DNA of 64,000 bases from a virus. Every line of letters begins with the position of its first letter. Positions within the stretch are counted from its first letter, which is position 1. The notes beneath the pieces are model-generated. The model saw only the letters and a list, made by a program, of their open reading frames with translations. It did not search any database and was not told the origin of the DNA. A program made the position numbers and the translations under genes. Below, one piece after another: positions 1 to 64,000 of this stretch. The DNA is taken from IMG/VR virus record IMGVR_UViG_3300048851_000098, positions 60,172-124,171 of that record; one strand, given 5' to 3'.

Positions 1-1
1 T

Positions 2-2425
2 GTCGGTGCGAGAGAACAAGCGCCTTCCACGCGAGTCCAGTCGATTTTCTCGAACTGGCGCGAAGTAGCAGATCAGCTTGGCGATCCATTCGAAGTAGAA
101 AAGATTCCTGTCTCAAAGCTTCGAGCGATGCGCCGAGATCCGATGCTCGGCTTTGGTCTTTCGTTCACAAAGACCCCGCACGTACGGGCGAAGTGGACAA
201 TCAACGCGAAAGATAACAGAGGGCCAAATCCTCAAGTTGCTGCGCATCTTGATCACGACTGGCGACGTATCCATGCCAGCTTCGTAATGCAATATTTGAA
301 CTGCCTTGAGTTTGGCTTTCAAGCTATTGCAAAACGTTTCGAGTTTCGCACTCCATCGGGCACATACATCGATAACACCAGCGAAAGCCCATCTGAAAGA
401 CCTATTTGGTCTGAAGGTGGTATTCAGCCAATCGCATGGAAGCCCTTCGTGGCTCTGCGACCAGAAGGCGTCGATCCGATTTGGGATAGATCTACTGGTG
501 AGTTCTCTGGTATCGAGTACACCCCTTCTGGCGGCGGGAGAACTGGTGGAGGCGGGAGCGCCCCCGCTGGTACTGCCGCGCAGCAAACCTCCGGCGGCAG
601 TGGCGGCACCAATAGAGAGCAGACCTACAAGATCGATCTGCCTCACTCTCTGTGGGTGACGAATGAAAAGGATGCGAACTTCGGTTCCGTCTTTGGATAT
701 CCACGTCTCGGATACGCATATCGTTATTGGTGGAGCTATTGGATGCGCTGGGCGATTGCTGATCGTGCATTCGAGCGCAAGGCTGATCCTTCTGTACTCG
801 TGTATCACCCCGAAGGTGAGTTCCTTGACGAGGACACAGGTCAAACTCTGACACACTCTGAGTACGCGCTTATGATTGGTGAGCGTATGCGCTCAGGTGG
901 CGTTATCGCGATGCCTTCAGAAGTGTTTGAGAGCATCGATGGTCGCGGTACTATTCGTCAGTGGCAGATCGAGTTCACCAAAGATTCAACAAACTTCGAT
1001 CCATTCGATAAGTCGTTCGAATATCTCGATGTGCAGAAACTTCGTTCTCTGTTCATTCCTGAACAGGCATTCCTTGAAGGCAAGGGCGGCACTTCCTCTC
1101 GAAATGTTGCAGCCGAGATGGGTGATTCCTTTGTCGAATCACAGGCTGTACTCAACGCACAAATCGTAGAGACGATTAATCGTTGGATCATCCCACAATG
1201 GCTTGCGGTGAACTACCCCGAGTTTGTCATGAATGGCGGCACTGCCGAGATCATGATGCAGGGATTCGGCGATGAAGATGTCACCTTCATGAATCAGCTC
1301 ATCACGCTCATTGGTCAGCAAGAGAGCGGTATGAGAGAAATTCTGAAGATGGCTGATCTCAGAAAAATGCTCGAAGATCGCGGTGCTCCCATCGCAAACT
1401 TCGCCGAGCAGCAGCGTCGTGAGAGACAGTTGATCGAAGAGGCGCAAGCCGCTGCGGCCCCTGCTGTTGCGCCGGCACCAGGAAGACTTGGCGTGGTGCC
1501 TACCGCTACGGGATTCTCCTACGTAGCTCCGCGCGAGATCATCTACCTGTCTGAGACGGCGACGAGCTTCATCGACAATCTGCCTGACGCCCCACAGTAC
1601 GAGGACAGATCAGTAAGACAGCTTGCGCGACAGCTCTGGAATATCTATGCAGATCTGTATCGTGATGAATATCTCTCCGCTATTGACATCATTCTGAATG
1701 GTGACGATAACGTAGAAATGAGCGACTTCAAGGAACGCGCAAAGAGACTGCTCGAAAAGTGGACAGGCTCAGAACGCTGGGCAAGTGCGCTTGATAAGTC
1801 GATCTCTCTCATGACCAACCTCATGCGTCGTGCGGCCAGAATCGAGTTGACCCGAGTTGGTGAGGTCGGCGAAGTTTCTGACGAAGAGGTCGAGAGATGG
1901 TTGCGCGAGCACTTGGCTGAGATCGCTCCCAAGATCGCTGCTACTACTCGTGGCGAGGTAGAGAGCTTCCTCGCGGCCACCATGGAGTCTGGCGTTACCA
2001 ATCGCGAAGAGCTTGCACAAGCTGCGCGTGAACACTTCTCTGATTTCCCACAGTGGAAAGCTGATCGCCTCGTGCGCACAGAGGTCCGCGACATCTACAA
2101 CGCGGCCACCCTGCTTGCCGCAGAGGCTCACGGAATCAGACGTGTACAGGCTGTAGACGCTCAGGTCACGGCCAACACCGACGAGGAGTGCGTCCACCGC
2201 GACGGCAGAATCTTCGCGATCAGAGATGCCTTCGAACAGCGCGAGCATCCGAACGGAACGCTCGGCTGGCGCATGGTTCCTGCTGAGTTGTCTATTGAAC
2301 GCCGGGACGTTGATGGTGCAGAGTTTGACGAGAGACTGAAGATTCTCACGCTCTCGAATGACTTGCCAGAAGAGACAGAAAACAGAATTCTCAAATCAGT
2401 GGTGGATGTGATGCTTAGTGCTTAG
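2..2425 (+). CDS. Portal protein fused to Mu gpF/SPP1 gp7-like minor head domain (5' truncated by window)
   Basis: Frame is open from position 2 (VGAREQAPST...) into the listed 128..2425 ORF. N-terminal half resembles DUF935/gp29-type portals (LRSLFIPEQAF...SRNVAAEMGDSFVESQ); C-terminal half has gpF-like RLVRTEVRDIYNAA...D..C..RDG...HPN. Confidence 0.75.
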   Translation, partial: VGAREQAPSTRVQSIFSNWREVADQLGDPFEVEKIPVSKLRAMRRDPMLGFGLSFTKTPHVRAKWTINAKDNRGPNPQVAAHLDHDWRRIHASFVMQYLNCLEFGFQAIAKRFEFRTPSGTYIDNTSESPSERPIWSEGGIQPIAWKPFVALRPEGVDPIWDRSTGEFSGIEYTPSGGGRTGGGGSAPAGTAAQQTSGGSGGTNREQTYKIDLPHSLWVTNEKDANFGSVFGYPRLGYAYRYWWSYWMRWAIADRAFERKADPSVLVYHPEGEFLDEDTGQTLTHSEYALMIGERMRSGGVIAMPSEVFESIDGRGTIRQWQIEFTKDSTNFDPFDKSFEYLDVQKLRSLFIPEQAFLEGKGGTSSRNVAAEMGDSFVESQAVLNAQIVETINRWIIPQWLAVNYPEFVMNGGTAEIMMQGFGDEDVTFMNQLITLIGQQESGMREILKMADLRKMLEDRGAPIANFAEQQRRERQLIEEAQAAAAPAVAPAPGRLGVVPTATGFSYVAPREIIYLSETATSFIDNLPDAPQYEDRSVRQLARQLWNIYADLYRDEYLSAIDIILNGDDNVEMSDFKERAKRLLEKWTGSERWASALDKSISLMTNLMRRAARIELTRVGEVGEVSDEEVERWLREHLAEIAPKIAATTRGEVESFLAATMESGVTNREELAQAAREHFSDFPQWKADRLVRTEVRDIYNAATLLAAEAHGIRRVQAVDAQVTANTDEECVHRDGRIFAIRDAFEQREHPNGTLGWRMVPAELSIERRDVDGAEFDERLKILTLSNDLPEETENRILKSVVDVMLSA

Positions 2426-2534
2426 AAGAGGTATTCCAAGTGGCGAGATTTGTAATCAGTGTGGTGGAATGCTGATTCAGACTGGTTCATGTAGAACCTG
2501 CACACAGTGCGGATCGACTTCAGGTTGCGGGTAA
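2418..2534 (+). CDS. 38-aa Cys-rich zinc-ribbon peptide (not in ORF track)
   Basis: GTG start overlaps the portal stop; translates to MLRRGIPSGEICNQCGGMLIQTGSCRTCTQCGSTSGCG*; its TAA overlaps the next ATG (TAATG at 2532-2536). Confidence 0.65.
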   Translation: MLRRGIPSGEICNQCGGMLIQTGSCRTCTQCGSTSGCG

Positions 2535-3256
2535 TGAGATTCGATAGGAACGGTGTTCAACTTGCAAACGTTCCGAATGCTGGCGTATCGCGCCGTAACG
2601 CCGATACTGATTCCGGCAATGCTAATCATGATATTCGTTCTGGTAAATTCGCTCCGGGCGGTAGACCTGATCAAAGACCTACTGCACCGGCGAATGTTGA
2701 TCCGCTCGAATATCAACGAATGCTCGATGCCGTACGCGATGCAGCACGTGAGTTCGATGGCTTCGATGAAGGTGACATCAGAGAATTTGTGAGTGGTCGC
2801 GCTAACGCTCCGGATGTCGTAGATATTAGACAATTCATGGAGATGGTGACAGAGCAGCGCAAGAGTGATCTTGTGGACATGCTCGATCAGATTCTTCGTG
2901 TATATGGCTCCGCTCCGCGAGGACGACGCAAGGTGCGTGTCTCGGCACCAAAGGGATTCATTCGCAAATCTCTCAACGGCCTTGATCCTGATGATCTTGC
3001 CAACGTAATGCACCGCTTGGAAGCTCGCGGTCATACGACTGAAGATGTCGAGAGATTTTTTGAAGGACGTACAAAAAATCTTGATAGAGCCAAAGAGAGA
3101 CGAGATACTTTGACAGCTTCAGATAACTGGTGGGAAGATCCATTTGATTCTGAAGCTACAATCTCATCTGACCAACCGATTATCGTCAACGTGTTCGCTA
3201 ACGATCAGGTGAACCCTGATTTGATTGCAGACGAAATTCGGTTCCGACTCAGATAG
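2534..3256 (+). CDS. Hypothetical head-region protein
   Basis: ORF 2507..3256, likely start at ATG 2534 (TAATG coupling). Contains HDIRSGKFAPGG, like the HPRD..GKF..GG motif of phage head morphogenesis proteins. Confidence 0.6.
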   Translation: MRFDRNGVQLANVPNAGVSRRNADTDSGNANHDIRSGKFAPGGRPDQRPTAPANVDPLEYQRMLDAVRDAAREFDGFDEGDIREFVSGRANAPDVVDIRQFMEMVTEQRKSDLVDMLDQILRVYGSAPRGRRKVRVSAPKGFIRKSLNGLDPDDLANVMHRLEARGHTTEDVERFFEGRTKNLDRAKERRDTLTASDNWWEDPFDSEATISSDQPIIVNVFANDQVNPDLIADEIRFRLR

Positions 3257-3271
3257 CGCTACAATTTCAGC

Positions 3272-3919
3272 ATGGCTCTGAATGGTCGGCTGCCGGCATC
3301 GGATCTCGCGCCAATTGCCGGCGGTCAACTCCGCAAAGACGCAGCATTGCGATGGAATGCAATGAACTACTCGCGTCGCAAGAACGGTCTTACCACCATT
3401 CTTCCCAATGGTCCGCAAAGTTCGTATCGAACTTATAACGGACAAGTGCTGATGCGTAATATGTGGTGTGGAATGGGTAAGTGCGGAAACGCTGCCATTC
3501 CAGGCACATCAAATCACGGCTGGGGGCTTGCGGTAGACGCGAATAACCCTGCTGGTGTGAGTGCATCTGGTGCTCCGTATGGCTATCAAAAGAGATGGTC
3601 AGACGCATCATGGGAACCATGGCACTTCAAGTGGGCAGGGTTCGGATCTACGGTCGGCGGTGCTCCTACAGCAATCGACCGTGTTCGCGAGAATCCGCTG
3701 CGCCTTGGAAGCAAGAGCACGGATGTTCGAGACATTCAAATCTGGCTTCGTCGCGGTGGATACATTCGCAGAAACGCCAGAATTGCAAAGAATGTTGGCA
3801 CTATGGGTCCAGCAACAGTTAGTGCCGTAAAAAGATTTCAAAGGCATGTCGGATTGACTGCCGATGGAATCGTTGGACCTAAGACTTACGCCGCAATTCG
3901 GCGTCGTTGGATCAAATAA
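3272..3919 (+). CDS. Endolysin: M15 (VanY-like) Zn peptidase + C-terminal peptidoglycan-binding domain
   Basis: SYRTYNGQ, PGTSNHGWGLAVD and EPWH motifs; C-terminal AVKRFQRHVGLTADGIVGPKT (PG_binding_1 pattern). Confidence 0.9.
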   Translation: MALNGRLPASDLAPIAGGQLRKDAALRWNAMNYSRRKNGLTTILPNGPQSSYRTYNGQVLMRNMWCGMGKCGNAAIPGTSNHGWGLAVDANNPAGVSASGAPYGYQKRWSDASWEPWHFKWAGFGSTVGGAPTAIDRVRENPLRLGSKSTDVRDIQIWLRRGGYIRRNARIAKNVGTMGPATVSAVKRFQRHVGLTADGIVGPKTYAAIRRRWIK

Positions 3920-3937
3920 CCCACAGGAGGATATCTC

Positions 3938-4321
3938 GTGGACTTCGGGGACCAGATCGAAAAGGTCTTCAAGAGCTATATCGGTCGAGTTGTAGCATTT
4001 GTGCTCGCACCGCTGCTCGCTATTGCAGTTCCGCCACTCACTGTTGCCGTGAACAATGTTCTCGGAACAGGGTTCAGTGACGGTGAGATCGCAACTGTCG
4101 CTATCGCTGCTGTCGTCGGTGTGGCACTGGCAGTCTTCCAGTGGCTCCGTAACCTCGGCAATTGGGAAGCAAAGGCACAAGAGGCATACATGCTCTACAG
4201 AGCTGGTGAGCAGAATCTTGCCGCTGTTGAAGCTCAGCAGGGCATCGTTGCAAGTGAGCCTGACGTTTCTGCTGAGCCTCTTCCCAATGAGGGAATGCCC
4301 AACCGTCCTGATCGACTGTAA
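3938..4321 (+). CDS. Putative holin
   Basis: Two hydrophobic segments, AGGAGG RBS, lies between two lysin genes. Confidence 0.7.
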   Translation: MDFGDQIEKVFKSYIGRVVAFVLAPLLAIAVPPLTVAVNNVLGTGFSDGEIATVAIAAVVGVALAVFQWLRNLGNWEAKAQEAYMLYRAGEQNLAAVEAQQGIVASEPDVSAEPLPNEGMPNRPDRL

Positions 4322-4323
4322 TC

Positions 4324-5040
4324 ATGGCCTGGCGCCCCTCCGCAGCGTTCCGATACGCCTTCAAGGAAGGGATGTCCGGGTGGGATGTGTGGGCACTTCA
4401 GATCAACCTGAAGCAGCTTGGACCTTCTACTAGAGACATCCCTCTTGATGGGAGTTTTGGTCCTGCTACGAGACAAGCTGTACTTCTTCATCAGAAGAAT
4501 AGAAATCTCGTACAGGATGGGATTGCCGGGATTGCAACGCAAACTTCGATTTGCTTGACACTCTCAAAGAAGCCCGAACAGGCAGCTAATTTGCCTATCG
4601 GGCTTCTGCGAGGTCTGATCGAAGGTGAGTCTGGATTTGCGATTGCCTGTTTCTCGCCTCATCCTTCAGACTCGGGGTTTGATCTTGGAGCTTTCCAGGA
4701 CAGCATCACCCCCGGTGAAGTAGGTAACCAGCAACGTTATGCTCGCGCATTCAACGTTCCAGTGCTTGCTGTTGAAACTGCTGAGAAGATTCGTACTCAG
4801 TTTGACGAGTACGCAAAGGTAGTCAGTCATAAGCGTGCTTGGGAATTGGCTGTGCTGTATCACAACTGGCCGTCTGCTGCACACAATCTTGCCTATATCG
4901 GACGCATCTACAAGAATCAGTCAGCAGATGAACCACAACAGTGGATTATCTCTGCAACTGGCGGTCGTCTCCAAACAGCAAGACAATGGGTTGAAAGTTA
5001 CATCGAAAAGAAGTTTATTTACGTCACAAGGTTTCCTTGA
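4324..5040 (+). CDS. Second lysin: N-terminal PG-binding domain + lysozyme/lytic transglycosylase-like domain
   Basis: DGSFGPATRQAVLLHQKNRNLVQDGIAG (PGBD); LLRGLIEGESGF (catalytic Glu), DLGAFQ and AVLYHNW resemble SLT motifs. Confidence 0.7.
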   Translation: MAWRPSAAFRYAFKEGMSGWDVWALQINLKQLGPSTRDIPLDGSFGPATRQAVLLHQKNRNLVQDGIAGIATQTSICLTLSKKPEQAANLPIGLLRGLIEGESGFAIACFSPHPSDSGFDLGAFQDSITPGEVGNQQRYARAFNVPVLAVETAEKIRTQFDEYAKVVSHKRAWELAVLYHNWPSAAHNLAYIGRIYKNQSADEPQQWIISATGGRLQTARQWVESYIEKKFIYVTRFP

Positions 5041-5098
5041 CAGATGTGCAAAACTTCCTGTAATATTCGCGCTTAGCTTGAAAGCCAACGGGGGACAG

Positions 5099-5350
5099 AT
5101 GACTGCTATTGAATCTTATTATACCTACATTTGCCAAGGAAAGCTTCCTGCAACCGTACCTGTAGCTAGTAAAGATGGAAAATTCATCGGCATTGCTACT
5201 ACTGCTTTTGATGTCAGAACACCTGATGCTGTCGAGATGGCAATGAGTGCTGATCCGAGACAGCGCGCGCTTGCTGCCATTTACGCGATTAGTGATGCGA
5301 TGGATCGTATCCATAACGAGAGTGAGACGCTTGAACCAGTAATCCGCTAG
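5099..5350 (+). CDS. Hypothetical protein
   Basis: ATG at 5099 with GGGGA RBS inside ORF 4835..5350; fills the operon gap. Confidence 0.55.
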   Translation: MTAIESYYTYICQGKLPATVPVASKDGKFIGIATTAFDVRTPDAVEMAMSADPRQRALAAIYAISDAMDRIHNESETLEPVIR

Positions 5351-5359
5351 TGTTAGCGG

Positions 5360-5851
5360 ATGCTCTCAACGCTTGTTGTAGCAACAGCAGCAGCATTTAC
5401 TATCTCGGGGCCTTCGTCTTGGTACGGAGGCCCTTGTGATTCGGGGGACAACAATATCCCGAAGTACGCGCCGAGCGACTACAATCGCACCCCCGGCATT
5501 GCGATGCGCACAAGTCACACCGTGCGCCGCACATTCCTTTTGAGAGGGTCTAATAACCGCCTGGTGGTGGTCTGGCATTCAGACTACGGCCCCGCCCTCT
5601 TCACCGGGAAGCTCGTAGACGTGAACTACACCGCCGTCATGGGCCTGGGCTATCCCGGCCCCTGCGCTTGGTCATATCCCACGCCATCGACAGTCTGGCT
5701 CAGACCACTTGACCGTCGTGGTGCTTCCTGGTGGGCGTACAAAACCAGAACCACGCTCGATGACAAATGGATCGTTCGCAGATGGGTTCTCTACAAGTTG
5801 AACCGATCACAGCAAAAGAAAAACTTGCAGAAAGCGAAGCGAATGCGGTAA
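5360..5851 (+). CDS. Exported RlpA-like double-psi beta-barrel protein (candidate lytic transglycosylase)
   Basis: Hydrophobic N-terminal signal; SSWYGG ... SDYGP ... KLVDVNYTAVMGLG matches the RlpA/DPBB SWY, DxGP, D-L-S-x-AA pattern. Confidence 0.65.
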   Translation: MLSTLVVATAAAFTISGPSSWYGGPCDSGDNNIPKYAPSDYNRTPGIAMRTSHTVRRTFLLRGSNNRLVVVWHSDYGPALFTGKLVDVNYTAVMGLGYPGPCAWSYPTPSTVWLRPLDRRGASWWAYKTRTTLDDKWIVRRWVLYKLNRSQQKKNLQKAKRMR

Positions 5852-5860
5852 CATTTTAGC

Positions 5861-6565
5861 ATGCATGCAACGCTTTGCTTTCTCTCGTACAACCGAGCAG
5901 AATTTCTCGCAAGTGCGATCACAACAGCAGTAGACAACGCAGGATATCCAGTTGAGGTAATCGTTCATGATGATGGTTCGACTGAAGGTGATGATGTCAC
6001 CACGGATATGTTGCGTGAGTTTCAAGAAGATGGATATGTCAGCACACTGATTCTCAATCGCCCTGGTCATAATGAAGGCCAGGGTGTTGCTTTGAATCGC
6101 ATGTTTAGTATCGCCACTGGCGATTACATAGTGAAGCTGGATCAAGATCTTATCTTTTTTGATAACTGGCTCAGACAAGCAGTAGATATCCTCGAAAAAG
6201 ATACTGAGATCGGTTTGCTTGGTCTTTTCAGATACGAGCACGATCCTGTTGACTATCGCAAGACCGAAGTAGTTAGCGTCACGCCTCAAGACGACACCTA
6301 CACATTCCACACGCACATTTGCGGATCTGGATTCGTCGTCCCACGCGGTGTGTGGGAAGAGCTTGGCCCCTTTGCTCAACGCAGCCCGGCGTTCTCAGAA
6401 GATTGGGAATTCCAGAGAGCTGTAGCTGAGGGCTGGTACAACGCCTTGCCTACGAGGGATCTCGTACAAAATCGCGGCTTCGGTATTGGTCCGAGCACCA
6501 TTGTGAATCCTGGCAATAAGATCACCAAGATTCAGACCGGCCCCTACATCATCGAGAGAAGATGA
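5861..6565 (+). CDS. Glycosyltransferase family 2
   Basis: SYNRAEFL, VIVHDDGSTE, KLDQD (DxD), SEDWEF. Confidence 0.9.
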   Translation: MHATLCFLSYNRAEFLASAITTAVDNAGYPVEVIVHDDGSTEGDDVTTDMLREFQEDGYVSTLILNRPGHNEGQGVALNRMFSIATGDYIVKLDQDLIFFDNWLRQAVDILEKDTEIGLLGLFRYEHDPVDYRKTEVVSVTPQDDTYTFHTHICGSGFVVPRGVWEELGPFAQRSPAFSEDWEFQRAVAEGWYNALPTRDLVQNRGFGIGPSTIVNPGNKITKIQTGPYIIERR

Positions 6566-7455
6566 CTGATTTCGTTCCCGGTGTCGTGATGCCTGTTGGT
6601 CCTGGACGGCACGAGTTCGCGAATAAATCTCTCAAGAGTATTTATGCAGGTGATATAACGCCAGCCGCTTGTGTTGTGGTGGCTGATGGATGGACACCGG
6701 ATTCTAGCCTTGAACAGATTTTTCCTACCGATGTCAGAGGATTTCGCGTCGCAAATGCGGAGTACATTTTTCATGAAACTCGTAAACATGAGCCGGGAAG
6801 AGAGCAGCCGCGCAACATAGGGGTGCGAGTGCTTCGTGATCATTTCGCTGAATGCACACATGTTTGGTTTGCAGACAGCGATTTGATCTTCGAGAGATCA
6901 GCGCTTGCTGAGTTCAAAAAGGCGTACGAGAAGATTCGCGACAACAGAGCAATCCTGATTGGCCCTTATGAGTGGATGCCATCTGGAAACGATCAGCCAA
7001 TGCCAAAGTTGAGAAACGACCCTCGATGGCCTTTCTTCAACGAGACTGAAGCAGGAGATATTCAAACAGGACTGAATGCAGGGCTCGCCTGCTTCTCAGG
7101 TAATCTTGTGTGGAATATCGATGAGTTCATTCGCATTGGAGGTTTCTGGAATGAGATTCATCACGGTCGTTGCGAGGACGGGGAGCTTGGTATTCGCGCG
7201 TATGCGCAAGGAATGGCCTTTGCCCCTGTTGCCAACGCTCGTGGTTGGCACATGGATCACCCTCGGAATCATCAACGCATTCTTGAGATGAACGCCCGCG
7301 ACGTGCCGATGCTCAATGAGCGCCATCCGTGGGTCGAGCAGCACGGGGTCTTCGTCGCAGAACGAGACGGTAAGCGTTTCGACCAGACCTGCGCTATCTG
7401 TGGACAGGTCGTCAACACCATCGACTGGTGGCAGCACCAGGAAACGCACTCATGA
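6562..7455 (+). CDS. Glycosyltransferase family 2 (GT-A fold)
   Basis: VVVADG, WFADSD (DxD), IGGFWNE..HGRCEDGELG, WHMDH. Confidence 0.85.
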   Translation: MTDFVPGVVMPVGPGRHEFANKSLKSIYAGDITPAACVVVADGWTPDSSLEQIFPTDVRGFRVANAEYIFHETRKHEPGREQPRNIGVRVLRDHFAECTHVWFADSDLIFERSALAEFKKAYEKIRDNRAILIGPYEWMPSGNDQPMPKLRNDPRWPFFNETEAGDIQTGLNAGLACFSGNLVWNIDEFIRIGGFWNEIHHGRCEDGELGIRAYAQGMAFAPVANARGWHMDHPRNHQRILEMNARDVPMLNERHPWVEQHGVFVAERDGKRFDQTCAICGQVVNTIDWWQHQETHS

Positions 7456-7640
7456 GTCACTACGGTGATTTGTATCGACACGATGAAGAATCGCGTCTTG
7501 TCAAACGGTTCCTGCCGAGATGGGCAGATGAGATGAGACTTGATTGGCGTGTACAAGTGGAGATTGCCAAGGGTCAAAAAGCACAGAAGCAATTGTGTGA
7601 TTTGCAAACTGCAATCAGAGTATTTATCGATGCAGTCTGA
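7452..7640 (+). CDS. Hypothetical protein
   Basis: ATGA-coupled 62-aa ORF within the glycosyltransferase operon. Confidence 0.5.
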   Translation: MSHYGDLYRHDEESRLVKRFLPRWADEMRLDWRVQVEIAKGQKAQKQLCDLQTAIRVFIDAV

Positions 7641-8421
7641 CACATTGGCAGTAATGCCTACATTTGTGCGCTCTCGTGATGATCTTGACATCACGATGAA
7701 TGCAATCGAGAGCCTGCATGCGACTAGCGATGCTGAAATTCTCGTAGTCGATGACTGTTCACCGAACGAGAAGCTTCGAGAAGAGCTGGCAGATTTTGTA
7801 GCCGGTCAATCGCTTAGTATTAACCTGAAGGCGAGAAATGAAGGCTTTTCAAAGACAGTCAACTACGGTCTGAGACAAGCTCTTGAACGCGGACAACATG
7901 GCCTCTTGGTGAACGCAGATATCCAGTTCTTCAATAACAGATGGCTGGATATTATGCGCAGTAACGATGCTGATGTGGTAGGTGCTCTGCTTCTATATCC
8001 CAACGGTCTTGTTCAACATGCCGGTATTTTCTTCAGTGTGATCACTCGCATTTTTGATCACATCCACCGCATGGCACCAAGCACTCTTGACCTTGTAGAT
8101 CGCCCACGCATTTGTCCTGTGACCGGTGCTCTGCAACTGATCAAACACAGAACACTTGAGACTATTGGTCTGTATGACGAGAATTTCAAGATGGGCTGGG
8201 AAGATGTTGACTACTGCCATATGGTTTTCAAGGCAGGCATGAAGTGCGCCTACGAGCCAAGAGCTATTGCGATTCACTATGAAAGCTTGTTTCGTAATAG
8301 AGATCCGCCGAGACACATTCAAGAGTGGACCACACAAAGTCTTGAATACCTCTATGAGAAGCACAAAGGTCACGGCTTCTCTGAATATGTTCCGTCAATG
8401 ATTTGGCCTGATGAGATCTAA
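7630..8421 (+). CDS. Glycosyltransferase family 2
   Basis: Likely start ATG 7630; ILVVDDCS, NEGFSKTVNYG, VNADI, VTGALQLI, DENFKMGWEDVDYC. Confidence 0.9.
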   Translation: MQSDTLAVMPTFVRSRDDLDITMNAIESLHATSDAEILVVDDCSPNEKLREELADFVAGQSLSINLKARNEGFSKTVNYGLRQALERGQHGLLVNADIQFFNNRWLDIMRSNDADVVGALLLYPNGLVQHAGIFFSVITRIFDHIHRMAPSTLDLVDRPRICPVTGALQLIKHRTLETIGLYDENFKMGWEDVDYCHMVFKAGMKCAYEPRAIAIHYESLFRNRDPPRHIQEWTTQSLEYLYEKHKGHGFSEYVPSMIWPDEI

Positions 8422-9467
8422 TGCTTTCATCTGAAGACGTTCTTTTTGTTGGCAAGGGAACTGGCGTAGTGCCGTGGTATCGAACCGGCCTCCCTGCTTT
8501 CAATCTCGGGTGTGACTGGATCGGCGCAGTAGGAAGACCCAATGATCTGCGCATGGATACCAGTCTCAAGCGAGGCGGCCATGTGATGCCGAACCTGTAC
8601 AGCTACAAGGTGATCGTTCTCCAACAGGTACATGGTCCCGACTGGATGCGTGAGATCTGCCGTCTGAGAGATCAGGGGATCAAAGTCATTTATGAGGTAG
8701 ATGACTACTTGCATGGTGTGCGTCGTGTGAAAGGGCACAGCGCACGCAGAATGTACACCCGCAAGGTAATGCCTCTCTTCGAGATGTGCATGCGAGTATG
8801 TGATGCAATGATTGTCTCTACTGAATGGCTTGCTAATGCTTACAAGAGATTCAATCGTAACATCTATGTGTGTAGAAATGGCGTAGATAGCAGACGTTAT
8901 GCAAAGTTCAGATTGCCTAGACGGAGAACTCTCAACTTCGGTTGGGCAGGTGGAGAGGGGCATCTCGAATCTGTTTCTGCATGGTTGCCGGCAATCGATG
9001 CATTGCTCAGAGAGAATGAGAACTATCGGTTCATCTCTATTGGTCTTTCTGCGGCAAGAGCGCTTAACAATCCCAAGCAGGCTGTATCGCTGCCCTTCAT
9101 TTCCATTGAGAATTTCCCTGGTGCGCTGACCAACATCGATGTAGCGATTGCCCCGGCGGCCCGCAACAGTTTCTTCGCGGCCAAGTCAGATCTGCGGTTC
9201 CTTGAGACTGGCGCTCTCGCTATCCCCCTCGTCGCAGATCCCTTCGTCTATAGAGACTGCATCCCTGGTGAGACTGCTCTCTACGCCGAGAACGCGGATG
9301 AGGCATACGAGGCCCTGCGCAAGCTTGCCGGCGATGCTGAGCTTCGTAAAGAGATCGGATACAACGCACGCGATTACGTCAATCAGAATCGATCTATCGA
9401 AAGAGCAGTCGAGCAATGGGAAGAAGTATTCGTGAAAGTGACAGTGCCGAGAAAGATCGCGGCATGA
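8421..9467 (+). CDS. Glycosyltransferase family 4-like (GT-B fold)
   Basis: VIYEVDDYL, CDAMIVSTEWLA, FGWAGG, DVAIAP...AKSDLRFLE.GA, pattern typical of phage GT-B proteins. Confidence 0.85.
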   Translation: MLSSEDVLFVGKGTGVVPWYRTGLPAFNLGCDWIGAVGRPNDLRMDTSLKRGGHVMPNLYSYKVIVLQQVHGPDWMREICRLRDQGIKVIYEVDDYLHGVRRVKGHSARRMYTRKVMPLFEMCMRVCDAMIVSTEWLANAYKRFNRNIYVCRNGVDSRRYAKFRLPRRRTLNFGWAGGEGHLESVSAWLPAIDALLRENENYRFISIGLSAARALNNPKQAVSLPFISIENFPGALTNIDVAIAPAARNSFFAAKSDLRFLETGALAIPLVADPFVYRDCIPGETALYAENADEAYEALRKLAGDAELRKEIGYNARDYVNQNRSIERAVEQWEEVFVKVTVPRKIAA

Positions 9468-10129
9468 AGGAAGAAGAGTTCTGGAAGTATGAGAACTGGC
9501 CTTCTGGTGAGCCGTATCAGTGGGAGCCAGCCGGACGCGGATCAACAAAGTACGACCTGATGGATTATCACGTTGATCTTGGATGTGGAACGATAAAGAA
9601 GGGTCGTATTGGAATCGATCGTTTCGTCGCACCCGGTGTCAATATCGCGATGGATTTGAACATCAGTTATAACGGCGAGCTTCGACCAGTCTTGATGCCA
9701 GAGCGACCGGGTGATGATGCAACAGTCACCACGTTCCAATCTGGTCTTCCGTTCCCTGACTCTTCCATTGAATCAATCATCTCCCATCATTTCTTCGAGC
9801 ACGTTGGTGACGGATTCGTAGACCTTATTGATGAGTGTTATCGGGTTCTGAAGCCTGGCGGAATCCTGCGCGCAATCACACCACTCTTCCCCTCACGCAC
9901 TGCCGTAGAAGATCCTGATCACAAGCGCTACTTCATGGAAGGCTCGTGGGAATCTTTCTGCGGTACGCCTGGTCCTGGTGGCTCATGGTATGAGTCATTT
10001 AGTGTTCCTTATATGAATGCGCGGTTCACAATGCTCCATAAGGAGACAACTCCACCACTTCCCATTGAAAAGCAATGGGGGCCTGAAGATGCTCGTGAGA
10101 TTCGAGTAGCTTTGCAGGCAAACAAATGA
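9464..10129 (+). CDS. Class I SAM-dependent methyltransferase
   Basis: Start ATG 9464 (ATGA overlap); VDLGCG motif I, LPFPDSSI, HHFFEHV, CYRVLKPGG. Confidence 0.85.
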   Translation: MKEEEFWKYENWPSGEPYQWEPAGRGSTKYDLMDYHVDLGCGTIKKGRIGIDRFVAPGVNIAMDLNISYNGELRPVLMPERPGDDATVTTFQSGLPFPDSSIESIISHHFFEHVGDGFVDLIDECYRVLKPGGILRAITPLFPSRTAVEDPDHKRYFMEGSWESFCGTPGPGGSWYESFSVPYMNARFTMLHKETTPPLPIEKQWGPEDAREIRVALQANK

Positions 10130-10701
10130 GCGTACCTGTGTCAATTTTGTGCGATTCAACAATCGTGCGGCTTGCACTCGACGGACAGATCAAAATAGAA
10201 CCATTCGATAGCAGTCTTGTACAACCAGCAAGTATTGACGTAAGACTTGGAAGTCACTTTCGAATCTTTGATACTCATACGATTGAAGTTATTGATCTGA
10301 AAAGCAAGCAGCGCAAGATTACTAGAGAAGTAACAATCAGAGACGATGAAGCATTTATTATTCATCCTGGTGAATTCTGTCTTGGGACTACAGTCGAGCG
10401 AGTAGAGCTTCCGCGAAATATTGTTGCACGTGTAGAAGGCAAGTCATCTCTTGGTCGTCTCGGATTGATTGTCCATGCGACAGCAGGATTTATTGATCCC
10501 GGCTTCAGAGGCCCGATTACTCTTGAGTTGAGCAACCTGATGCGCGTTCCGATCATGCTGTACCCCGGTATGCTGGTTGCTCAGCTTTCTTTTATGACAC
10601 TTGATCAGCCAGCGATGTTCCCGTACGGCAGTCCCGAGTTGAATAGTCACTATCAGGATCAGGAGGGGGCAACAGAGAGCCGATACGAGGTGACTGGCTG
10701 A
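10126..10701 (+). CDS. dcd: dCTP deaminase
   Basis: QPASIDVRLG, EGKSSLGRLGL, TAGFIDPGFRGPITLE, PYGSPELNSHYQDQ. Confidence 0.95.
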   Translation: MSVPVSILCDSTIVRLALDGQIKIEPFDSSLVQPASIDVRLGSHFRIFDTHTIEVIDLKSKQRKITREVTIRDDEAFIIHPGEFCLGTTVERVELPRNIVARVEGKSSLGRLGLIVHATAGFIDPGFRGPITLELSNLMRVPIMLYPGMLVAQLSFMTLDQPAMFPYGSPELNSHYQDQEGATESRYEVTG

Positions 10702-10719
10702 CTTTCATTAGGAGGGGTA

Positions 10720-11148
10720 ATGGATGATCAGGCAGATATTCGTGATTTGTACGACCGCTTGCGGCAATGGGAAGAAAGATTTCATGCTGAGCGAGATCGT
10801 CGTTATGCAGAAGTTGCACTTGAACGTGAAAAAGCTCTGAAAATCAAAGAGACAGGCGACAATGCCGCGCTGAAACTTGCACGCGAAATTCAAACATACA
10901 AAGACGAAAAGGCAAATGAGTTGCGTTCTCAAATCGAACGTGAACGTGTAACATACGCCACAAAGGAAGACTTGAAAGCACTTACTGACAAATTCGAGAT
11001 TGCTTTGAAACCATTGAATGAATATGTATCTTCACAACAAGGTCGACAAGAAGGAATCAGACTTAGTACGGGAGCTATTGTCACTACGGTTAGTCTTATC
11101 ATCACGATTCTCGGGGCGATTATTGTAGCCGCGAATGTTCTTACATAA
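10720..11148 (+). CDS. Coiled-coil protein with C-terminal transmembrane helix
   Basis: AGGAGG RBS; charged heptads followed by GAIVTTVSLIITILGAIIVAANVL. Confidence 0.7.
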   Translation: MDDQADIRDLYDRLRQWEERFHAERDRRYAEVALEREKALKIKETGDNAALKLAREIQTYKDEKANELRSQIERERVTYATKEDLKALTDKFEIALKPLNEYVSSQQGRQEGIRLSTGAIVTTVSLIITILGAIIVAANVLT

Positions 11149-11582
11149 TGACTCGTGCTAATCCTTTCAAGCGTCCCGGTGAATCTGCACAAAAAACCGG
11201 ATATCGTTTCGAAAGATACTTTGCCAAGATTTTCGGGGTAAGTCCTACCAGGGGTAGCGGCTCGCAATGGACTGCCAAAATGGACGTTGGCGACGGCACA
11301 ATCCTCTGGTCGCTCAAGCACACGGATGCTGAATCGTTTCGCGTCACTCAAGGATTGATGCGCGAGGTCATCGACGCGATCAACGGTCCCGGTGGCGTGG
11401 GTGGTGATGTGATTCCGGGCCTCGCCATCTCTGTGCAGGGTGAGATCTACACGGTCCTCCGCGCAGATGATCTGATTGCGATGCTGACCAGTGATGAGGT
11501 TGGCTACATCAGACCGAGCAAGGGTGAAGCCAAGCGTCGCCGCGCGCGCGTACCAAACATGTTCAAGGACGAGATAGAATGA
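11148..11582 (+). CDS. PD-(D/E)xK nuclease, Holliday junction resolvase-like
   Basis: GYRFERYFAK ... GSG ... MDV ... WSLKHT resembles archaeal-type Hjc-like phage resolvases. Confidence 0.55.
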   Translation: MTRANPFKRPGESAQKTGYRFERYFAKIFGVSPTRGSGSQWTAKMDVGDGTILWSLKHTDAESFRVTQGLMREVIDAINGPGGVGGDVIPGLAISVQGEIYTVLRADDLIAMLTSDEVGYIRPSKGEAKRRRARVPNMFKDEIE

Positions 11583-11755
11583 GCAGAAATATAAATCTTG
11601 CGGGAGAATTTCTGCGAGGCGTGGCAGTTAGTAGGTGCTGGCACACCTGTCATCGCTGCGGCAAGCCTATTATCGGAATGGAAGAACAATACGACATCGT
11701 TGCATTCTGTCGCTTCTGTTCTAAAAAGCTCGTGAAGGAAGATAAAATTGGCTAA
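11579..11755 (+). CDS. 58-aa zinc-finger protein (not in ORF track)
   Basis: ATG 11579 overlaps the previous stop; CHRC...CRFC pairs. Confidence 0.55.
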   Translation: MSRNINLAGEFLRGVAVSRCWHTCHRCGKPIIGMEEQYDIVAFCRFCSKKLVKEDKIG

Positions 11756-11873
11756 TCGAGTAAGAGGCAAGCGAAAAGCAGCAGCCGCTCGTAGAGGTCA
11801 CAAAAATACGAGCAGACGTAATTCTAATGCGGGTACACGTAAAGCTGCACGAAAGCGATGGGGGAAGAAGTGA
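11748..11873 (+). CDS. 41-aa highly basic peptide (not in ORF track)
   Basis: TTG start after AAGGAAG; MANRVRGKRKAAAARRGHKNTSRRNSNAGTRKAARKRWGKK*. Confidence 0.55.
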   Translation: MANRVRGKRKAAAARRGHKNTSRRNSNAGTRKAARKRWGKK

Positions 11874-12190
11874 TTCCTGAAGACCGACTTCAAGAAATTA
11901 TTCTCCACAAGGATGCTGAGAGAGCACTCGACTGGTGTACAAGACATCAGTATTCAGAAGGCTGGGCGATCATTGATGGTGCAATGGTCATCTATGACAT
12001 CGACAACCCACCTGTCTGGCTCAGACCGATTCTTGCGATGCGCGATGAAGACGGAAACTCGCCGAGAAAACTCATCGATGTAATCCCTGTGCGTAGACCT
12101 ACCGCGAGAGAAAGAAAGCGCGGTGTCGCTTCTGTGACGTGGTTCGACTTCCCTGATAACAACGGGATCTACGAGAGTGAGGCAGCGTAA
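11858..12190 (+). CDS. Hypothetical protein
   Basis: ORF coupled to its neighbours (start 11858 or GTG 11870). Confidence 0.6.
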   Translation: MGEEVIPEDRLQEIILHKDAERALDWCTRHQYSEGWAIIDGAMVIYDIDNPPVWLRPILAMRDEDGNSPRKLIDVIPVRRPTARERKRGVASVTWFDFPDNNGIYESEAA

Positions 12191-12441
12191 TGCCCTGGCC
12201 TGCTCTTGGCCCTGTCCGCAGAGACGATTCGAACGAGCGTGATCTGACTGGCGGCCACCCTACGGTTCCAGGAGATCTCGATAGAACTGTCTACCGTCAC
12301 GGCTTGCCCTCACCTGGCAACGGAATGCCGGGTATCCCTCGCGTAAGACACGGCCGCCGGCACGGCCCTGGTATCCCCGGCATGACGCCTACGGGACCGA
12401 CGCAGCCTGGTGTCACCTACGACGGCGAGAGAGAACTGTGA
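12190..12441 (+). CDS. Pro/Gly/Arg-rich hypothetical protein
   Basis: TAATG-coupled ORF. Confidence 0.6.
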   Translation: MPWPALGPVRRDDSNERDLTGGHPTVPGDLDRTVYRHGLPSPGNGMPGIPRVRHGRRHGPGIPGMTPTGPTQPGVTYDGEREL

Positions 12442-12770
12442 CACATATCGGATATGAGATTCCTGAAGACGCAGTTGATATCGGACATGACCATTTCATA
12501 TCTTTTTACGGATGGTCGCCTGATCGTCAACTGAATCCACAATTTGATGGAATCGCAGACGAGGATAGATCTGGTGTGATGATGTACCATCGAACATCAG
12601 ATGGCTGGTGTGGTGGTGGAGTTACGTTTGATACTCCCGCGATGAGAGCTGCACACAGCGGCCCGATGTGGACCGTAGAATCGTTTGAACCACTGACGAT
12701 TTCGCCTTCTGTGCTTTGCAGTTGCGGTGATCACGGGTTCATCAGGCAGGGTCGCTGGGAACCAGCCTGA
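12438..12770 (+). CDS. Hypothetical Cys/His protein, DUF6527-like
   Basis: C-terminal LTISPSVLCSCGDHGFIRQGRW resembles the PTxSPS...C-x-H-x-F-I-x-x-G signature of DUF6527 (from memory). Confidence 0.45.
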   Translation: MTHIGYEIPEDAVDIGHDHFISFYGWSPDRQLNPQFDGIADEDRSGVMMYHRTSDGWCGGGVTFDTPAMRAAHSGPMWTVESFEPLTISPSVLCSCGDHGFIRQGRWEPA

Positions 12771-12815
12771 TTAGGGTACAATTTCTACTAAGCCTTCGAA
12801 GGGGGTGAATCACAT

Positions 12816-13085
12816 ATGGCTAAGCGTGGTAGCAATAAGGTTGTAACTGTAACTTCCAGAGGAAGTTTCGCACCTGCGTTGACTCGTTCACGTATTCCGG
12901 TTGCGAACCTCGGAAGATTCGATCCTGCGACTGGACGTGTTTATCAGCGTCCGCGTCAGAAGATCGATTATGTCAGTGGCAGCTCTGTTCGTGTGACGAA
13001 CCCCGCATATGCTGGTGGACGGCAGGAACAGCGCACTGCTTCTATCGGCATGAACGCAGCCGGGCAGAAGATGCGTAACTCGTAA
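12816..13085 (+). CDS. Basic hypothetical protein, last gene of the late operon
   Basis: GGGGGTGA RBS; Arg-rich 89 aa. Confidence 0.65.
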   Translation: MAKRGSNKVVTVTSRGSFAPALTRSRIPVANLGRFDPATGRVYQRPRQKIDYVSGSSVRVTNPAYAGGRQEQRTASIGMNAAGQKMRNS

Positions 13086-13111
13086 CACTTACGAGAAAAT
13101 TTATGTAAAAT

Positions 13112-13141
13112 AAAAACGCCCCGGTTATTCCGGGGCGTTTT
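13112..13141. terminator. Bidirectional intrinsic terminator between convergent operons
   Basis: AAAACGCCCCGG-TTATT-CCGGGGCGTTTT: 12-bp perfect stem with A/T tails on both sides. Confidence 0.85.
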
Positions 13142-13424
13142 GCGTATCTCGAACGAGATCCAGATGTGATTCTCGTGCCCTTAGCTCAGATGAGTAGCGC
13201 ATCATGACTTCGCCATTGATCATTGTCTCCCATAGAAGAGGTTCATCACCGCCAAAGGAGTGATCAATGCCAAGAAACACTGTTGAAATCTCCCATAAAT
13301 GATCCTTATAGTAACCGATGCGAAATGGATCAGGAAATCCTTGCTTGATCATCTCTTCACGAGCAGCAGAGATCTCAAGCATCTCTGACTCTGTGATTTG
13401 TCTTCCTGATCGGTTGTAGAACAC
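13125..13424 (-). CDS. Conserved phage hypothetical protein
   Basis: ISTVFLGIDHSFGG..PLLWETM motif seen in phage proteins; its stop codon lies in the terminator loop. Confidence 0.6.
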   Translation of the reverse strand: MFYNRSGRQITESEMLEISAAREEMIKQGFPDPFRIGYYKDHLWEISTVFLGIDHSFGGDEPLLWETMINGEVMMRYSSELRARESHLDLVRDTQNAPE

Positions 13425-13690
13425 TAATTCATTTCAGCGTCAAGTCGAATTGCGCGATGCCAAGCTCCCCAGCCAAGTTGAAGAGCTTCAAGCGCATATT
13501 CTTTCTGTGGCTCTGTAGTTGCGACAATAATCCTTCCATCTGGTGGCAATGTCACAACCAGAGTGATGTTTGGCTTGTCTTCGTCCGTTGAGAATTCTTC
13601 TCGAAACGCTTTCTTGATGGCTTCAATTGCACGTTCTGCGATGACCTCTGATGGATCATCGCGGTTCGGTTCTCTGCGGACCCTAGCCAT
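13424..13690 (-). CDS. Hypothetical protein
   Basis: Coupled ORF. Confidence 0.6.
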   Translation of the reverse strand: MARVRREPNRDDPSEVIAERAIEAIKKAFREEFSTDEDKPNITLVVTLPPDGRIIVATTEPQKEYALEALQLGWGAWHRAIRLDAEMN

Positions 13691-14066
13691 GGATCACGAT
13701 GCGCGCGCTCGCACTCTGTGCTGAGCAGTTACCCTTGCGGCAGACGGTGATCGTGAACACACCGGGGAGCATGCCGGCGACGGTGCGCATGCGAGCGTCT
13801 ACGCGGCCCCACGAGTCCGTCACGGCCCATCCGAATCTCACACGTCTGCCGCTGTTGCTAGCGAAGACCGTCAGGCGAGCGCGGCCGTCGAAGCCTCGTG
13901 CTCGCACGTTGAAGCTGTCGCCCGCCTGGATCTCTCTCGGCGCCACTGTGACGCGAGGCCCCTCCGCAGCGTCAGCATCTCCACCGAACGCCATAGCGAT
14001 AGCGAATCCCATCGCAACCGCAAACACACAGAATCCGAATGCATACTTTTTCACGAGCTTATTCAT
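13683..14066 (-). CDS. Secreted beta-sandwich-like protein
   Basis: Start 14066 after AAAGGATCAG; signal peptide ending ADA; VTVAPREIQAGDSFNVRARGF. Confidence 0.65.
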   Translation of the reverse strand: MNKLVKKYAFGFCVFAVAMGFAIAMAFGGDADAAEGPRVTVAPREIQAGDSFNVRARGFDGRARLTVFASNSGRRVRFGWAVTDSWGRVDARMRTVAGMLPGVFTITVCRKGNCSAQSASARIVIHG

Positions 14067-14089
14067 GACTGATCCTTTTCGTGTAAAAA

Positions 14090-14305
14090 TCATCGCAATA
14101 CTGCTCGACTTTGATCTTCGAGACTGAGCAGCGGCCACAGTACCGCAGCAGCTTCGTTGTAGTGACTGATGTTGAGCTGTTCGTTTCTCAGCTCGGCGAT
14201 CTTTCTTGCGATAGCTCTCTTTGTTTCTCCATAGTCAAGAGTCACACCATCAGGAAAGAATCTGTAGTTGCCGCGCTCCGGAATATCAGCCATCATCGTC
14301 TCCAC
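14090..14305 (-). CDS. Hypothetical protein
   Basis: ORF in the operon. Confidence 0.5.
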   Translation of the reverse strand: METMMADIPERGNYRFFPDGVTLDYGETKRAIARKIAELRNEQLNISHYNEAAAVLWPLLSLEDQSRAVLR

Positions 14306-14661
14306 ACAAGTTCACGCAAGCGGCTTTGTTTATTCTCGCTACGTGTTTCTTTGGCTTCGCGCTTCTGTCGCTTGAGCCGAGCTTTCTTATCAGGGCTAAC
14401 AAACAGAACGTCGTAAATAATAAAATTGAAGTATCTTCTACCGAGAAGATAGATGGCAACGAAAGGCCACAAAAATCCCAGCTCTATCCCGCCAAACAAC
14501 AGGAAAAACAGGATCTCACCCACATCTGGATCGCTGTGGTGATTATCACGGTATGCGATAATAGTCGCGATACGACATGATGTATAAAACCAGATAACAC
14601 CATAGGCAATCAGAAATATCAAAGGCAGTGAGATGATTTCGTGAAGAATATCCAGAATCAT
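14293..14661 (-). CDS. Membrane protein
   Basis: Two hydrophobic segments, basic tail. Confidence 0.6.
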   Translation of the reverse strand: MILDILHEIISLPLIFLIAYGVIWFYTSCRIATIIAYRDNHHSDPDVGEILFFLLFGGIELGFLWPFVAIYLLGRRYFNFIIYDVLFVSPDKKARLKRQKREAKETRSENKQSRLRELVWRR

Positions 14662-15221
14662 GGCTGATCACACGGATGATGACCGTGCTCCAAGAAATAC
14701 TTATTGCTCTTCTTGAACTTCAATCTGCCGTCAACTCTGCGTGGCACCCAAAACCCCCACTTGCGACGATCAGGAAAGAAATACAGAAGTGTCCAACAGC
14801 CGCCGGGATCAACAGCAACAGTGTGTCTGTGCTCAGCTTTGCGGAATGCGAACTTTCCCGGTGTCATGTGCTGAAATCTCATCATATACCCGTGCGCACA
14901 CTTGAGTCGAGCGCACACGCCTGACGCGCACCACGGGCATCTTCTGTCGGTCAGCTCCCAATCGACGTAACCGCCCTTGAGCACGAGCGTGCAGAAATCT
15001 GCGGGGTGATCGTGCTGGTAGCGCTTATCGTCGCTCCGGTACCAGTGGTGGAGCCGCAATGAGCCGAGCCGGCCCATGTTGATGACCCACCGTCGCAGGT
15101 ACGGGCATTCAGGTTCGCCGAGGTACTGCCCCCATGTCACGCCAAGCTTCAAGAAATTCCTTCCTTGAGCAGAGCTGTTTCCACAATGGATTTCACCTGA
15201 GAGTTCTTCAGATGATTCCAC
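14658..15221 (-). CDS. Cupin-fold metal-binding protein
   Basis: LRLHHW..SDD..QHDHP.DF.TLVLKGGYVD ... HRHTV ... WTLL, a phage cupin pattern. Confidence 0.65.
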   Translation of the reverse strand: MESSEELSGEIHCGNSSAQGRNFLKLGVTWGQYLGEPECPYLRRWVINMGRLGSLRLHHWYRSDDKRYQHDHPADFCTLVLKGGYVDWELTDRRCPWCASGVCARLKCAHGYMMRFQHMTPGKFAFRKAEHRHTVAVDPGGCWTLLYFFPDRRKWGFWVPRRVDGRLKFKKSNKYFLEHGHHPCDQP

Positions 15222-15285
15222 TTCGCCTCGCGAACAGCAGTGCGGATAGCAGCTTCGAGTTCTTCTGCTGTTCTCGCCGCATCGT

Positions 15286-15519
15286 TCATGGTCTGTTCCG
15301 ATTCTCAGGCAAGTTCTCAGGCAACAGATCGCTGGCAGGCCGCAGGCCGGCGTCTACCTGTCTCTGCACGCGGATCTGCCGACATGGAACACACTCAAAC
15401 GCATTCACTATTCCGCCATCAACGATGAATGTGATGTAACGATCCGTGGGTTCACCACAGTTGTAACATCTCATTGCCTCGATGGCTTTGCGGATTTGTT
15501 CTCTCAGGTCGTCATCCAT
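15286..15519 (-). CDS. Small zinc-finger protein
   Basis: CYNC...CVPC. Confidence 0.55.
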   Translation of the reverse strand: MDDDLREQIRKAIEAMRCYNCGEPTDRYITFIVDGGIVNAFECVPCRQIRVQRQVDAGLRPASDLLPENLPENRNRP

Positions 15520-16081
15520 CAGATTCCAGCTCTGCCCACGACTTCTGAAGATACTTATACCAACGGCTATTAACTCTGCCTTCTGATTTCACATCCCATT
15601 CAGACAGCGTGGCCTTGTCGCCGTCTCGAATGATCACGGCTGAGGCCAGGGATTCGTCTTCCACGCATGCGAACCAAACCAGTACGTTTTCCTCGACACC
15701 ATCCATGTAGGAAATGTCGCCGTAGTATTCAACAGGATTGCCAGCAGCCTTGCGTCTTTGTATGTAATCGAAGGCGGGTGTGTCTCCTTTGATATTCCAT
15801 GTCTCAGTCAGAATAGCGAAGTATCTGCCGCCTGCTGTTGCCATAGGCGCGAGCACTTCTGAGCCAAGTCGCTCTTTCATCGTAGGATTTGCAAACAATT
15901 CCGTCGGCATATTTACGATAATTGCAACGGGATCGATCGTTCGATGCGTGATCAGAATCGGAAGCATTTGTCCGGCACGTCTGAATACTTCATCTGCGGC
16001 ATGCATTACAAATTCAGTGAACTCCTCAAAGGAGCCTCTGAATGGCAGTGAAAGCGAATGAATATCTTCTTCAGTGATCAT
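15512..16081 (-). CDS. Hypothetical protein
   Basis: Likely start MITEED at 16081. Confidence 0.65.
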   Translation of the reverse strand: MITEEDIHSLSLPFRGSFEEFTEFVMHAADEVFRRAGQMLPILITHRTIDPVAIIVNMPTELFANPTMKERLGSEVLAPMATAGGRYFAILTETWNIKGDTPAFDYIQRRKAAGNPVEYYGDISYMDGVEENVLVWFACVEDESLASAVIIRDGDKATLSEWDVKSEGRVNSRWYKYLQKSWAELESDG

Positions 16082-16271
16082 TGATTTCCCGCGCTTTCCT
16101 AATTCGCTTTGCTTCCCATTCATATGTCGTGCGAATACGAATAGGCGCTGTCAGATCCCACCAGCGGAGTTGCCAGCGATGATAGTGCCACCATGGCTTA
16201 GCTTCCATTTTGTCAAGGATCTGCGCTGCTTCCATAGGATTTGTTCGTCTAATGTTCATCGCTGGATTCAA
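16071..16271 (-). CDS. Hypothetical protein
   Basis: Trp/Arg-rich coupled ORF. Confidence 0.5.
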   Translation of the reverse strand: MNPAMNIRRTNPMEAAQILDKMEAKPWWHYHRWQLRWWDLTAPIRIRTTYEWEAKRIRKAREINDH

Positions 16272-16599
16272 GTTCCTTGATGCGTCTGTCTCGAATTGCG
16301 ATTCTGATCTCTCTTTTTGTTGCTGGCGTAAAGTGCATGAATGTTCTGATGAACGTCCATCTCATCGTCTGCGGTCGCTTGCTCTCGATTGTATTGCCGG
16401 CGACGACCAGCCACGCCAGCGGCCACATGAGTGCACAAATACCACCGATGAGCAGTGCGCTACCGGCCCCCGGCTGGCTTCTGTAGTCGCTCCACCCCTC
16501 TGACCATCTCCGCAGACGTGGTGCGTACAGCATGCCCGCGAAGATCCGCATGCTGATAATCGCAATGACCAAGTACACACTGGTCACATAGATGTTCAT
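16249..16599 (-). CDS. Membrane protein
   Basis: Start MNIYV at 16599; two TM segments. Confidence 0.6.
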   Translation of the reverse strand: MNIYVTSVYLVIAIISMRIFAGMLYAPRLRRWSEGWSDYRSQPGAGSALLIGGICALMWPLAWLVVAGNTIESKRPQTMRWTFIRTFMHFTPATKREIRIAIRDRRIKELESSDEH

Positions 16600-16730
16600 A
16601 CTTGACTTCCGCCTCCCAGCAAGTCCAGTCCGATACAAATCGCCAGAGCGATTGCCCAATCATTCCAATCGTTGAAACTGACGTGCGGTGTATCTGAAAT
16701 CAACCACACTACAAACCAAATGAACGTCAT
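16596..16730 (-). CDS. 44-aa membrane peptide (not in ORF track)
   Basis: MTFIWFVVWLISDTPHVSFNDWNDWAIALAICIGLDLLGGGSQV*, ATGA-coupled at both ends. Confidence 0.5.
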   Translation of the reverse strand: MTFIWFVVWLISDTPHVSFNDWNDWAIALAICIGLDLLGGGSQV

Positions 16731-16939
16731 CGAATCACCAGTTTCAACAATCCACCGCAACGTCGTCCATGTTCTTTGACGTGAACGCCTTGACGTTGAA
16801 TTTCACCAATTGCACTGCAACAGGCTTTGATAGGCAAAACAGTGCCACCACGCGGACAAAGAAAGTTCCTCATCCACGAGTAGTTTCCGTTGTATCTACC
16901 GCCACAGCGCTGGCACTGGAATATGTATGACTTAGCCAT
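16727..16939 (-). CDS. Cys-rich small protein
   Basis: Start MAKSY at 16939; CQRC, LCP, CC, RCGG. Confidence 0.5.
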   Translation of the reverse strand: MAKSYIFQCQRCGGRYNGNYSWMRNFLCPRGGTVLPIKACCSAIGEIQRQGVHVKEHGRRCGGLLKLVIR

Positions 16940-17153
16940 CGTCGCTCGCAAGTCGCGACAGAAACGTTCCGATAGCGTCGTTGATGTCATCCCGGAATCT
17001 GACTATACGTCGAGAATCAGCCAGTACATCAGGAGTAACATCAATATTCAGCTTGTCAGCTTCGGACACCAGTTGGCGAAGCTCTTCGACCTGCTCATGA
17101 GAGAGCGAGAGCGCCAATTCCTTGATTTGCTCATCACTCATCATCAGGGTCAA
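16932..17153 (-). CDS. Hypothetical acidic helical protein
   Basis: ORF directly downstream of the tRNA-like RNA. Confidence 0.55.
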   Translation of the reverse strand: MTLMMSDEQIKELALSLSHEQVEELRQLVSEADKLNIDVTPDVLADSRRIVRFRDDINDAIGTFLSRLASDDG

Positions 17154-17309
17154 AAATTTACAGAATATTCCTTGAAATCATCCTATAAAGATAGGCAAAA
17201 CATCCAGCAAGAAGACGCTGCCGGGGTGGTCGCGATCTGCGCGGCCCCAGGGGGTTTAGGGCACTCGTTAGGGCAGACCGATCAACCAGGGGGCACCCCC
17301 GACAGCAGC

Positions 17310-17502
17310 ACGCAGGGTGGGATTTGAACCACACGACCTCCGGGTTGTATCGAGTCTCCGAGCGACTACTTGCGCGCCGGCCGGAATACGCAAGTGCTTA
17401 TCATCGGCTGTCCGGCGGTCGATGCCTCGACCCTCCATGTTTACCGATTTCCACCTGCTCTTTGACTCTTCCCGGTGCTCTACCAGACTGAGCTACCCGC
17501 GT
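17310..17502 (-). ncRNA. tRNA-like RNA with ~119-nt structured insertion in the anticodon loop
   Basis: Minus strand: acceptor ACGCGGG/CCTGCGT; D arm GCTC-AGTCTGGTA-GAGC; anticodon stem CCGGG/CCCGG enclosing 126 nt (17345-17470); AGGTC variable loop; GTTCAAATC T loop. No encoded CCA. Confidence 0.8.
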
Positions 17503-17630
17503 ATGTGATGGGTTGCGATTCCAGACCTTACGCAACCCGAATCGGATTCCCTCCCATACTTCACAGCGAATCCGATTGAATGAAGTAGTCTTCAGCCGCC
17601 CGTTACGACGTGGCTCATCTGGACTTCACT
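17503..17630 (-). ncRNA. Candidate structured RNA immediately 5' of the tRNA-like element
   Basis: Three stems on the minus strand (TGAAGT/ACTTCA, AATCGGATTC/GAATCCGATT, GGGTTGCG/CGCAACCC) plus a possible TCCAGA/TCTGGA pseudoknot, in a region with no credible ORF. Confidence 0.45.
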
Positions 17631-17671
17631 CATGCGATGCACTCTACAGTAGCTTGTGGGCTTTGTCAACC

Positions 17672-18106
17672 CTAGGCGGCGACAAGCTCGCGCCCGCGCA
17701 AGTCCTCCACGGCACGGTCAATGACCTCCGCGCATGCCTCTGCACCATTGCGCACCATGTAGTCCGTGAAGGGGTCTGCTCTCATATCGCTTTCGAAAAA
17801 CGTCGTCCCGGAATCTGCCTCTTCCGGGATGAACGGCATGACAGCCAATTGCGCTCTATCGGCGAGTGGACTGTCATCGAACAGCGATGGAACGACTGGA
17901 ATAACGCCGTAGCCATGCTCGCCCAAATCGTGTGCTGCCATCCGAATGCAGCCGACAAAGCAACCGCGCTCTGCTGTGCCAGTCCACGCCCCTTGAGCCC
18001 CGTCCGCAGTTTCGTACATAGAGTGAAGCGGGTCCTTCACCACTCTGTCAGGATCACGCAGCATTCTGGCGGCTGCTTCGAGCACGTCGATTTCAGAAAC
18101 GCTCAT
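17672..18106 (-). CDS. Conserved phage hypothetical protein
   Basis: AAAGGGACAG RBS variant; GCFVGCI motif; N-terminal VLEAAARML. Confidence 0.7.
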   Translation of the reverse strand: MSVSEIDVLEAAARMLRDPDRVVKDPLHSMYETADGAQGAWTGTAERGCFVGCIRMAAHDLGEHGYGVIPVVPSLFDDSPLADRAQLAVMPFIPEEADSGTTFFESDMRADPFTDYMVRNGAEACAEVIDRAVEDLRGRELVAA

Positions 18107-18372
18107 CTTCTGTCCCTTTCTGCTTCAAGATCCGATACGAGTACATTGATCGGATTTTTGAAATCTGCGGCCAGTTCATCACAGATGATTTCTGCTTCGC
18201 CGTACTCATCATTGATTTCATGAATAGTGCATCTGAGACGGCTTACATTTTCTGATTTGAGTGAGCAGATTTTTCTTAGGAGAAGCGCGTTTGGATACCA
18301 ACCAGAATGCTCTCGAATAACTTCTTCGAGTTCATCTGACAGGATCAGATACGCTGTGTCACCGGTTTGCAT
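18103..18372 (-). CDS. Hypothetical protein
   Basis: Start MQTGD at 18372 (TAATG coupling). Confidence 0.55.
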   Translation of the reverse strand: MQTGDTAYLILSDELEEVIREHSGWYPNALLLRKICSLKSENVSRLRCTIHEINDEYGEAEIICDELAADFKNPINVLVSDLEAERDRR

Positions 18373-18830
18373 TAGCCGATGATTCCGAGCACGGCACTGA
18401 CCTTCGCCAGTTCCTTCTGCCACTCGGCCTTTTCTCTTTCTGCTTGCTCGATTACTCTGTCCTGCCAAGCAATTCTCTCGCGAAGGAAATCGCAATGCTC
18501 GGTAGCGCTTTTGTACAACGCCGGAATCAGGTTACCCTCGTGAGTTGATTCTTTGAGAGGCAGACGTGATCTGTCGTCGTACTTCGTTTGTGTTGAGCTA
18601 ACTGTGCTTCGAGGATCTACAGGCAGCTCAAGCCCCAGGCGTCTTGCGCCACGGCGAATTTTCTTCGCACTGAAGCCTGTTGCATCTTCGATCTGCGTCC
18701 ACGTCAGCCCATCGTGACGCATCTCAACTGCCCATCTAATTCTGAAGTCGTCGCCTTGGTTTGGCTCCTCCTCCACCGCCACTGACTCGCGTGCCTCTTC
18801 GCCAGTGACCCCTTCCTCGGTTACCACCAC
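18372..18830 (-). CDS. HTH DNA-binding protein with C-terminal coiled coil
   Basis: AVEMRHDGLTWTQIEDATGFSAKKIRR helix-turn-helix. Confidence 0.65.
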   Translation of the reverse strand: MVVTEEGVTGEEARESVAVEEEPNQGDDFRIRWAVEMRHDGLTWTQIEDATGFSAKKIRRGARRLGLELPVDPRSTVSSTQTKYDDRSRLPLKESTHEGNLIPALYKSATEHCDFLRERIAWQDRVIEQAEREKAEWQKELAKVSAVLGIIG

Positions 18831-18850
18831 GACTCCTTTCCTCGTGTTCC

Positions 18851-20533
18851 TTAGATGCTCTCCTGAATGAACTGCGCCATGATCTGTGGTGCGCCAGAGT
18901 CGAACCCGACGACATCCAACATGCCTGGATCTCTTGGGTTAGCGATGCTGTATTCGGTAGCTGTGTAGGCAGCAGCAATCAGCTTTGCTCTGATACCGCT
19001 TTCCTTGCGATAGAACTCCAAAGCTTGCGATGCGTGAATCCCACCATTCCACGACTCGTTATCGGTGTGGATCTCGAAAACGTCGTATTCCTTGCCGTTC
19101 TCACGGGCGTACATGATTGGCAGTGCGCAATCTGTAGCACCCATAAACGGAGACATCGCTCGCATCGCGCGATCAACATCATCGAGACGCTGACGGGGGC
19201 TGAGTGCCATCGGTGTCAAGCCAGGGTAGATCTCTCTACCGGAGTTCCGACTGCGGTAATAACTGTCCCCTCCGCTGGTAAACGCAACCACGTCGTAGGG
19301 ATCGCCCGTCTTCATGCTGGCGAGCGACATCGCACCGGCCGCCTCTGCGGCCACGAACCCTTCGATGCCGGCGACGTACCTCGGGTACGCGCCCCACATC
19401 GAACCGGAGATATCGAGCGCAATCAGACGACGTGCGCCAGTCGGCTCCAAATTGTCGAACGCGAGATAGAACGCCTCATCGAGGGCGTCGAGAATCTGAG
19501 GCACAGGTGTCCACGTCTGCCCGCGCCGGCCCACCCCCGCCGCATAGGTCTTTGAGGCCAGCAGCACGTTGGCAGGGTGGATTCGCGCAGCGCTGATTAC
19601 CTCCGCGTCAGTGAGCGTTCTGCGGATGATGTCCGTCTCTCTGCTTGTGCCAGTGATCACACCATCGCGTGTCATGTTGGCGAGATTGCGAATCATCGCC
19701 GTCATGGGCATTTGTGCATTCAGAAGTGCAGACCAGACCTCGGGCTGATTTCTGTGCTCAGTCAGAATCGCCTCGCGTGGCAGACGGAATCTTTCGATCA
19801 GTCTGGCAGTAGCTCTCGGCGTTCTCGCTCTGAGAGCCTTGCCGGCAGCCTGCACGATCTCCGGGAGATCTCTTTTCTTTCCCTTGTATCTGTTGGTCGC
19901 CCACTGGAAGAGCATCTTCATCTCTTCCATATCTTCGTGAACAACTCTCTCGCGATCCTCTGGATTTGGATGTGCGAGACGCAACAGATCCTCGTGCGAC
20001 CATCCGTCGCGCTGTGGATACTTCACGAGCTGGTAGGCGAGCTTCGGAATTGGCTTCTTCAGATACCAATTCGCCACGGCGTTTCTCATACCACGGCCCC
20101 AGCCGGCGAACTGCTCGCGGAACGTAACGAATTGGAACAAATGTGTGCCGATACGGCAGACATTGTTCACGTTCTCGAATGCGTACTGGCGTGTTGCGTC
20201 ATCACCAAGCGCAGAGGCCATGGCGAGAGCGAACACGGCTTGATCATTCTTCGGTGCGCGAGCGTCCATCGAGATTTCAACGATGGTGTCCACGGTTCTG
20301 ATTCCGTCAAGTTTGCAACACTCGATTACGCACTCGGCGTTTTCACGAGTCAGCTTGCGCTCACCCGTGTAGTAGGTCCCGCCCTCGGAACCGAGAATGA
20401 GGAATCGCCGCAGACGAGCAAAGGGATCGATCTCATAGACGAAACCACCAGCGTTGTTCTCGACCTGATCTTGACCAGGGATCGGTTCGCTCTGTGGTGT
20501 TTCTTTTGCTCCGTAATTTCTCAGATACGACAT
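18851..20533 (-). CDS. rsr: Ro60/TROVE + vWA RNA-binding protein (Rsr)
   Basis: QVENNAGGFVYEIDPFARLRRFLILGSEGGTYY, RIGTHLFQF, WGRGMRNAVANWY, LVKYPQRDGWSHEDLLRLAHP, MPMTAMIRNL, RIHPANVL, vWA ALDISGSM, HTDNESW, MLDVVGFDS. Confidence 0.97.
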   Translation of the reverse strand: MSYLRNYGAKETPQSEPIPGQDQVENNAGGFVYEIDPFARLRRFLILGSEGGTYYTGERKLTRENAECVIECCKLDGIRTVDTIVEISMDARAPKNDQAVFALAMASALGDDATRQYAFENVNNVCRIGTHLFQFVTFREQFAGWGRGMRNAVANWYLKKPIPKLAYQLVKYPQRDGWSHEDLLRLAHPNPEDRERVVHEDMEEMKMLFQWATNRYKGKKRDLPEIVQAAGKALRARTPRATARLIERFRLPREAILTEHRNQPEVWSALLNAQMPMTAMIRNLANMTRDGVITGTSRETDIIRRTLTDAEVISAARIHPANVLLASKTYAAGVGRRGQTWTPVPQILDALDEAFYLAFDNLEPTGARRLIALDISGSMWGAYPRYVAGIEGFVAAEAAGAMSLASMKTGDPYDVVAFTSGGDSYYRSRNSGREIYPGLTPMALSPRQRLDDVDRAMRAMSPFMGATDCALPIMYARENGKEYDVFEIHTDNESWNGGIHASQALEFYRKESGIRAKLIAAAYTATEYSIANPRDPGMLDVVGFDSGAPQIMAQFIQESI

Positions 20534-20574
20534 TTCGATCCCTTCGCATATGTGATTTCTTCAGCGCCCCTAAG

Positions 20575-20674
20575 AGGCTACGAACCTCTATCTGTTATCG
20601 GAAAGCTCAGCCGGTGTGCATCGCCTGCGCGTGGCCGCGTTAGAAGCACGACCAGCGAGAGGGACCGGCAGCCT
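20575..20674 (-). ncRNA. Y-RNA-like element 4 (divergent, ~100 nt)
   Basis: Termini pair (AGGCTGC/GTAGCCT), followed by an unpaired C and CCTCT/AGAGG; shares terminal sequence with element 3; lacks TTATCTC. Confidence 0.45.
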
Positions 20675-20716
20675 ATGACACTTTCCAACAGGACTCGTAC
20701 GAGAGTCGGGGCAAGA

Positions 20717-20855
20717 AAGGCTACGAGCAAATTGTTTGGATTCGATATAGGCGCTCTAACCAGGCTGAGCTACACGCCTTTTGAGCGTGACGGGATTCGA
20801 ACCCGCGACCTCCCTCTTATGCGGAGATAATCGATTCCATCCGGCTCGTAGCCTT
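20717..20855 (-). ncRNA. yrlA: Y RNA element 3 with circularly permuted tRNA-like domain (YrlA type)
   Basis: 12-bp terminal stem AAGGCTACGAGC/GCTCGTAGCCTT, bulged C, GGA/TTT, TTATCTC; then T arm GCGGG-TTCGAAT-CCCGT, looped acceptor CACGCT-CAAAA-GGCGTG, D arm GCTC-AGCCTGGTTA-GAGC. Confidence 0.85.
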
Positions 20856-20862
20856 CAAGAGA

Positions 20863-20935
20863 TCTCGCGAACAAATAGTTGGTGATGGGTATTGTCTGTT
20901 CGATAGAGATAACCCAAAACCTCCGGCTCGCGAGA
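20863..20935 (-). ncRNA. Y RNA element 2, minimal (~73 nt, no tRNA domain)
   Basis: TCTCGCGAGC/GTTCGCGAGA stem, bulged C, GGA/TTT, GGGT..AT/ATACCC, TTATCTC, 3' AACTATTTGTTCG; same scaffold as elements 1 and 3. Confidence 0.8.
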
Positions 20936-20957
20936 GCAGTTATTCAGTTGTAAGGGG

Positions 20958-21099
20958 CTGGTCGAACAAATTAGTTGAAAAGCGAGATTTTTTACCACTG
21001 CTCTACCAATTGAGCTACCGACGCTCTTCGAGCCTCGGGCAGGAATCGAACCTGCAACCTTTGGTCCCTGAGATAACGCTTATCGTCCGGCTCGACCAG
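20958..21099 (-). ncRNA. yrlA: Y RNA element 1 with circularly permuted tRNA-like domain (YrlA type)
   Basis: CTGGTCGAGC/GTTCGACCAG stem, bulged C, AAGCG/CGCTT, TTATCTC; T arm GCAGG-TTCGATT-CCTGC, looped acceptor CCGAGGCTC-GAA-GAGCGTCGG, D arm GCTC-AATTGGTA-GAGC. Confidence 0.85.
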
Positions 21100-21513
21100 T
21101 TGTAACTATTTTCTCCTTGACCCTCGCCAATCAGCTCTTCGTGTCTTTCTATTATGAGCCCATTTTCTTGCTGCTCTTCTAGCAGTGGCCCACATAAATC
21201 TACGCTGCTTTTCACTTCTGAATTTACCGCCGCCATGTTTTCTCTGGCGAGAGCGAGAAGCCATTTTCATCTATCTCCCGAAAATCTCTTCCGCCCGACA
21301 TCCGAAGCATACCATGAGATCCGAATCAGATGCAAGGAATCCCTGCAAAAGAAAAGAACTGCCGAGAGATCGCGATACGCGGTGTCTCTCGACAGTCCTT
21401 TTCCCCCAACACAGCGACCAGGCGGGACGTGGTCACTGTCATGGTGAGCCTGCAAGCGAATGCCGGAAGAGGATCAGCAAAACCGGCGGGCTTGCAGGCT
21501 CTCCACGATTATA

Positions 21514-21870
21514 TCAGTCTCTTTCGTGTTCCCGCATGATCTCGTGCGCTTGAATGTCAGCCTCTTCGAGATCATGCACGAGTCTGATTGCTTCTTCGAG
21601 AGTTTCACAGGAATGCACTTCAACATCCCATTTACTTGGCTTTCGACCAGGATATGAAATTTCTCGACCGCTGTCATCCAGAATCAAAATCTCGCCAACG
21701 TGGAAGACTGGTGCTCGCATCACCAATGCAAGCTGAAGAGGAATAGGAGAGAATTTTCCATCATCTCCATATTGCTTTTCAGGATTATCTGAATACAGCT
21801 CGAAAGCAGCAGCCAGATTACCACCTGTCTCTGGTTCGCACACTCTGGTGACAACAGCGAATTCAGCCAT
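21514..21870 (-). CDS. Hypothetical protein
   Basis: Likely start MAEFAV at 21870, overlapping the Fic stop. Confidence 0.6.
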   Translation of the reverse strand: MAEFAVVTRVCEPETGGNLAAAFELYSDNPEKQYGDDGKFSPIPLQLALVMRAPVFHVGEILILDDSGREISYPGRKPSKWDVEVHSCETLEEAIRLVHDLEEADIQAHEIMREHERD

Positions 21871-22336
21871 GATGTCTGTCAAGCGTGGCGTAGTACCAGA
21901 GCTGAAGGAACGGCAGTACGAACGGATCGTTGCCAAGCCTCATCATCTGCCAGGCCCACAGAGCGCGCCCGCTGCGGCCGTTGCCGTCCATGAACGGGTG
22001 GATGCGCTCGTACTCCGCGTGTGCGTCGTACGGGTTGTCCAGCACACCGTTCACAGCGTCTTGTATCCCGTCGAGCCAGTCGGTCAGGTACTTCACGACC
22101 AACGGCCCGCCTTGTGGCGGAACATGATTCCCCACAACCACAGAGTGATGATCCTGCGTCCGCAGTGGTGCGTTGGCTACCGTAGAAACGAATTCTTGTA
22201 TATCTTCGATTCTCAGGTAGTCCTTCATCCACAGATCTTCGTGCGCTCTGATCTCGCTCGCATTCGGACGACGAAAGATTCCCTCGATCCCGTTCGACTC
22301 TGTGATGAATGCTATTACCTTTTCTCTATTCATCAC
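21863..22336 (-). CDS. Fic-domain protein (AMPylase-like)
   Basis: Canonical HPFMDGNGRSGR; N-terminal SNGIEG fits the (S/T)xxxE(G/N) inhibitory motif. Confidence 0.92.
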   Translation of the reverse strand: MMNREKVIAFITESNGIEGIFRRPNASEIRAHEDLWMKDYLRIEDIQEFVSTVANAPLRTQDHHSVVVGNHVPPQGGPLVVKYLTDWLDGIQDAVNGVLDNPYDAHAEYERIHPFMDGNGRSGRALWAWQMMRLGNDPFVLPFLQLWYYATLDRHHG

Positions 22337-22461
22337 AGATGATCATTCTCTCGATCAATTCTCTTCATGCGCTCGTAGATGACCAACCAGACTATCGCGC
22401 AAAAAAGCACGAACAGTCCGAGCATCACCAGAATGCCTGCAATTGTAAGGGCTACTTCCAT
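22333..22461 (-). CDS. 42-aa single-TM peptide (not in ORF track)
   Basis: MEVALTIAGILVMLGLFVLFCAIVWLVIYERMKRIDRENDHL*, coupled at both ends. Confidence 0.55.
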   Translation of the reverse strand: MEVALTIAGILVMLGLFVLFCAIVWLVIYERMKRIDRENDHL

Positions 22462-22652
22462 TAGTCCACTTCTGCGTCGGGGTACGGAACTTCCGCTTCT
22501 TCGAACCGAAGTGTACCAGTTTCTTCCTGATAACGTTCGCGCTGTTGCTGATTCGCGTAGATCTTCTCAGCTCTTACACGTTGATCGCCATGATAGCGAA
22601 TCGCATCAGCAATTCGATTTACCCAGCGATCAACGTCGAAAGAATTGATCAC
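22461..22652 (-). CDS. Hypothetical protein
   Basis: Coupled ORF. Confidence 0.55.
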   Translation of the reverse strand: MINSFDVDRWVNRIADAIRYHGDQRVRAEKIYANQQQRERYQEETGTLRFEEAEVPYPDAEVD

Positions 22653-22852
22653 TGTCTTGGTGGTGCTGCACTGAAGAGCTGAGTGCGAAGATCTTCGACT
22701 TCGTTGCCGAGTGCTTCGTTACTTGCGTTGAGGCGATTGATCTCGATTCTGTAATCTTTTGTAGCCTCTTCGATTCTGTCGGCTACATATCTTCTGAAAG
22801 TGGGCTTCTGTTCCAGTTTGTTGAAAAGGAACTGAGTGAGCATGTCTGACAT
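22649..22852 (-). CDS. Hypothetical coiled-coil protein
   Basis: Coupled ORF. Confidence 0.55.
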   Translation of the reverse strand: MSDMLTQFLFNKLEQKPTFRRYVADRIEEATKDYRIEINRLNASNEALGNEVEDLRTQLFSAAPPRQ

Positions 22853-23142
22853 TATTCGCTCAGTCTCTTCAGAGCACGCCCGCGCGCGATGTTACGCCCG
22901 ATGCGCTTGGAGAACTGATCGTTCGGGTGGCACACAGCCAGGCCCGTAGCGATGATGTTCTCTTCGGCGTCGTAGACCGTTGCGGCGGTCGCCCGGTGCT
23001 GCTCGCCCAGCGTATGGCCCTGCGGGGTGGAAAGCGTGTAGGCGTGGTCATAGATGACCTTGGCGCCTTCGGGAAGCTGGAATCGGCCCTTCGGCTTGCT
23101 TCTCGGCTTGTCTGTCTGCGTCATGCGTTCTCCTATCTGCAC
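22852..23142 (-). CDS. Conserved phage hypothetical protein
   Basis: GLAVCHPNDQFSKRIGRNIARGRAL motif recurrent in phage proteins. Confidence 0.65.
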   Translation of the reverse strand: MQIGERMTQTDKPRSKPKGRFQLPEGAKVIYDHAYTLSTPQGHTLGEQHRATAATVYDAEENIIATGLAVCHPNDQFSKRIGRNIARGRALKRLSE

Positions 23143-23393
23143 GTTGGGTCTTCGATTACTGCCACCGCCACGCCGACATCATCCCCGCCGACTGAGTAGA
23201 CGCGATGCCCTCTGCTGTCGCACTTGTGTGCAACGCTGGCGAAGCCATCAGGAAAGTTGATCACGTTCGCTGGGGCAGTATCACGCTGCTCGATCTTCGC
23301 ATCGTTACCGCACCCCGCGAAGAAAATCAGAACAACAACTGCCGCGATGATTGCAACACACAGCAGAAAGAAACGTTGATTGGTTCTACTCAT
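23133..23393 (-). CDS. Lipoprotein
   Basis: Start MSRTN at 23393; hydrophobic stretch ending in lipobox FAGC. Confidence 0.7.
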   Translation of the reverse strand: MSRTNQRFFLLCVAIIAAVVVLIFFAGCGNDAKIEQRDTAPANVINFPDGFASVAHKCDSRGHRVYSVGGDDVGVAVAVIEDPTCR

Positions 23394-23520
23394 AGTTATC
23401 CCTTGAATATAAGCCACAGAAAAACAAGTGCGAGAAGTGTTCCGCACAGGATGATCGTTACTTGTACTGCGGGGTGAAGTTCCGTGAAACTGGTTTCTTC
23501 GGTCGCTGCCAAAATAAAGT

Positions 23521-23817
23521 TCATCGATTCAGTGTCCGATCATTGAGCGCAACCAGCTTATATCGAGCTTGAGATCGCAACTCTTCGATTCTGTATTCGA
23601 AATCAGGATTAGCGAATGCAACTGATCCGATCAGAAGACGCTCTTCACCCGGCTTGACTACGTAGACAACGACTTGTTCGCCGTCAGATCTCTCGCTCAG
23701 CTCCCACTCGGCATCGGCCTGCTGACGCTTAGCAAGCTGAGTTTTGGCCCATGTGACCGCCAGGTATCCCAGGCAGACCACGAGGATGATCAGAAGCAGT
23801 ACCGCGAGCGCTTTCAT
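23521..23817 (-). CDS. N-terminally anchored membrane protein
   Basis: MKALAVLLLIILVVCLGYLAV. Confidence 0.65.
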   Translation of the reverse strand: MKALAVLLLIILVVCLGYLAVTWAKTQLAKRQQADAEWELSERSDGEQVVVYVVKPGEERLLIGSVAFANPDFEYRIEELRSQARYKLVALNDRTLNR

Positions 23818-24227
23818 CTGACTGGATAGTCGTAATCAAGAGATTGCGGACTGGCTCTGGCGTCGTCACTGACCACCACGACCTCTTCCCGCAGCAGTTT
23901 CAAGCCCTCTGTCAGATCGTTGATGTCGAGCTTCAGCAATTCGCCATCGTCTTTTGTGCTGAAGATGATGGTTCCGTTCTCTCTGGCGCGTGCGATGATC
24001 AGCTCGCATCTGATGCCGTACTCATTCACAACAGCAGGCAGCCGCACATCTACTTCGATGTTGCGAACGACTCTCGGCGTTGGCGTCTCCACTGGCGTTT
24101 CCGCTCTCGCGGATCTCTTCTTTCTGTCTTCGCGCCGTCTGCGAGCGCGCTCAGCCTGCTTGCGTCTTTCGCTCGGCAGATCTCTCTTGTAGTAGTAGCT
24201 CTTGCCGTCTTCGAAGTATCGCGGCAT
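23814..24227 (-). CDS. Hypothetical protein with Arg-rich N-terminus
   Basis: AAAGGATCAG before the start. Confidence 0.7.
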   Translation of the reverse strand: MPRYFEDGKSYYYKRDLPSERRKQAERARRRREDRKKRSARAETPVETPTPRVVRNIEVDVRLPAVVNEYGIRCELIIARARENGTIIFSTKDDGELLKLDINDLTEGLKLLREEVVVVSDDARASPQSLDYDYPVR

Positions 24228-24278
24228 ATGCTGATCCTTTCTGAAATTCTACAAAAACTGATTCGAACTCTACCTATT

Positions 24279-24287
24279 ATTATAGCA
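24279..24287 (-). promoter_or_regulatory. Extended -10 promoter element
   Basis: TGCTATAAT on the minus strand, ~40 bp upstream of the AAAGGATCAG start of 24227. Confidence 0.55.
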
Positions 24288-24289
24288 CA

Positions 24290-24565
24290 CTACTCGTCGC
24301 GTCTCCAAATGTCCCATTCTCTCATGAATCGTCTCCACCACCAGTGAAGACACCACAGCATCCATATACCGGCAATAATTTGCCCAACGCCAATAAGAAC
24401 GATATAGGTCTTTTCGTCATCCAGTTTACTTCCGCCAGACAAAAAGTCGTAGATGCTGAAGATGATGCACCAAATAACGAAAAAGAGCGCCAACCAGAAA
24501 TCTGGACGTGGCGGCTTCCAGCGTCTACGGCGGCTGCGTATACGAGGCAGTGCGATGCTCGTCAT
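24290..24565 (-). CDS. Membrane protein
   Basis: Two TM segments with basic flanks. Confidence 0.6.
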   Translation of the reverse strand: MTSIALPRIRSRRRRWKPPRPDFWLALFFVIWCIIFSIYDFLSGGSKLDDEKTYIVLIGVGQIIAGIWMLWCLHWWWRRFMREWDIWRRDE

Positions 24566-24762
24566 GTCGGAAGACGGTCGCCCATGTACTCGCGCACGCT
24601 CTCGGGCAACTGCAACACCATCACGCCATCAACTGAGATACCACAGCGTTCACAGTCAATGCGACAGAAGAGAGATCTTTTAGCATCGCTGAGTCTCCGG
24701 TCCCACTTGTGTTTACCGGTGACTTTGCACATGAATGGTTTATTGCGAAGATTATTGAGCAT
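24562..24762 (-). CDS. Small Cys/His protein
   Basis: CKVTGKHKW...CERC. Confidence 0.5.
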   Translation of the reverse strand: MLNNLRNKPFMCKVTGKHKWDRRLSDAKRSLFCRIDCERCGISVDGVMVLQLPESVREYMGDRLPT

Positions 24763-24803
24763 GATGGAAAAAGCGGACGGGATCTCTCCCGCCCGCTGAA
24801 TTC

Positions 24804-25799
24804 CTATCTGAGGTTGGTGATTACGTCGCCGCCCCCGCCGAGCACCTGAAGGTTCTGACAGCCTGCGTCGCCACACAGTGCCTTCACGTAGTCGATTCTC
24901 GCCTGGTACGGATTTCTCTCGTACGATCTAGCTGTGAGAGCGATCTGCTTCGCCGTCTCACGTCTGACTGCTGTCACGCCCTCTGCGGCGACTCTAGCTC
25001 TCTGAGCGTCGAGCGCTGCATTGGCGACCTCTGTGCGCTTCGTCTGCGCCGCAGTGATCTGCGTATTGACCTCGGGCGCGAAGCCGATCTTCAGATTCTG
25101 GAAACGCACGCCTTCCAGATATTCGTCACCAAGATTCGCTCTGAGTCCGATGATGAGCTGTCTGGTGATCTCGGCCTGCACTTCGGCCAAGTTCTGAGTG
25201 TTGTTGATCGACTTGACTCTGCCTCTGACTGCTGAATCTGCCGACTGAATGTACTGGCAGAGGTTATTCAGATCAGTGCAGTTATTAGCGCCGATTGACT
25301 GACGGAGTGCATCAGTCAGAACCGGACGGAATCGAATGCGAAGGAAGTTCTTCCAGCCCTCGTCACTGCTCAATTCCTTGCCGTCCCACTTACGCCGGCC
25401 GTACGCTCTGACGAATCTCCGCAGCAGTACCGGATCGCTGGTCAGACGGAAAAGCGCCTGCCCCTCGGGGAACACCTGCACAGCGTCAGCCGTGGAGACA
25501 GAAATCTGATCCACGTCGTCATTGTCAGTCTCGTTCGGATTGCTCGAAAGAACCCAATCGCGTTCGGTGATCGAGTAGCAGTCCTGCTTGTTGAACGCAC
25601 CGATTGGCTTGGCACCAGAGCCGGGCTGACGAACCTCTGTGATGTCCCGTCCGTCGAATGGGCCACCTTGGCGGATAACGCACGCCTCGCCGGAATCCGT
25701 GCCCTTGAACGAGAACAGCCAAGCGGCGCCCCCAACTATCAGAAACAAGACCACGATGATGCCGACGATGCCGGCGACAAATCCCGCCGTTGCCTTCAT
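24804..25799 (-). CDS. SPFH/band-7 (prohibitin-like) membrane protein
   Basis: N-terminal TM; VSTADAVQV; C-terminal Ala/Glu-rich coiled coil (ITAAQTKRTEVANAALDAQRARVAAEG). Confidence 0.7.
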   Translation of the reverse strand: MKATAGFVAGIVGIIVVLFLIVGGAAWLFSFKGTDSGEACVIRQGGPFDGRDITEVRQPGSGAKPIGAFNKQDCYSITERDWVLSSNPNETDNDDVDQISVSTADAVQVFPEGQALFRLTSDPVLLRRFVRAYGRRKWDGKELSSDEGWKNFLRIRFRPVLTDALRQSIGANNCTDLNNLCQYIQSADSAVRGRVKSINNTQNLAEVQAEITRQLIIGLRANLGDEYLEGVRFQNLKIGFAPEVNTQITAAQTKRTEVANAALDAQRARVAAEGVTAVRRETAKQIALTARSYERNPYQARIDYVKALCGDAGCQNLQVLGGGGDVITNLR

Positions 25800-25800
25800 A

Positions 25801-26679
25801 TTACTCCTCTCCACTACTTTCATTGCTAACCGCCGTTGCGGTCAGCACGTTGTCAGAACCAACGATGCGAGGAAAAGGTTCCTTCACGCGCCACGTCAGT
25901 TGCATCAGTCTGTCACCGTTATAGAAGGCGTTGAATGCCTTCACGATGAATGCGGTTGCCATGATCGGCGGCACTCGCTTCAGGTCAGATGCTCTCTCGC
26001 GAAGCATCCGGTTGCGGAGCGTGAAAATCGGACTATCTTCGGCAAGACCGGCACCACTGCCAATCTGTTCGAAGAAATCCGTAGCAATATCTTCATCCAC
26101 AACTGAGAAGAGAAAATGAAGAGCTGCGATATCGGTCTTCTGAAGGATCTCAGCGCCGGCCCCTCTACGTGATGAGAACGTAACGGATCGCCGCAGATCA
26201 CCGTGCCGATTCAGAAATTCGAGTGCTTGATTGTTGCTCGTTTGGTGACGCGGGCCGTAGGGGACGCCGGTCCGTTCGTACGCGACGCACTTTCGCAGTG
26301 CTGAAGCAAGCACGTATACGTTCGTCTCTCTGCGAAGTCGCAGAGTGTCTGCGAGCGTACGCGCCGCTCCGGTGTCCATCGTCTCTTGTGTCGCATCGGC
26401 GACCCCTCTCACGACGAGTGACACCATTGGCGTGTTGCCCTCGATGATTGCCAGAAGTCGATTCTGACCGTCGAGCAGACGACCTGTGTTAGCGAAAATG
26501 ATCGTCTCGCCATTGATATTCCATCTTCCCGCCTGCATGTCTTCTGCGTACTGCGTGATCTTGCGATCCCGTGATCGACGGTTATGCGTGTTCTGACCGA
26601 TCCACTTCTCGGCAATCTCCGGAGTGATCTGAATCAGATCTACTTGGAGGTTTACACCGAATCTTCTGATACGAGCCAT
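25801..26679 (-). CDS. ParB/Srx-like N-terminal domain protein
   Basis: ITPEIAEKWI..NTHNRR ... DMQAGRW..NGETI ... LLDGQNRLLAI ... MDTGAART; start 26679 after AAAGGATCAG. Confidence 0.8.
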   Translation of the reverse strand: MARIRRFGVNLQVDLIQITPEIAEKWIGQNTHNRRSRDRKITQYAEDMQAGRWNINGETIIFANTGRLLDGQNRLLAIIEGNTPMVSLVVRGVADATQETMDTGAARTLADTLRLRRETNVYVLASALRKCVAYERTGVPYGPRHQTSNNQALEFLNRHGDLRRSVTFSSRRGAGAEILQKTDIAALHFLFSVVDEDIATDFFEQIGSGAGLAEDSPIFTLRNRMLRERASDLKRVPPIMATAFIVKAFNAFYNGDRLMQLTWRVKEPFPRIVGSDNVLTATAVSNESSGEE

Positions 26680-26809
26680 TCTGATCCTTTCCCGTGATCT
26701 GGTGTGCTGGCCGAACACTACCAGAAACGGCTTACATGCGGTGACTTTCACAGATACGGGCTACAAGCAATAAGCGCCTGTAGCCCCGTATTTCTGCGAC
26801 TAGTTGGTG

Positions 26810-27637
26810 TTAGCTCGGGTTCACTGCGCCGAGCTTCAGCGCGTCGATCTTGGCAGCTCCGATTTCACCAGGATCAGAACCCTGACTGATGAGTGCGAAG
26901 CACCGCACTTCGAGAACCGTCTCACTTGCGAACGTCTGCTGAGCACCGAGATTGATTCCGACTCGATATCCGGGTGTTCCGCTCTCGCTGTTGTTGTAGA
27001 ACGATGCGTAGAACGTGTCGATGTTCGCGCTGTCCGTCGCGTTGACGAGATTGCACCGAGTGCGCGAGATCAGACCGCCGTCGCCATCGACAGCCGGCGC
27101 GATGGCGCTGACGCTGCTGGTGATCATGTACGTTCCGGCCGGGACCGTGAGAGTCGTCTGAGTGGTCCCCTTGAGCGTGTAGTCGCCCGCGTCGGTATCT
27201 ACGTCCGCAGCACGCCGACCACCGATGCCGTTGGTGTAGAGAGCGACTGACGCATCGGTTCCAGGCTCACCCTGTGGGCCTTGCGGACCCTGAGCGCCGT
27301 CCTCGCCGTCTCTCCCATTCGCACCCGGCGCACCATTGGTGCCGTCTCTTCCCGCCGGCCCTTGCGCGCCGTCGAGTCCCTTCGCACCGTTGATCCCGTT
27401 GGCGCCGTCCTTGCCATTGGCGCCCGGAGTGCCGGCAGGCCCCTGCGGACCGACAGGTCCCGGCTTTCCTGTCTTGTTCAGCTTGCTCGTGACGCCAGGA
27501 GCGAGATCCTTCTGCTGAATCGATCTGTCCTTGATGTCCTTGCTCCCGATGAGAGAGCCTGCCGTAGCGAATGCGCCACCGCTGATGAAAACGCCCACGA
27601 GCACGAAACTCAGGGCAAAGAGGATCTTTCTCCTCAT
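26810..27637 (-). CDS. Secreted collagen-like protein
   Basis: Signal peptide ([24 protein letters not shown]); 24 consecutive Gly-X-Y triplets; beta-rich C-terminal domain. Confidence 0.85.
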
Positions 27638-27709
27638 TTTGGCTGATCCTTTCTGTTGTTGGCGATACAGCCGGACTACAGGGTAACACAGAACCCCAAA
27701 GTCCACAAG

Positions 27710-28168
27710 CTACTTCTGACGCTTCTCTTCTGTGATCTTGTGAATGGTTGCTGTCAGGACCAAATGCGTTCTCATGAAGAGATCGAACACCTTCAGAATT
27801 CTTGCGTCAATTTTGCCTTCGATGCCCGGTTCGTTTACTGCTTCTTCCAGATCAATAGTGCCCATGAGGGCGGTCTGACAGGCAGCAATCATGGTTCGCA
27901 TAAATCTTGCTTCGTGAGAATCATCCATCCATTCGGACAGATATTCCGCGAATGCGCTGGTGATCACACGCGGCTTTTCTGCTTCAGGCAGATTGAGGAA
28001 AGCGCCAAGCGACATATCCCCAATATTGAGATCGCCCTCGTCAAGTTCGATATCATCGAAAACCGACTGACTTGGCTTGGTGATCTCGATACCGACCATC
28101 TGAATATTATCGCCTTCAATTCCGAGTTTTCTCAGAATCTCTTCCACTTGATCGTCAGTGAGTCTCAT
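27710..28168 (-). CDS. Hypothetical acidic protein
   Basis: TAATG-coupled to the oxidoreductase gene. Confidence 0.65.
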   Translation of the reverse strand: MRLTDDQVEEILRKLGIEGDNIQMVGIEITKPSQSVFDDIELDEGDLNIGDMSLGAFLNLPEAEKPRVITSAFAEYLSEWMDDSHEARFMRTMIAACQTALMGTIDLEEAVNEPGIEGKIDARILKVFDLFMRTHLVLTATIHKITEEKRQK

Positions 28169-29715
28169 TATCGTGTTGTCCGGGTAGGGGATTCGAGCCG
28201 GCTTGCCAGCAATGCTGTGCGGTCGGCATAACGGAACAGAGCTGCGCTGTTCTCGGGAATTCTTTCGATTCGACGGCGCTCGTTGTCATTGATCGGAATC
28301 TGTGCGCCAGGTCCGATTTGCACGACCTCTTGGCCCGTGTATCGGGTTCCGACAATTCGACCGCCGAAATCGGCGAATACTGTTTCGCCCCACTCAGGAA
28401 TTTGAATGCTCTGCTCAGCCGGACGAAAGCCAGTGCAGAGAATCGCCCAATCGTAGGGAACCTCTCGCACCCGCACACCTTCGTAAGAAGGTTCTATATC
28501 TGTCTTGTCGCGCACCGGAAAGATTCGAGAGGTTTTCACTTCACTAGAGTTCTTCGGGAAATAACGGCTCAAGCCCTTGTAGCGTGAGCGAACACATCTT
28601 TCCCATTCAGAGCGATACGCTGATTCTTGGAGAAAGCCCAGGCCAAACCAGGCGATCTTTCTCGGGTAGTCGAGCGCTGCGACGGACATGCCAGTAGACG
28701 GCCCTTGGCCCGTCAGCGCCTCCACCACTGTCTTTCCGGAGTCACCACCCCCGATCACGGCCACACGATCCATTCCGCGCAGGGGGAACGGCTGGTCCAT
28801 TCTTGCCATGAATTCGGTGAAGGTGATGATGCGAGGATCGGCAACTGGCGGCGGCAGTGGCTCGCCGAGTCCCTTCGCCACGATGATCCGATCAGTGAAT
28901 ATGAATCTGTTGTCCTGCTCTGTGACAATCAGATATCTGCGAAGACCAGGATCAGCGAATCTGTTATTCGTGTTCTGTATCCGTGTAACTCTCGCATTAG
29001 TCATCACATCGGCGTTCATCGCCAACGCAACGCGAATCGCCAGTGCAAGATCCGTATTGCGCTGATATTCGTCACCGCTCAGATCTGAAGGCTGGATCGG
29101 ACCACCAGGAATGACGTTGAGTGCAGTCCCTCCCGAACCTGATCCGGGAAGTCCGATGGTGCCGGGGCGATTGCGAGAATTCAGATAGAAAGCAGCTTGC
29201 TTGCTCATCGCGAAGGCACCACCGACGCGAGGCCCGCTTTCGAGCACGAGCGGTCTAGGAAAGCCGCGCTGGCGCCGCACAGAGCAGTAGATAGCGGCGT
29301 GGAGGCCACCACCGATCACCACTTCCTCGGCATCGTAGATGCGCTCGCTCTGATCCCAAATCGTGTCGAGCTGATTCTCGAATTCAGTACGACTTGAAGA
29401 GTCCATCGCAATAGCAGCGATTCGCGCAGCTATCGGAGTAGAGAATTCCGCCTCGCGTTCCAACATCAAATCCATGATGCTGGAATCCATGTTTCTGCTG
29501 ATCTCTACCAGAGCACGCTCGAATTGCGGAATCTTCTCAAACGGAGATGAATAGAAGAGCGAGCTATCGAAATCACTGTCATTAATGCGTACAGTGATAG
29601 ATCCAGTTTTCACAATACCGCCGGACGCATAAGCGGTAGCAGGAATCTCTTCTGTTTTTGTCAGGTCTGCCAGCTCTTCTCTGGTAACTGACCTGATATC
29701 GCTCCACCCTGCCAC
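28168..29715 (-). CDS. FAD/NAD(P)-binding oxidoreductase-like protein
   Basis: Two Rossmann glycine motifs (VVIGGGLHAA; VAVIGGGDSG), LVLESGPRVGGAF, IIVAKGLG, ILCTGF. Confidence 0.75.
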   Translation of the reverse strand: MAGWSDIRSVTREELADLTKTEEIPATAYASGGIVKTGSITVRINDSDFDSSLFYSSPFEKIPQFERALVEISRNMDSSIMDLMLEREAEFSTPIAARIAAIAMDSSSRTEFENQLDTIWDQSERIYDAEEVVIGGGLHAAIYCSVRRQRGFPRPLVLESGPRVGGAFAMSKQAAFYLNSRNRPGTIGLPGSGSGGTALNVIPGGPIQPSDLSGDEYQRNTDLALAIRVALAMNADVMTNARVTRIQNTNNRFADPGLRRYLIVTEQDNRFIFTDRIIVAKGLGEPLPPPVADPRIITFTEFMARMDQPFPLRGMDRVAVIGGGDSGKTVVEALTGQGPSTGMSVAALDYPRKIAWFGLGFLQESAYRSEWERCVRSRYKGLSRYFPKNSSEVKTSRIFPVRDKTDIEPSYEGVRVREVPYDWAILCTGFRPAEQSIQIPEWGETVFADFGGRIVGTRYTGQEVVQIGPGAQIPINDNERRRIERIPENSAALFRYADRTALLASRLESPTRTTR

Positions 29716-29773
29716 GCTGATCCTTTCTGACAGTTTTCAGGCTATCGGTCTACATCATCTCATATGCGCTGCT

Positions 29774-30352
29774 TTAGAGCAAGTCGTTCTCTTCAAGCTT
29801 TTTCCGCAAAAGGCGCAAATTCTCAGTCAGACCTTCGACTTGCTCGTGAAGCTGCTGCTTTCCATTTTCGCGCTGAGTATGTCTTACGCGAATCAAAACA
29901 AATATGAACGGACTAGAGAACAGCAAGGCCACGAGGATTACTGGCAGGAGCCACGCCGGATTGATAATGAGACTCGTGATTGTTTCGCCGTAGTTTCTTG
30001 ACCATCCGCGCGTGTCTTCCCATGTCTGTTCACGCGAGCACTCAATATAAGTTTGTCCAGAATCGATTTGTTGAGTGAAACTCACGGGGTCGTTCTGACC
30101 AATAACTCTGTCTGAACAAACTTGGATATCTCTCGTAGTGGCATCTCTATCGAGCAGATAGGCAGATGCAGTGAGTTGTGTTACATCTGACGGCAGTCTG
30201 CCGCTGTGATTCCAGTCTTGGCGTCCGCTGACATCAAGCGCTATTGAGGCGATAATGAACGATGTAACGGCCAGACACAGCCAACCGAACATCCAACTGC
30301 CCCAATACTCATACCAGTGTGGAAGTTTCTTCATCTCTCGCCTATCCACCAC
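29774..30352 (-). CDS. Membrane protein with extracytoplasmic loop
   Basis: Two TM segments flanking a Cys-containing loop. Confidence 0.65.
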   Translation of the reverse strand: MVDRREMKKLPHWYEYWGSWMFGWLCLAVTSFIIASIALDVSGRQDWNHSGRLPSDVTQLTASAYLLDRDATTRDIQVCSDRVIGQNDPVSFTQQIDSGQTYIECSREQTWEDTRGWSRNYGETITSLIINPAWLLPVILVALLFSSPFIFVLIRVRHTQRENGKQQLHEQVEGLTENLRLLRKKLEENDLL

Positions 30353-30513
30353 GCGCGCATTTTCGATGATTGCTCATCGATTTGGACGAGTTCTGTTTCA
30401 ACCAGACCTTGTGATTCGAGTTCGAGCACCATTGGCAGGACAGGCGCATCGCGACGATCTATCACGATTGTTCTGCCTGCTTTCAGGCCCTCGATCAGTT
30501 CACCCATGGTCAT
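30331..30513 (-). CDS. Hypothetical protein
   Basis: Coupled ORF. Confidence 0.55.
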   Translation of the reverse strand: MTMGELIEGLKAGRTIVIDRRDAPVLPMVLELESQGLVETELVQIDEQSSKMRAWWIGER

Positions 30514-30974
30514 TCGAATCTCACCAGCTCATCCGCGATATGGAGAGTAAGAGTATCTTCGAGATCCCATTCGCAAATGAGACTCCACAAATTATCCCAC
30601 TCTTTGACTTTTTCAATTACATCTGCAACAGTGGGATTTTCAGGGATATCCTCTTCATCAGGCCAAATCTCATCAAGAGTGAGATCAGAAGTACCTGTTA
30701 TCTCAAAATGAAATGTCTTTGGTGAATTGGAAGCAGCTTCATCGTTTCTGACTGACACGGTTGTTACAGATGATTCATGCATCATGATGTGTCTAAGTAC
30801 GCGCGATGGATCTCCCAGCGCCGCTACACGCGCTTTGTGAGCGGTTGTACGTCTGGCATGGCACTCACCGAGAATCGGAAATCCTTCTCTGTCTTTACAG
30901 AATTCGCCTGCATCTGCACAACATTCTGGACACGCGGTAATCGTTATTGCCGCTTCGAAACTATCGATCTTCAC
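30510..30974 (-). CDS. Zinc-finger-containing hypothetical protein
   Basis: CPECCA..GEFC...CHARR motif of actinophage zinc fingers. Confidence 0.6.
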   Translation of the reverse strand: MKIDSFEAAITITACPECCADAGEFCKDREGFPILGECHARRTTAHKARVAALGDPSRVLRHIMMHESSVTTVSVRNDEAASNSPKTFHFEITGTSDLTLDEIWPDEEDIPENPTVADVIEKVKEWDNLWSLICEWDLEDTLTLHIADELVRFE

Positions 30975-31966
30975 AGTCCCGCACCCCCAAGTGCCAGATC
31001 GAACGCATTTGCCTTGAATGAGCCGGGATCATCTATGGCGCGCTGAAAGCGACCGCCATCCTTGCGTTCCTCGCGCATCCAATCGGCATGCTCCACAGCA
31101 GCGTTGTAGAGGCTCCACCACGAGCGCGGGGAGTTGCCAGTGGTGTCGCCATCGGGGCCGTGGCCCTCGAAAATGAGCTGGACCTGTTCACGTGCCGCCT
31201 CGCGATTCCGTCTCTGACGCTCGCCTGTCTGATCGGTAATCGGAAACAGTCCGCTCAGGTAGGCGCGAACATCGGCTTGGGAGGGGATCGCCATAGCGAG
31301 CAGATCACCCAACGCCTTGAACTGTTCGTAGTAGTTGACGGTGACTCTGAGCACATTTGCAGCGTTTTCCATCTTCGCTTGCATGTTGCCCAGGTGTCGA
31401 AGCGTGTAGGTCCGGTCAGCGTTGTAGTCGTGCGCGAGCCTTACAGCCGCCGTGACGGTGTTCTGACAGACGATGCGGATCGGGGTCACCGCCGCAGTGA
31501 TAGAGCGCTTGCCGTCGTGAGCATTCTCGATGAATGCGTACTGGCCGATGGCGTCGCCGCCGACCTCGATGTAGTCAGGGATCTTGAGCATTACCCATAC
31601 ACGTCTGCCGTTCATCAACGAACCGGCAGTTTCGAAATGCATCTCAGACTGGAAGATTCCAGACAGGAAAGAGAATGCTTCGATGTTCTGCACTGGCGAA
31701 TAACGTCTAGAGACGATGCCAAGTGATGCACCTGTATCACTTCGCACGTTTGCAAAATAGCCAGGAATTGCTGTGAATGTTGGTTCATCCAGACTATTCA
31801 GGCTGTGATAAGCAATTGGCTTCTGAACGACATCCCAGGCGAGCCCGGAAAGATGAATCGCTTCTTCAATGCTGTCGGGCGCCTTGTCGAGCACAGCCCC
31901 CAGGCCGTGCCACGGCACTTCCCGTACAGAGAACATGTGATCGTCTTGATTGATTCCCGCCGGCAT
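30971..31966 (-). CDS. DUF932/DUF945 family protein (TIGR03299-like), copy 1
   Basis: REVPWHGLG, VRSDTG..LGIVS.RY.PVQN.EAF, ETAGSL.NGRRVW, HDG, TPIRIVCQNT. Confidence 0.9.
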   Translation of the reverse strand: MPAGINQDDHMFSVREVPWHGLGAVLDKAPDSIEEAIHLSGLAWDVVQKPIAYHSLNSLDEPTFTAIPGYFANVRSDTGASLGIVSRRYSPVQNIEAFSFLSGIFQSEMHFETAGSLMNGRRVWVMLKIPDYIEVGGDAIGQYAFIENAHDGKRSITAAVTPIRIVCQNTVTAAVRLAHDYNADRTYTLRHLGNMQAKMENAANVLRVTVNYYEQFKALGDLLAMAIPSQADVRAYLSGLFPITDQTGERQRRNREAAREQVQLIFEGHGPDGDTTGNSPRSWWSLYNAAVEHADWMREERKDGGRFQRAIDDPGSFKANAFDLALGGAGL

Positions 31967-31976
31967 TTCTGATCCT

Positions 31977-32429
31977 TTATCTTGCGGTTCTGTGTTTGAT
32001 GTGCGCTTTCATGACAGCCGCTTTGTCGTCAGACCACATGCCTCTCAGATCATCGAACTGTGGCAATCCGTTCTTTGCTCGTTCGATCTCCAAACGACGG
32101 CGATCATCAGACCACATTTTGCGAAGCTGTCGTTGTCTTTCTTGATCTGCTTTATTTTTGTTGTTTGGCTCATATGGACCAAACTCATCGATAAGTCGAT
32201 GAATCAGATCGATAATCGGATGCGATTTATCTCTCTGAGGCTTTGTTTCTTCTATTGCTGAAAGCGCAGTCGCTACATCCACACCAGCTTCGATTTCCTG
32301 AATCACGTTAGTAGCGACTCGCCATCTGCGGTTTGCATCCTCGATCTTTTCTTTCGCTGCAACCAGACCTAACCATGAACCGGCACCAATTCCAGCGATA
32401 AAGATTACAAGTGCGATCAAGAGTTCCAT
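31977..32429 (-). CDS. Membrane-anchored hypothetical protein
   Basis: N-terminal TM; AAAGGATCAG start. Confidence 0.7.
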   Translation of the reverse strand: MELLIALVIFIAGIGAGSWLGLVAAKEKIEDANRRWRVATNVIQEIEAGVDVATALSAIEETKPQRDKSHPIIDLIHRLIDEFGPYEPNNKNKADQERQRQLRKMWSDDRRRLEIERAKNGLPQFDDLRGMWSDDKAAVMKAHIKHRTAR

Positions 32430-32504
32430 TGCTGATCCTTTACGTCAAACGCACAGTGGCGAGGCCGAAGCCCCGCCACATTGCGCATTTCGTTGTTACT
32501 GGTG

Positions 32505-34022
32505 TTACTTCTCGGCCGGAACGAACACGCCCGTTTCGCCGATGCGAGGCATGTCGATGTTGGTCTTTCTGAGACGCGAGTCCACCGCTTCGTCCACCAC
32601 GCGCGTGAGGCTGACCGTCAGCGGCTCTCTCGTCGCGTCCTCCTGCGCTTCCTCCATCAGTCTGAGCTGATCGCGCAGACCGTTGGCAGCGTGGACGAAA
32701 TCGTCCGTCGTGAGCTTCTTCGGACGCCCTCTCTCGCGCCCGATTGCGTAGCGCTGCGCGCGGTCGATGGCTTCCTTGACGAACGCCGGCATGTAGCCGT
32801 CCATCGCTCTGCCGATGGCGTCGTAATCGAGGTTGTCGAACAGGTCGTTTCTGACCGTTGCCTCGATCATGCGTTGCACGCCGTGCGTGTCGAGCGCGCC
32901 GATGTGGATAACGGCGTCGAGACGGCCGGGACGCACCATGCCCTTGTGAATGCGCTCGGCGTGGTTGGTGGTCAGAATCGCCACCAGTTCGGTTCCCTTG
33001 GCGGTAATGCCGTCGAACATGTCGAGCAGCTCGGAAACCGCGTCAGTGCCTCTCTCAGGTGTGGAAACGGCGTCCACGTCCTCGAAAAACACCACCGATG
33101 GCTGATAGAGCCGGGCGGTCGCCATGACCTCGCTCAGATCGTCCTTGTTCGGACGGCAGAAGATGAACGTCCACCCGTTCTTGACGGCCTTCTGAGCGGT
33201 CAACAGGGCGGCCAGCGACTTGCCGGTACCGTACGGACCTTCGAGCAGAACCGAGCGCTTGAGGGGCAGGCCAAGCTCTCGATTGAGTCTGGTCTGTTCC
33301 AGCAGCGTGAAGACGTTCGCGCCGAGCTGCGTGATCACTTCGTCGGAATAGATCACTCTGCTGGCGTGGACTGCGTTCTGATCCAGGAACGTCGGATCGG
33401 TCGAGCCGTAGATCGCTCTGCCCTTGTAGATGGAACGCTCGCGCAGCTCCTCGCCGATTGCCTGAAACAGGCCCTCGACGTGAGTAGCGAACTTCTTCGG
33501 AGCAGTGATCGACAGCTTGAAGAGCTGGCCCAGCTCAGAATCGATGGTGTAGCCGAATTCCATCGTGCCTTGCAGCACGGGCATGGAGATCTCGCCCCAC
33601 GGCACCTGCACCGTGTCAGTCAGGGAGATCGGAATCGAGATCATCTGCGGCGGCTGGTAGCCACCGAAGAAAGACCATGTGCCCTTGCCGATGCCCGTCG
33701 TACCGAAGATGCGTCTGGTGGCAGCCAGAACGGCGTGCGCGCCATCCCACGGGCGGAACTTGAACACGCGGGAGAATTCCGTCTCCTTCTCCTGCGCCTC
33801 CATGTGCTGTCTGAGGAACTTGATCACTGCCGGGATCGACATTCCCTCGGGCAGAACGATCTGCTTGCCCGTGTGAATGATGTCCTCGTTGGTGACGCGC
33901 TTCCCGCCGATCTCCGCGAGAATTGCGAGCTGCTGCTTTTCGAGCTGTTCCTCTGACGTAAGTCTGCGACGGCCGTTGCCGTTCGTCTCCTCCACGTCCA
34001 CTTCCATCAGGTCTGTTGCCAT
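32505..34022 (-). CDS. AAA+ ATPase (classic clade) with long N-terminal domain
   Basis: Walker A GPYGTGKS, Walker B VVFFEDVD, sensor TTNH, SRH RPGRLD; likely start MATDL at 34022. Confidence 0.9.
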   Translation of the reverse strand: MATDLMEVDVEETNGNGRRRLTSEEQLEKQQLAILAEIGGKRVTNEDIIHTGKQIVLPEGMSIPAVIKFLRQHMEAQEKETEFSRVFKFRPWDGAHAVLAATRRIFGTTGIGKGTWSFFGGYQPPQMISIPISLTDTVQVPWGEISMPVLQGTMEFGYTIDSELGQLFKLSITAPKKFATHVEGLFQAIGEELRERSIYKGRAIYGSTDPTFLDQNAVHASRVIYSDEVITQLGANVFTLLEQTRLNRELGLPLKRSVLLEGPYGTGKSLAALLTAQKAVKNGWTFIFCRPNKDDLSEVMATARLYQPSVVFFEDVDAVSTPERGTDAVSELLDMFDGITAKGTELVAILTTNHAERIHKGMVRPGRLDAVIHIGALDTHGVQRMIEATVRNDLFDNLDYDAIGRAMDGYMPAFVKEAIDRAQRYAIGRERGRPKKLTTDDFVHAANGLRDQLRLMEEAQEDATREPLTVSLTRVVDEAVDSRLRKTNIDMPRIGETGVFVPAEK

Positions 34023-34062
34023 TACTTGGCTGTCCCGCCTTTGTGTTGGTTTACACAACTAC

Positions 34063-34116
34063 CGATGCCCTCACCGGTAATGAGAGTTACGGGAATCGAA
34101 CCCGTCTACACCATCG
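34063..34116 (-). other. tRNA T-arm/minihelix-like hairpin element
   Basis: Minus strand: CGATG...ACGGG-TTCGATT-CCCGT-AA-CTCTCA-TTACCGG-TGAGGG-CATCG; perfect T arm but no canonical D or anticodon arm. Confidence 0.35.
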
Positions 34117-34402
34117 CTTCCGCAAGCTGCACTCTCAGCAAATCTGTTGCAGCAGACATTCTCGTCAGTTCTTCGGGATCACCTTCGAAATTCGCCTCTT
34201 CAGTGCGGAGAATCCCAATGTATTCGATGCTCTGATCGATTACCTCTTGTCTCTCGCCTGAAATGGTGATCGCATCTCTGATCGTTACCGAATCGACTGT
34301 GAATCCCCCACCTTCAATCAGAGTTCTGACATACCAACCAAGAAAGGTTCCGCCTCGATTGATATTGAAATGCAGATTGTATTCAGCGCCAAGATCCACC
34401 AT
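34106..34402 (-). CDS. Hypothetical protein
   Basis: ORF in operon. Confidence 0.6.
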   Translation of the reverse strand: MVDLGAEYNLHFNINRGGTFLGWYVRTLIEGGGFTVDSVTIRDAITISGERQEVIDQSIEYIGILRTEEANFEGDPEELTRMSAATDLLRVQLAEAMV

Positions 34403-34655
34403 TTATTCTAAACTCGAAAGTTCCTCCGGTAGATTGAATAAATGCATCGACTTGCGACAGCAACTCGACCACGATTTCGGTCTGATCTTCGTAACCGCTA
34501 ATCGCCATTCCGCCGCGCTCTTCTGAGCGAAGAATGATGATCGAAGACAGGTCTTCCTGTTCTCTGATCACGTCCTGCATCTTTTTAGCCCACTGTGTGA
34601 GCCGGTCATGCGGACTGTCGGAACTTCTAATGTCTGTTGTGAGTGCCACTAGCAC
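34383..34655 (-). CDS. Hypothetical protein
   Basis: ORF in operon. Confidence 0.6.
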   Translation of the reverse strand: MLVALTTDIRSSDSPHDRLTQWAKKMQDVIREQEDLSSIIILRSEERGGMAISGYEDQTEIVVELLSQVDAFIQSTGGTFEFRINGGSWR

Positions 34656-34885
34656 GCTCGCTGGTACTTCTCTTCGACAGAGCCGGTGTCCTTCACGCGC
34701 TTCCAGCCGAGAGTTTCCATGTTGATATCGACATCACGGCTCGTACCTCTCTTGCGTGATCTCGCCATTCTCTTGGCCTCGACCATGGCCACATGGATCT
34801 CTCGCCGCAGAGCGCGGAGTCTCTTCGCCTCGCGCAGTCTATTGACGTGTCTGCGGTGTGTGATCTCGCGTGTTTTCAGGTTCAT
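34649..34885 (-). CDS. Arg-rich hypothetical protein
   Basis: ORF in operon. Confidence 0.55.
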   Translation of the reverse strand: MNLKTREITHRRHVNRLREAKRLRALRREIHVAMVEAKRMARSRKRGTSRDVDINMETLGWKRVKDTGSVEEKYQRAC

Positions 34886-34936
34886 TCTCGCCTTTTTTCT
34901 AACTGTTACGAACCCTACAGACTGGCTCGAAAGCTG

Positions 34937-35263
34937 TCAAGCCTCATCGTCCATGGGATATCTGTACTGTTCGAGCATTTGCGCCAGGGTGATACATGTT
35001 TCGTTTGGACCAGCGCGATTGAAGCTTATTACTTCTTCTGCTGACGAATTTGTATTTGTATAGCTAGTACCGGTTTCGTCTGCGCGGGCGATCCGGGCCT
35101 CGCCGGTTGCCAGGTCACGGGAAACCCCTTCTTCCGTGATGGTGTATTCGCTCGCAGCCTTCACCGCTTGCTCCCGCGTCATCACATACGACACGGGAGC
35201 ATCTACGACCTCTGACCACTCGATATATGCGTCATCACCAAGTTTCAGGAATGCACGACTCAT
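34937..35263 (-). CDS. Conserved phage hypothetical protein
   Basis: YIEWSEVVDAP...RADETGTS...FNRAGPNETCIT pattern. Confidence 0.65.
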   Translation of the reverse strand: MSRAFLKLGDDAYIEWSEVVDAPVSYVMTREQAVKAASEYTITEEGVSRDLATGEARIARADETGTSYTNTNSSAEEVISFNRAGPNETCITLAQMLEQYRYPMDDEA

Positions 35264-35339
35264 TAGATATAATACACCATGAGAGCTACAAACGCGAGAA
35301 ACATGATGATTTCGCCAATGCTGGCAGTGCGTGTTCTTC

Positions 35340-35639
35340 TCATGATTTGTTCTTTCGTGGTGGTGTGATTTCTCGGATTCGATTCATGACGATTGCCAGA
35401 CGAATGAGAACGTCTTGCTGAGCAAAACGGTCCCAATAGCCTCGACAAATCGCGTTGTTGCCATCAAGTGTTGAATGGCAGACAATGGTACCGCCTTCCT
35501 TGCTTCGAGCACTATCTACCATCTCGCGTACTCGACCCGACTTGAGCTGCATGCGGTTGCCGCTATGGAAAATGCATGTGTCGCACATTCTGGCGCACAC
35601 ATGCACATGATCATCTCGAAATACGTTGTGTTGATCCAT
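35340..35639 (-). CDS. Cys/His metal-binding protein
   Basis: CARMCDTCIF...IVCHSTL...AICRGYW. Confidence 0.65.
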   Translation of the reverse strand: MDQHNVFRDDHVHVCARMCDTCIFHSGNRMQLKSGRVREMVDSARSKEGGTIVCHSTLDGNNAICRGYWDRFAQQDVLIRLAIVMNRIREITPPRKNKS

Positions 35640-35790
35640 AGCGCTTCATCACCCATTTCACGTGTGCGATGAACCTGCGGTAGCGCCGCTCCGCAGCGAC
35701 AGGCGGATACCTCTTGACCTCGTGCCGGCGGGCTTGTTCTGTCCGCATATTCATGCCTTGCAACCCGTCACGCATGGCTTCATCTCCCCT

Positions 35791-36012
35791 CTAGCTGCCT
35801 GGTCGTGGACGTACAGTCTTAGGACGCGGCCGAACAGGTTCGTTTTTCACCGGGCGGTACACAATGCCTTCCTCGGTCAGTTCACAAAGAAATCTTGTGT
35901 CAGGCGGAAATGTTTCCGCTATTTCAGATGGAACTGTGAGGCTGAAATTCCAGAAGGATCTACCTTCTCTACTAGATCCATTCTGGAATCTCCGCATCTT
36001 GTACGTCCGCAT
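35791..36012 (-). CDS. AbrB/SpoVT-like swapped-hairpin DNA-binding protein
   Basis: SLTVPSEIAETF...FLCELTEEGIVYRPV. Confidence 0.6.
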   Translation of the reverse strand: MRTYKMRRFQNGSSREGRSFWNFSLTVPSEIAETFPPDTRFLCELTEEGIVYRPVKNEPVRPRPKTVRPRPGS

Positions 36013-36018
36013 GATGAG

Positions 36019-36234
36019 TTACTGATTTGCCTCGGCGTACAAGAGAGCCAGGTAGTCAACCCCGTTGGGGTATTTCTTCTTGACGTTCTTGTAGATAGCG
36101 GCAGCGGCGGCGTAGTTTCTCGGATCGCCGTTATCTGTCAGCTTGCCTCTGAGTGCCAGGCGAGCGAGCGTGTAATCCCATGCCTCTTTGTCTTCAGCGA
36201 ATGCTGGTGGTGACTTAGGCATTGCGTGCCTCAA
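36019..36234 (-). CDS. Hypothetical protein
   Basis: ORF in operon. Confidence 0.55.
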   Translation of the reverse strand: MRHAMPKSPPAFAEDKEAWDYTLARLALRGKLTDNGDPRNYAAAAAIYKNVKKKYPNGVDYLALLYAEANQ

Positions 36235-36385
36235 GGATGTTCTTGACCGAAGTCATACGTCTGTGATTATCTTCAGTCTGAAAATGTGCAGGAAGGGCGG
36301 CAAATGCCTTTGCGATATTCATATCGTTATCGCGCAATGCTCTAGCCATATGGTCTTGATTTGATCCGGGTCGGAAAGAATCCAT
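36215..36385 (-). CDS. Hypothetical protein
   Basis: Probable start MDSFRP at 36385 (TAATG). Confidence 0.45.
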   Translation of the reverse strand: MDSFRPGSNQDHMARALRDNDMNIAKAFAALPAHFQTEDNHRRMTSVKNILEARNA

Positions 36386-36564
36386 TAGCCCACCATGCAA
36401 TCGTGTTGAATGAACTGTGTTCCGTTCCCGCCACAGTTGCATTCGGGATCGTCGCAACCCTTTGCTATGACAACGCAGGGATACATGCCGTTCATGAGGC
36501 GATTCAGAATGCTGTCTTGAGTTTCTGCTTGCCCTTCTTTTTGTTCGTCTCGTCTGACAAACAC
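36385..36564 (-). CDS. 59-aa Cys-rich protein (not in ORF track)
   Basis: GTG start after AGGAGGATCAG; ...PCVVIAKGCDDPECNCGG...HDC. Confidence 0.5.
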   Translation of the reverse strand: MFVRRDEQKEGQAETQDSILNRLMNGMYPCVVIAKGCDDPECNCGGNGTQFIQHDCMVG

Positions 36565-36715
36565 GGCTGATCCTCCTAGATGAACGTGGTGAACAGGAGA
36601 GCAGAAATTGCGAATCCCACAGCAAATCCGAGCGCTGTGTAACCGATCCGGTCATCCCCGATCAGGTGCTCACCAAGCGCTTCGATGAACACCATTGCGT
36701 TACTGATTTTCGCCT

Positions 36716-37189
36716 TCATGACAGGCCCGCCGCTGCGAGACGCTGTGCGGCGCGAATGTCGCGGCCCTGCGCGCCCATCGGGTTGAGTTGGATCGCCTGC
36801 GCGAACGACTCGACAGTGACCGTTGTGGTGGTGTTGACCAGCACACCGTTATCGACGCGGAATGCGGTCCACTCGCGGTCATCGAAGGTGATCGGCAGGC
36901 CGCCGTTGCTCTTACGTGCCCGCTCGACACACGTGCGCTCGGCCAGGCGTCCGGCCTCTTCGGCACTCGACGCACGCACTACCTGCATGTCGTTCACCTT
37001 CAGAACGTCTGCTGCGATGGCGCGCGTAGCGTTGCGCCGGCCGCTCGTCTCGCGCAGCAGCTCGCTCGGAACGACAAACCACAGCGGGTCCAGTGGCGGC
37101 GGTGGTGCTACAGGAGCAACCGGCTGTTGTGCTCGCCAGCGCTGCTCCTCTTCCAGACGCTTTCGCTCGCGTCGCTTGCGTCCCCACAT
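36716..37189 (-). CDS. Hypothetical protein
   Basis: AAAGGATCAG start. Confidence 0.65.
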   Translation of the reverse strand: MWGRKRRERKRLEEEQRWRAQQPVAPVAPPPPLDPLWFVVPSELLRETSGRRNATRAIAADVLKVNDMQVVRASSAEEAGRLAERTCVERARKSNGGLPITFDDREWTAFRVDNGVLVNTTTTVTVESFAQAIQLNPMGAQGRDIRAAQRLAAAGLS

Positions 37190-37211
37190 ATTGCTGATCC
37201 TTTCGTATTTG

Positions 37212-37481
37212 TTATTCGTAGTTGAAAACTCGCCCTGCTGCTCCTACTTGTTCTTCTTTGCGATCTCCTTCCAAGCGATAGACTTCCATCAATCTATCCG
37301 TGCCCTTGTCAACTTCCTCGCGGACTTTCTGAGCACTTCCTCTTACATAGACCGGGTAGCAACACTGGTCGCGCGGATCGCCACGAAAGTCCCAATCGTC
37401 ACATCGCACGATCATGTGTGTTGCGCCTTGCTTCACCCCTTCATCAAACCAGCGGTCGAGATCTTCGCGTGACGCTGGCAT
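37212..37481 (-). CDS. Conserved phage hypothetical protein
   Basis: GATHMIVRCDDWD..D..YPVYV pattern. Confidence 0.65.
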   Translation of the reverse strand: MPASREDLDRWFDEGVKQGATHMIVRCDDWDFRGDPRDQCCYPVYVRGSAQKVREEVDKGTDRLMEVYRLEGDRKEEQVGAAGRVFNYE

Positions 37482-37483
37482 GA

Positions 37484-38188
37484 TTAGGACCCCGGCGATC
37501 TCATCACGCCGATGGTGACGAAATAGGTAACACCGTCATCCGATGTGACCTGAATCGTTTGAGCGACATCCTCACCATCGAATCTGCTTTCCTGCTTCGG
37601 ACCGATGTAGAAGTCTTCTGCTCTCTCACCGAAGTTTCTTTCGATGAATCTGCCGGTTCGGCGCACGACCTCATCGAAGCGCCGTTCCTGTACCTGATTC
37701 ATTTCGTTTGACATGTATCTCGTCTCCGATTTGTTGTTCTCGCCCTCCTGCTCTTGAATCTGATCCCGCATCATCTTTGCAGTGCAGTGCGGACAGATCA
37801 CGTCGTCGGGACCGGGATTATCGGTCGGCTCGCATTCCCCCTCGCATCCCATCGGGCGTGGGGGAAGGTCGCTGTCGTCGTCACCCTCGCTTTCTGATTC
37901 GGGCGCCTCGGGAAGATCCTCTTCCCCGCGCTGTTCGTTCTGCTGGTCGAATTCCTCCATCGACTCAGGCTCTTCAGGCTCAGTCTCGGGAGGCAGGCCG
38001 TGCAGATCGTCTCTGTCCGGCTCAGGCTGACTATCTCTCGCAGCTTGTTCGGCGTCTGCATCTCTTTGGGACTGTTGACGAATGAACTCCGTTTCGTCAA
38101 ACGTTTCGTTCTGAATACAGAACGGGGTGTGACAATTGCCATCAGCTCCAAGAGGCTTGTCACACCCCGTACAGACCTTGGGCGTCAC
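37484..38188 (-). CDS. Acidic low-complexity protein with Cys clusters
   Basis: GTG start after AAAGGATCAG; CTGC, CHTPFC, CEGEC, CPHC; Glu/Asp/Pro-rich middle. Confidence 0.7.
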   Translation of the reverse strand: MTPKVCTGCDKPLGADGNCHTPFCIQNETFDETEFIRQQSQRDADAEQAARDSQPEPDRDDLHGLPPETEPEEPESMEEFDQQNEQRGEEDLPEAPESESEGDDDSDLPPRPMGCEGECEPTDNPGPDDVICPHCTAKMMRDQIQEQEGENNKSETRYMSNEMNQVQERRFDEVVRRTGRFIERNFGERAEDFYIGPKQESRFDGEDVAQTIQVTSDDGVTYFVTIGVMRSPGS

Positions 38189-38214
38189 ACTGATCCTTTC
38201 GTATCTATTTGAAA

Positions 38215-38287
38215 TACCCCTAGCGGGAGTTGAACCCGTCTCTACCAGCTTGAAAGGCTAGCGTGCTAACCGTTACACCATAGGGGC
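38215..38287 (-). tRNA. trnE: tRNA-Glu (anticodon UUC)
   Basis: GCCCCTA/TAGGGGT acceptor; D arm; CTAGC-CT-TTC-AA-GCTGG anticodon arm; GGG-TTCAACT-CCC T arm; no encoded CCA. Confidence 0.9.
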
Positions 38288-38321
38288 GTGTAAGCTTCCA
38301 GAACAACAGAAGCTTAGCAGG

Positions 38322-38627
38322 TTAGAGGGTTGTAGAGCGCAGTGGTCTTACACTGATGATTCTAACGTAATCACCATAAAACGCTCGAATACCCATGTAC
38401 GCTGAGTCGTAGCAAACAGCATGAACAAGAATCTTCTCTTTGGGCATCGAGAGTGTTGAAATGATGGCGCTGTACGGACGGCCGACCATTGCCGGATGAA
38501 TATCCAGATGCGGCCACGGAGTGTCGCAATAGTGCTTCAGCACCATGCCATTTCTTCCGCTAATGCCCGTCACAGTGCCACCGTTGCCAACGAAACGATC
38601 CGGCTTGATGAGATCTGCCGCTGTCAC
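38322..38627 (-). CDS. Hypothetical protein
   Basis: ATGA-coupled downstream of ku. Confidence 0.55.
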   Translation of the reverse strand: MTAADLIKPDRFVGNGGTVTGISGRNGMVLKHYCDTPWPHLDIHPAMVGRPYSAIISTLSMPKEKILVHAVCYDSAYMGIRAFYGDYVRIISVRPLRSTTL

Positions 38628-39481
38628 GCGCGCGCCTTGGTGCGTCTTCTCGCGGCTCTTCTGGCAGCTCTCGGCGTTCTTCTCGCCGGTCTGCGACGGG
38701 ACTGCTGTCTCACGCTCGTTTCGAGCGCAGCCATCAGGTCGGGGAGCGACTGACGCTCTCTTGGCGTCTCATCGAATCTCTGACCCTTCATCACCTTCGC
38801 GACAGCTTCGGCGCGAATCGCCAAACCGTCGTCGGCGTACTGATCCCACTCGAAACCGTTTGGATTAGATGTCGCGTCGAGCAATGTGCTCATGACCTCG
38901 TACATCTTCGGATCGACTTCGGTTTCGTAGTGGCGTCTCTCCTGCTCGCCCGGCTCACGCCACGCGCTGCGGAAGGGAATCACCGACAGCATCAGAATCC
39001 CGTTCCACACACGCAGAACGGCGAGCTTCTGAGTGGTCGAGCGGCACCACTTGACCAGGGCACCGCGATTGTTCTCGGTCAGACCATGAACGAGCAGTTG
39101 GAACGACCGCATATCCGCCTTTGGTGCAGGGCGGATGTAATACGTTCCGATGGAGTATTCGAGCGGATACTCATGCTCGGGCTGCACGTCGAGAATTTCC
39201 AGCGAATCGCTTTTCGTTGCATCCTCGATTCGAGACACTTCGACCACGGAAAGCTTTCTCCACTTTCCGTTAGCCATCTCGACGCCCTTGGTCTTGCCCA
39301 TGGGTGGGCGTTCCTTCGTCTTCGCGCAGCGCTCGTGCTTCTCGATAGGCAGGCCGTGGCAAACGCACACGTCGCGCATGGAGCGCTCGCGCTCATCCTC
39401 CCACGCCTTCCCGATTGTGATCGGCACGTTGAGAATGCCGAGCGTGATCGATCCCGACCACATGCTACGGGGGCTTGCCAT
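38624..39481 (-). CDS. ku: Ku DNA end-binding protein (NHEJ)
   Basis: RSMWSGSITLGILNVPITIGKA, TYYIRP, QKLAVLR, DQYAD, PDLMAALETSV and basic C-terminal tail. Confidence 0.92.
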   Translation of the reverse strand: MASPRSMWSGSITLGILNVPITIGKAWEDERERSMRDVCVCHGLPIEKHERCAKTKERPPMGKTKGVEMANGKWRKLSVVEVSRIEDATKSDSLEILDVQPEHEYPLEYSIGTYYIRPAPKADMRSFQLLVHGLTENNRGALVKWCRSTTQKLAVLRVWNGILMLSVIPFRSAWREPGEQERRHYETEVDPKMYEVMSTLLDATSNPNGFEWDQYADDGLAIRAEAVAKVMKGQRFDETPRERQSLPDLMAALETSVRQQSRRRPARRTPRAARRAARRRTKARA

Positions 39482-39516
39482 TTACGCTGATCCTTTCTCT
39501 TTCATCGTATCTCTAC

Positions 39517-39525
39517 AGTATAGCA
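39517..39525 (-). promoter_or_regulatory. Extended -10 element upstream of ku
   Basis: TGCTATACT on the minus strand. Confidence 0.5.
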
Positions 39526-39535
39526 ATAGTCTCCT

Positions 39536-39973
39536 CTATCCGCAAACAGGTGGATCTTGTTCCATTCCGGTCTGTCTGAAAACGAATTGCCCATCTTCCT
39601 CGCGAACGTAGCCAGTCAGATTGTTCTGAAACACTCCGTCAGAACAGCCGGGCATTGAGATATTCGTGAGCGCTACACAGTTCGCCCTGTGATCGTTGAT
39701 CGCCTCACAGTGTGCAGTTGTTCTCGTATTCAGCTCACTAGTCGAATCATCCGACTGAATGATCGCATCGACGTGACTTCTTACTGTCTCACTTGCTCTC
39801 GTCATTACTCCTGGATCACCAGTCGTGAAGACATGAGCAGGTGTTGTAGTAGAGCTGGTTGATGACTGATTGTTCTCGCTATCGCTGAGCAGGATGATGC
39901 CAAGTGCTGCGAAACACAGCAGCACTGTTCCTGCAAGAACTGCGATAACGAGTCCAGGTGAAAACTGTCGCAT
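39536..39973 (-). CDS. Membrane-anchored/secreted protein
   Basis: N-terminal TM, Ser/Thr linker, Cys-containing ectodomain. Confidence 0.7.
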   Translation of the reverse strand: MRQFSPGLVIAVLAGTVLLCFAALGIILLSDSENNQSSTSSTTTPAHVFTTGDPGVMTRASETVRSHVDAIIQSDDSTSELNTRTTAHCEAINDHRANCVALTNISMPGCSDGVFQNNLTGYVREEDGQFVFRQTGMEQDPPVCG

Positions 39974-39994
39974 TGCTGATCCTTTTCTGTTTAG

Positions 39995-40930
39995 TTAGCG
40001 ACTGCGCAAAGGCTGCACAATCAGTTTCGCGTCGAGTGCCTGTTGATTCAGGCGATCCTTCGGGAATCTGTCACCACCAAACATGTCAGCTCCGCGCTGA
40101 TCGCAGGTGATTCTCAGAACTGACGTTTCGGGGTCGTACTTCAATCCCCATTTGCGTCCGGCAATAGTTGTGCCAAGTCCTTCCTCGGCACGCTTTCTGA
40201 TTTTGTCACCTGCTACGCACTTTGCAGTGAACACAAGGTGACGGTAACCAGTTGGTGCAAACAGCACTGACCAGCCGGTGAAGTCAGAAACTTCATTCTC
40301 GCGCTTCACGCGCATAAGAACATTCGAGCGTACGTGATAATCACCACGATAGAGATCATCCAGTTGCACCCAAATATCAACTGTCAAGTCGTATCCGGAT
40401 GCTTCGAGTGATCCCAACAGACCGGCAACCCACGCGCCATATTCCTGCAAGGTGCTGGCCTGCATACCTGAAGCAAATGCCATCTGCACCATGACACGAA
40501 TGCCCGGCTTGCGCTCCTGCGGTGCCATGCCCAAATAGAAATCGTCATAGCCACCGACGAGACGCCCCACGTCAGCGTCTCCCTCTTCTTCATCCCAGGC
40601 TACGTGATCTTTCAGGGCCATTGGGACGTATGCTGCGGAGTGCTCGAATTCTCTTGCGTTATAACCGTCACGCAGCCAACCCAATGTCTGCGCTCCGGTT
40701 CCACCCTCCCATTCCTCTTCGTAGTAATACTCGTCGTTGTCGTAATACAAGTCGTATCGATTGCGACGGCGCTTGCGTCTGCGGCCGTTTGGGTTGTTGA
40801 ACAGCTCTCTAAGGTGGCGATCCATGACCGGCTGACTAGGCCAGCTCTCGCCATGCTCCACGCAGCGAATGAATTGCTCGCGTACGTCTCTCCACTCTAC
40901 GATGATGTTTCGTTCTGTACGTGCCGGCAT
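39995..40930 (-). CDS. vWA-like partner of MoxR-type AAA+ ATPase
   Basis: Downstream of the MoxR/CbbQ-type ATPase; GDADVGRLVGG...RVMVQMAFASG...LEASGYDLTV resembles phage vWA/CobT-like partners (MIDAS degenerate). Confidence 0.6.
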   Translation of the reverse strand: MPARTERNIIVEWRDVREQFIRCVEHGESWPSQPVMDRHLRELFNNPNGRRRKRRRNRYDLYYDNDEYYYEEEWEGGTGAQTLGWLRDGYNAREFEHSAAYVPMALKDHVAWDEEEGDADVGRLVGGYDDFYLGMAPQERKPGIRVMVQMAFASGMQASTLQEYGAWVAGLLGSLEASGYDLTVDIWVQLDDLYRGDYHVRSNVLMRVKRENEVSDFTGWSVLFAPTGYRHLVFTAKCVAGDKIRKRAEEGLGTTIAGRKWGLKYDPETSVLRITCDQRGADMFGGDRFPKDRLNQQALDAKLIVQPLRSR

Positions 40931-40932
40931 GG

Positions 40933-41109
40933 TTAGTGACTGATTTCGATGGTATATCTGGATTGTGTGGGAATAGACAATGAACCTGTGAGTTCGAGTC
41001 CATCAAACAGCTCTTCGAGAAATTCGATTGCTGCTTCGATCGCTTCATCGGGATTGGTCAAAATGTTGAACACACTTTCGCCGTGTTCATCCCGAATGGT
41101 GATCATCAT
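40933..41109 (-). CDS. 58-aa acidic protein (not in ORF track)
   Basis: MMITIRDEHGESVFNILTNPDEAIEAAIEFLEELFDGLELTGSLSIPTQSRYTIEISH*. Confidence 0.55.
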   Translation of the reverse strand: MMITIRDEHGESVFNILTNPDEAIEAAIEFLEELFDGLELTGSLSIPTQSRYTIEISH

Positions 41110-41121
41110 GCGTCTATCCCC

Positions 41122-42492
41122 TTATGCGTCGATGATGTTCCAGAAGAGCGACGTTTCGATACGCTCGTCCAGTTCGATTCTGACGCGGCCCGCGTTCCAA
41201 CGGTCGAGCGTCGCAGCGTCGAGCTTTGTGCGGGCGTTATAGTCGCGCCCTGCGCCCAGGCCCAACGTGTTCATACCGGAAATCGCAATGAAATCCGGAT
41301 GCATCTCAATTCTTCTGCCTGTGGCAGTGTTGAAGAACCACCCGTTCGCGATTGCGGCATTGACGATGAGCAGCAGATTTTCGTTACCAGCGTCCATCTC
41401 ATCGAAGAGAAAGACACCGCCGCCGCCATAGATGCGCTCGAATTGAGAGACAGCGATGTCGCCGGCATTCTGCTTTTCCTGCGCAACGATCATCGCTTCA
41501 TCGTTTCTGCCTTGCGCCAGCAGTGCCATCACGTATTCCGCCGTGCCGTCTGATCCGATCTTCGGACGGCCGTTGAAGGCGCTTGGTGATGTGCCATTGG
41601 TCATTGACACTGCGGCGAAGGGCAATGACATGATCTCGGCAATTTGCATTGCGAGCGTTGTCTTACCAGTGCCCTTCGGTCCGATCAACGCAAGCGGAAT
41701 ACGTTGTTCCACAATCGCCAGGCAGTAGGGCAACGCGGCATGCACTCCGTCACGGCGCTGATCCATTCTGAATGTGGTGACGTCATATTCGTACACATTC
41801 AGACGTTCGCGCACTTCCGGCGGATAGTGCATCGTCAGCGCGTGCTTGATGGCAGGCAAAGGAATTCCGGCCATGAGCATTCTGGCGCCGTACTCGACCG
41901 GACGCAATCCGATCTCGTCCAGCTTGTGACCATCGGCCGCGCGCTCTCTACAGAATTCGCGCAGTGTACGAATCCATTCGAGCAGCCTTGCGGCTTCTCT
42001 TCTGAGCAGGCTTTCTCTCGATTCCTCTTCCTGATCCTGTCCGCTGCCACCGATTCTGTTTGCCTGCAACACCTTCTTTACGCGCTTCAGCTCTCGCATG
42101 AGCGCGTTTCTCTGTGCCTCCATCGGCAGTGGCACATGTCTGCCATCCTGCTTCTTACTGAAGGACAGTGGTCCCCTACCGACACTTGGCAGCAGGGTTG
42201 CGTATGCAGCGTCCACGTCCATGCGGTTCATGCGGAGCGCTCTAGCGAGAATGTCTTGCTTTGAGCCGGGACGGAATCCACTACGTCTTTCGTCGCGTCT
42301 TGGCTCGCCCCCGTTACGATCCTTTTCCGGCGGATGAACACGTCTCAGCTCATCCATGATCGATCTCGCTTGCTCAAGCGTGAGATTTTCGATGATGCCG
42401 CCGTGCGCCTCGATCAGAGGAACTGCGGTTTCCGGAAACTTCTGCTTCAGAAACCGGATCGCGCGAGTCTGTCTATCAGTCGCCTTTGGCAT
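41122..42492 (-). CDS. MoxR/CbbQ/NorQ-type AAA+ ATPase with N-terminal extension
   Basis: GPKGTGKT, VFLFDEMDAG, MHPDFIAISGMNT.G.G, KLDAATLDRW. Confidence 0.88.
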   Translation of the reverse strand: MPKATDRQTRAIRFLKQKFPETAVPLIEAHGGIIENLTLEQARSIMDELRRVHPPEKDRNGGEPRRDERRSGFRPGSKQDILARALRMNRMDVDAAYATLLPSVGRGPLSFSKKQDGRHVPLPMEAQRNALMRELKRVKKVLQANRIGGSGQDQEEESRESLLRREAARLLEWIRTLREFCRERAADGHKLDEIGLRPVEYGARMLMAGIPLPAIKHALTMHYPPEVRERLNVYEYDVTTFRMDQRRDGVHAALPYCLAIVEQRIPLALIGPKGTGKTTLAMQIAEIMSLPFAAVSMTNGTSPSAFNGRPKIGSDGTAEYVMALLAQGRNDEAMIVAQEKQNAGDIAVSQFERIYGGGGVFLFDEMDAGNENLLLIVNAAIANGWFFNTATGRRIEMHPDFIAISGMNTLGLGAGRDYNARTKLDAATLDRWNAGRVRIELDERIETSLFWNIIDA

Positions 42493-42539
42493 AGTTCGTA
42501 GCTGATCCTTTTATATCGTCGTTGGGCGTTTGAGGGGTA

Positions 42540-42545
42540 TTATAC
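42540..42545 (-). promoter_or_regulatory. -10 element upstream of the MoxR-type ATPase
   Basis: TATAAT on the minus strand in an AT-rich intergenic gap. Confidence 0.45.
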
Positions 42546-42567
42546 ACAAATACGTCAGACGATGCGA

Positions 42568-42993
42568 CTACAGAACTTGCCGTTCCTTCAACAGCCGTTC
42601 TGATGCATTCATCGTGTCGCACAGTTCGTAAGCCTTTGCGCGATACTCTGCAAGCTTCTCTTGAAAGTCAACAGAGTCATGCGCAAGCGCATGCTGATTT
42701 TCACTGAAAACAATGTGTGTACTGTTCGTGAACAACTCTTTGCGGCCGTTTTCGTCCAACTTGATAAGACGAAACCCAATGCCGTCTATCCGCTTCTCGT
42801 CTGGTCTGCCTTCCTGTCGAACCAGACCTACTTGATATTGTTCAACTTGCCACTGCCCAGCTCTGATCAGTCTGTTTCTGATCTGCTGGATGCGATTCTC
42901 TTTCAGCTCTGGATATACCACCGTAAGCCATGGCAACCCGAACACAACCGCTGCAAAGAGCAACGCAAGAAAGATGATTCCCAAAACCTCCAT
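42568..42993 (-). CDS. Membrane-anchored hypothetical protein
   Basis: N-terminal TM; AAAGGATCAG start. Confidence 0.7.
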   Translation of the reverse strand: MEVLGIIFLALLFAAVVFGLPWLTVVYPELKENRIQQIRNRLIRAGQWQVEQYQVGLVRQEGRPDEKRIDGIGFRLIKLDENGRKELFTNSTHIVFSENQHALAHDSVDFQEKLAEYRAKAYELCDTMNASERLLKERQVL

Positions 42994-43078
42994 TGCTGAT
43001 CCTTTCTCGTTTGTTCACCAGCGCACAAAAGCCAATGCGCCACCGCCTATTGGCAATGACGCATTCGCTTTCGTTCGA

Positions 43079-43270
43079 CTAGAGAGCAGCTTGTACAGCT
43101 TCGCTCAGTTCGCGACAGATCGTTTGCTCTGGCGATGGTTCACCAGAGCCATCGCTGAATTCAGCACGAATATCGTCACGCGACCATTGGAGCGCTATGT
43201 TGAGAACTCTCAGATGATCTTTGGGAAGTTGCTCGATGATTCGTGTAATTTCAGGATTTGCCATACACAT
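43079..43270 (-). CDS. Hypothetical protein
   Basis: Short ORF. Confidence 0.5.
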   Translation of the reverse strand: MCMANPEITRIIEQLPKDHLRVLNIALQWSRDDIRAEFSDGSGEPSPEQTICRELSEAVQAAL

Positions 43271-43303
43271 GGCCCTTTCTGCGCGGGTTTATGTTGATTG
43301 TTA

Positions 43304-43630
43304 CTACTTGCCGCGCTGCGCGAGCCGGCGAGCCTTCGCACGGCTTCTGTCCGTCAGCACGTACTTGTGAGCGGGGCGGCCGACCGTGCCCGTGCGCTGC
43401 ACGTCGAGCGTGGTCGTCTTGCCGGCGCGCTTCTGCGCGGGCTTGATGATGCCGTCGTCCAGCATGCCCTGAAGCTGCGCGACCGAGAGGCCGAGCTGAG
43501 AGCGCGTGGCGGCCCCGCTGGTCAGCCGGACCATGGCCGCAGTACGCGCCGCGATGGTGGACTGACGGGGACCGATCTTGACGCCCTTGCGGGAAGTGCG
43601 GGCGGTGCGAGTCTTCGTGATGGTGCTCAT
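43304..43630 (-). CDS. Basic DNA-binding protein, winged-helix-like
   Basis: ATRSQLGLSVAQLQGMLDDGII ... VGRPAHKYVLT; Arg/Lys-rich; AAAGGATCAG start. Confidence 0.65.
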   Translation of the reverse strand: MSTITKTRTARTSRKGVKIGPRQSTIAARTAAMVRLTSGAATRSQLGLSVAQLQGMLDDGIIKPAQKRAGKTTTLDVQRTGTVGRPAHKYVLTDRSRAKARRLAQRGK

Positions 43631-43827
43631 TTTGCTGATCCTTTGATTTGTTTATTTCAGATTGACTTAGTGTTGATTTCTGTACTGCTTTTTCTAGCTG
43701 ATTCGTTTCTATCGGCCGTTCATTCGCATTCCTTGATTTCCGTTTGTGTTGCTTGCTTTCAGCAGCTTATCAGATGTTGTGGGCTTTGTGGGAAAAGATT
43801 TCAGATTGTCAGAGTTCCTACAAACAC

Positions 43828-44121
43828 TCAGATACTCGCATCACCCTCCAAAAGCTCTTTTGCTTGAAGAGCGCTTCTGAGTGCGAAGATGTAAGCGTTG
43901 GTCACCGATCCTCGGGCGGCAGAATCCGGCTCGAAACAGATAAGTCTGTTCCAATCGAAGTTGTTGATCAGGAGGGCCATTCCTTCGCGCTTGCGTTGAC
44001 GGCCCAGGTCGGTCAAGCACGCCATCATGAGCTGACCGTGATCATTCAGCGCAAACGCATTCACAATGCTCATGGTGTCATTGCCGAATGAATGGATGAT
44101 GTAGTTAGTAGGCGTATCCAT
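43828..44121 (-). CDS. Hypothetical protein
   Basis: TAATG-coupled. Confidence 0.55.
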   Translation of the reverse strand: MDTPTNYIIHSFGNDTMSIVNAFALNDHGQLMMACLTDLGRQRKREGMALLINNFDWNRLICFEPDSAARGSVTNAYIFALRSALQAKELLEGDASI

Positions 44122-44786
44122 TATGTCGTTTCTGGTGCATAGACCGGTTGCGTATTGCCCATGTTATTGAGCATGAGGCGACACACACTCATGTGTTGTC
44201 TGCCTGTAGGGAAGTAGCCGTAGCTACCGTGAATCCCTGTACCTGTACCGAAACCGTCTGTGTAGGCGAGTCTGTGCCATTTACTGCGCGGGTAAGCCAT
44301 GCAGAAGGCGCCAGCCTCCGCAAACATTTCCATGGCGCTTGTTCCGCAGCCTTCCCAAATGGAAAGACCATGGCATGCCCTGATACGAAAGACCTTTCCC
44401 CAATCCTGCGGGAGCTTCATGATCTTCCGGAAGCGCTGACGAATGTATTCGGCTCTTGGATCAGGTGTAACTCTCACGATATCGAGATCTTCACCAACCA
44501 ATACTTCATCGTCTGTGAGATCATCCCACATGTGAGTGTATTCATGGAAGAACGTTTCAGGGTCGGCACCCTCGATGCCTATTTCTGTACCGCCAGCGAA
44601 ACATCCCGCCCAACCATCACAGTCCCGATGAACCGTCATGGTCAGGTCAAACAATTGAATGCTTGACTTATTGGCCCATCTTTGCAACAGGGGTGCGGGA
44701 GTGCCATCACGGTTGGTGACATGCAGTGCTGACGCCTCAGCCGGGAAGATGAGGATCAGCAAAACGAGCATGACAAACCGTTTCAT
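44121..44786 (-). CDS. Secreted zinc metallopeptidase-like protein (zincin)
   Basis: Signal peptide MKRFVMLVLLILIFPAEASA; FFHEYTHMWD (HExxH) and downstream EMFAE third ligand. Confidence 0.7.
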   Translation of the reverse strand: MKRFVMLVLLILIFPAEASALHVTNRDGTPAPLLQRWANKSSIQLFDLTMTVHRDCDGWAGCFAGGTEIGIEGADPETFFHEYTHMWDDLTDDEVLVGEDLDIVRVTPDPRAEYIRQRFRKIMKLPQDWGKVFRIRACHGLSIWEGCGTSAMEMFAEAGAFCMAYPRSKWHRLAYTDGFGTGTGIHGSYGYFPTGRQHMSVCRLMLNNMGNTQPVYAPETT

Positions 44787-44965
44787 GGTGACACCTGTTC
44801 GATTGAGTGGGCGCGATTGGCCGGGTAGAGCTTGGCGATTCTGGCCCACGCCTCGGCCTGTGTGGCAGCTCTCACGCTGTCTGTGTGAACGAACTTGGGC
44901 GGTTTGCCCTGGTCCTGTGCTCGCGTGTTCGCGTACTTTCTGATCTTGAAGTGGAATTCCTGCAT
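44783..44965 (-). CDS. Hypothetical protein
   Basis: Start MQEFH at 44965 after AAAGGATCAG. Confidence 0.6.
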   Translation of the reverse strand: MQEFHFKIRKYANTRAQDQGKPPKFVHTDSVRAATQAEAWARIAKLYPANRAHSIEQVSP

Positions 44966-44975
44966 TGCTGATCCT

Positions 44976-45200
44976 TTAGTTTGTTTTGGGTGGAACCGCC
45001 TTTTGAAGAGCATCGATGATCTCTCTGGCTTCTATTTCGGAAAGCTCATCAACACTTCTGTTATATCTGTCGATAATTGCGAGTACGCCTCTATCGTCAG
45101 ACTTGGCTACCCAACGATTGCGAACGAAAGTGATTACTCGCTTTTGTCGGTAAGTTGCCGGGTTCATACACAGTCGCAGTAGGGAAGATGCCAGCCACAA
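44976..45200 (-). CDS. Hypothetical protein
   Basis: ATYRQKRVI motif; ELSEIEAREIIDAL. Confidence 0.5.
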   Translation of the reverse strand: MWLASSLLRLCMNPATYRQKRVITFVRNRWVAKSDDRGVLAIIDRYNRSVDELSEIEAREIIDALQKAVPPKTN

Positions 45201-45321
45201 TCAGGGCAGGCAATACATTTTGTGTTGTCAGTGCAGTAGGGATCTCTGCATGGTGCTCCCGTAGGTTCAGGAGCCGCCAGAATTGCCTCGATCACTTCCA
45301 TAACCGCTTGAGATACTTTTC

Positions 45322-45714
45322 TCATGCTGCGCTTGCCTCCAATCGCCGCAACTCTGCCGTTTGGTAGATAAGTGCTGATTGCAACCGGTCTGCCCGATCA
45401 AACGCTCTATCGATAGTGACGGTATCGGTGGCGCGATTGGCTGCGTCACTTGCTTCGAGGTAGTCGCGCTCAGCCTGTGCAATCTTCTCGCGCAGCTCCT
45501 CCATGCGCAGGCGATCACGTTCCCGATCCTCTTCGGTCTGTGCTGCCACAGTCACTTGTGCAACGTCAGCAGCTCTACTAGAACCGGACTGATAGAGCGC
45601 CATAAGAACAGGATTATTGCGGCATGTATCACAGTGCTTCGGTCGTGTGCCGCGTCTAGACTCGCGCTCCCATTCGTGTCTACCTGCTTCACAGTAAAGT
45701 TTTTGAATCGCCAT
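45322..45714 (-). CDS. Zn-ribbon + coiled-coil protein
   Basis: CEAGRHEW...RPKHCDTC, then charged heptads. Confidence 0.65.
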   Translation of the reverse strand: MAIQKLYCEAGRHEWERESRRGTRPKHCDTCRNNPVLMALYQSGSSRAADVAQVTVAAQTEEDRERDRLRMEELREKIAQAERDYLEASDAANRATDTVTIDRAFDRADRLQSALIYQTAELRRLEASAA

Positions 45715-45947
45715 TACTCTTCTCTCCGCGTTCGTTCCAGCGCATTGGCAACAATGCCAATGGTAGCGATTGCACTGGTGTCAATGCCGAGCTTTCGCAA
45801 TGCGCACAGTGCATCCTCGATTTGCTCGCAAGTCTGATCGACAGCCGCCATTGCGACATCCGGCGGATAGTCTGCGGCGAGCAGTTCGGTAAGGATCACC
45901 ATTCGCCGACCGGTTATGACTCTGTCATTGGTGATTCCCCGACTCAT
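45714..45947 (-). CDS. Hypothetical protein
   Basis: Coupled ORF. Confidence 0.55.
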   Translation of the reverse strand: MSRGITNDRVITGRRMVILTELLAADYPPDVAMAAVDQTCEQIEDALCALRKLGIDTSAIATIGIVANALERTRREE

Positions 45948-46282
45948 GCGGAAACCTCTCTGATCTCATATTTGTTTGCTGTTACACGGTGGAATTCCTC
46001 CGCACCGTTGTACTCGGCGATTCGTGCGTTTGCGTCGCGCTGGAAGATGCGAGCCATCCAATGCCCGTATCTGTCCCACGACGGCGCACCACGATCACGA
46101 GCGCCATACGGGCCACTGTTGTAATAACGCTTGGAATCAGCGTCATGCAATCTAACCTCCCAACCGAACGTGCGAATGCGAGGCTTCTGCATCTCGCGCG
46201 TGTCCCACGCGACTGTCAGCCCGACCTCTTCAGCACATGCGCGAAGATCGGTAAAGGTGAGTGAGTCGGAATAAACCTTCAT
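45944..46282 (-). CDS. Conserved phage hypothetical protein
   Basis: AAAGGATCAG start; APSWDRYGHWMARIF.RD.NA pattern. Confidence 0.7.
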   Translation of the reverse strand: MKVYSDSLTFTDLRACAEEVGLTVAWDTREMQKPRIRTFGWEVRLHDADSKRYYNSGPYGARDRGAPSWDRYGHWMARIFQRDANARIAEYNGAEEFHRVTANKYEIREVSA

Positions 46283-46305
46283 AGTCTGATCCTTTCAAAT
46301 TGTGA

Positions 46306-46382
46306 CCTTATAGAGACAATCCACCCTCGATCCCGCCTCACCGCCCGATGGTTAGGAAAGTTTGCGGATTGTCTCTATAAGG
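46306..46382. repeat. 17-bp perfect inverted repeat with 43-nt loop
   Basis: CCTTATAGAGACAATCC (46306-46322) / GGATTGTCTCTATAAGG (46366-46382); adjacent 9-bp hairpin at 46385-46410. Confidence 0.85.
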
Positions 46383-46440
46383 CAACAGACCGCCCTTTCG
46401 AGCGGTCTGTGTTTACCCTATTCGATTGTTCGTCTAGGCG

Positions 46441-47484
46441 CTAGGCGAGAACCGGAATGCCGATCCCGTCAAGCAGCTTCAGCGTGTCCATGTCCAGCCC
46501 GTCCACTTCGCCTCTTGCGGCACGCATCATGTTGCGATCCGCGCGAGTCTGCCCCTTCACGATGCTTTCGTGATGGGCGAACGTGTTGCACGTCTGCACG
46601 ACACCCCACGCGGTGCCCTTCCACGGGGCGCACCGCTGGTCATGCTCGTACATTCTGTTGAGCGCGTCACGCTTGTTCTGCGCGCGCGTCTGGCCCTTGC
46701 CCTCATCCTCGGGCATTGGGACCAACGTTCTCAGGAAGTTGTCCCAATCCTTGGCACTGACCTTGACAGCGGTCAACTCGGCGACCTGCTGTGTGAAGTC
46801 GTCAGCGATGGTGTGAATGATCGCCAGCGCGTCGCGAGCCTCTTGCAGCTTCACACGCGAATATCTGCTGTGCTTCACCTTGAGACGCTGCCGGCCGCCG
46901 TCGTCACCGTTGCCACCCTCGCGCAGTGCTGCCGACATGGTGTTATCGCACACCACGTTGGTCACCACGCGCTGATACGTCGTCGCCAGCGATCCGTCAT
47001 GTGACGTGCAGGCGAGCAGGTTGGGGCGGAACAGCACACCCTCGGGCGTTTCGAGCGTGTCGGGGACCTCGACGCTGACCCACGCGACCGCGCCACCCTT
47101 GAGGAGGCCAGCGGAACCGATGGAAAGCCCGTCATCGAGAATCGAGCCGACCTGATCCAACAGCCACTCCTCGAACTGGTGAACAGAGTAGGACTGTCTG
47201 AAGATGCCGAGAACGTGGCCTGTGTCGGAACGCATGATCGCCTTGCGCTCTCTGTCCACAGTCGTCAGAACGCCGTCTTCGTGCATGTGCGTCGCGGTCA
47301 GCGTGCCCTCGACAGCCTGCCAGTGGAAAAGCCGTCTGCGCACATCCTCGACGGGAATCGCCCCATCGTAGTGATTGCTCTGCTCGCCCTGATCCTCCGC
47401 GCGATAGTGCCACGCATGCCCGCGCTTATCGGTGAAGCCAATCAGCGTGTTGGTGTTGAGCCACTGCGAAGTCTCTTGCGACAT
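46441..47484 (-). CDS. DUF932/DUF945 family protein, copy 2
   Basis: MRSDTGHVLGIF...Y.VHQF, SAGLLKGGAVAWV, TSHDGSLAT, TNVVCDNT, WKGTAWGVVQ. Confidence 0.9.
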   Translation of the reverse strand: MSQETSQWLNTNTLIGFTDKRGHAWHYRAEDQGEQSNHYDGAIPVEDVRRRLFHWQAVEGTLTATHMHEDGVLTTVDRERKAIMRSDTGHVLGIFRQSYSVHQFEEWLLDQVGSILDDGLSIGSAGLLKGGAVAWVSVEVPDTLETPEGVLFRPNLLACTSHDGSLATTYQRVVTNVVCDNTMSAALREGGNGDDGGRQRLKVKHSRYSRVKLQEARDALAIIHTIADDFTQQVAELTAVKVSAKDWDNFLRTLVPMPEDEGKGQTRAQNKRDALNRMYEHDQRCAPWKGTAWGVVQTCNTFAHHESIVKGQTRADRNMMRAARGEVDGLDMDTLKLLDGIGIPVLA

Positions 47485-47612
47485 GGTTACTGATCCTTTT
47501 CTGAGTGATTTCTGAAAACGTCTGATACTGCCGTTAGCTTGCCTGTCTGCCCTCCGGTCGCTTGCTTCCAGCCGATCTTAGCGAATCAGCTAGAAGCATG
47601 CAACCCGTGCCC

Positions 47613-47768
47613 CTACAGAACGTCTCTGGCGCCCAATGCGCTTTCGATCCCGCCGGCCCATGCCAGCCGCGCAATGGCACGCTTCACCGTATCTTCCGCT
47701 TCACTGTCTATGTAATTGTGGTTTTCGTCCCACGCTCTAAGTTGCGCAAGGATCTCTCTAAGTGTCAT
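47613..47768 (-). CDS. Hypothetical protein
   Basis: Start MTLRE at 47768 (ATGA). Confidence 0.5.
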   Translation of the reverse strand: MTLREILAQLRAWDENHNYIDSEAEDTVKRAIARLAWAGGIESALGARDVL

Positions 47769-47884
47769 GCCGGGACAATCACCACCTTGCAACGCTTGAC
47801 CATCTTCGCGCGAGCGATGGCCTGCGCGAGCGTAAGCGGGGTGCTTTCGTACGTGCGGCCGGTGACCTTCCACTTGTTCGCCAT
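47765..47884 (-). CDS. 39-aa basic peptide (not in ORF track)
   Basis: MANKWKVTGRTYESTPLTLAQAIARAKMVKRCKVVIVPA* after AAAGGATCAG. Confidence 0.55.
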   Translation of the reverse strand: MANKWKVTGRTYESTPLTLAQAIARAKMVKRCKVVIVPA

Positions 47885-47932
47885 TTCTTATTCACTGATC
47901 CTTTTGTGATTGATGGTGGTTATTACTGAATG

Positions 47933-48703
47933 TCAGTCGAGCGGGTCGGGAGCACAGAGCATGATGCATCCCTCATCCCACATCATGTGTGCGTCGGGCG
48001 TCGCGCTTGTGTCAGCAGCGCGGTAGTTGTTGATCAGTTGGTCGATTTCCTCCGCATAAGCGGCCCATGTTTCGACCAATCCGCTACCGGGAGGCATGTT
48101 CTGCCACGCCTCCCACACTTGTGATCCGCCTCTCATGGCCCGTGCCGATGGTGAGTATTGCGAACCGTCCATGAGGCATTCCGTCCCATGTGGGCGAACC
48201 GGAGTCGCATTAGCGATTGTCACCAATTCGTTGAAATCTTCTTGTGCGAGCTGCCGTGCGCGAGCTTCGGTCATCTTTTCGTATGACCAAACAACTTCGC
48301 CTCTACTAACCACACCAGCCGATTCCAGTTCTGGCGTATCTTCCGTGGGTTCATCATCAGACATGACAATGCTTGCGATCTCGCCCAAATCCTCTGAAGC
48401 GCTACCGCTGCCCTGATTGATGATTTCACGAACCTCATTCAGCGGCTCACGCGCGTAGCTCGCCGTCTGAATGGCAAAGCGCAGGACATCGCACATTTCG
48501 CCGATGGTGCGACGACGTGAGCCGAATGGTTCACGAACCGCACCGTGTTCCATAATTTCGTGAATGACGTATCCGGCATTTTGCGTGTAGTTCAGATTCC
48601 AAGTGCCGATCTCGATCTCGGAATGAACTGCGGCGCGTCGTCCGAGCGCAGTACACAGACGGATGTGCAGTTCGTACAAGTCTTTTCTTGTTTCGCGTGC
48701 CAT
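47933..48703 (-). CDS. Hypothetical protein
   Basis: 256-aa ORF; GAVREPFGS pattern. Confidence 0.7.
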   Translation of the reverse strand: MARETRKDLYELHIRLCTALGRRAAVHSEIEIGTWNLNYTQNAGYVIHEIMEHGAVREPFGSRRRTIGEMCDVLRFAIQTASYAREPLNEVREIINQGSGSASEDLGEIASIVMSDDEPTEDTPELESAGVVSRGEVVWSYEKMTEARARQLAQEDFNELVTIANATPVRPHGTECLMDGSQYSPSARAMRGGSQVWEAWQNMPPGSGLVETWAAYAEEIDQLINNYRAADTSATPDAHMMWDEGCIMLCAPDPLD

Positions 48704-48709
48704 GGTGAA

Positions 48710-49024
48710 TCAGTCCCCTTCTGCAAAGCAGCCCGTTTCGGCCGCATACATGAGTTCCCGGACGGGATAGAAACCGTCATACAGGCTGTCTCTGAGTGCC
48801 ACACGGAGGAATCCGTCTCGGATGTCCTGCGTGCCCGTCAGGGGGCGCGCATTGGCGTCTGCGTAGATCGCTTGCGCCTCCCCCTCGATCAATCTTCCCC
48901 ACGGCAACGTGACCAGTTCCTTACCGGTCGGCAGGTAGCGGATGTGCAGGTTGCTCCGCGCAGCACGAACGACCCGTTCCAGCGCGACGAAATCCGACAT
49001 GGTGAGCGTGTCCATGGTGATCAC
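48710..49024 (-). CDS. Hypothetical protein
   Basis: Coupled ORF. Confidence 0.6.
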   Translation of the reverse strand: MITMDTLTMSDFVALERVVRAARSNLHIRYLPTGKELVTLPWGRLIEGEAQAIYADANARPLTGTQDIRDGFLRVALRDSLYDGFYPVRELMYAAETGCFAEGD

Positions 49025-49165
49025 CCTCGCATGCTCGGGTCGGGATGAAAGCGCAGCTCAAACAGCAGGTGCAAAATCTTTATGGCGAACATTGCTGATC
49101 CTTTGCAGTTGTTAGCGAACCAATGCCAATATCCGCCATGGTGACGGATACTCGCATTCGTTCGA

Positions 49166-49351
49166 CTAGAGATAGATCTCAAGGTGACAGCCGGGCGGAA
49201 CGTGCAAGCTTGCCTGATCCAATGCACCATCCATGAATCTGACTTCGATAACAGCGCCTTCCGTCTCTCGAATGCTGTCAATACTCGTGAGAGTGTTTGG
49301 CTCTATAAGCCCGTCATCTTGCACGTTGTTTGGGACAACTCGAATGAACAT
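49166..49351 (-). CDS. Hypothetical protein
   Basis: AAAGGATCAG start. Confidence 0.6.
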   Translation of the reverse strand: MFIRVVPNNVQDDGLIEPNTLTSIDSIRETEGAVIEVRFMDGALDQASLHVPPGCHLEIYL

Positions 49352-49368
49352 GGTGAAGAACTGATCCT

Positions 49369-49545
49369 TTAGAAGAGTCCTGCATTTTCAGCGGACTTGA
49401 GGAGACACACACGATTACGTCCGGGTGTGCTCTCTGCCTCGAAACTGTCACGAACCCAATATGCGTTCGCATTACTGCGCCGATAGAGCCACAGTTCGTA
49501 ACTGTGTTGAATCATCGACTTGAGTTGTTCTCTGTACGAACGCAT
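49369..49545 (-). CDS. Hypothetical protein
   Basis: Start MRSYR at 49545 after AAAGGATCAG. Confidence 0.6.
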   Translation of the reverse strand: MRSYREQLKSMIQHSYELWLYRRSNANAYWVRDSFEAESTPGRNRVCLLKSAENAGLF

Positions 49546-49566
49546 GGTGGCTGATCCTTTCAAAGT

Positions 49567-51193
49567 CTATGTACATAGTCCGTATGCACGCATCGCGCGT
49601 AGAGCAGCGTATGCACGCATCGGCCCTCAACTATGCGACAGCACCAAAGACCCAACAGGTATGACTGACGTGTCTATGGCGTAGTCGTCGCTCGGCACGT
49701 AGAAGCACATGACCCACGCTCTACTACCGTGCGGGCGAAGCATGCCGCGCAACTCCCGCGTGGCAACCACTGCATCACCACCGTCAACCGAACCACCGTC
49801 CGGCCCTTCATCTCTTCGCAGCATCTTTTCCCCTATAGGTAGAGAGTAGATATGGATAGGTGTGCAGTTGGTTTGCAATCACCTGTCTTTACACCACGAA
49901 CGCTGTATACATAGACTATGTACATACGATCCTATGTCTACAGTCGTGCGTATGCACGCATTCGACTACCTACACAGTGCCTCTATGCACGCATCCTCTG
50001 TCCTCACCCCCTGATATCCAGTTCCCATGTTGCGCCACGTCAGCTAAATAGGGTGCTTTTCAGAAAAAACTCTGTAGCTACAGACTATGTATACAGCCTA
50101 TATATACAGACTATGTACATACGATTTTGACCCTCAACCTACGAATATGTACATAGAGCGCCTACGTGCCAGAACACTATGTACATAGGATCGGAACGAT
50201 TCTGGCCCTCACCTACACGTACGGGCTAATGCGTGCATACCCCTTAGCTCTATTAGGCTTAGGTCTGCGTGATCTCTTGTTATTTCTGTATGTGAAGGGC
50301 ACATCAACAAGGGCCACATAGCCACCTGTAACACCACACTTGCCCTTCACACGGATGATATGCGGCTGATCCTTACTAAGACGCATTTCTGATCCTTTCT
50401 GTATGCACGCATAGAAGCTATTTGCGTAGTTCCTATGCCTACGCCCCGCATGCGCTTGTATCTGCTAACGCACACGGGGCTATTAGGCGCTGATCCTCTA
50501 TCGAAGCTTTAGCAGGAGGGCCATACAACGCTGTGCGCCGGCTCAGGCCCTCGTATCGGATAACTCCCCCTGCGCAGACAGCTAGTCCCTAGGGGCGGTA
50601 CATGGGCGGTACTCAGAACATCTTTCTGGCCTCATGTTGGCTACATACGCATGTGCGCTGCAATCAATCCGATACGTACCGATTGCATTTCCCGTGAGCG
50701 TGCGGGGTTCCTTCCTATGTAACTGATAGAGGAGAGCTGTTAGCAAGTCCTCTGCGGTTAGGGCGGGAAGTGCGGCCCAACCGACAAAAAGAAATCTACA
50801 GAGACTTAGTAGCAGTGTCAAGGGATTTCGCAAAGAATTTCCTATTCCTTCAAAAAGCCTGCATATCAGCACTTTTTGCATATCCACTTGGCACGTAGAC
50901 ATTTACCACTCAAGCCCACCCCCACCCTTTTCCTCTTGCACCCCCGCGCTCACCACCCAAAGCCGATGTACGCCCCTTTGTTCGGGATAGGTCACCGACC
51001 GATGTCTGTATACATAGGATTCCGACCAACCGACCGAACACTATGTACATAGTCTTCCGAGCAATCCGACCGACCACCCCCACCCTTCGCACTCAGCTCC
51101 CGGCCTTCTCACACATTCACCCCACCCCCGCAGACATTCACACCAAAATCTCAGAGCGTACTATAAAGATAGCTAGGGAGACTGTATATACAG
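49567..51193. repeat. Mostly non-coding region with two clustered motif families
   Basis: ~12 copies of a 12-bp palindrome CTRTRTAYAYAG (e.g. CTATGTACATAG at 49567, 50177, 51041; CTGTATATACAG at 51182); 6 copies of TATGCACGCAT (49583, 49610, 49951, 49984, 50402, reverse 50229); CCGAC runs and C/A-rich skew at 50.9-51.15 kb. Confidence 0.85.
50213..50386 (-). CDS. 57-aa basic protein (not in ORF track)
   Basis: ATG after AAAGGATCAG; MRLSKDQPHIIRVKGKCGVTGGYVALVDVPFTYRNNKRSRRPKPNRAKGYARISPYV*. Confidence 0.5.
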   Translation of the reverse strand: MRLSKDQPHIIRVKGKCGVTGGYVALVDVPFTYRNNKRSRRPKPNRAKGYARISPYV

Positions 51194-51261
51194 ACCCTTA
51201 GCGTTTCGGCTTGCAAACCTTTCTCAAAATCCGTTTTTCTACGGATTTCAAAATCTTTTGG

Positions 51262-51495
51262 CTAGCCGTTGCGGTCCATGTGCTCGTGGTCTGCCATCTC
51301 GACGGCGAGCTTGCACAACTCGTAGTCGAGCTGAGTTGCGATTGTCATCACTGCGCGTTCGCTCTCGTCGTCACCGACAGAGATAGCGCGAAGGTATTGC
51401 GCTTCCAGCTCGTCCATTCGCACTCGCAATACGCCATACAGCGCAGGAAGATTGAATGAAGTTTTGACCTTCATAAGATTGCCGAAGATGCGCAT
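51262..51495 (-). CDS. Small helical paralog family member 1
   Basis: NLPALYGVLRVRMDELEAQY. Confidence 0.7.
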   Translation of the reverse strand: MRIFGNLMKVKTSFNLPALYGVLRVRMDELEAQYLRAISVGDDESERAVMTIATQLDYELCKLAVEMADHEHMDRNG

Positions 51496-51716
51496 TACTC
51501 ACCAAAGAGAACGGTTTCGAGACGTTCGATCTCTGTGCGCAATCTGATGGCTTGGTTGTACACCACGAATCGCCGCATGCTCTTTGGTGTGGCCCGGTTG
51601 TAATACAGAATCAGCTCGTGCATCTCATTCCAGCGCATATCGAGCACAGCCGAAAGAGCGGGCAATCTGAAGAAATACTCAAGCCGTGCGATCTTGACGT
51701 TCGTATCGGCCATCAC
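51495..51716 (-). CDS. Small helical paralog family member 2
   Basis: RLPALSAVLDMRWNEMHELI. Confidence 0.7.
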   Translation of the reverse strand: MMADTNVKIARLEYFFRLPALSAVLDMRWNEMHELILYYNRATPKSMRRFVVYNQAIRLRTEIERLETVLFGE

Positions 51717-51928
51717 ATCGGTCTGATCAGTCTCAGAAGATCCAGCACTCTGAAGACTTCGATATCCAATTCGAGGATGCGTGCTGTGGGGAATTCGGCT
51801 TCGCCGATGAACACGCTATCCCCTCTCAGCTCTCTGCGGCGCAACGACAGACAACGCGCGAGAGCGGGGTAGTCTGCTCTCCGCAGCATCTCGTACCCTG
51901 TGGCGTCGAATCGGTATTGCCTCATCAC
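51713..51928 (-). CDS. Small helical paralog family member 3
   Basis: DYPALARCLSLRRRELRGDS. Confidence 0.7.
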   Translation of the reverse strand: MMRQYRFDATGYEMLRRADYPALARCLSLRRRELRGDSVFIGEAEFPTARILELDIEVFRVLDLLRLIRPM

Positions 51929-52143
51929 GCCGGTCCGATGGGGCCTATCAGGTTGTAGATGTACTCGGCCTCGACCTGCATCATGTCGGACGTGATTGCT
52001 ACGCGCGCAGCCGTCTTCTCATCCCTGCTGCGCTGTGCAGCGGCGTACATCAACACCAGCTCTTCAAGCCGATCTTGGACGATCCGGCTGACAGCTACCA
52101 GCTCGGCTCTTTCGAGCATGAGTGTTTCCTCGAAAGCTCTCAT
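51925..52143 (-). CDS. Small helical paralog family member 4
   Basis: ELVAVSRIVQDRLEELVLMY. Confidence 0.65.
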   Translation of the reverse strand: MRAFEETLMLERAELVAVSRIVQDRLEELVLMYAAAQRSRDEKTAARVAITSDMMQVEAEYIYNLIGPIGPA

Positions 52144-52370
52144 GCTGGATAATCTTCCAAGATCTTTTCAGTTTCACCAGTAACGCGATTAGCTACTTCA
52201 GATATTCGATCAAGTCGCATTCGGCGAAAAACACCATCGCGCCTATATAGATGATCGATATAGCGATAGTGCTCTTCAAGCTCTGCCATGCGAAGCTGAG
52301 TGACTTCAGCCAATGTTGGAAGTCTTGCCAAACGAAGGTTTCGAGTGGCATCGTACGTCCAGCGCGTCAT
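52140..52370 (-). CDS. Small helical paralog family member 5
   Basis: RLPTLAEVTQLRMAELEEHY. Confidence 0.7.
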   Translation of the reverse strand: MTRWTYDATRNLRLARLPTLAEVTQLRMAELEEHYRYIDHLYRRDGVFRRMRLDRISEVANRVTGETEKILEDYPA

Positions 52371-52564
52371 TTATCGTTCGCCTCCATAAGGAGAGCGACC
52401 CTGAATACCTCAAGATCAAGCTTATTGTCAACACGACGCACTATCATGCGACGACGAACAATTTCGTAATTGCGATTTAGCTCATCGACACGCAAGCGAA
52501 TGATTCTGGCGAGAGCAGGCAAGCCAGCACGTTGCAATTCGCCCTCCCACTCTCTGTAGCTCAC
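52367..52564 (-). CDS. Small helical paralog family member 6
   Basis: GLPALARIIRLRVDELNRNY. Confidence 0.7.
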   Translation of the reverse strand: MSYREWEGELQRAGLPALARIIRLRVDELNRNYEIVRRRMIVRRVDNKLDLEVFRVALLMEANDK

Positions 52565-52773
52565 AACATCAATCTGATTGCTTTGCTGATCTCATACGAA
52601 AGTCTCATTGCTACTACATAAGAATCCGCCAGCACAACATCAATCGGTATAATATCATCGTAATCAGGTATTTCGTTGTTATATGCTTCGGTCAGCTCTT
52701 CATTGCGGATCTCAAGCACTCTGACAAGTGCAGGCAATCCAACACTGACTAGATCGGTACGCCAATCACTCAT
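52561..52773 (-). CDS. Small helical paralog family member 7
   Basis: GLPALVRVLEIRNEELTEAY. Confidence 0.7.
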   Translation of the reverse strand: MSDWRTDLVSVGLPALVRVLEIRNEELTEAYNNEIPDYDDIIPIDVVLADSYVVAMRLSYEISKAIRLML

Positions 52774-52957
52774 AATGAGCAAGAATACGCATACATTCGT
52801 GTTTTAGAATATGAACTCTGCGCATCATTTGAACTCGCTCTTCGCTGATAGGACCAAGCGGCTGAAATCTCTTTACCAGCTCAGCCTTGCGAACTTGCAC
52901 CACATGCGCGAGTCCAGGTAGACCACAATCGAAAAGCCGCTGCGAATACGGGTTCAT
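52766..52957 (-). CDS. Small helical paralog family member 8
   Basis: GLPGLAHVVQVRKAELVKRF; start MNPYS at 52957. Confidence 0.7.
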   Translation of the reverse strand: MNPYSQRLFDCGLPGLAHVVQVRKAELVKRFQPLGPISEERVQMMRRVHILKHECMRILAHYE

Positions 52958-53961
52958 TCCACTACTCGCGCTTTTACCACGAGCGGCTTGTCTTCCGGAC
53001 CCTTGACGTAGGGCGGTCGCCAGATGCGGATGCACTCTCTGCCCCCGATCATCATCACCTTCTCGGGCTTATCGCGCTTCCACTTCTCGAAGAGCTTGTT
53101 CGGTGTGCCTTCGGCCGTCTGCGCGAAATGGTGGGCGTAGTTGCCGGCGACCTCGAAGCGGTGCGAGTAGTCCACGTGCGCGCTCTCGTCGCTCTTGCGC
53201 TGGCGCCGCGAACGTTGCATCACCTTGACCGTGAGCGGGACCTGTTGGTTCTTCCGCGCAGCGCGCTTGCGCTCGTTACGCGACAGCTCTACCTCGTCCA
53301 GGTAGACGTTGGCCGATTGAAGCATTGCGATCACAGCAAGCGCACGCTCGACCTGATCGATGTGGTTCTCCATCAGCGTCCGCTTGTCTTCAGCAGAAAG
53401 CGACAATGCTGTCTCGTGAAAATCCTTGCTCCACGTAGTGAGCAAGGTCATATCGTCTTCGCGAGCCTTAGATGCATCTGGCTTCAGAGCTTGTCCTGAA
53501 AGATCGATGAATCCGCGATAAAAATCAGATTCATCTTTGTTCACGCCAATTGCCGAAGCGCTCATTGGATTGACCATCATCACTGGTGCAAATGTTCTCG
53601 ACTGCGTTGCTCCGAACCCAAGACCAGTCACGCCCAATTCTGTCTGCATCAGCAAAGCACCGATGCAGATAGATCCATCTCTGTAGCCTTCGAGATCAGA
53701 TCCCAGCGTATCTACGAAAATCGTGTCAAAGGGCAATACGCAGCCATGCATGAATTCTGCAAGGTTTTCGTATGCTCTTTTTCTAAACTTGTCGTCATTG
53801 AACAGATTAGGAAGAACGTTTACTTGCGCGGGTTTTACAGCGATCACGCGAGCCACCTGCATCAGGTTCATGATCGATCTAGAAAACTCATTGCCTTGAT
53901 ATTCGAGAGCACTCCACGCGCGCGTAAAGCCGGGCGCGCTCGCCCACACCGGCCGTCTCAT
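52954..53961 (-). CDS. Conserved phage hypothetical protein interrupting the paralog array
   Basis: C-terminal YSHRFEVAGNYAHH...IWRPPYVKGPEDKP resembles the HRxxVxGHW...W..P..KGP family. Confidence 0.7.
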   Translation of the reverse strand: MRRPVWASAPGFTRAWSALEYQGNEFSRSIMNLMQVARVIAVKPAQVNVLPNLFNDDKFRKRAYENLAEFMHGCVLPFDTIFVDTLGSDLEGYRDGSICIGALLMQTELGVTGLGFGATQSRTFAPVMMVNPMSASAIGVNKDESDFYRGFIDLSGQALKPDASKAREDDMTLLTTWSKDFHETALSLSAEDKRTLMENHIDQVERALAVIAMLQSANVYLDEVELSRNERKRAARKNQQVPLTVKVMQRSRRQRKSDESAHVDYSHRFEVAGNYAHHFAQTAEGTPNKLFEKWKRDKPEKVMMIGGRECIRIWRPPYVKGPEDKPLVVKARVVE

Positions 53962-54224
53962 TCTGATTCGCCTTCCTGTTCTAACATCAACACCACAATC
54001 CCGTACATATCGTCGTAAAGCGCTTCTACATCAGAAATGATTTCGCTATTCCACTTGAATTCTTTTGCAATGACATATTGTGAAGAAAGAAAGCTAATAC
54101 GAGTCTCCAAGACGCCGCTAAGACCTACATAGCCTTCTTCTTCTGCCATCTCTGCCCATGATCTCATATGGTCGAGCAACTTCGAGATGCGTACAGCTCG
54201 TGCGATCTCTTCAGAACGACTCAT
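53958..54224 (-). CDS. Small helical paralog family member 9
   Basis: GYVGLSGVLETRISFLSSQY. Confidence 0.6.
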   Translation of the reverse strand: MSRSEEIARAVRISKLLDHMRSWAEMAEEEGYVGLSGVLETRISFLSSQYVIAKEFKWNSEIISDVEALYDDMYGIVVLMLEQEGESE

Positions 54225-54481
54225 TATACTCTATCTGCGAGTCTAAGTACAGCGAGTTCTCTATTGAGCTTTTCCAGAGTGAGAATCAGCTTACGCTTTG
54301 TGACAAGCGATGTTCCGGTTGCATAAAAGATGATCTCGATCTCTCTCAGACGCAAAAAGATACAGTTACCCAAACCGGTGGGTCGGCGATTTCCGTGGTA
54401 GTATCGAAACCGATATCCGACAGTACGACGAATTTCTTCGAATCGTCCAACCAGATATGTATCTACATCGGTCACGCCCAC
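54224..54481 (-). CDS. Small helical paralog family member 10
   Basis: RPTGLGNCIFLRLREIEIIF. Confidence 0.6.
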   Translation of the reverse strand: MGVTDVDTYLVGRFEEIRRTVGYRFRYYHGNRRPTGLGNCIFLRLREIEIIFYATGTSLVTKRKLILTLEKLNRELAVLRLADRV

Positions 54482-54747
54482 AATGAAACTACGAGAAATA
54501 TCTCGCGATTGAGCTTTTTCATCGCCAGAATGCAGTTTGGTTTACCTGCGATTGGCCCGTCATGAAATCTAGTTACAAGCTCGTTTGCGCGATGGCGAAC
54601 GCATTCGGATATCCCCGTGTATCTGTGTCCGATAAGCAATCGCTCAGACTGCACCATGAACTGTCTCAGCTCCATCTCAAACTGAGACGCGAACACCTGC
54701 ATCAACTGCATGTGTTCCTGCTCCTCTTGAGTGCGGTAGTCGCTCAT
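54472..54747 (-). CDS. Small helical paralog family member 11
   Basis: RYTGISECVRHRANELVTRF; start MSDYR at 54747. Confidence 0.65.
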   Translation of the reverse strand: MSDYRTQEEQEHMQLMQVFASQFEMELRQFMVQSERLLIGHRYTGISECVRHRANELVTRFHDGPIAGKPNCILAMKKLNREIFLVVSLWA

Positions 54748-54977
54748 GAGGCCCGGTAGCGCGCCTTTGCGATCTCTCTGCGCAGACGGTTCGCTTCCCA
54801 CAGGTATTCCATGCGCTTCTTCGCAGGCGCGCGCGGGAAACGCTCCTCAAGCTCTTGCAAGCGCATGATGATGAGATTTGTGGTTACGGGATAGTGGATG
54901 CTCAGCGGTACGAGAGATCTGTACGCATGATTGATCGCGAATCTGAAAGACACTTCGATAGTGTCACGTGGACTCAT
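54744..54977 (-). CDS. Small helical paralog family member 12
   Basis: HYPVTTNLIIMRLQELEERF. Confidence 0.65.
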   Translation of the reverse strand: MSPRDTIEVSFRFAINHAYRSLVPLSIHYPVTTNLIIMRLQELEERFPRAPAKKRMEYLWEANRLRREIAKARYRAS

Positions 54978-55306
54978 CCCGCACGAGACAGAAGTGTGGA
55001 GATATCGTTATCAATCGCGGCCAGCTCGTTGATGATCACCATCATCTCTTCTCTGCTGGCCCACTGCGATTGGAATCTCAATTCGTCCAGTCGAAGTTCT
55101 ACAGCTTCGGAGATAGCAACAAAATTATGCTTATCTCGGAGTATCGCCGTATGAGACTGGATATTCTCGATGATTCGCTCGATCAGAACATCGGGCATGC
55201 TCTCGATCAACTCGCTGAAAGACTTACCAAGTCTGTTGACAGCGTGTGCGAGTCTCTTCATTGCTTCGGGATCAAAGTTCATGAGGAGCCTCGATCCATA
55301 TATCAA
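54974..55306 (-). CDS. Small helical paralog family member 13
   Basis: NFVAISEAVELRLDELRFQS. Confidence 0.65.
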   Translation of the reverse strand: MIYGSRLLMNFDPEAMKRLAHAVNRLGKSFSELIESMPDVLIERIIENIQSHTAILRDKHNFVAISEAVELRLDELRFQSQWASREEMMVIINELAAIDNDISTLLSRAG

Positions 55307-55377
55307 GAAAGTCCTGCTTCATTGTGTCTCCCGCCAAAGAGTTTTGGAGACACAATGATAGCAGAAAATTGCGATTA

Positions 55378-55569
55378 CTACTCGTCAGCTTCGCAGATCA
55401 GCCAGATGGTCGGAGCCCACGCAACAAAAAAGAATACTACTGCTGTTCCGCCCAGCTTGCCAGAAATATCACCGCTTGACCAGATCGCCGCAAGGACAAG
55501 AATAATAAATATTGCCCAGGCGACGACTGTTGCAGTAGCCGCTGCGAGGATTCGTGGTTTCTTTGTCAA
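55378..55569 (-). CDS. Small membrane protein
   Basis: Two TM segments. Confidence 0.6.
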   Translation of the reverse strand: MTKKPRILAAATATVVAWAIFIILVLAAIWSSGDISGKLGGTAVVFFFVAWAPTIWLICEADE

Positions 55570-55964
55570 ACCTCGACTTCCTCCTCATCGGTGGCGCCGA
55601 TTCTGTAGATCTCCCACGGCCCTTCGAAGAGTCTTCTGAATCTGGCCTCGTCGCCGACCGTCACCATCTCCATGTGGCGCTCGGCCGCATCCATCGACGG
55701 GAACTCGTCGCCGCCGACCGTGATCCAGCCAGTCGGCTCGTGACCGCAATCGCTGCGCTCGATCACCCAGCCTTCGCGGACCCAACGCTTGTACTCGACT
55801 CTGATCGCCTTGTTCCACAGGTCGAACTGGTCGAACGGATCTTCCGGAGGCTTGTCGGCGCCGTTCTCGCGCATCCACTTGGCAAGGACATCGCCGTAAC
55901 GCGAGGCGATGTATCCACGAGCTTCCGGATCGTTGAGAAATTCGTAGAGGTTATGCGGCGGCAT
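55566..55964 (-). CDS. Hypothetical protein
   Basis: AAAGGATCAG start. Confidence 0.65.
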   Translation of the reverse strand: MPPHNLYEFLNDPEARGYIASRYGDVLAKWMRENGADKPPEDPFDQFDLWNKAIRVEYKRWVREGWVIERSDCGHEPTGWITVGGDEFPSMDAAERHMEMVTVGDEARFRRLFEGPWEIYRIGATDEEEVEV

Positions 55965-56134
55965 TACTGATCCTTTCGGTCATTGATTCTCTTGAGTACA
56001 TCTTTAGCACGTTGCCAAGCAAGAGGCTTCTCTCGCTGATAGACCTCATCCCGAGGCCCATTCTTCAGTGATACAAGAGTCGAGAGTGCTTCATACAGCT
56101 CATCCCGCTCTTCTCTTAAACGGGCATTCTCCAT
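55964..56134 (-). CDS. 56-aa hypothetical protein (not in ORF track)
   Basis: MENARLREERDELYEALSTLVSLKNGPRD..., TAATG-coupled at both ends. Confidence 0.55.
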   Translation of the reverse strand: MENARLREERDELYEALSTLVSLKNGPRDEVYQREKPLAWQRAKDVLKRINDRKDQ

Positions 56135-56604
56135 TACAGAGCTACCTTGTGTGAGAATGCTTCAAGACCGGTCTGCTGGCAATGATCGCATGGATTGACA
56201 CCCTTCCAGCCATTACCACCGCATCTCGAACAATCTTCGTGCTCGACCAGCAGTTTCAAAAGCTCTTTCTGACCTTCTACTACAGCTTTGAAATCTCTAC
56301 GTGCGTGGACCAGCATTCTGTCTTTGTCAGCCAACTTAGCGTTGAGAAGATCTCGACGTTGCATATAATCGATCTTCAAAGCGCCAAGCTCGCTATCCTG
56401 TTTGATCATGCGAGCTTCAAGACGTGCAAGCTTTTCTTGCATTCTTCTTTGATATTCGCCAGATCCACTTGCACGAACGAATTCCACTCTTTCGCGAACG
56501 GGATGGTTACATCTTTTACAGCGCGTGCGGAATCGTCCCCAATCAGCAGGATCACCGCATTTGCCACACACCCAAAGCTCTATTGTGGAATTCTCGTCCA
56601 TCAC
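56134..56604 (-). CDS. Zn-finger/coiled-coil protein
   Basis: CGKC, CKRC, coiled coil, C-terminal CSRCGGNG...CDHCQQTG (DnaJ-like CxxCxGxG). Confidence 0.7.
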   Translation of the reverse strand: MMDENSTIELWVCGKCGDPADWGRFRTRCKRCNHPVRERVEFVRASGSGEYQRRMQEKLARLEARMIKQDSELGALKIDYMQRRDLLNAKLADKDRMLVHARRDFKAVVEGQKELLKLLVEHEDCSRCGGNGWKGVNPCDHCQQTGLEAFSHKVAL

Positions 56605-56873
56605 ATTTGTGAGATTTGCGTAGGAAGCTCGCGCACTTCGGCCTCTTCCTCTGATCCTCTGGCGTCGGGTCGATTCGCAAGCAGAAATTCGAGAAGCTTG
56701 TCCTGATCAGCTTTCCCGAAATCGAAAGCTATTTCTACTCGTTCCGTACCTTCGTACCGATCAATCTCAGCAGTGATGATCCCTTGAATGAACGAGTAAC
56801 CAGCTCTATTACGAGGAATCGCATCCAAGCGAATTCCCAATGTTGGCGCTGCTTCAAGATCAACTGAAATCAT
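56601..56873 (-). CDS. Hypothetical protein
   Basis: Coupled ORF. Confidence 0.55.
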   Translation of the reverse strand: MISVDLEAAPTLGIRLDAIPRNRAGYSFIQGIITAEIDRYEGTERVEIAFDFGKADQDKLLEFLLANRPDARGSEEEAEVRELPTQISQM

Positions 56874-57058
56874 TGTCTCTTGGCGCGCTTACCAGCGACC
56901 TTGATGTTTGATGCGATTCTTCCGCTGATCACTTCGCCAATCGAATTCAGCACAGTGCGGGTTTGCTCTCCCGGTGCCTCCTGTGCAGCTCTGTCAACTG
57001 CATTCAGAAGCACTATCGCGCCCTCGCGCGTGAGACTGAGATCGATCTGATCTGACAC
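56870..57058 (-). CDS. Hypothetical protein
   Basis: GTG start MSDQIDL at 57058. Confidence 0.55.
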   Translation of the reverse strand: MSDQIDLSLTREGAIVLLNAVDRAAQEAPGEQTRTVLNSIGEVISGRIASNIKVAGKRAKRQ

Positions 57059-57075
57059 ATTGCCCCCTGTCTGTG

Positions 57076-57285
57076 TTAGTCGTCGGCAGGCTGCGGGAAC
57101 GGGACATCGGCGGGATTCGCGCGCACGTAGATCCCCGAACGTGTCTGCTCTCCGCAGAAGGAACACGTTTCATCACTTCGATACGGCACGGTCAGGCGCG
57201 TAGGAACTCGATCTCCTCTCAGGCGCTTCCAGCAAGGGTCGCAACATGCCTGATTCCACGAAAATCGTTTTTCTCTGCTCTCCAT
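57076..57285 (-). CDS. Small Cys-rich protein
   Basis: CCDPCW...CSFCG. Confidence 0.6.
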   Translation of the reverse strand: MESREKRFSWNQACCDPCWKRLRGDRVPTRLTVPYRSDETCSFCGEQTRSGIYVRANPADVPFPQPADD

Positions 57286-57360
57286 GTCGCCAACCTACCC
57301 GAGTTACAGCATTTTTGCAATATCGCAGGTTTTCTCGACAATGGCGGAGAAAAACGCAGC

Positions 57361-57390
57361 TTGACATAGCCTAGCAGATACCTCTATAGT
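57361..57390 (+). promoter_or_regulatory. Consensus SigA-type promoter, probably giving a leaderless mRNA
   Basis: TTGACA (57361-66), 18-bp spacer, TATAGT (57385-90); ATG 7 nt downstream with no SD. Confidence 0.75.
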
Positions 57391-57397
57391 CCACAAG

Positions 57398-57628
57398 ATG
57401 ACCGAATTCCTCAATGTACGTGAGACAGCCGAAATCGTCGGCGTACATGAGAATACGATCCGAAATTGGGCAGATCGTGGAATTATCAAAGCACACAAGT
57501 TGCCCGGTTCGGGTTATCGACGTTTTGCATTTGAAGATGTACAAAAACTCATAGACGCTATTAGGAGTGGAGACGTTGAACTCTACAGAAGAACTGCCGA
57601 GCAGGAGAGACATCGACAAGATGGGTAA
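57398..57628 (+). CDS. Excisionase/BldC-like (MerR-type) HTH protein
   Basis: FLNVRETAEIVGVHENTIRNWADRGIIKAHKLPGSGYRRF. Confidence 0.88.
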   Translation: MTEFLNVRETAEIVGVHENTIRNWADRGIIKAHKLPGSGYRRFAFEDVQKLIDAIRSGDVELYRRTAEQERHRQDG

Positions 57629-57932
57629 TAAGCAAGCGATAGTCTTTATAGGCAGCTTGTTTATTGTTGGCTTTGTAAACGGGATCAGCGAGCTTGTATC
57701 GCCTTTTGTGTTCCTGGGCCTGTTGATTTTGATGCTTGTGGCAGTCTTCTATGCAGCCAACTTTCTCAGCATGCAAATCGCATACGCCTACTCACGCGGT
57801 ATTCACGATGGCGTTGTTGTCTGGCATGAGTCGGTATTCGGCGAACGGCCTCCGCTGGGCAAGCCAAGAATGGTCCGGAGACTGTGGATGGTCAGAGGCA
57901 TTGCTGTGTCGAGAATCGAGGACGATGCCTGA
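57621..57932 (+). CDS. Membrane protein
   Basis: Start MGNKQ at 57621; two TM segments. Confidence 0.65.
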   Translation: MGNKQAIVFIGSLFIVGFVNGISELVSPFVFLGLLILMLVAVFYAANFLSMQIAYAYSRGIHDGVVVWHESVFGERPPLGKPRMVRRLWMVRGIAVSRIEDDA

Positions 57933-58069
57933 TCCGTTTCGGCTTCCCTTTCGGGGTGTGCCGAAAGTCGATTTGCGCGTTTGGAATAGTTTGCACGGGT
58001 CAGTTTCACCACGCGAAACTTGGGGGACTGCGCGTATGCTTGAAGCAGTCATCCATCAAAAAGGAATCT

Positions 58070-58558
58070 ATGTTCACTCAAGAGATCATCAGGGATTCAC
58101 TCACTCGTGAAGAGCTGACTGCGCTCTACGACACATTTGTAGTAATTCGTCGTTCTCGCTTCTCCCTTGCCGTATGGCGTCGACAACTCCCTGATTCGAG
58201 AAGATTCGAGCTGGCTTACAAATGCCGCACGGCAGTCGGTGCGATTGGATATCAAACACCCGGCGGGCCGCACTTCGTCATCGCCAAGGCGAAGAACCCC
58301 GACTGGCTGATCCCGAACTCTCAATGGGCCATCGACGCCGGCCTCAGACCTGGCACGATCATTCCTGGTGGCGCGCCTGAGAATCCCATTCGCGAGGCGT
58401 TTCTGCGCCTGACAGACGATGGCGTGGGCATCCACGGAACCGAGAACCTGCTTTCTCTCCGCAGTCGCGCGAGCCACGGTTGCATTCGCGTCACCCCGCA
58501 AGCGGCACAGAACCTCTATCTGATCGTTCCGGTTGGATCTCCGGTATTCATCGTCTGA
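58070..58558 (+). CDS. L,D-transpeptidase catalytic domain (YkuD/ErfK family)
   Basis: AVGAIGYQTPGG, KAKNPDW, GIHGT...ASHGCIRV...VPVGSPVFI; ATG 58070 after AAGGA. Confidence 0.9.
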   Translation: MFTQEIIRDSLTREELTALYDTFVVIRRSRFSLAVWRRQLPDSRRFELAYKCRTAVGAIGYQTPGGPHFVIAKAKNPDWLIPNSQWAIDAGLRPGTIIPGGAPENPIREAFLRLTDDGVGIHGTENLLSLRSRASHGCIRVTPQAAQNLYLIVPVGSPVFIV

Positions 58559-58680
58559 CAAGCGATATCCATAGATTTCTGCATTTAGGTTCTACTTGAT
58601 GATATGATGCGATTAGCGTTGATTTAAGTCAAGGAACCTCAAATGGTCAAAAACCACAAAGTAAACTGGCGGGCGCTCTA

Positions 58681-58842
58681 ATGGTGCCCGCTATTGTTTT
58701 GATTGTTATTGCTGCTCTGTTTTTAGCAATGGCAGTCGTTTTCATAGTAATCGGCGAAGTTCTGATCGCAATTGCTCTCGTACTTGCATCAACATTCACA
58801 ATGCGAACAGCGCTGAAAGGTGATGATCTTGATGGCGACTGA
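58681..58842 (+). CDS. 53-aa membrane peptide (not in ORF track)
   Basis: MVPAIVLIVIAALFLAMAVVFIVIGEVLIAIALVLASTFTMRTALKGDDLDGD*; preceded by a 12-codon ORF (58643-58681) coupled by TAATG. Confidence 0.55.
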   Translation: MVPAIVLIVIAALFLAMAVVFIVIGEVLIAIALVLASTFTMRTALKGDDLDGD

Positions 58843-59077
58843 AGAAGAAATCCGAGCAGAATTGCTTGAGCTTCGCGCAATAGGCGATCTAATGCAATCA
58901 GCATCAAGTCGCGTGCTCGACTGGATCACTTCAGTTGAATCAATCGAGCATGACAGCATCCCCTATGAAGTTCGTGGTGCGCTCCACGAGATCAGAAGCA
59001 CGGTGGCAAAATGGACAGAAATACGCAAAACATCGAGAAACATCGGTCTGCCGAGAGTTGATATCATTGGTCCGTGA
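58832..59077 (+). CDS. Hypothetical protein
   Basis: Start MATEE at 58832. Confidence 0.6.
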   Translation: MATEEEIRAELLELRAIGDLMQSASSRVLDWITSVESIEHDSIPYEVRGALHEIRSTVAKWTEIRKTSRNIGLPRVDIIGP

Positions 59078-59586
59078 CACTGGAACCTGACAGAATCGCT
59101 GCCGCTGTTGAGCTTGCGGCGGGTTGCCATCTCGGGCAAGTAGACAAAGCCGGCGAGTCCTACATCCTCCATCCCATCGCTGTTATGCAGCGCGCGGAGA
59201 GATACTTCCTGCTGACGAGCTGGCGGGATGACGAAGAGCTGCGGATCGATGTCATGGTCGCGGCTCTTCTGCACGATGTGGTCGAGGATTCCAGAGGCGA
59301 TCCTGGACAGAGAGCGATTCTCCGCGAGCACATCCGCGACCGCTTTGGCGCGCGCGTGGAGGAGGCGGTCTACGCGCTCACACGCCAGCGGAACGAGTCC
59401 TACGAGGACTTCATCACGCGCTGCACGGGAAATCAGATCGCATGTCTCGTCAAGCGGGCGGACTGTATGCACAACGTGGATCTGACGCGGTTCAGACGCG
59501 AGTTGACAGAGAAAGACCTCGCTCGACGCAAAAAGTATTACGCCGCAGCACTTCAACTGAAAAGAGCACTGAGTGAGTTTCTTTGA
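59074..59586 (+). CDS. HD-domain hydrolase, small alarmone hydrolase (RelA/SpoT HD, Mesh1)-like
   Basis: AAGCHLGQVDKAGESYILHP, AALLHDVVEDS, ALTR, LVKRADCMHN. Confidence 0.85.
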   Translation: MTLEPDRIAAAVELAAGCHLGQVDKAGESYILHPIAVMQRAERYFLLTSWRDDEELRIDVMVAALLHDVVEDSRGDPGQRAILREHIRDRFGARVEEAVYALTRQRNESYEDFITRCTGNQIACLVKRADCMHNVDLTRFRRELTEKDLARRKKYYAAALQLKRALSEFL

Positions 59587-59926
59587 TGAGACGGCCAGAG
59601 AGTCGCAGAAGGAATCGCGTATTCGCAGGCTGTATAGACAACTCGAAGAAAAAGCTGAGAAAAGCGAGCGGTTGGAAAGACTTGCTCTGTTTCTCGAAAG
59701 AGCTGATCACGCTCAGGTGCAAATGATTGCTACTGCGGCCACGATGGTGATCGTGTTCCCGCTGCGACCGCGCGTCCTGCACAGAGCGTGGGCCGGATTG
59801 GTCGAGTCAGATTTCGAGCCTTCTCGCAAAAATGCTCGGCGACTGATCACGATTGTCGCTATTCTCTCCCAGGTTGCAAAAGAAACCCAAGGGTTGAGAA
59901 TAAATGCCAGAAGACAGACAGATTGA
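59573..59926 (+). CDS. Hypothetical protein
   Basis: Coupled ORF. Confidence 0.6.
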   Translation: MSFFDETARESQKESRIRRLYRQLEEKAEKSERLERLALFLERADHAQVQMIATAATMVIVFPLRPRVLHRAWAGLVESDFEPSRKNARRLITIVAILSQVAKETQGLRINARRQTD

Positions 59927-60260
59927 AGCGGTAATCCAAAAGATCCTCAACGGTCATGCTGATGATCGTATTGGCGACATCATGGATGCCATCAACAGAC
60001 GCAATGAGGAACGAAAGGAAACCGTAAAGCGTCTGGTACGTGAAGTATTTGGTGATGACTTCGATGTGGGACCGAGAGAAAATCCATTCATCAAGCGAGC
60101 AAGAGAACGTGCTGAAGCTGGCGAAGGTCGCCAGCCTGGCGAGATCCTTCCCGGTGAGTCGCCACACGTGCAGCCAGTAGATCCGTTTGCCGATGATCCT
60201 GTATCTCTCGATGATGAATCTCGTTCACCAATCTTCGGAGCCAGACCACCATTTGAATAG
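59904..60260 (+). CDS. Hypothetical protein
   Basis: Coupled ORF. Confidence 0.6.
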   Translation: MPEDRQIEAVIQKILNGHADDRIGDIMDAINRRNEERKETVKRLVREVFGDDFDVGPRENPFIKRARERAEAGEGRQPGEILPGESPHVQPVDPFADDPVSLDDESRSPIFGARPPFE

Positions 60261-60272
60261 AAAAGGATCAGT

Positions 60273-60881
60273 ATGGCGCCAAGGCTGACATTGTTCGATA
60301 TGAGCACCAGAATGTGCGAAGCGTTCGCACAAGAATTCTTCGAGTATGAAGGCGTGGCAATAGTTCATGCCAAGGTCGATGAATTGGACCCGCACGATTG
60401 CATAGTCAGTCCGGCGAATTCCTTCGGAATGATGGACGGAGGGCTTGACGCTGCGCTTTCCGCGATGATGCCAGACGTGCAGGAATACGTTCACGAAGCG
60501 CTTGAAAGACAGTTCTTCGGCGAGCAACCCGTGGGCACGAGCGTAATCGTCAACACTGGCAGTGAAAGATTCCCGCTCCTCGCACACACGCCCACGATGC
60601 GCTATCCGCGACGAGTGGCTGATGAAGTGGTGTACGACGCGATGCGCGCTCTGTTGATTGCGGTAGAGGCATTCAACGCGGACTTCGACAGTGACGATCT
60701 GAAGATTCAGACGGTCGCCTGTCCGGGCCTCGGAACGCGCTCAGGCGGCGTCTCTTCGCAGAGAGGGGCGCACATGATGCGAGTCGCCTACGACTCGATC
60801 TATCGTGACCAGCCGTACATCTATACGGACTGGCGAGGCGATATCAGTGACCATCTTAGAACTATCTACAGAGGCGGCTAA
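60273..60881 (+). CDS. Macrodomain protein (ADP-ribose binding/hydrolase)
   Basis: DCIVSPANSFGMMDGGLDAAL, QPVGTS, LAHTPTMRYP, VACPGLGT.SGG. Confidence 0.92.
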   Translation: MAPRLTLFDMSTRMCEAFAQEFFEYEGVAIVHAKVDELDPHDCIVSPANSFGMMDGGLDAALSAMMPDVQEYVHEALERQFFGEQPVGTSVIVNTGSERFPLLAHTPTMRYPRRVADEVVYDAMRALLIAVEAFNADFDSDDLKIQTVACPGLGTRSGGVSSQRGAHMMRVAYDSIYRDQPYIYTDWRGDISDHLRTIYRGG

Positions 60882-61384
60882 TGGCGGAATTCAGAACAGA
60901 GCCGTATTTCGATTACGATGCAGTCACTCAGGAGATGGCAGATGATCTCCACGCCAAGCTGAGAGCATTCGGTGAAGCGCAAAGACTGTTCTCAGAAAAC
61001 GGCTGCGTCGAGAACGCTCGAACGCTCATGAGGACCCGATTCGAGCTGGCCGGATGCGAAGACGAGATCCGCACGATTATCTGGACAGAACCGGTGACCG
61101 TTCATGTGGCAGGGCCTCGCGAAGAGGAAGAGGACGACCACGAAGAGGGTCACGAGGGCGTCTTGTATACACAGCGCTGTGCGCGCTGTAAGACGGTTCT
61201 CTCGCGCTGGTGCGAGCACATGCCCGTCCCCTTCGAGGCGATGCCGTGGTGGCCTGAAGGCGCAGTGGTGGGCAAGTTCTCCTACGGCCCGATGGTCAGA
61301 GTCGAGCTGATCGGTGACCGCGATCTCGAAAAGCACGAAGTTATGTGCCCCGACTTCGACTTGGTGACCGATGGCAGCAAGTGA
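60881..61384 (+). CDS. Hypothetical protein
   Basis: TAATG-coupled; QRCARC. Confidence 0.6.
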   Translation: MAEFRTEPYFDYDAVTQEMADDLHAKLRAFGEAQRLFSENGCVENARTLMRTRFELAGCEDEIRTIIWTEPVTVHVAGPREEEEDDHEEGHEGVLYTQRCARCKTVLSRWCEHMPVPFEAMPWWPEGAVVGKFSYGPMVRVELIGDRDLEKHEVMCPDFDLVTDGSK

Positions 61385-61667
61385 AATTCACAAAATTGTC
61401 AGAAGTGAACTTGAAAGGCTTTATAGTCGCGTAGATCTTCATTCGCGGGCAATACAGGAAGCCGTGAAAGTAACTGATGAAGCCTTTGAGAAATACCATA
61501 TACCCTCATCGTATGAAGAACGCGCGATGGAAATCGTAAGGCGACTCCGAAAACTTCCTATAACTGTTGATGGTTATAGATTCACCAGACAACACGACGA
61601 GTATTCCAAGCTGCTCTTGGACGCTCATGATCTCTACGCGGATATAGTGCGCGAATATGACAACTAA
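61371..61667 (+). CDS. Hypothetical protein
   Basis: Coupled ORF. Confidence 0.6.
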   Translation: MAASEIHKIVRSELERLYSRVDLHSRAIQEAVKVTDEAFEKYHIPSSYEERAMEIVRRLRKLPITVDGYRFTRQHDEYSKLLLDAHDLYADIVREYDN

Positions 61668-61929
61668 ACTTCCGTGCCCTCTCTGCGGCGAGACTGACTG
61701 GTTGGCCCTCGAACAGATCTCGTCGGAATCTCCCTGCTGCCTCATACAGGAGGAAGACGGCAGCGTCGAGATCGAACCAGAACCCTCCGCAGAGTTTGTG
61801 CGCAGAGCGTCGTCATCGATCACACTCGCCTATATGTGTGCAAATGAACCTTGCAGTTACTCATTCGGTGCGAGTGATGTGGAAACCATGTTCAGAATCG
61901 CTTCTGGCGATGCTAGACTTGGTGGATGA
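61657..61929 (+). CDS. Small zinc-ribbon protein
   Basis: CPLCG...CANEPC. Confidence 0.6.
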   Translation: MTTKLPCPLCGETDWLALEQISSESPCCLIQEEDGSVEIEPEPSAEFVRRASSSITLAYMCANEPCSYSFGASDVETMFRIASGDARLGG

Positions 61930-62183
61930 CGAAATACAATGTAAGTCTTTCCAGACCAAGAAGTAAAAATCCATACAGGATTGTCGCCAGTCCTGATGTC
62001 GAAAGAATCCTCGCGCTTGCATGTGATTGCGGTGAAATCATTCACAAGCGTGTGGATTCTTTTTTGGTTGGAATGCATGTAGCTATTTGCCTTAGATGTG
62101 ATAACCAAAGCACAGAAGTAGTCACACCTGACGGCAGACATCACAAGGTAACTGCTGAGGATCACCAGGGAACTGGCATGTGA
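61926..62183 (+). CDS. Small Cys-rich protein
   Basis: CDCG...CLRC. Confidence 0.55.
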   Translation: MTKYNVSLSRPRSKNPYRIVASPDVERILALACDCGEIIHKRVDSFLVGMHVAICLRCDNQSTEVVTPDGRHHKVTAEDHQGTGM

Positions 62184-62211
62184 TTATTTTCTGAGTACGA
62201 TATAAATAGGG

Positions 62212-62448
62212 GTGATGGTTTCCCCTCGTACTCACTGCCCCGACTGCAATAGCCTTCAGCGCTTCGCTCGTAAAGAACGACGAAGCTCTGAAACCGTCGA
62301 GGGCGTTATCTCCTGTTCTGCATGCGGGTGGGAATCTGTAGTCGATTCCTTTCCCGCTGCGGACGAAAAAAGTATTGCTAGAGCGCGCATCTCCTGGATG
62401 CGCGAGTTCCGTCGAGCGATGCGAGTATCGAATGCCGATGGTCGTTGA
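62212..62448 (+). CDS. Small zinc-ribbon protein
   Basis: CPDCNS...CSACGW. Confidence 0.6.
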   Translation: MMVSPRTHCPDCNSLQRFARKERRSSETVEGVISCSACGWESVVDSFPAADEKSIARARISWMREFRRAMRVSNADGR

Positions 62449-62701
62449 TCCCCTCACGGCTATCACGCCTCGCCAACTGGAATTGCTGGCGCTCTATGCC
62501 TCGGGTTACGATCTGAAAGAGATCGCCGAGACGAAATTCATGTCCTACTCGTCGGTGCGTGGTGATCTCGCTGCGGCCCGTGATCGCGTTGGAGCGAAAA
62601 CGCTCCCCAATCTGATTGCGATCTGCGTAGAATCACGTGTAATTGTTAGGAATGGTACGGCCTACATTCCTGTGCAGGAAGAACGAGTGATCGGGGAGTA
62701 G
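62432..62701 (+). CDS. LuxR/GerE-type HTH regulator (stand-alone)
   Basis: ITPRQLELLALYASGYDLKEIAETKFMSYSSVRGDLAAARDRVGAKT. Confidence 0.85.
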   Translation: MPMVVDPLTAITPRQLELLALYASGYDLKEIAETKFMSYSSVRGDLAAARDRVGAKTLPNLIAICVESRVIVRNGTAYIPVQEERVIGE

Positions 62702-62707
62702 GACTTT

Positions 62708-63148
62708 ATGGCTATTACAGTCAAATGGTACGGGAGAGGTCTTCTCGCGTGTCTTAGAAATGATGTGGATCTGGAAGCAGATACACTCAGAATGACGTTG
62801 CATACTGGAACTTATGTTCCTAATCAGGATACTGATGATTTCTTCAACGATGCAACGAATGAGCTTGCTACTGCTAATGGTTACACAGCCGGCGGCGTAA
62901 CCCTCGCCAGCAGTGCGTTGAGCTACGACGCGACAACTGATCAGGTTCGATGGGACTTCGCTGACCCGTCTTGGACCTTTTCAGGAGCAGTCACTTTCAG
63001 AGTGGCAGTTATCCGTAAGGCTCGCGGCGGGGCCTCTTCCGCAGACGAGGTTATTGCGTATCTCCTGTGGGATTCTGATCAGACCATCTCTACGTCTTAC
63101 ACGCTTCAGATCGACGCCAACGGTCTTCTGTACATCGACGCAACGTAA
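62708..63148 (+). CDS. Virion structural (tail-associated) protein
   Basis: DLEADTLRMTLHT..Y.P..D.D.F..D..NE....GYTAGG.TL...DFADPSWT, a widespread actinophage tail-region family. Confidence 0.75.
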   Translation: MAITVKWYGRGLLACLRNDVDLEADTLRMTLHTGTYVPNQDTDDFFNDATNELATANGYTAGGVTLASSALSYDATTDQVRWDFADPSWTFSGAVTFRVAVIRKARGGASSADEVIAYLLWDSDQTISTSYTLQIDANGLLYIDAT

Positions 63149-63153
63149 GTCTT

Positions 63154-64000
63154 ATGGCTGCGCCGACTTTTTCTGTTGGGGCCGGTACAACGGCGATCAG
63201 CGACAGAACGGTATCGCTGGCTGGTCCTGTGGGCCGCAGAGTCGGCGAGCTTCTTCTCGCTTCCTTGTACGTCTACAACACAGAAGCGATTACTACTCCG
63301 TCCGGATGGAATCTGATCAATCAGACAGCCGCTCCGGCGTTTCAGATTATTTCTTACTGGCGAATCGCGACTGGTGATTCGTCGGACACTTTCACTGCTT
63401 CGTGGACTAATTCCGTATATCGGCAGCTTGCAGTTGGATCGTTTGCAGGTGCCGCAAGAGTAAGACCAATCATTGCAGTAGGCGCTGATAACAGCGGCAC
63501 TTCAACTTCTCTCCTCGCTAGAGGATTCAACCTGCCCGTAAAAGATTGTCTTCTGTTTTGGGCAGGTGGCGTTGATACTGTTCGAACTTTTACAGTTCCA
63601 TCTGGTTTTACACGCTATGACGATAACGACGGCGTATATATTGGTCTTGCGGAGCAATCATCGGTAGGTGCAACAGGCGATAAGACCGGTACTGTAAATA
63701 CGTCAGTTGCATGGGTTACGCATATGTTTGCGATTGCTCCTGCATCTATGTATTACGACGCAGTAATGGCTGATTCACCTACTGCGTACTTTCCGCTGAA
63801 TGAAGCATCTGGAACGAGTGCACTCGATGCCATGGGAGGGGCTTCGGGCACTTATACCGGCGGTTACACACTTGCTCAAACTTCGCTAATTGCTGACGAT
63901 AATAGAGCAGTTCTGTTGAATGGTTCTACTGGCTATGTCAGAGCTGCTGATCGAGCCGCTTTTGATATTGGCGATGTATTTACGCTCGAAGCATGGGTTC
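63154..64000 (+). CDS. Minor tail protein with LamG/ConA-like domain (3' truncated)
   Basis: Open frame from ATG 63154 to the window end; YDAVMADSPTAYFPLNEASGT...AVLLNGSTGYV...FTLEAWV is a LamG-like signature. Confidence 0.8.
   Translation, partial: MAAPTFSVGAGTTAISDRTVSLAGPVGRRVGELLLASLYVYNTEAITTPSGWNLINQTAAPAFQIISYWRIATGDSSDTFTASWTNSVYRQLAVGSFAGAARVRPIIAVGADNSGTSTSLLARGFNLPVKDCLLFWAGGVDTVRTFTVPSGFTRYDDNDGVYIGLAEQSSVGATGDKTGTVNTSVAWVTHMFAIAPASMYYDAVMADSPTAYFPLNEASGTSALDAMGGASGTYTGGYTLAQTSLIADDNRAVLLNGSTGYVRAADRAAFDIGDVFTLEAWV

What the first reader, a model, noticed from the sequence alone, without database searches (positions are those of the whole stretch)
17310..17502. tRNA body with a ~119-nt pseudoknotted domain replacing the anticodon
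Seen: near-canonical acceptor, D and T arms, but the anticodon stem (CCGGG/CCCGG, three G-C pairs as in initiator tRNA; T loop TTCAAAT) encloses 126 nt. The insert folds by eye into GAGTC/GACTC, GAGC/GCTC, ATCGGT/GCCGAT, GGTCGA/TCGACC and ACTTGCG/CGCAAGT stems, plus a 6-bp GCCGGA/TCCGGC pseudoknot. It is too short for a group I intron and lacks its core; there is no U33, no bulge-helix-bulge and no G3-U70. It lies 1.3 kb downstream of rsr on the same strand and contains GCCGGA...GATAAGC, also present in Y unit 1. Inference: a possibly undescribed tRNA-scaffolded ncRNA (ribozyme, aptamer or decoy), or a non-permuted relative of the Y RNAs.
Basis: partly seen in the sequence, partly recalled or inferred. 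Interest (0 to 1): 0.85.

Follow-up and report, generated by a model that had tools for sequence, protein, structure and literature searches.

The report
Orphan tRNA-shaped RNA beside phage Ro60
An uncultivated soil phage encodes, 1.3 kb downstream of its Ro60 gene, a complete tRNA shape whose anticodon loop is replaced by a stably folding 126-base domain. It cannot decode, matches no catalogued RNA family and has no relative in the collections I could search, so its job is still unknown.

Summary
On the minus strand at 17309-17502 lies a full tRNA cloverleaf: a 7-bp acceptor stem, a 4-bp D stem, a 5-bp anticodon stem, a T arm and every tertiary-contact base. The anticodon stem encloses 126 nt. 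No shuffle of the genome gives such a shape.

The 22-nt variable-plus-T-arm string, including the "bulged" T stem, is identical to initiator-type tRNA-Met genes in ten other viral contigs. The body is therefore tRNA-derived and not decayed. No joining of the flanks gives a 7-nt loop with U33, so it is neither a decoding tRNA nor a cleanly spliced one.

The insert folds far better than shuffles (z = -3.8).

The Y-RNA link is not supported:
- Similarity to the phage's own Y RNAs is at chance level.
- A model of the tRNA-shaped Y RNAs common beside rsr in other phages matches only the tRNA parts.

No homolog of the insert was found, so covariation could not be tested.

Best reading (confidence about 0.5): a non-decoding, tRNA-scaffolded structured RNA with its own promoter and terminator. 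Other agents of this scan have seen tRNA-shaped Y RNAs on other DNA; this element is not one of them.

The parts
17641..17669 (-). Sigma-70-like promoter TTGACA-17 nt-TAGAGT. Its -35 hexamer starts 3 nt after the stop codon of the upstream ORF (17672-18106).
   Evidence: 10 of 12 consensus matches. It is the only promoter-like site in 16600-18200, but shuffles also give about 1, so the signal is positional rather than statistical.
17503..17640 (-). Putative 5' leader with three stable hairpins. It ends 6-7 nt before the acceptor stem, and position -1 is U.
   Evidence: MFE -51 kcal/mol, z = -3.18, 0 of 200 shuffles as stable.
17471..17502 (-). tRNA 5' half. It comprises the acceptor 5' strand (17496-17502), U8 and A9, the D arm (17477-17493), A26, and the anticodon-stem 5' strand CCGGG (17471-17475).
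17345..17470 (-). 126-nt insert in place of the anticodon loop. Robust helices:
- GAGUC/GACUC (17464-17468 / 17352-17356)
- AUCGGU/GCCGAU (17443-17448 / 17403-17408)
- GGUCGA/UCGACC (17427-17432 / 17417-17422), capped by GGCA

GCCGGA lies at 17411-17416 and its complement UCCGGC at about 17381-17386.
   Evidence: -: MFE -55.5 kcal/mol, z = -3.80, 0 of 200 shuffles as stable.
- pair probabilities for each stem.
- no other copy or homolog found.
17309..17344 (-). tRNA 3' half:
- anticodon-stem 3' strand CCCGG
- variable region AGGTC
- T arm GTG(T)GG-TTCAAAT-CCCAC
- acceptor 3' strand CCTGCGT
- discriminator G

No CCA is encoded.
   Evidence: -.
- the 22-mer GGTCGTGTGGTTCAAATCCCAC is exact in 10 viral contigs. 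All ten copies lie in initiator-type tRNA-Met(CAT) genes.
17196..17308 (-). 3' trailer. A long imperfect hairpin (GCUGUCGGGG...CCCCGGCAGC) is followed by a U-rich tract and looks like a terminator.
   Evidence: -: terminator-like sites at 17224-17204.
- MFE -47.1 kcal/mol, z = -1.8.
18851..20533 (-). rsr (Ro60 orthologue), given as context and not shown to be a partner.
   Evidence: TROVE E = 8.8e-48, Ro60 vWA E = 7.2e-45.
20718..21100 (-). The phage's classical (YrlA-topology) Y RNA array upstream of rsr. It is context and served as the comparison set.
   Evidence: YrlA RF02553 at 42.9 and 41.7 bits, below the gathering score, E about 1e-7.

Best explanation
It is a non-decoding, tRNA-scaffolded structured RNA of the phage.

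**Shown**
- The tRNA body is complete and undecayed.
- Its anticodon stem (three G-C pairs), variable region and T arm are of the initiator tRNA-Met type.
- It has no anticodon loop.
- A 126-nt domain extends the anticodon arm into a long irregular helix with a side branch and folds far better than chance.

**Inferred**
- The unit is transcribed from its own promoter as a precursor of about 430 nt.
- RNase P cuts at A1 (7-bp acceptor, U at -1), the trailer is trimmed, and CCA may be added.
- The product is a stable RNA of about 195 nt.
- In it the tRNA body supplies processing, modification and nuclease protection, as in engineered "tRNA scaffold" RNAs.
- The insert is the working part, most likely a protein-binding module.

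Its place in the accessory arm next to rsr and the Y RNAs makes the phage Ro60 particle the first partner to test. No docking site for Ro60 could be recognised.
For: - The cloverleaf has all stems fully paired and all tertiary-contact bases: U8, A14, G15:C48, G18, G19, A21, G46, G53, T54, T55, C56, A58 and C61.
- The cloverleaf descriptor gives 0 hits in 12 shuffles of the genome.
- ARAGORN accepts the body once introns are allowed.
- The class-A model R2 aligns the whole body at 41.7 bits, E = 1.8e-10.
- The T-arm 22-mer is identical to real initiator-type tRNA-Met genes, so the bulged T stem is a lineage trait and not decay.
- No U33 loop can be made from the flanks.
- The insert has z = -3.8, the leader z = -3.2, and promoter-like and terminator-like signals flank the unit.
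- The 520-680 nt stretch has no credible minus-strand ORF, in an otherwise densely coding phage arm.
- The same phage holds a second anticodon-less tRNA shape in its tRNA array.
Against: - It is a single sequence. No homolog of the insert was found in 166 Rsr loci, 42 whole Rsr-encoding virus records or the rest of the genome. There is therefore no covariation and no evidence of conservation.
- The promoter match is no more than shuffles give.
- The fold is ambiguous between two topologies.
- No partner or activity is identified.
Confidence: 0.5

Rival explanations
1. It is a Ro60 (Rsr) partner RNA: a Y RNA in a third topology, with free acceptor ends and a non-canonical docking site inside the insert. 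That site would be the fully paired GGUCGA/UCGACC hairpin or the GCCGGA strand.
For: - It lies 1.35 kb downstream of rsr on the same strand.
- tRNA bodies carrying a Ro60 docking hairpin in the anticodon arm are common beside rsr in other phages.
- The insert contains GGGUCGA and GCCGGA, the 5'-strand motifs of Y RNAs in other phages and in this phage respectively.
Against: - The class-A model skips the whole docking module. The score of 41.7 bits equals that of an ordinary tRNA.
- There is no UUGCC-loop-GGC[C]GA hairpin and no GGUUAUC motif.
- The only bulged-C helix (CGC[C]GG/UUGCG) is matched by 9% of shuffles and conflicts with stronger helices.
- Similarity to the phage's own Y RNAs is at chance level.
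- Three unrelated ORFs separate the element from rsr.
Confidence: 0.2
2. It is a decaying or disrupted tRNA gene: a pseudo-tRNA whose anticodon loop was hit by an insertion and which no longer has a function.
For: - It is a singleton with no detectable relatives.
- It has no anticodon.
- The D stem is of elongator type (C11:G24) while the 3' half is of initiator type, which could reflect a mosaic origin.
Against: - Every stem of the body is still perfectly paired and every invariant base is kept.
- The insert itself is strongly structured, with z = -3.8.
- Flanking leader and terminator structures are present.
- Phages rarely keep 0.5 kb of dead DNA.
Confidence: 0.17
3. It is an intron-containing tRNA gene. 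The insert would be removed by an unknown small self-splicing or protein-dependent mechanism to give a working tRNA.
For: - With introns allowed, ARAGORN calls it tRNA-Thr(AGT) with a 101-nt intron.
- Bacterial tRNA genes, including initiator tRNA genes of cyanobacteria, can carry group I introns in the anticodon loop (my own knowledge, not checked here).
Against: - The ARAGORN reading needs a G.U-containing alternative stem, C37, A34 and a 23-nt variable arm on a Thr tRNA.
- No joining of the flanks around CCGGG/CCCGG gives U33.
- 126 nt is well below the roughly 200 nt of the smallest group I introns I know of.
- Rfam group I and II intron and ribozyme models give nothing at E <= 10.
Confidence: 0.06

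Closest known systems
tRNA-shaped ("class A") Y RNAs beside rsr in phages and metagenomes. These are circular permutations of YrlA, with free acceptor ends and a loop-closed Ro60 docking helix in the anticodon arm. I re-found them here in L002, L014, L022, L026, L046, L050, L052, L077, L080, L087, L102, L127, L137, L144 and L162. Other agents of this scan noted them too. I found no paper describing them.
   Same: - The tRNA body is complete and the 5'/3' ends lie in the acceptor stem.
- The anticodon loop is replaced by a structured insert.
- The gene sits in a phage close to rsr.
   Different: - Class-A inserts are 52-112 nt and carry (C)UUGCC-loop-GGGC[C]GR followed by GGUUAUC...GGGA. They lie just upstream of rsr.
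- This insert is 126 nt, has none of these motifs and lies 1.35 kb downstream of rsr behind three ORFs.
- It scores like a plain tRNA under the class-A model.
YrlA (Rfam RF02553; Chen et al. 2014, PMC4201824), the tRNA-like Y RNA bound by Rsr.
   Same: - It is a tRNA mimic with D and T arms and an acceptor stem.
- It is encoded near rsr, and this phage also has YrlA-type RNAs.
- M. smegmatis YrlA is cut by RNase P and receives CCA (PMC4201824).
   Different: - In YrlA the acceptor stem is closed by a loop, and the RNA ends form the Ro60-binding stem where the anticodon stem would be.
- Here the ends are in the acceptor stem and no Ro60-binding helix is recognisable.
- No YrlA hit was found at E <= 10.
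tmRNA
   Same: It has a tRNA-like domain whose anticodon arm is replaced by a long helix leading to pseudoknotted domains. It is also processed by RNase P.
   Different: - There is no G3.U70.
- There is no tag reading frame ending in a hydrophobic tail.
- A full D stem is present.
- At 195 nt it is about half the size of tmRNA.
- ARAGORN and Rfam give no tmRNA call here.
Initiator tRNA-Met genes of phages (L168-L177)
   Same: - The 22-nt variable-plus-T-arm string is identical, including the extra T in the T stem.
- The anticodon stem has three G-C pairs.
   Different: - There is no CAU anticodon loop.
- The D stem is C11:G24, not A11:U24.
- Position 1:72 is an A-U pair, not a C x A mismatch.
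Engineered tRNA scaffolds, in which RNAs are inserted in the anticodon stem of tRNA-Met or tRNA-Lys for stable expression (Ponchon and Dardel 2007; from my own knowledge, not checked here).
   Same: The wiring is the same: a foreign structured RNA replaces the anticodon loop of a tRNA body that supplies processing and stability.
   Different: Those are laboratory constructs. This would be a natural example.

Membership tests
tRNA (decoding) | Cloverleaf with a 7-bp acceptor stem, D and T arms and conserved tertiary bases. | tested here: met
   -.
- 0 hits in 12 shuffles.
- the body aligns over the full model.
tRNA (decoding) | A 7-nt anticodon loop with U33 and a purine at position 37, either directly or after removal of an intron. 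| tested here: not met
   - none of the 8 possible joins has U33.
- the ARAGORN -i reading needs C37 and a 23-nt variable arm.
Bacterial initiator tRNA-Met | Three G-C pairs in the anticodon stem, and an initiator-type variable region and T arm. | tested here: met
   -.
- the 22-mer is exact in 10 initiator-type tRNA-Met genes.
Bacterial initiator tRNA-Met | A 1 x 72 mismatch, A11:U24 and a CAU anticodon. | tested here: not met
   A1-U72 is paired, position 11:24 is C11:G24, and there is no anticodon loop.
tRNA-shaped (class A) Y RNA | Loop-closed Ro60 docking helix in the anticodon arm: UUGCC-loop-GGC[C]GR with a bulged C. | tested here: not met
   - model R2 skips 59 positions, including the whole docking module.
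- no descriptor match in the permuted orientation.
- true members score 60-122 bits against 41.7 bits here.
tRNA-shaped (class A) Y RNA | A tRNA body with free, covarying acceptor ends. | tested here: met
   - for this element.
- for covariation in the class itself.
YrlA / Y RNA (RF02553) | Match to the family model, meaning a Ro60-binding stem formed by the RNA ends plus a permuted tRNA module. | tested here: not met
   - no hit at E <= 10, while the phage's true Y RNAs score about 42 bits.
- sequence similarity is at chance level.
YrlA / Y RNA (RF02553) | Binding to Ro60/Rsr. | not testable with these tools
   This needs co-purification or a gel shift.
Group I intron in a tRNA | A conserved P3-P7 core, a size of about 200 nt or more, and exon junctions that restore the loop. 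| tested here: not met
   - no intron model matches at E <= 10.
- The insert is only 126 nt.
- the flanks cannot restore the loop.
tmRNA | G3.U70, a tag ORF and pseudoknots. | tested here: not met
   -.
- Position 3:70 is G3-C70.
- Only spurious permuted calls appear at a lowered threshold.

The most novel reading that the evidence does not exclude
The element is the first seen member of a new kind of phage RNA. An initiator-tRNA-derived body would act as a natural "tRNA scaffold". It would present a 126-nt, possibly pseudoknotted, domain with an activity of its own. That activity could be an aptamer, a ribozyme, or a new Ro60-independent or non-canonical Ro60 partner. The GCCGGA/UCCGGC pair could form an internal pseudoknot, or it could pair with the docking strand shared by the phage's three Y RNAs.
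Probability: 0.2. Interest if true: 0.75.

Novelty: new variant of a known kind. Interest (0 to 1): 0.5.

Why it matters
tRNA mimics (tmRNA, YrlA, viral tRNA-like structures) reuse the tRNA fold to recruit tRNA-handling enzymes. A natural RNA that keeps a complete, end-open tRNA body while swapping the anticodon loop for a large autonomous domain would be the natural counterpart of the engineered tRNA scaffold. It would also add a Ro60-neighbouring RNA that lacks the known docking helix.

If it binds Rsr, it widens what Ro60 recognises. If it does not, it points to another tRNA-mimic pathway in phages. As it stands it is a well-formed singleton without conservation or expression data, so its weight is limited.

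Tried and rejected
**Searches for a known family or a relative**
- Rfam at the gathering threshold and at E <= 10 found nothing at the element.
- blastn against 50,697 phage records found no match.
- An exact architecture pattern and a 5'-junction pattern searched in viral contigs gave 0 hits.
- nhmmer and blastn of the element against 166 loci and the rest of the genome found no copies.
- The single-sequence model R1 of the insert hit only itself in Rsr loci and in 42 whole Rsr-encoding virus records.
- A genome-collection scan for GGTCGANNNNTCGACCGCCGGA gave more than 120 hits in GC-rich bacteria. None extends beyond the 23 matched bases under R1, so they are chance matches.

**Searches for kin of the phage**
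- tblastn of ten flanking ORFs against the 166 loci found nothing.
- ORF144 and the portal protein found no kin in viral contigs.
- The closest Rsr proteins (P0002, P0003, P0006, P0008; 53-57% identity, on 60-125 kb contigs) could not be fetched.

**Other checks**
- Comparing the body with 496 distinct phage tRNAs gave no clear isoacceptor identity.
- A tmRNA reading was rejected.
- An attP reading was rejected, because both tRNA halves are present with a perfectly complementary acceptor.
- One caution was checked. Tandem YrlA genes can masquerade as open tRNA shapes, as R2 hit 2 at 20782-21026 shows. No T arm lies upstream and no D arm lies downstream of this element, so that artefact does not apply here.

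Full report
**Where and what**

The window is bases 60172-124171 of a 124-kb IMG/VR virus record. The feature lies on the minus strand at 17309-17502.

Read 5' to 3' it is ACGCGGG-TA-GCTC-AGTCTGGTA-GAGC-A-CCGGG-[126 nt]-CCCGG-AGGTC-GTGTGG-TTCAAAT-CCCAC-CCTGCGT-G. Its parts are:
- a 7-bp acceptor stem with G5.U68
- U8 and A9
- a 4-bp D stem whose loop holds A14, G15, G18, G19 and A21
- a 5-bp anticodon stem with three G-C pairs
- a 5-nt variable region with G46 and C48
- a T arm with G53, T54, T55, C56, A58 and C61
- a G discriminator, with no encoded CCA

The gene at 18851-20533 on the same strand is Ro60/Rsr, with TROVE (8.8e-48) and Ro60 vWA (7.2e-45) domains. It ends 1349 nt upstream of the element.

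**Is the shape more than chance?**

I wrote a strict descriptor for a split cloverleaf. It requires acceptor 7/7, D 4/4, anticodon stem 5/5, T stem 5/5 with at most one bulge, GG in the D loop, a T-loop motif, a variable region of at most 6 nt, and any insert of 0-300 nt. In the real genome it finds the ordinary tRNAs and this single insert-bearing hit. In 12 dinucleotide shuffles of the whole 124-kb genome it finds nothing.

Default ARAGORN misses the element. With introns allowed it reports the same coordinates.

The one apparent blemish is the extra T in the T stem, and it is not decay. The 22-mer GGTCGTGTGGTTCAAATCCCAC occurs exactly in ten other viral contigs. In all ten it is the variable-plus-T-arm of an initiator-type tRNA-Met(CAT) gene. 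The anticodon stem and 3' half are therefore initiator-like. The D stem (C11:G24) and the A1-U72 pair are not. A comparison with 496 phage tRNAs gave no single nearest isoacceptor.

**Not a decoding or cleanly spliced tRNA**

None of the eight ways of joining the flanks of the insert into a 7-nt loop has U33. ARAGORN's "tRNA-Thr(AGT) with a 101-nt intron" needs four unusual features: an alternative stem with a G.U pair, C37, A34, and a 23-nt variable arm on a Thr tRNA. Rfam has no intron, ribozyme, tmRNA or Y RNA match here even at E <= 10.

**The insert**

Alone with its closing stem it folds to -55.5 kcal/mol, against -41.2 +/- 3.8 for shuffles. That gives z = -3.8, and 0 of 200 shuffles fold as well.

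In the ensemble, four helices have pair probabilities above 0.95: the anticodon stem, GAGUC/GACUC, AUCGGU/GCCGAU, and GGUCGA/UCGACC capped by GGCA.

The GCCGGA/UCCGGC duplex is worth about -10 kcal/mol. The pseudoknotted fold and the nested MFE fold are therefore close rivals that only probing or covariation can separate.

**Transcription unit**

Several features suggest an independent unit:
- A TTGACA-17-TAGAGT promoter-like site starts 3 nt after the stop codon of the upstream ORF.
- A 138-nt leader forms three stable hairpins, with z = -3.2.
- U lies at -1 before the acceptor stem.
- The trailer is a long hairpin followed by a U-rich tract.

The promoter match alone is no more than shuffles give. 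The unit is therefore inferred, not shown.

**The Y-RNA question**

The phage has classical YrlA-topology Y RNAs upstream of rsr, scoring 42.9 and 41.7 bits for RF02553. An earlier agent reached the same conclusion.

While looking for relatives I fetched 166 Rsr loci from viral and metagenome collections. In them I found many tRNA bodies with free acceptor ends and 52-112-nt inserts, just upstream of rsr. Nine of them align well. Every acceptor pair covaries. They share (C)UUGCC-loop-GGGC[C]GR followed by GGUUAUC...GGGA. This is a loop-closed copy of the Ro60 docking helix, so these RNAs are circular permutations of YrlA. Other agents of this scan reported the same class on other DNA. I found no paper describing it.

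- A covariance model of the class (R2) gives true members 60-122 bits with the docking hairpin aligned.
- Our element scores 41.7 bits with 59 model positions, including the whole docking module, skipped. The ordinary tRNA-Glu of the window scores 33 bits, and ordinary tRNAs elsewhere score 37-63 bits.
- A strict docking descriptor finds nothing in the permuted orientation. It finds one weak CGC[C]GG/UUGCG helix in the normal orientation. Nine percent of shuffles match that, and it conflicts with stronger helices.
- Local alignment of the insert to the phage's three Y RNAs is at chance level: 94, 466 and 321 of 500 shuffles score as well.

The motifs GGGUCGA and GCCGGA are present. The first is fully paired without a bulge, and no GGUUAUC follows.

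**No relatives**

The insert has no detectable relative:
- It has no copy elsewhere in the genome.
- It has no nhmmer hit in the loci.
- Its single-sequence model R1 has no hit in the Rsr loci or in 42 whole Rsr-encoding virus records.
- Exact-pattern scans of viral contigs were empty.
- A scan of the genome collection gave only chance 23-nt matches.

The flanking ORFs, ORF144 (DUF6197-like according to the Atlas) and the portal protein have no kin in the collections I could reach. Conservation, expression, RNA ends and splicing therefore remain untested.

**Reading**

The best-supported explanation is a non-decoding, tRNA-scaffolded structured RNA (confidence about 0.5). The intact body would direct RNase P cleavage, 3' trimming and perhaps CCA addition, and would stabilise the RNA. 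The insert would be the functional module. The rivals are:
- a Ro60 partner with a non-canonical docking site (0.2)
- a disrupted pseudo-tRNA (0.17)
- an intron-bearing tRNA (0.06)

**Novelty**

This is a new variant of a known kind, the tRNA-mimic non-coding RNAs. It is distinct from YrlA, from the tRNA-shaped Y RNAs, and from tmRNA. Interest is moderate, because it is a clean but solitary example.

Noticed in passing
G000:C1:41552-41647 (+), outside the window, in the phage's tRNA array: This is a second anticodon-less tRNA shape in the same phage. It has a normal acceptor stem and D and T arms. A 6-bp anticodon stem runs straight into an 8-bp extension capped by GGUA, with a 7-nt bulge AAGAGAA on the 3' side. 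ARAGORN forces it into a 96-nt tRNA-Arg(CCG). It has no Ro60 docking motif.
   Followed up: partly
L002:5479-5737; L022:1663-2017; L026:9442-9847; L080:270-528; L087:9132-9407; L144:1202-1639, and others: tRNA-shaped Y RNAs lie just upstream of rsr in many phage and metagenome contigs, often in tandem. They have free, covarying acceptor ends and a loop-closed Ro60 docking helix followed by GGUUAUC. They are circular permutations of YrlA. I found no paper describing them, and other agents of this scan saw them too.
   Followed up: yes
L004:4676-4770 and L005:5135-5230: These are 95-96-nt tRNA hits (58-59 bits) that carry two consecutive anticodon-like stem-loops. The loops read CUCUAAA and UUCUAAC in L004, and CCCUAAA and UUUUAAC in L005. 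That gives CUA or UUA anticodons, so they may be stop-codon suppressor tRNAs of unusual build, sitting upstream of the Y RNA arrays.
   Followed up: no
L103:6276-6406: A 131-nt tRNA-Pro(CGG)-like gene keeps a normal anticodon arm but has a variable region of about 58 nt. It lies in a tRNA array upstream of rsr.
   Followed up: no
window 17503-17640 (-): Three adjacent stable hairpins (z = -3.2) lie between the promoter-like site and the tRNA-shaped RNA. If RNase P cuts at 17502, they would be released as a separate RNA of about 130 nt.
   Followed up: partly
window 20782-21026 (-): The class-A model also scores 41.3 bits across the D arm of Y RNA 1 and the T arm of Y RNA 3. Their acceptor hairpin strands happen to be complementary. 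Tandem YrlA genes can therefore be misread as open tRNA-shaped RNAs, which is a caution for searches of this kind.
   Followed up: yes
L168-L177: Ten phage initiator-type tRNA-Met genes share a T stem with one extra nucleotide (GTG-T-GG/CCCAC). This is the same feature as in the element, so it is a recurrent trait of this tRNA type and not an error.
   Followed up: partly

What the first reader, a model, noticed from the sequence alone, without database searches (positions are those of the whole stretch)
18851..21099. Phage Ro60 (rsr) preceded by a tandem array of four Y-RNA-like elements
Seen: on the same strand and directly upstream of an unmistakable TROVE/vWA gene, ~520 bp with no credible ORF resolve into four units of 142, 73, 139 and 100 nt whose 5' and 3' ends base-pair. 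Units 1-3 share CGAGC-C-GGA...TTATCTC at the 5' end and AAC-N-(A)ATTTG(T/C)TCG at the 3' end, with compensatory terminal stems (CTGGT/ACCAG, TCTCG/CGAGA, AAGGCTA/TAGCCTT) and a bulged C. Known: Ro60 binds a bulged-C helix in Y RNAs, and bacterial and some phage rsr genes sit beside Y RNAs. Inference: this phage builds several distinct Ro60 RNPs from one protein, more than the single phage Y RNA I know of, perhaps to counter RNA-targeting defence or to redirect host nucleases such as PNPase.
Basis: partly seen in the sequence, partly recalled or inferred. Interest (0 to 1): 0.9.

Follow-up and report, generated by a model that had tools for sequence, protein, structure and literature searches.

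The report
Phage Ro60 gene with three Y RNAs
An uncultivated soil phage carries a Ro60 (Rsr) RNA-binding protein gene preceded by three genuine Y-RNA genes, not four; this is an ordinary example of a known protein-RNA partnership, and such RNA arrays prove common in phages.

Summary
The gene at 18851-20533 (minus strand) is a clear Ro60/Rsr: it has TROVE and Ro60-vWA domains and matches solved Ro60 structures at E about 1e-103. Units 1-3 are real Y RNAs. I built a covariance model only from other phages' Ro60 loci. In the whole 64-kb window, both strands, it hits exactly these three sites (54, 41 and 34 bits). Units 1 and 3 also match Rfam YrlA (E about 1e-7, below the gathering score) and carry T arm, closed acceptor-like stem and D arm. 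Unit 2 is a minimal Y RNA resembling nematode sbRNAs.

Unit 4 is not supported. It gets no model match even with filters off, has no homologue, and folds only weakly better than shuffles (z -2.1). It is probably the structured rsr leader.

A fourth true Y RNA with the same private consensus lies outside the window, abutting the last tRNA of the phage's 27-tRNA array.

The arrangement is not unusual. In 73 other phage Ro60 loci the model found 127 Y-like RNAs, all on the Ro60 strand, with up to 7 per locus. Published work already describes phage YrlA RNAs (2014) and two Y-like RNAs in Thermus phage phiLo (2025). This scan has also noted Ro60-like genes with RNA arrays in other phages. Expression and Ro60 binding remain untested.

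The parts
18851..20533 (-). rsr / Ro60 gene (560 aa; TROVE HEAT-repeat ring plus vWA domain with a DxSxS MIDAS motif)
   Evidence: Pfam TROVE 8.8e-48 and vWA_Ro60 7.2e-45. PHROG 850 RNA-binding protein 2e-73. PDB 9nen, 1yvp and 2nvo at E 1e-103 to 1e-102, aligned over nearly the full length.
20958..21099 (-). Y RNA 1, YrlA-type (142 nt). A 10-bp terminal stem, bulged C and GGA/UUU, then a second helix. The tRNA-like module runs: short variable-arm-like hairpin, T arm (GCAGG-UUCGAUU-CCUGC), closed acceptor-like stem, D arm.
   Evidence: R1 34.1 bits, E 3.4e-7. Rfam YrlA 41.7 bits, E 1.2e-7, below the gathering score of 69. Fold z -3.6. The D-arm stretch is 23/23 identical to the phage's own tRNA-Arg(UCU).
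20863..20935 (-). Y RNA 2, minimal type (73 nt): terminal stem, bulged C, second helix and a loop beginning UUAUCUC; no tRNA-like module.
   Evidence: R1 54 bits, E 8.6e-13. Rfam nematode sbRNA family RF01656 30.4 bits, E 5e-4, below the gathering score of 38. Fold z -3.8.
20717..20855 (-). Y RNA 3, YrlA-type (139 nt). A 12-13-bp terminal stem, bulged C, second helix. The module has a long variable-arm-like hairpin, T arm (GCGGG-UUCGAAU-CCCGU), a 6-bp closed acceptor-like stem and a D arm.
   Evidence: R1 41.4 bits, E 2.9e-9. Rfam YrlA 42.9 bits, E 5.4e-8. Fold z -4.9.
20534..20716 (-). 183-nt leader between Y RNA 3 and the rsr start codon. It is not a Y RNA by any test here.
   Evidence: No R1 hit with filters off, no Rfam hit, no BLAST similarity anywhere. 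Fold z -2.1 for the 103-nt hairpin and -0.7 in a 150-nt context. The inner hairpin loop CUUCUAA equals the anticodon loop of the phage tRNA-Arg(UCU); this is a post hoc observation.
21106..21270 (-). Small, very basic 54-aa ORF with a GGGAG ribosome-binding site, ending 7 nt before Y RNA 1. It probably shares a transcript with the Y RNAs. Whether it is a real gene is uncertain.
   Evidence: ORF list, sequence, translation. No Pfam hit and no relatives in the other loci.
21306..21335 (-). Weak candidate promoter (TTGCAT, 18-nt spacer, TGGTATGCT extended -10) that would drive the small ORF, Y RNAs 1-3 and rsr. Inferred only.
   Evidence: Read from the sequence. It falls below the threshold of the consensus scan.
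21347..21396 (-). Intrinsic-terminator-like element (12-bp stem plus U-rich tail) that closes the preceding transcription unit and so marks the upstream limit of the Y RNA/rsr unit.
   Evidence: Sequence. Weak Rfam ctRNA-like hairpin-plus-U-run match at 21345-21400.

Best explanation
The locus is a phage Ro60/Y-RNA module. Three small non-coding Y RNAs lie head to tail on the rsr strand, separated by 22-nt and 7-nt spacers. They are most likely transcribed together with rsr and cut out by host RNases (inferred).

Each forms a terminal stem from its 5' and 3' ends, followed by a bulged C and a GGA/UUU step. This is the same architecture as the GGUC-C-GA Ro60-binding helix of animal Y RNAs. The phage Ro60 ring should bind this helix on its outer surface (inferred by homology).

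The parts beyond the helix differ. Y RNAs 1 and 3 carry a permuted tRNA-like body (T arm, loop-closed acceptor stem, D arm), as bacterial YrlA does. Y RNA 2 has only a small loop. The phage therefore makes several Ro60 RNPs with different adaptor modules. By analogy with Deinococcus Rsr-Yrn1-PNPase and Thermus phage phiLo, these would tether or gate Ro60 with host partners such as PNPase, since the phage record encodes no PNPase, RtcB or Rnl2-type ligase.

The 100-nt 'unit 4' is not a Y RNA. It is most likely structured 5' leader of the rsr mRNA. A fourth true Y RNA with the same private Ro-binding consensus sits at the 3' end of the phage's tRNA array, outside the window.
For: - Ro60 identity. 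The segment KY.QR.GWSH.DLLRL.H aligns with X. laevis Ro60 residues 170-187, and the vWA DxSxS motif is present.
- Independent model: R1 was built from 34 units of other phage loci. It hits only units 2, 3 and 1 in the whole window.
- Family-level covariation: 130 aligned matches are 89.3% paired, against 35-52% when partners are slid. The covariation score is 0.745 against 0.10-0.18, and 0 of 500 shuffles reach it.
- Genomic association: all 127 matches in 73 other Ro60 loci lie on the Ro60 strand, within about 2 kb of the gene.
- tRNA-like modules: full-length Rfam YrlA alignments, E 5e-8 and 1e-7, and folds.
- Shared private consensus: all four Y RNAs of this phage keep CGAGCCGGA...TTATCT...ATTTG(T/C)TCG while their terminal stems differ.
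- Fourth copy: G000 C1:42012-42108, R1 28.6 bits.
- Unit 4 negatives.
- No RtcB, RNA_ligase or RNase_PH domain in the phage record.
- Literature: PMC4201824, PMC12135203, PMC11277228 for GGUCCGA and the bulge.
Against: - No expression or binding data exist.
- Both YrlA matches are below Rfam's gathering score (about 42 against 69 bits).
- No close relative of this phage was found (best Ro60 identity 48%). Covariation is therefore shown for the family, not for orthologues of each unit.
- The seed units for R1 were picked by a pattern scan that required the motif and a paired terminal stem. Covariation in that stem is partly built in; the second helix and the 96 non-seed matches are freer of this bias.
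- Co-transcription, processing and the host partner are inferences.
- The promoter call is weak.
Confidence: 0.85

Rival explanations
1. One reading: all four units are Y RNAs, with unit 4 a divergent Ro60 partner that lacks the canonical helix. This would resemble the weaker Rsr-bound RNAs a, b and d of Deinococcus.
For: Unit 4 lies in the array on the same strand and its ends can pair (11 bp with a bulge). The 183-nt gap to the start codon is longer than in relatives (20-83 nt in L003, L005, L006 and L008). Deinococcus has weakly bound extra RNAs.
Against: It has no Ro-binding motif. It gets no R1 match with filters off, no Rfam match and no homologue. The fold is not clearly better than shuffles (z -2.1, and -0.7 in context).
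Confidence: 0.08
2. The Y-like modules are not released as small RNAs. They act in cis as Ro60-binding sites in a long rsr 5' leader, giving autoregulation of rsr translation or stability.
For: There is no room for separate promoters or terminators between units (7- and 22-nt spacers). The consensus scan found no promoter or terminator inside the array. The array sits between a small ORF and rsr.
Against: In every studied system the upstream, same-strand Y RNAs accumulate as discrete Ro60-bound RNAs (Deinococcus, Salmonella, M. smegmatis). In 28 of 127 cases the arrays lie downstream of Ro60, where a leader role is impossible. A fourth copy sits 39 kb away beside a tRNA.
Confidence: 0.07
3. 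The units are decayed tRNA genes or tRNA-derived relics with no link to Ro60.
For: Units 1 and 3 contain T and D arms nearly identical to the phage's own tRNAs (23/23 and 18/18 nt).
Against: The arm order is permuted (T arm, closed acceptor, D arm), so they cannot be simple pseudogenes. ARAGORN and the Rfam tRNA model do not call them. Unit 2 has no tRNA part yet scores best with the Y model. The Ro-binding helix covaries across 130 RNAs that are strictly linked to Ro60 by strand.
Confidence: 0.02

Closest known systems
Bacterial Rsr with YrlA/YrlB (Salmonella Typhimurium, Mycobacterium smegmatis; Rfam RF02553; Chen et al. 2014, PMC4201824)
   Same: Y RNAs are encoded just upstream of rsr on the same strand. 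One class carries a permuted tRNA-like module (T arm, closed acceptor-like stem, D arm). A second, shorter Y RNA sits in the same locus. That paper also reported YrlA in 22 phages.
   Different: Here both strands of the Ro-binding helix are recognisably like the animal one; in Salmonella and M. smegmatis only the 5' strand is recognisable. The motif is CCGGA rather than CGAA. There are longer variable-arm-like hairpins. There are two YrlA-type RNAs plus one minimal RNA at the locus, and one more at the tRNA array. Scores are below the RF02553 gathering threshold.
Thermus phage phiLo Ro60 with Yrl1 and Yrl2 (NAR 2025, PMC12135203)
   Same: A phage Ro60 with more than one Y-like RNA directly upstream. 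The phage has no PNPase of its own. In phiLo, the RNAs bind Ro60 and host PNPase in vitro.
   Different: phiLo has two RNAs, described as stem-bulge-stem with a CGAA motif; no tRNA-like module was reported in the text I read. Here there are three plus one, two of them with tRNA-like bodies. No phiLo sequence was compared directly.
Deinococcus radiodurans Rsr-Yrn1-PNPase (RYPER) with Yrn2
   Same: Several small RNAs are encoded upstream of rsr. Both strands of the Ro-binding helix resemble animal Y RNAs. The Y RNA acts as a tether between Ro60 and an exoribonuclease.
   Different: The order of the tRNA-like arms differs in Yrn1. Tethering to PNPase is not tested here.
Animal Y RNAs and nematode stem-bulge RNAs (sbRNAs; Rfam RF01656)
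   Same: A terminal stem, a bulged C in a GGUC-C-GA-like context, a second helix, then a UUAUC-containing loop. Unit 2 aligns end to end with the sbRNA model. sbRNAs are Y RNA homologues (PMC4726728).
   Different: The match is below gathering (30.4 against 38 bits). There is no oligo-U/La-binding tail. The host domain of life differs. This is a resemblance in architecture, not demonstrated common descent.
Coliphage Bas63 gp130, a Ro60-like protein beside a tRNA stretch (PhageMaP preprint, PMC11482910)
   Same: A phage Ro60-like protein for which the authors suggest that neighbouring tRNA-like genes are Y RNAs. It gives experimental evidence that such a protein counters a host defence (Ppl).
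   Different: gp130 is a structural look-alike rather than a clear TROVE/vWA_Ro60 protein. No defence link has been tested for the present phage.

Membership tests
Ro60/Rsr protein (TROVE + Ro60 vWA) | TROVE HEAT-repeat domain followed by a Ro60-type vWA domain | tested here: met
   Pfam PF05731 164 bits (cut-off 23) and PF25045 153 bits (cut-off 27.7).
Ro60/Rsr protein (TROVE + Ro60 vWA) | Full-length similarity to solved Ro60 rings | tested here: met
   9nen, 1yvp and 2nvo match at E 1e-103 to 1e-102, covering query residues 5/14 to 556/557.
Ro60/Rsr protein (TROVE + Ro60 vWA) | MIDAS DxSxS motif in the vWA domain | tested here: met
   D374, S376 and S378 are invariant in the five-phage alignment. 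They align with DVSAS of X. laevis and human Ro60.
Y RNA (Ro60-binding small RNA, general) | 5' and 3' ends pair into a long stem that holds a conserved helix with a bulged C (GGUC-C-GA type) | tested here: met
   Units 1-3 match R1 over all 69 positions, including the bulge position. The motif is cited from PMC11277228. Unit 4: not met.
Y RNA (Ro60-binding small RNA, general) | Base pairs of the binding stem are kept by compensatory change across relatives | tested here: met
   On 130 sequences, 17 of 20 pairs show changes on both sides; 89.3% of cells are paired against 35-52% when slid. Caveat: the alignment is fitted to the model and the seeds were chosen by pattern.
Y RNA (Ro60-binding small RNA, general) | Encoded close to the Ro60 gene on the same strand | tested here: met
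   The units lie 183-566 nt upstream of rsr on the same strand. In other loci 127 of 127 matches are on the Ro60 strand.
Y RNA (Ro60-binding small RNA, general) | Accumulates as a discrete small RNA bound by Ro60 | not testable with these tools
   No RNA sequencing run holding this DNA is listed. Needs Northern blot, RIP or EMSA.
YrlA (Rfam RF02553) | Score at or above the family's gathering threshold (69 bits) | tested here: not met
   42.9 and 41.7 bits. E-values are 5e-8 and 1e-7, with full-length model coverage.
YrlA (Rfam RF02553) | tRNA-like module in the order T arm, closed acceptor-like stem-loop, D arm | tested here: met
   Shown in the cmscan alignments and the MFE folds for units 1 and 3. 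T loops are UUCGAUU and UUCGAAU; the D loops contain GG.
YrlA (Rfam RF02553) | GNCGAAN0-1G motif on the 5' strand (Chen et al. 2014) | tested here: inconclusive
   The window units read GCCGGA(N)G, with one change (A to G). The phage-family consensus is GCCGAAG, and about 40% of seeds carry GGA.
Nematode sbRNA (Rfam RF01656) | Score at or above gathering (38 bits) | tested here: not met
   Unit 2 scores 30.4 bits, E 5e-4. Treated as an architectural resemblance only.
tRNA | Cloverleaf with open acceptor stem and anticodon arm | tested here: not met
   ARAGORN and Rfam tRNA find only tRNA-Glu at 38215-38287 in the window. The units have closed acceptor stems and no anticodon loop.

The most novel reading that the evidence does not exclude
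Uncultivated phages use Ro60 as a single platform served by a library of exchangeable Y-RNA adaptors: 2-7 per locus, minimal, tRNA-like, other large modules, and full tRNA bodies carrying an inserted Ro60-binding hairpin. In this phage the adaptors are copied from its own tRNA set. Y RNA 1 reproduces the D arm, anticodon-stem top and variable loop of tRNA-Arg(UCU). The rsr leader ('unit 4') displays the matching CUUCUAA anticodon loop. Together these would form a decoy or sensor system for host anticodon nucleases or tRNA-directed defences, rather than a generic RNA-decay helper.
Probability: 0.1. Interest if true: 0.75.

Novelty: new member of a known kind. Interest (0 to 1): 0.4.

Why it matters
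On its own, the locus adds one more well-supported phage Ro60/Y-RNA module to a family known since 2014. Its main value is as a clean case. The phage has four Y RNAs that share one private Ro-binding consensus but carry different outer modules, and it has no nuclease or ligase partner of its own. That makes it a convenient system for asking what the outer modules recruit.

The survey done to test it has wider use. It gives a covariance model and about 130 new Y-RNA candidates from uncultivated phages. It shows that multi-RNA arrays are the rule rather than the exception. It also turns up tRNA bodies with an inserted Ro60-binding arm in several contigs. If confirmed, these would tighten the suspected link between Ro60, Y RNAs and tRNA biology during infection.

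Tried and rejected
- **Rfam at gathering thresholds:** nothing at the locus; sub-threshold scans were needed. Rfam Y_RNA (RF00019) gave no match at E<=10.
- **Closer relatives of the phage**, sought to test orthologous covariation and conservation of unit 4: the best Ro60 identity in viral and metagenome contigs was 48%, so this could not be done.
- **Unit 4:** BLAST against the phage genome and all loci found nothing. R1 with filters off found nothing. BLAST against the phage tRNAs found nothing. The reverse complement contains GTTATC and GCCGG in the wrong order and gets no plus-strand R1 hit, so this was rejected as coincidence.
- **Expression:** no RNA holder listed, so no reads were laid.
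- **Conserved protein partners next to rsr:** the two downstream ORFs, the small basic ORF and the upstream ORFs have no relatives in the other loci. Pfam matches only the Fic protein.
- **RtcB, Rnl2-type RNA ligase and RNase PH/PNPase domains:** absent from the phage record, which is 85% complete.
- **tRNA-like element at 17310-17502 (-):** I asked whether it hides a permuted Ro-binding hairpin. It contains GCCGGA but lacks UUAUC and the pairing pattern, and gets no R1 or pattern hit. Not supported.
- **A second covariance model for the permuted hairpin:** started (alignment A6) but abandoned, because MAFFT mis-registered one helix strand and only 10 sequences were in hand.
- **Roles of Ro60 residues K170, R174 and H187:** I could not verify them in the held literature, so I use only the fact that this segment is conserved.
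Full report
**What is there**

The window is the right-hand half of a 124-kb IMG/VR virus record. It has phage hallmark genes, such as portal-protein matches. A DNA run from a soil metagenome holds the stretch.

On the minus strand, 18851-20533 encodes a 560-aa protein with Pfam TROVE (8.8e-48) and vWA_Ro60 (7.2e-45) domains. It matches solved Ro60/Rsr structures (9nen, X. laevis 1yvp, D. radiodurans 2nvo) at E 1e-103 to 1e-102 over almost its whole length. The KY.QR.GWSH.DLLRL.H segment and the vWA DxSxS motif are conserved. The gene call is secure.

**The upstream RNAs**

Units 1-3 are 21099-20958, 20935-20863 and 20855-20717. They share CGAGC-C-GGA, then 8-9 nt, then TTATCT near the 5' end, and ATTTG(T/C)TCG near the 3' end. 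The outermost stem bases differ but stay complementary. Each folds with its ends paired and beats all 200 dinucleotide shuffles (z -3.6, -3.8, -4.9).

At permissive thresholds Rfam aligns units 3 and 1 end to end with YrlA (42.9 and 41.7 bits, E 5e-8 and 1e-7, gathering score 69). It aligns unit 2 with a nematode stem-bulge RNA family (30.4 bits, E 5e-4, gathering score 38). Stem-bulge RNAs are Y RNA homologues (PMC4726728).

In units 1 and 3 the alignments and folds show a T arm with a canonical T loop, a loop-closed acceptor-like stem and a D arm with GG. This is the YrlA order. Both also have a hairpin at the variable-arm position.

**An independent test**

I fetched Ro60 loci from other viral contigs: 6, then 80. 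I located short Y-like units with a simple pattern-and-stem scan. I aligned 34 of them, none from the window, and built covariance model R1.

On the whole 64-kb window, both strands, R1 hits exactly three places: unit 2 (54 bits, E 8.6e-13), unit 3 (41.4 bits, 2.9e-9) and unit 1 (34.1 bits, 3.4e-7). With filters off over 16800-21700, the next best score is 9 bits.

In 73 non-redundant phage loci R1 finds 127 matches at E<=1e-3. All are on the Ro60 strand: 99 upstream and 28 just downstream of the gene.

On the 130-sequence model alignment, 89.3% of cells are paired, against 35-52% when partners are slid by 1-3 columns. The covariation score is 0.745 against 0.10-0.18, and 17 of 20 pairs show double changes.

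Two caveats apply. My scan selected seeds for a paired terminal stem, and the alignment is fitted to the model. The second helix was not selected for, and 96 matches are not seeds.

**Unit 4**

The stretch at about 20692-20590 can form a long hairpin, but the fold is weak (z -2.1, 9 of 200 shuffles as good; -0.7 in a 150-nt context). It has none of the shared motifs. It gets no R1 or Rfam match and no similarity in the phage genome or any fetched locus.

I read it as structured rsr leader. The 183-nt gap is longer than in four relatives (20-83 nt), so an unrecognised RNA cannot be excluded.

Its inner hairpin has the 7-nt loop CUUCUAA, identical to the anticodon loop of the phage's tRNA-Arg(UCU). 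This was noticed post hoc and has no statistical weight by itself.

**A fourth true Y RNA**

Searching the whole phage record with R1 gave one more match, at C1:42012-42108 on the plus strand (L090:1501-1597; 28.6 bits). It starts at the last base of tRNA-Ala, the final gene of a 27-tRNA array.

It carries the same invariant CGAGCCGGA...TTATCT...ATTTGCTCG as units 1-3, plus a T-arm-like hairpin.

**Transcription (inferred)**

A strong terminator-like hairpin with a U tail ends at about 21347. A weak extended -10 promoter candidate follows at 21335-21306. Next comes a 54-codon very basic ORF with a GGGAG ribosome-binding site, which ends 7 nt before unit 1.

Spacers between the units are 22 and 7 nt, and no promoter or terminator consensus lies inside the array. 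Co-transcription with rsr followed by processing is the simplest reading. It is not shown.

**How it likely works**

This part is by homology. In animal Y RNAs the Ro60 site is the conserved GGUCCGA helix with its bulged ninth nucleotide, and Y RNAs bind the outer surface of the ring (PMC11277228). By analogy, the phage Ro60 should bind the bulged-C helix of each Y RNA.

In Deinococcus the rest of the Y RNA tethers Ro60 to PNPase (PMC4201824). In Thermus phage phiLo two upstream Y-like RNAs bind the phage Ro60 and host PNPase (PMC12135203).

The present phage record has no RNase PH/PNPase, RtcB or Rnl2-type ligase domain, so any effector would be a host protein.

The tRNA-like bodies of units 1 and 3 look copied from the phage's own tRNAs:
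- Unit 1 shares 23/23 nt (D arm and top of the anticodon stem) and 17/19 nt (variable loop and T-stem start) with tRNA-Arg(UCU).
- Unit 3 shares 18/18 nt of T arm with an aberrant tRNA-Arg(CCG)-like gene, and 20/21 nt of D arm with tRNA-Ile.

D and T arms are conserved in general, so this is suggestive only.

**Comparison with what is known**

YrlA-type RNAs within 4 kb and on the strand of Ro60 were reported in 254 bacteria and 22 phages. Two Y RNAs per locus are known in Salmonella and M. smegmatis, several in Deinococcus, and two in phage phiLo. A Ro60-like protein of coliphage Bas63 counters the Ppl defence, and its authors suspect that neighbouring tRNA-like genes are Y RNAs. Jumbo-phage surveys list ROT/TROVE proteins with a tRNA-like partner.

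The window's locus is therefore a new member of a known kind. Its particular features are:
- an animal-like two-strand binding helix, reading CCGGA instead of CGAA;
- two YrlA-type RNAs plus one minimal RNA in tandem;
- a dispersed fourth copy at the tRNA array.

**How common are arrays?**

In my 73 loci, 51 have at least 1 match, 41 at least 2, and 17 at least 3. The maximum is 7 (L077), with 5 in L006, L051 and L071.

Of the 130 aligned RNAs, 99 are shorter than 100 nt and 97 of those have neither arm motif. The 31 longer ones mostly carry T-arm and D-arm motifs.

In the isolated Gordonia phage Cashline a single R1 match lies just upstream of the annotated Ro-like gene. It is not annotated in the GenBank record. 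I found no paper describing arrays of more than two Y RNAs in phages, but the held library is incomplete. Other agents of this scan have already reported Ro60-like genes with four partner RNAs in Felix O1-type phages.

**Side observation in related loci**

Six RNAs in five contigs match the Rfam tRNA model over its full length, well above gathering (43-55 bits against 29), yet are 120-134 nt long. They are L003:1979-2101 and 2110-2237, L012:1764-1883, L030:1659-1781, L080:399-528 and L082:3996-4129.

Their extra 50-60 nt is a circularly permuted Ro-binding module. The second-helix 3' strand comes first, then A..CUUG, a 3-4-bp stem closed by a small loop, the bulged C, GA(A), the second-helix 5' strand, and UUAUC. 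A pattern scan found 18 such hairpins on the Ro60 strand of the loci and none on the other strand. None was found in the present phage.

**Verdict**

Interest is moderate to low for the locus itself. The array survey and the tRNA-embedded modules are the more interesting by-products.

Noticed in passing
L090:1501-1597 (= phage record G000 C1:42012-42108, + strand; outside the window): A fourth Y RNA (97 nt) with the same CGAGCCGGA...TTATCT...ATTTGCTCG consensus and a T-arm-like hairpin. It starts at the last base of tRNA-Ala, at the end of a 27-tRNA array 39 kb from rsr on the other strand.
   Followed up: yes
L003:1979-2101 and 2110-2237; L012:1764-1883; L030:1659-1781; L080:399-528; L082:3996-4129: Full tRNA bodies (Rfam tRNA 43-55 bits, model 1-71) of 120-134 nt. 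Each carries an extra arm that is a circularly permuted, loop-closed Ro60-binding helix. In several it sits between the D arm and an anticodon-like arm. A pattern scan gave 18 hits on the Ro60 strand and 0 on the opposite strand. I found no description of such tRNA-Y chimeras.
   Followed up: partly
L077, L006, L051, L071, L026, L028, L033, L036, L040, L076, L078, L083 (coordinates): Arrays of 4-7 Y-like RNAs beside Ro60 in uncultivated phage contigs, upstream or immediately downstream of the gene, mixing minimal, tRNA-like and other large modules. One 160-nt non-tRNA module is conserved between L005:1895-2050 and L006:2178-2338.
   Followed up: partly
window 17310-17502 (-): A tRNA-like body (7-bp acceptor stem, D arm, T arm) whose CCGGG/CCCGG anticodon stem encloses about 120 nt. 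It lies 1.35 kb downstream of rsr on the same strand. ARAGORN, Rfam tRNA and R1 do not call it. It contains GCCGGA but not the rest of the Ro-binding pattern.
   Followed up: partly
window 20958-21099 (-) and 20640-20665 (-), compared with G000 C1:38010-38084: Y RNA 1 shares 23/23 nt and 17/19 nt with the phage's own tRNA-Arg(UCU). The hairpin inside 'unit 4' has the identical anticodon loop CUUCUAA. This may be coincidence.
   Followed up: partly
window 21863-22336 (-): A 157-aa Fic/DOC-family protein gene (Pfam 7e-9) two genes upstream of the Y RNA array.
   Followed up: no
window 21347-21520 (-): A TGATATAAT extended -10 element, a 12-bp hairpin and a strong terminator-like stem with a U tail. 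This is a possible small RNA unit just upstream of the Y RNA/rsr unit, also flagged by another reader.
   Followed up: no
window 21106-21270 (-): A 54-aa, extremely basic ORF (about 40% Arg+Lys) with a good ribosome-binding site, ending 7 nt before Y RNA 1. It has no homologues. L005 also has a small basic ORF, with a zinc-finger-like motif, ahead of its array.
   Followed up: partly
L005:981-1056 and 1176-1273; L006:1635-1730: Suppressor-type tRNAs with a CUA anticodon, one with a long variable arm, near the Ro60/Y RNA locus of related contigs. This hints at amber-codon reassignment or suppression in those phages.
   Followed up: no
L113:3597-3723 (-) (Gordonia phage Cashline, MW534378.1): A 127-nt Y RNA candidate (R1 33.3 bits, E 1e-7) directly upstream of the annotated Ro-like RNA-binding protein gene. 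It is not annotated in the GenBank record.
   Followed up: partly

Follow-up and report, generated by a model that had tools for sequence, protein, structure and literature searches.

The locus described here has its closest counterparts among the Y RNAs of bacteria and phages. Chen et al. (2014, PMC4201824) found YrlA next to rsr in 254 bacterial species and in 22 phages. These RNAs carry a GNCGAA-type motif near the 5′ end, the likely Ro60 contact, and follow the order T arm, acceptor-like stem, D arm (PMC4201824). In M. smegmatis, YrlA and YrlB are located upstream of rsr and are cut from one precursor; RNase P cuts the acceptor loop of YrlA, and CCA is added to the 5′ half (PMC4201824). 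For both Salmonella and M. smegmatis, the Ro60-binding helix is recognizable on the 5′ strand only (PMC4201824). Y RNAs are modular, and YrlA resembles a circularly permuted tRNA without a free CCA end and without an anticodon loop (bioRxiv 10.1101/312249). The structure of the tRNA-like domain of YrlA from Salmonella Typhimurium has been solved (PDB 6CU1; Wang et al. 2018).

Y RNAs are known to gate Ro60 and to tether it (PMC12135203; bioRxiv 10.1101/312249), as shown for Deinococcus and Salmonella (bioRxiv 10.1101/312249; PMC12135203). For Thermus phage phiLo, in vitro work showed that Ro60 binds a pair of Y-like RNAs encoded upstream and also complexes with the PNPase of the host (PMC12135203). 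Both the stem-bulge RNAs of nematodes and the Y RNAs of vertebrates contain a conserved UUAUC box (Kowalski and Krude 2015, PMC4726728).

The array and its genomic setting

The array is a new instance of the published YrlA/YrlB pattern, being modular, permuted, polycistronic and upstream of rsr, a pattern that also occurs in phages. It is contained in a 64,000-nucleotide stretch of DNA, referred to as the window, which makes up the 3′ half of an IMG/VR phage contig of 124 kb (metagenomic, estimated 85% complete). A sequence-only reading had described three units at 20717–21099, and our analysis confirms that these features are real, lie at those positions and are on the minus strand. The elements of the locus are as follows.

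18851–20533, minus strand: rsr (Ro60 orthologue), 560 aa; Pfam TROVE E 8.8e-48 and vWA_Ro60 E 7.2e-45
20534–20718, minus strand: leader between U3 and the rsr start, 185 nt, structured, with a fold z of only −1.65
20719–20853, minus strand: U3, YrlA-type Y RNA, 135 nt; Rfam YrlA 42.9 bits, E 5.4e-8; MFE fold z −4.1; parts are a V hairpin, the T arm (20806–20790), a closed acceptor-like stem (20789–20773) and the D arm (20770–20753)
20863–20936, minus strand: U2, short hairpin Y RNA (YrlB/Yrn2-like), 74 nt, with an 18-nt apical payload; MFE fold z −4.2
20945–20953, minus strand: TTACAACTG copy 2, exact repeat, in the 21-nt single-stranded U1–U2 spacer
20958–21099, minus strand: U1, YrlA-type Y RNA, 142 nt; Rfam YrlA 41.7 bits, E 1.2e-7; MFE fold z −2.4; parts are the T arm (21055–21039), a closed acceptor-like stem (21038–21018) and the D arm (21015–21000)
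21097–21105, minus strand: TTACAACTG copy 1, exact repeat, beginning directly after the stop codon TAG (21108–21106) of the 54-codon ORF
21106–21270, minus strand: small ORF of 54 codons, highly basic, directly upstream of U1; phrog_1375 (unknown function), E 2.7e-5

All three units are on the same strand as rsr, and the end of U3 is positioned about 185–186 nt upstream of the rsr start, inside the distance of about 4 kb that characterizes YrlA. In cluster C1 mycobacteriophages and Gordonia phage BearBQ, the protein named 'Ro-like RNA binding protein' is 45–47% identical to the phage Rsr. There is no credible ORF in 20719–21099. No terminator-like site was found on the minus strand between U3 and rsr, and no promoter-like site was predicted immediately 5′ of the array. 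The leader was considered as a further Y RNA and rejected on its weak fold z, its lack of a GCCGGA..UUAUC motif and its lack of a match to the covariance model R1 described below. A search of the phage contig, at its estimated 85% completeness, found no RtcB, CCA-adding enzyme or RNA ligase families, which would have pointed to an RNA-repair context. We put a probability of roughly 80% on the identity of 20719–21099 as three tandem Y RNA genes of the phage; our confidence in the details, such as cotranscription with rsr and docking of the products on Rsr, is lower.

The MFE folds of the individual units agree with the order that had been predicted for them. The 5′ and 3′ ends are paired in each unit, and U1 and U3 also give T, acceptor-like and D hairpins. 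Rfam YrlA (RF02553) produces full-length alignments to 20718–20851 (U3) and 20976–21082 (U1), and the structure lines of both run T arm, closed stem-loop, D arm. The acceptor-like stem of U1 is composed of 4+4 bp around one G·G mismatch and is closed by a GAA loop; that of U3 has 6 bp and a CAAAA loop. Both match the loop of 3–5 nt that the sequence-only reading had placed between the T and D arms. Residues of the tRNA elbow are kept, with GG in the D loops and the T loop sequences UUCGAUU (U1) and UUCGAAU (U3). U2 was said to have the common scaffold with only a small hairpin, and this is borne out by its length and short apical part. It fits the description of a short hairpin Y RNA (YrlB/Yrn2), being an end-paired hairpin with a Ro60-binding motif and a small loop, located beside rsr. 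The permuted tRNA-mimic fold that the same reading gave for YrlA RNAs is indeed in the literature (Chen 2014; Wang 2018).

Neither U3 nor U1 reaches the RF02553 gathering score of 69 bits. All phage relatives tested against this model likewise score below 69 bits, at 31–55 bits, which indicates that the curated model under-detects this phage lineage. With Rfam at gathering thresholds, the sole match in the window is a tRNA-Glu elsewhere, with nothing in the array. Neither ARAGORN nor Rfam tRNA (RF00005) calls a tRNA in 20717–21099.

As in M. smegmatis YrlA/YrlB, same-strand units are positioned upstream of rsr, a tRNA mimic is combined with a simpler RNA, and the motif is near the 5′ end. The phage array differs in having two tRNA mimics and one hairpin, with a fourth unit elsewhere. 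It also has GCCGGA instead of GNCGAA, and both strands of the bulged helix as well as the UUAUC box are recognizable. Cluster C1 mycobacteriophages (ET08 in Chen 2014; BeanWater) similarly have a phage rsr, with a 47% identical protein, and an upstream array. The BeanWater order is short, YrlA, short, whereas that of the window is YrlA, short, YrlA, and U1 has no counterpart in BeanWater. In the public BeanWater record the Y RNAs are unannotated, and gp224 and gp225 are drawn over them.

Likeness to YrlA/YrlB of Salmonella Typhimurium extends to the L-shaped tRNA mimic, the closed acceptor stem, the missing anticodon loop and the presence of a smaller second Y RNA. The order of rsr and RNAs differs from that of Salmonella, where the Y RNAs are downstream of rsr in an rsr-yrlBA-rtcBA operon. 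The phage contig also differs in that no RtcB was found in it, and the Rfam model, which reflects Salmonella-type sequences, gives the phage units scores below its threshold. Thermus phage phiLo likewise has a phage Ro60 with Y-like RNAs (Yrl1 and Yrl2) directly upstream, for which PNPase capture has been proposed. Rsr binding was shown in vitro for phiLo, whereas for U1–U3 it is predicted. The terms 'tRNA-like' and 'YrlA' do not occur in the phiLo paper (PMC12135203), so the Yrl RNAs have apparently not been described as tRNA mimics.

One handle and its payloads

The scaffold of U1–U3, or handle, is composed, in order, of a 10-bp closing stem, GCCGGA with a bulged C, an 8–9-bp upper stem and UUAUCUC. 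The closing stems are paired at 10 of 10 positions in U1, U2 and U3. Their inner CGAGC/GYUCG is constant, whereas the outer five pairs are wholly different among the three units. The upper stems have unrelated sequences yet are paired at 7/9 (U1), 7/9 (U2) and 8/9 (U3) positions. GCCGGA is one base from the GNCGAA-type Ro60-binding motif, and both helix strands are recognizable in the phage handle, with GC(C)GGA opposite UUUG. The payloads inserted on this handle measure 87 nt (U1), 18 nt (U2) and 80 nt (U3). The proposal of one Ro-binding scaffold with differing payloads is right, but already in the literature. So are the architecture, the modular build and the permuted fold of the tRNA part, and the window adds little as a discovery.

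When nine short units, U2 included, were aligned across seven phages, 13 of 17 predicted pairs showed compensatory changes, with G-N-C-G and GGUUA-C invariant. The covariance model R1 was built from these nine units, and its score of 71.6 bits for U2 is by construction, since U2 is in the seed. R1 covers the full length of both U3 (47.1 bits, E 2e-7) and the BeanWater YrlA (39.7 bits); this supports one handle with different cargo, with the caveat that the seed member U2 has the scaffold of U3. U1 is not found by R1 because of its large insert and different upper stem, and its scaffold is shown by direct pairing. R1 also matched a further unit of the same phage.

G000:C1:42013-42107, outside the window: fourth Y RNA of the phage, with a hairpin and T-arm payload; R1 match

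This fourth unit adjoins a tRNA-Ala in a tRNA cluster, 39 kb away, and has the same private scaffold as U1–U3, namely GCCGGA-N9/10-UUAUC with paired ends. ARAGORN reports a 'permuted tmRNA' at G000 41553-42204, a spurious call that overlaps tRNAs and the fourth Y RNA.

The phage handle also resembles that of animal RNAs. Nematode stem-bulge RNAs and vertebrate Y RNAs have a bulged lower helix, an upper stem and a UUAUC box at the 5′ side of the loop, as the phage units do, whereas the latter are bacterial-virus genes without pol III features. Compared to the Rfam nematode stem-bulge RNA model (RF01656), short phage units from five loci score 30.4 (U2, E 5e-4), 35.3, 37.8, 34.2 and 32.4 bits, all below the threshold of 38 and thus a resemblance only. 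This likeness may reflect either homology or convergence on Ro60 binding.

The two tRNA-like domains had been said to differ in sequence, and they are about 65–72% identical over the T and D regions. The similarity of both domains to the ARAGORN tRNAs of the phage is about the same as their similarity to each other, and the best match for both is tRNA-Lys CUU; no parent tRNA stands out for either domain. Closer counterparts are present in other phages. The T/D arms of U3 are 92% identical to the YrlA of mycobacteriophage BeanWater, 88% to L008_a, a unit from another viral contig, and 80% to BearBQ. The best matches for the T/D arms of U1 are the second unit of L012 (L012_b, 78%), BeanWater (74%) and L006_b (71%). 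As these values exceed the identity between U1 and U3 (about 65%), the comparison, over only about 50 alignment columns, suggests that U1 and U3 represent two old YrlA paralogue types and not a recent duplication.

Arrays and spacers in other phages

Several such units are located upstream of the gene in viral contigs whose Rsr is 42–47% identical (L003–L008), and upstream of rsr in the isolated phages BeanWater, BearBQ, Big4 and Sparky. A first search pattern, CGAGCCGGA-N10-TTATCTC, gave 6 matches, and only L012 among them is a real array; the other five are apparent chance matches in coding sequence. A pattern combining the handle and a T arm matched at least 119 viral stretches. A scaffold detector applied to phage loci returned 311 units, and 29 when the sequences were reversed as a control (about 9% false calls). 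In this survey, whose loci were sampled by a biased pattern and include duplicate contigs, 67 arrays are followed within 1.5 kb, on the same strand, by an Rsr homologue, and 35 of these 67 have three or more units. The largest array surveyed has seven units, and several have two or more full tRNA mimics, although the classes used (YrlA, T-arm only, short, other) are simple regular expressions and crude. These results show that the array of the window appears ordinary for rsr-bearing phages. In public phage records, such Y RNAs are absent or covered by spurious small ORFs, and they score below the Rfam YrlA threshold. Several units are also found upstream of the short TROVE protein of Xanthomonas phage Tabio.

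The recurrence of the arrangement bears on whether the units are Y RNA genes at all. They could instead be debris of tandem tRNA genes, in which a T half is followed by the next D half, or chance hairpins, in either case unlinked to Rsr. Chen et al. warned that dimeric tRNAs can mimic YrlA (PMC4201824), and by blastn the U1 domain matches tRNA–tRNA junctions in other phages. However, the tRNA searches call nothing at the array, the GCCGGA-N9/10-UUAUC scaffold with paired ends is common to U1–U3 and a unit 39 kb away, and dozens of phage contigs have the same arrangement upstream of Rsr, at about 9% false calls in the control. Together, these observations make an origin as debris or chance extremely unlikely.

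The sequence-only reading had also noted TTACAACTG on both sides of unit 1 and proposed it as a possible processing signal. Exact copies are present at both sites, but the last 3 nt of copy 1 are already in the U1 closing stem. The 64-kb window contains 3 copies, compared to 0.27 expected, and 3 copies were reached in 1 of 100 shuffles. The third copy (15466–15458) is unrelated and is located within apparent coding sequence. No copy precedes U3.

In other phage arrays, the inter-unit spacers are short (median 14 nt) and G-poor. ACAACT is present in 8 of 88 unique inter-unit spacers, compared to 0.37 expected, and CAACT in 12 of the same 88, compared to 1.5 expected; examples include CACACAACUACAUCG in L029, ACAACUGCACAG in L030 and ACAACUACAUAA in L109. 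This excess indicates that a recurrent leader or spacer element exists, which may act as a cleavage site, resemble a promoter or have some other role. TTACAACTG as a whole is not conserved in these arrays, and it is the ACAACU (ACAACT) core that recurs. The enrichment of the core lends weak support to TTACAACTG as a putative processing signal, although the motif is missing before U3. A similar AACU is present in the 3′ strand of the handle as well.

Unpermuted chimeras and the possible roles of the array

A different topology is seen in L003, a contig whose Rsr is 47% identical to that of the phage. Just upstream of rsr, a pair of tRNA-shaped RNAs, with scores of 54.6 and 49.2 bits against the Rfam tRNA model, is followed by two short Y RNAs. 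Each tRNA-shaped RNA has a closed copy of the handle in place of the anticodon loop, and its acceptor ends are free. The insert runs, in order, upper-stem 3′ strand, internal loop, short stem and loop, GGCCGA, upper-stem 5′ strand and UUAUC. L045 contains another RNA of this kind. When the L003 and L045 RNAs were opened in silico at the loop of the handle and their original ends were joined, they folded as canonical YrlA and were collinear with U1, U3, BearBQ and BeanWater, with z values of 4–11 compared to shuffles, far above those of the native order. These results indicate that the tRNA–Y chimera exists with free acceptor ends too. We found no description of the unpermuted layout in the Y RNA papers that we read.

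The window contains a candidate of the same kind, 1.3 kb downstream of rsr.

17305–17505, minus strand: tentative fifth partner RNA, tRNA-shaped, with a 7-bp acceptor, D and T arms and free ends; based on sequence and fold

A 126-nt insert is positioned where the anticodon would be, with GGUCGA-loop-UCGACC followed by GCCGGAC..GAUAAGC, and resembles the 5′ strand of U1. With introns allowed, ARAGORN describes this region as a tRNA with a 101-nt insert. Its re-permuted form gives a modest alignment to the YrlA units (z 2–5) and is without UUAUC. A blastn search with 17300–17640 found no match among isolated phages. 17305–17505 may be a further unpermuted tRNA–Y chimera, on weaker evidence than the RNAs of L003 and L045. 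A plus-strand scaffold match at 17374–17478 was dismissed as chance, being antisense of the tRNA-shaped RNA.

We infer the expression, processing, Rsr binding and partner of the phage Y RNAs as follows. The array would most likely be transcribed jointly with the downstream rsr, and the transcript would be cut at the single-stranded spacers into separate small RNAs. Each RNA would dock on the Rsr ring of the phage by its bulged helix with GCCGGA, a variant of the GNCGAA/GGUCCGA Ro60-binding motif. Beyond this helix the units differ, with an L-shaped tRNA mimic in U1 and U3 and a small hairpin in U2. If they work like those of Deinococcus, Salmonella and Thermus phage phiLo, the Y RNAs would stabilize Rsr and gate its cavity. 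They may also tether Rsr to a partner, such as host PNPase, and the tRNA mimics might tether it to some tRNA-binding factor. Structured-RNA decay would be redirected during infection.

The tRNA-like payloads might instead act mainly as decoys or sponges for host proteins that bind the elbow or acceptor stem, such as modification enzymes, RNase P or defence nucleases, with Rsr merely protecting the RNAs. In favor of this, arrays commonly hold several different tRNA-like payloads, but such a role leaves the short hairpin units and the strict linkage to rsr unexplained, and the known roles of Y RNAs are Ro60 gating and tethering. We therefore regard a decoy function as unlikely. The sequence-only reading had suggested immunity, in which host tRNA-targeting toxins could not cut or modify mimics that are permuted and lack an anticodon loop and a free CCA end. 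U1 and U3 are indeed without an anticodon loop and encoded free acceptor ends, and ARAGORN finds 27 tRNA genes in the phage contig, a trait often tied to conflicts over tRNA. However, the permuted topology is a general YrlA trait that includes free-living bacteria, and in M. smegmatis RNase P opens YrlA, after which CCA is added. Moreover, the L003 and L045 chimeras have free acceptor ends, as may an RNA of this phage (17305–17505), and a tRNA part is absent from U2 and from many other units. Immunity to toxins is thus very unlikely as the purpose of the fold.

Docking and tethering of variable RNAs on Rsr, the reading we prefer, allows a broader hypothesis, which is tentative and in our view rather doubtful in full. 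Phage rsr loci may be libraries of adaptor RNAs on one Ro60 handle, in which the tRNA chimera is present in both circular permutations, and animal, bacterial and phage Y RNAs may share an origin. If so, one permutation would be closed at the acceptor, as in U1 and U3, and the other would be a tRNA with a Ro60-binding hairpin as its anticodon loop, as in L003, L045 and perhaps 17305–17505. The open form could mature via RNase P and 3′-end enzymes, and could possibly gain CCA or be charged. A handle with the bulged helix on both strands and a UUAUC box would point to the common origin of animal and bacterial/phage Y RNAs.

The leads that go beyond the original finding are the occurrence of the chimera in two topologies, how large and varied the phage arrays are, a handle that bears UUAUC, and the ACAACU motif of the spacers. 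On a single Rsr handle, the phage has two unlike tRNA mimics, a simple hairpin and a unit with only a T arm; these make up a compact natural set of variants, which the phages with the unpermuted form enlarge for pull-down and binding tests.

tRNA-shaped RNAs carrying a Ro60-binding handle

Three tRNA-shaped RNAs from two other viral loci, and perhaps one from the window, depart from the permuted YrlA layout.
L003 (IMGVR_UViG_3300002220_000207) 2479-2603 and 2608-2740: tRNA-shaped RNAs with free acceptor ends
L045 4169-4316: tRNA-shaped RNA with free acceptor ends
Window 17305-17505, minus strand: tRNA-shaped RNA with a 7-bp acceptor stem, D arm and T arm, downstream of rsr, the Ro60 orthologue gene

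In the L003 and L045 RNAs, the closed Ro60-binding handle (the scaffold shared by the Y RNA units) stands in place of the anticodon loop, and these RNAs are circular permutants of YrlA. The arrays upstream of rsr at both loci combine them with canonical short Y RNAs. No description of a tRNA with its anticodon loop replaced in this way was found in the Y RNA literature searched.

The anticodon position of the window RNA holds a branched 126-nt insert that includes a closed hairpin followed by GCCGGAC..GAUAAGC, which resembles the 5′ strand of U1, the window's first Y RNA unit. UUAUC is absent from this RNA, and no relatives of it were found in isolated phages. A promoter-like TTGACA-17-TAGAGT accompanies it at about 17667-17639 on the minus strand. 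The window RNA may be an unpermuted Y chimera.

A fourth Y RNA in the tRNA cluster

Beyond the window, at a distance of 39 kb from rsr, the phage encodes a further, canonical Y RNA.
Phage contig 42013-42107 (L020 1501-1595), plus strand: fourth Y RNA

Its handle is identical in kind to those of the window units (GCCGAGCCGGA-N9-UUAUCUU ... AAUUGAUUUGCUCGGC), and its payload, the distal module, consists of a T arm and a small hairpin. It directly adjoins a tRNA-Ala(UGC) of the tRNA cluster. A "permuted tmRNA" called across this region by ARAGORN looks spurious.

Y RNA arrays in other phages

Y RNA annotation was absent from every public phage record examined.
Mycobacterium phage BeanWater (MF919494.1) 1085-1161, 1183-1330 and 1360-1435: three Y RNA units upstream of a Ro-like gene
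Xanthomonas phage Tabio (LR743528.1) 2440-3110, minus strand: about four tandem Y-like units
L005 2170-2950 and L006 2310-2940: five- or six-unit arrays bearing the variant handle GGGUCGG ... GGUUAYC ... ACUUUUUAYC

The BeanWater units are overlain by gp224 and gp225 (1044-1458), annotated as hypothetical proteins and probably spurious ORFs. The Tabio array, in which two units carry full T, acceptor-like and D domains, lies upstream of a divergent short TROVE/vWA protein (439 aa) annotated only as hypothetical; its handle, GGUGGUG ... GGUUACUUC, departs from the others. Among the L005 and L006 units are payloads of about 110 nt that are not tRNA-like.

Spacer repeat and genes upstream of the window array

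Window 21106-21270, minus strand: basic ORF of 54 codons, phrog_1375, ending three bases before U1

The product of this ORF is very basic, and the first copy of the U1-flanking repeat TTACAACTG begins immediately after its stop codon. Both inter-unit spacers of the L008 array (2760-2920) contain ACCUUGACAGC, which is similar to the window's CCCUUACAACUG and could represent a variant of the spacer motif. A gene for a Fic/DOC-family protein (21863-22336, minus strand; Pfam E 7e-9) lies on the same strand as the window array, about 0.8 kb upstream.
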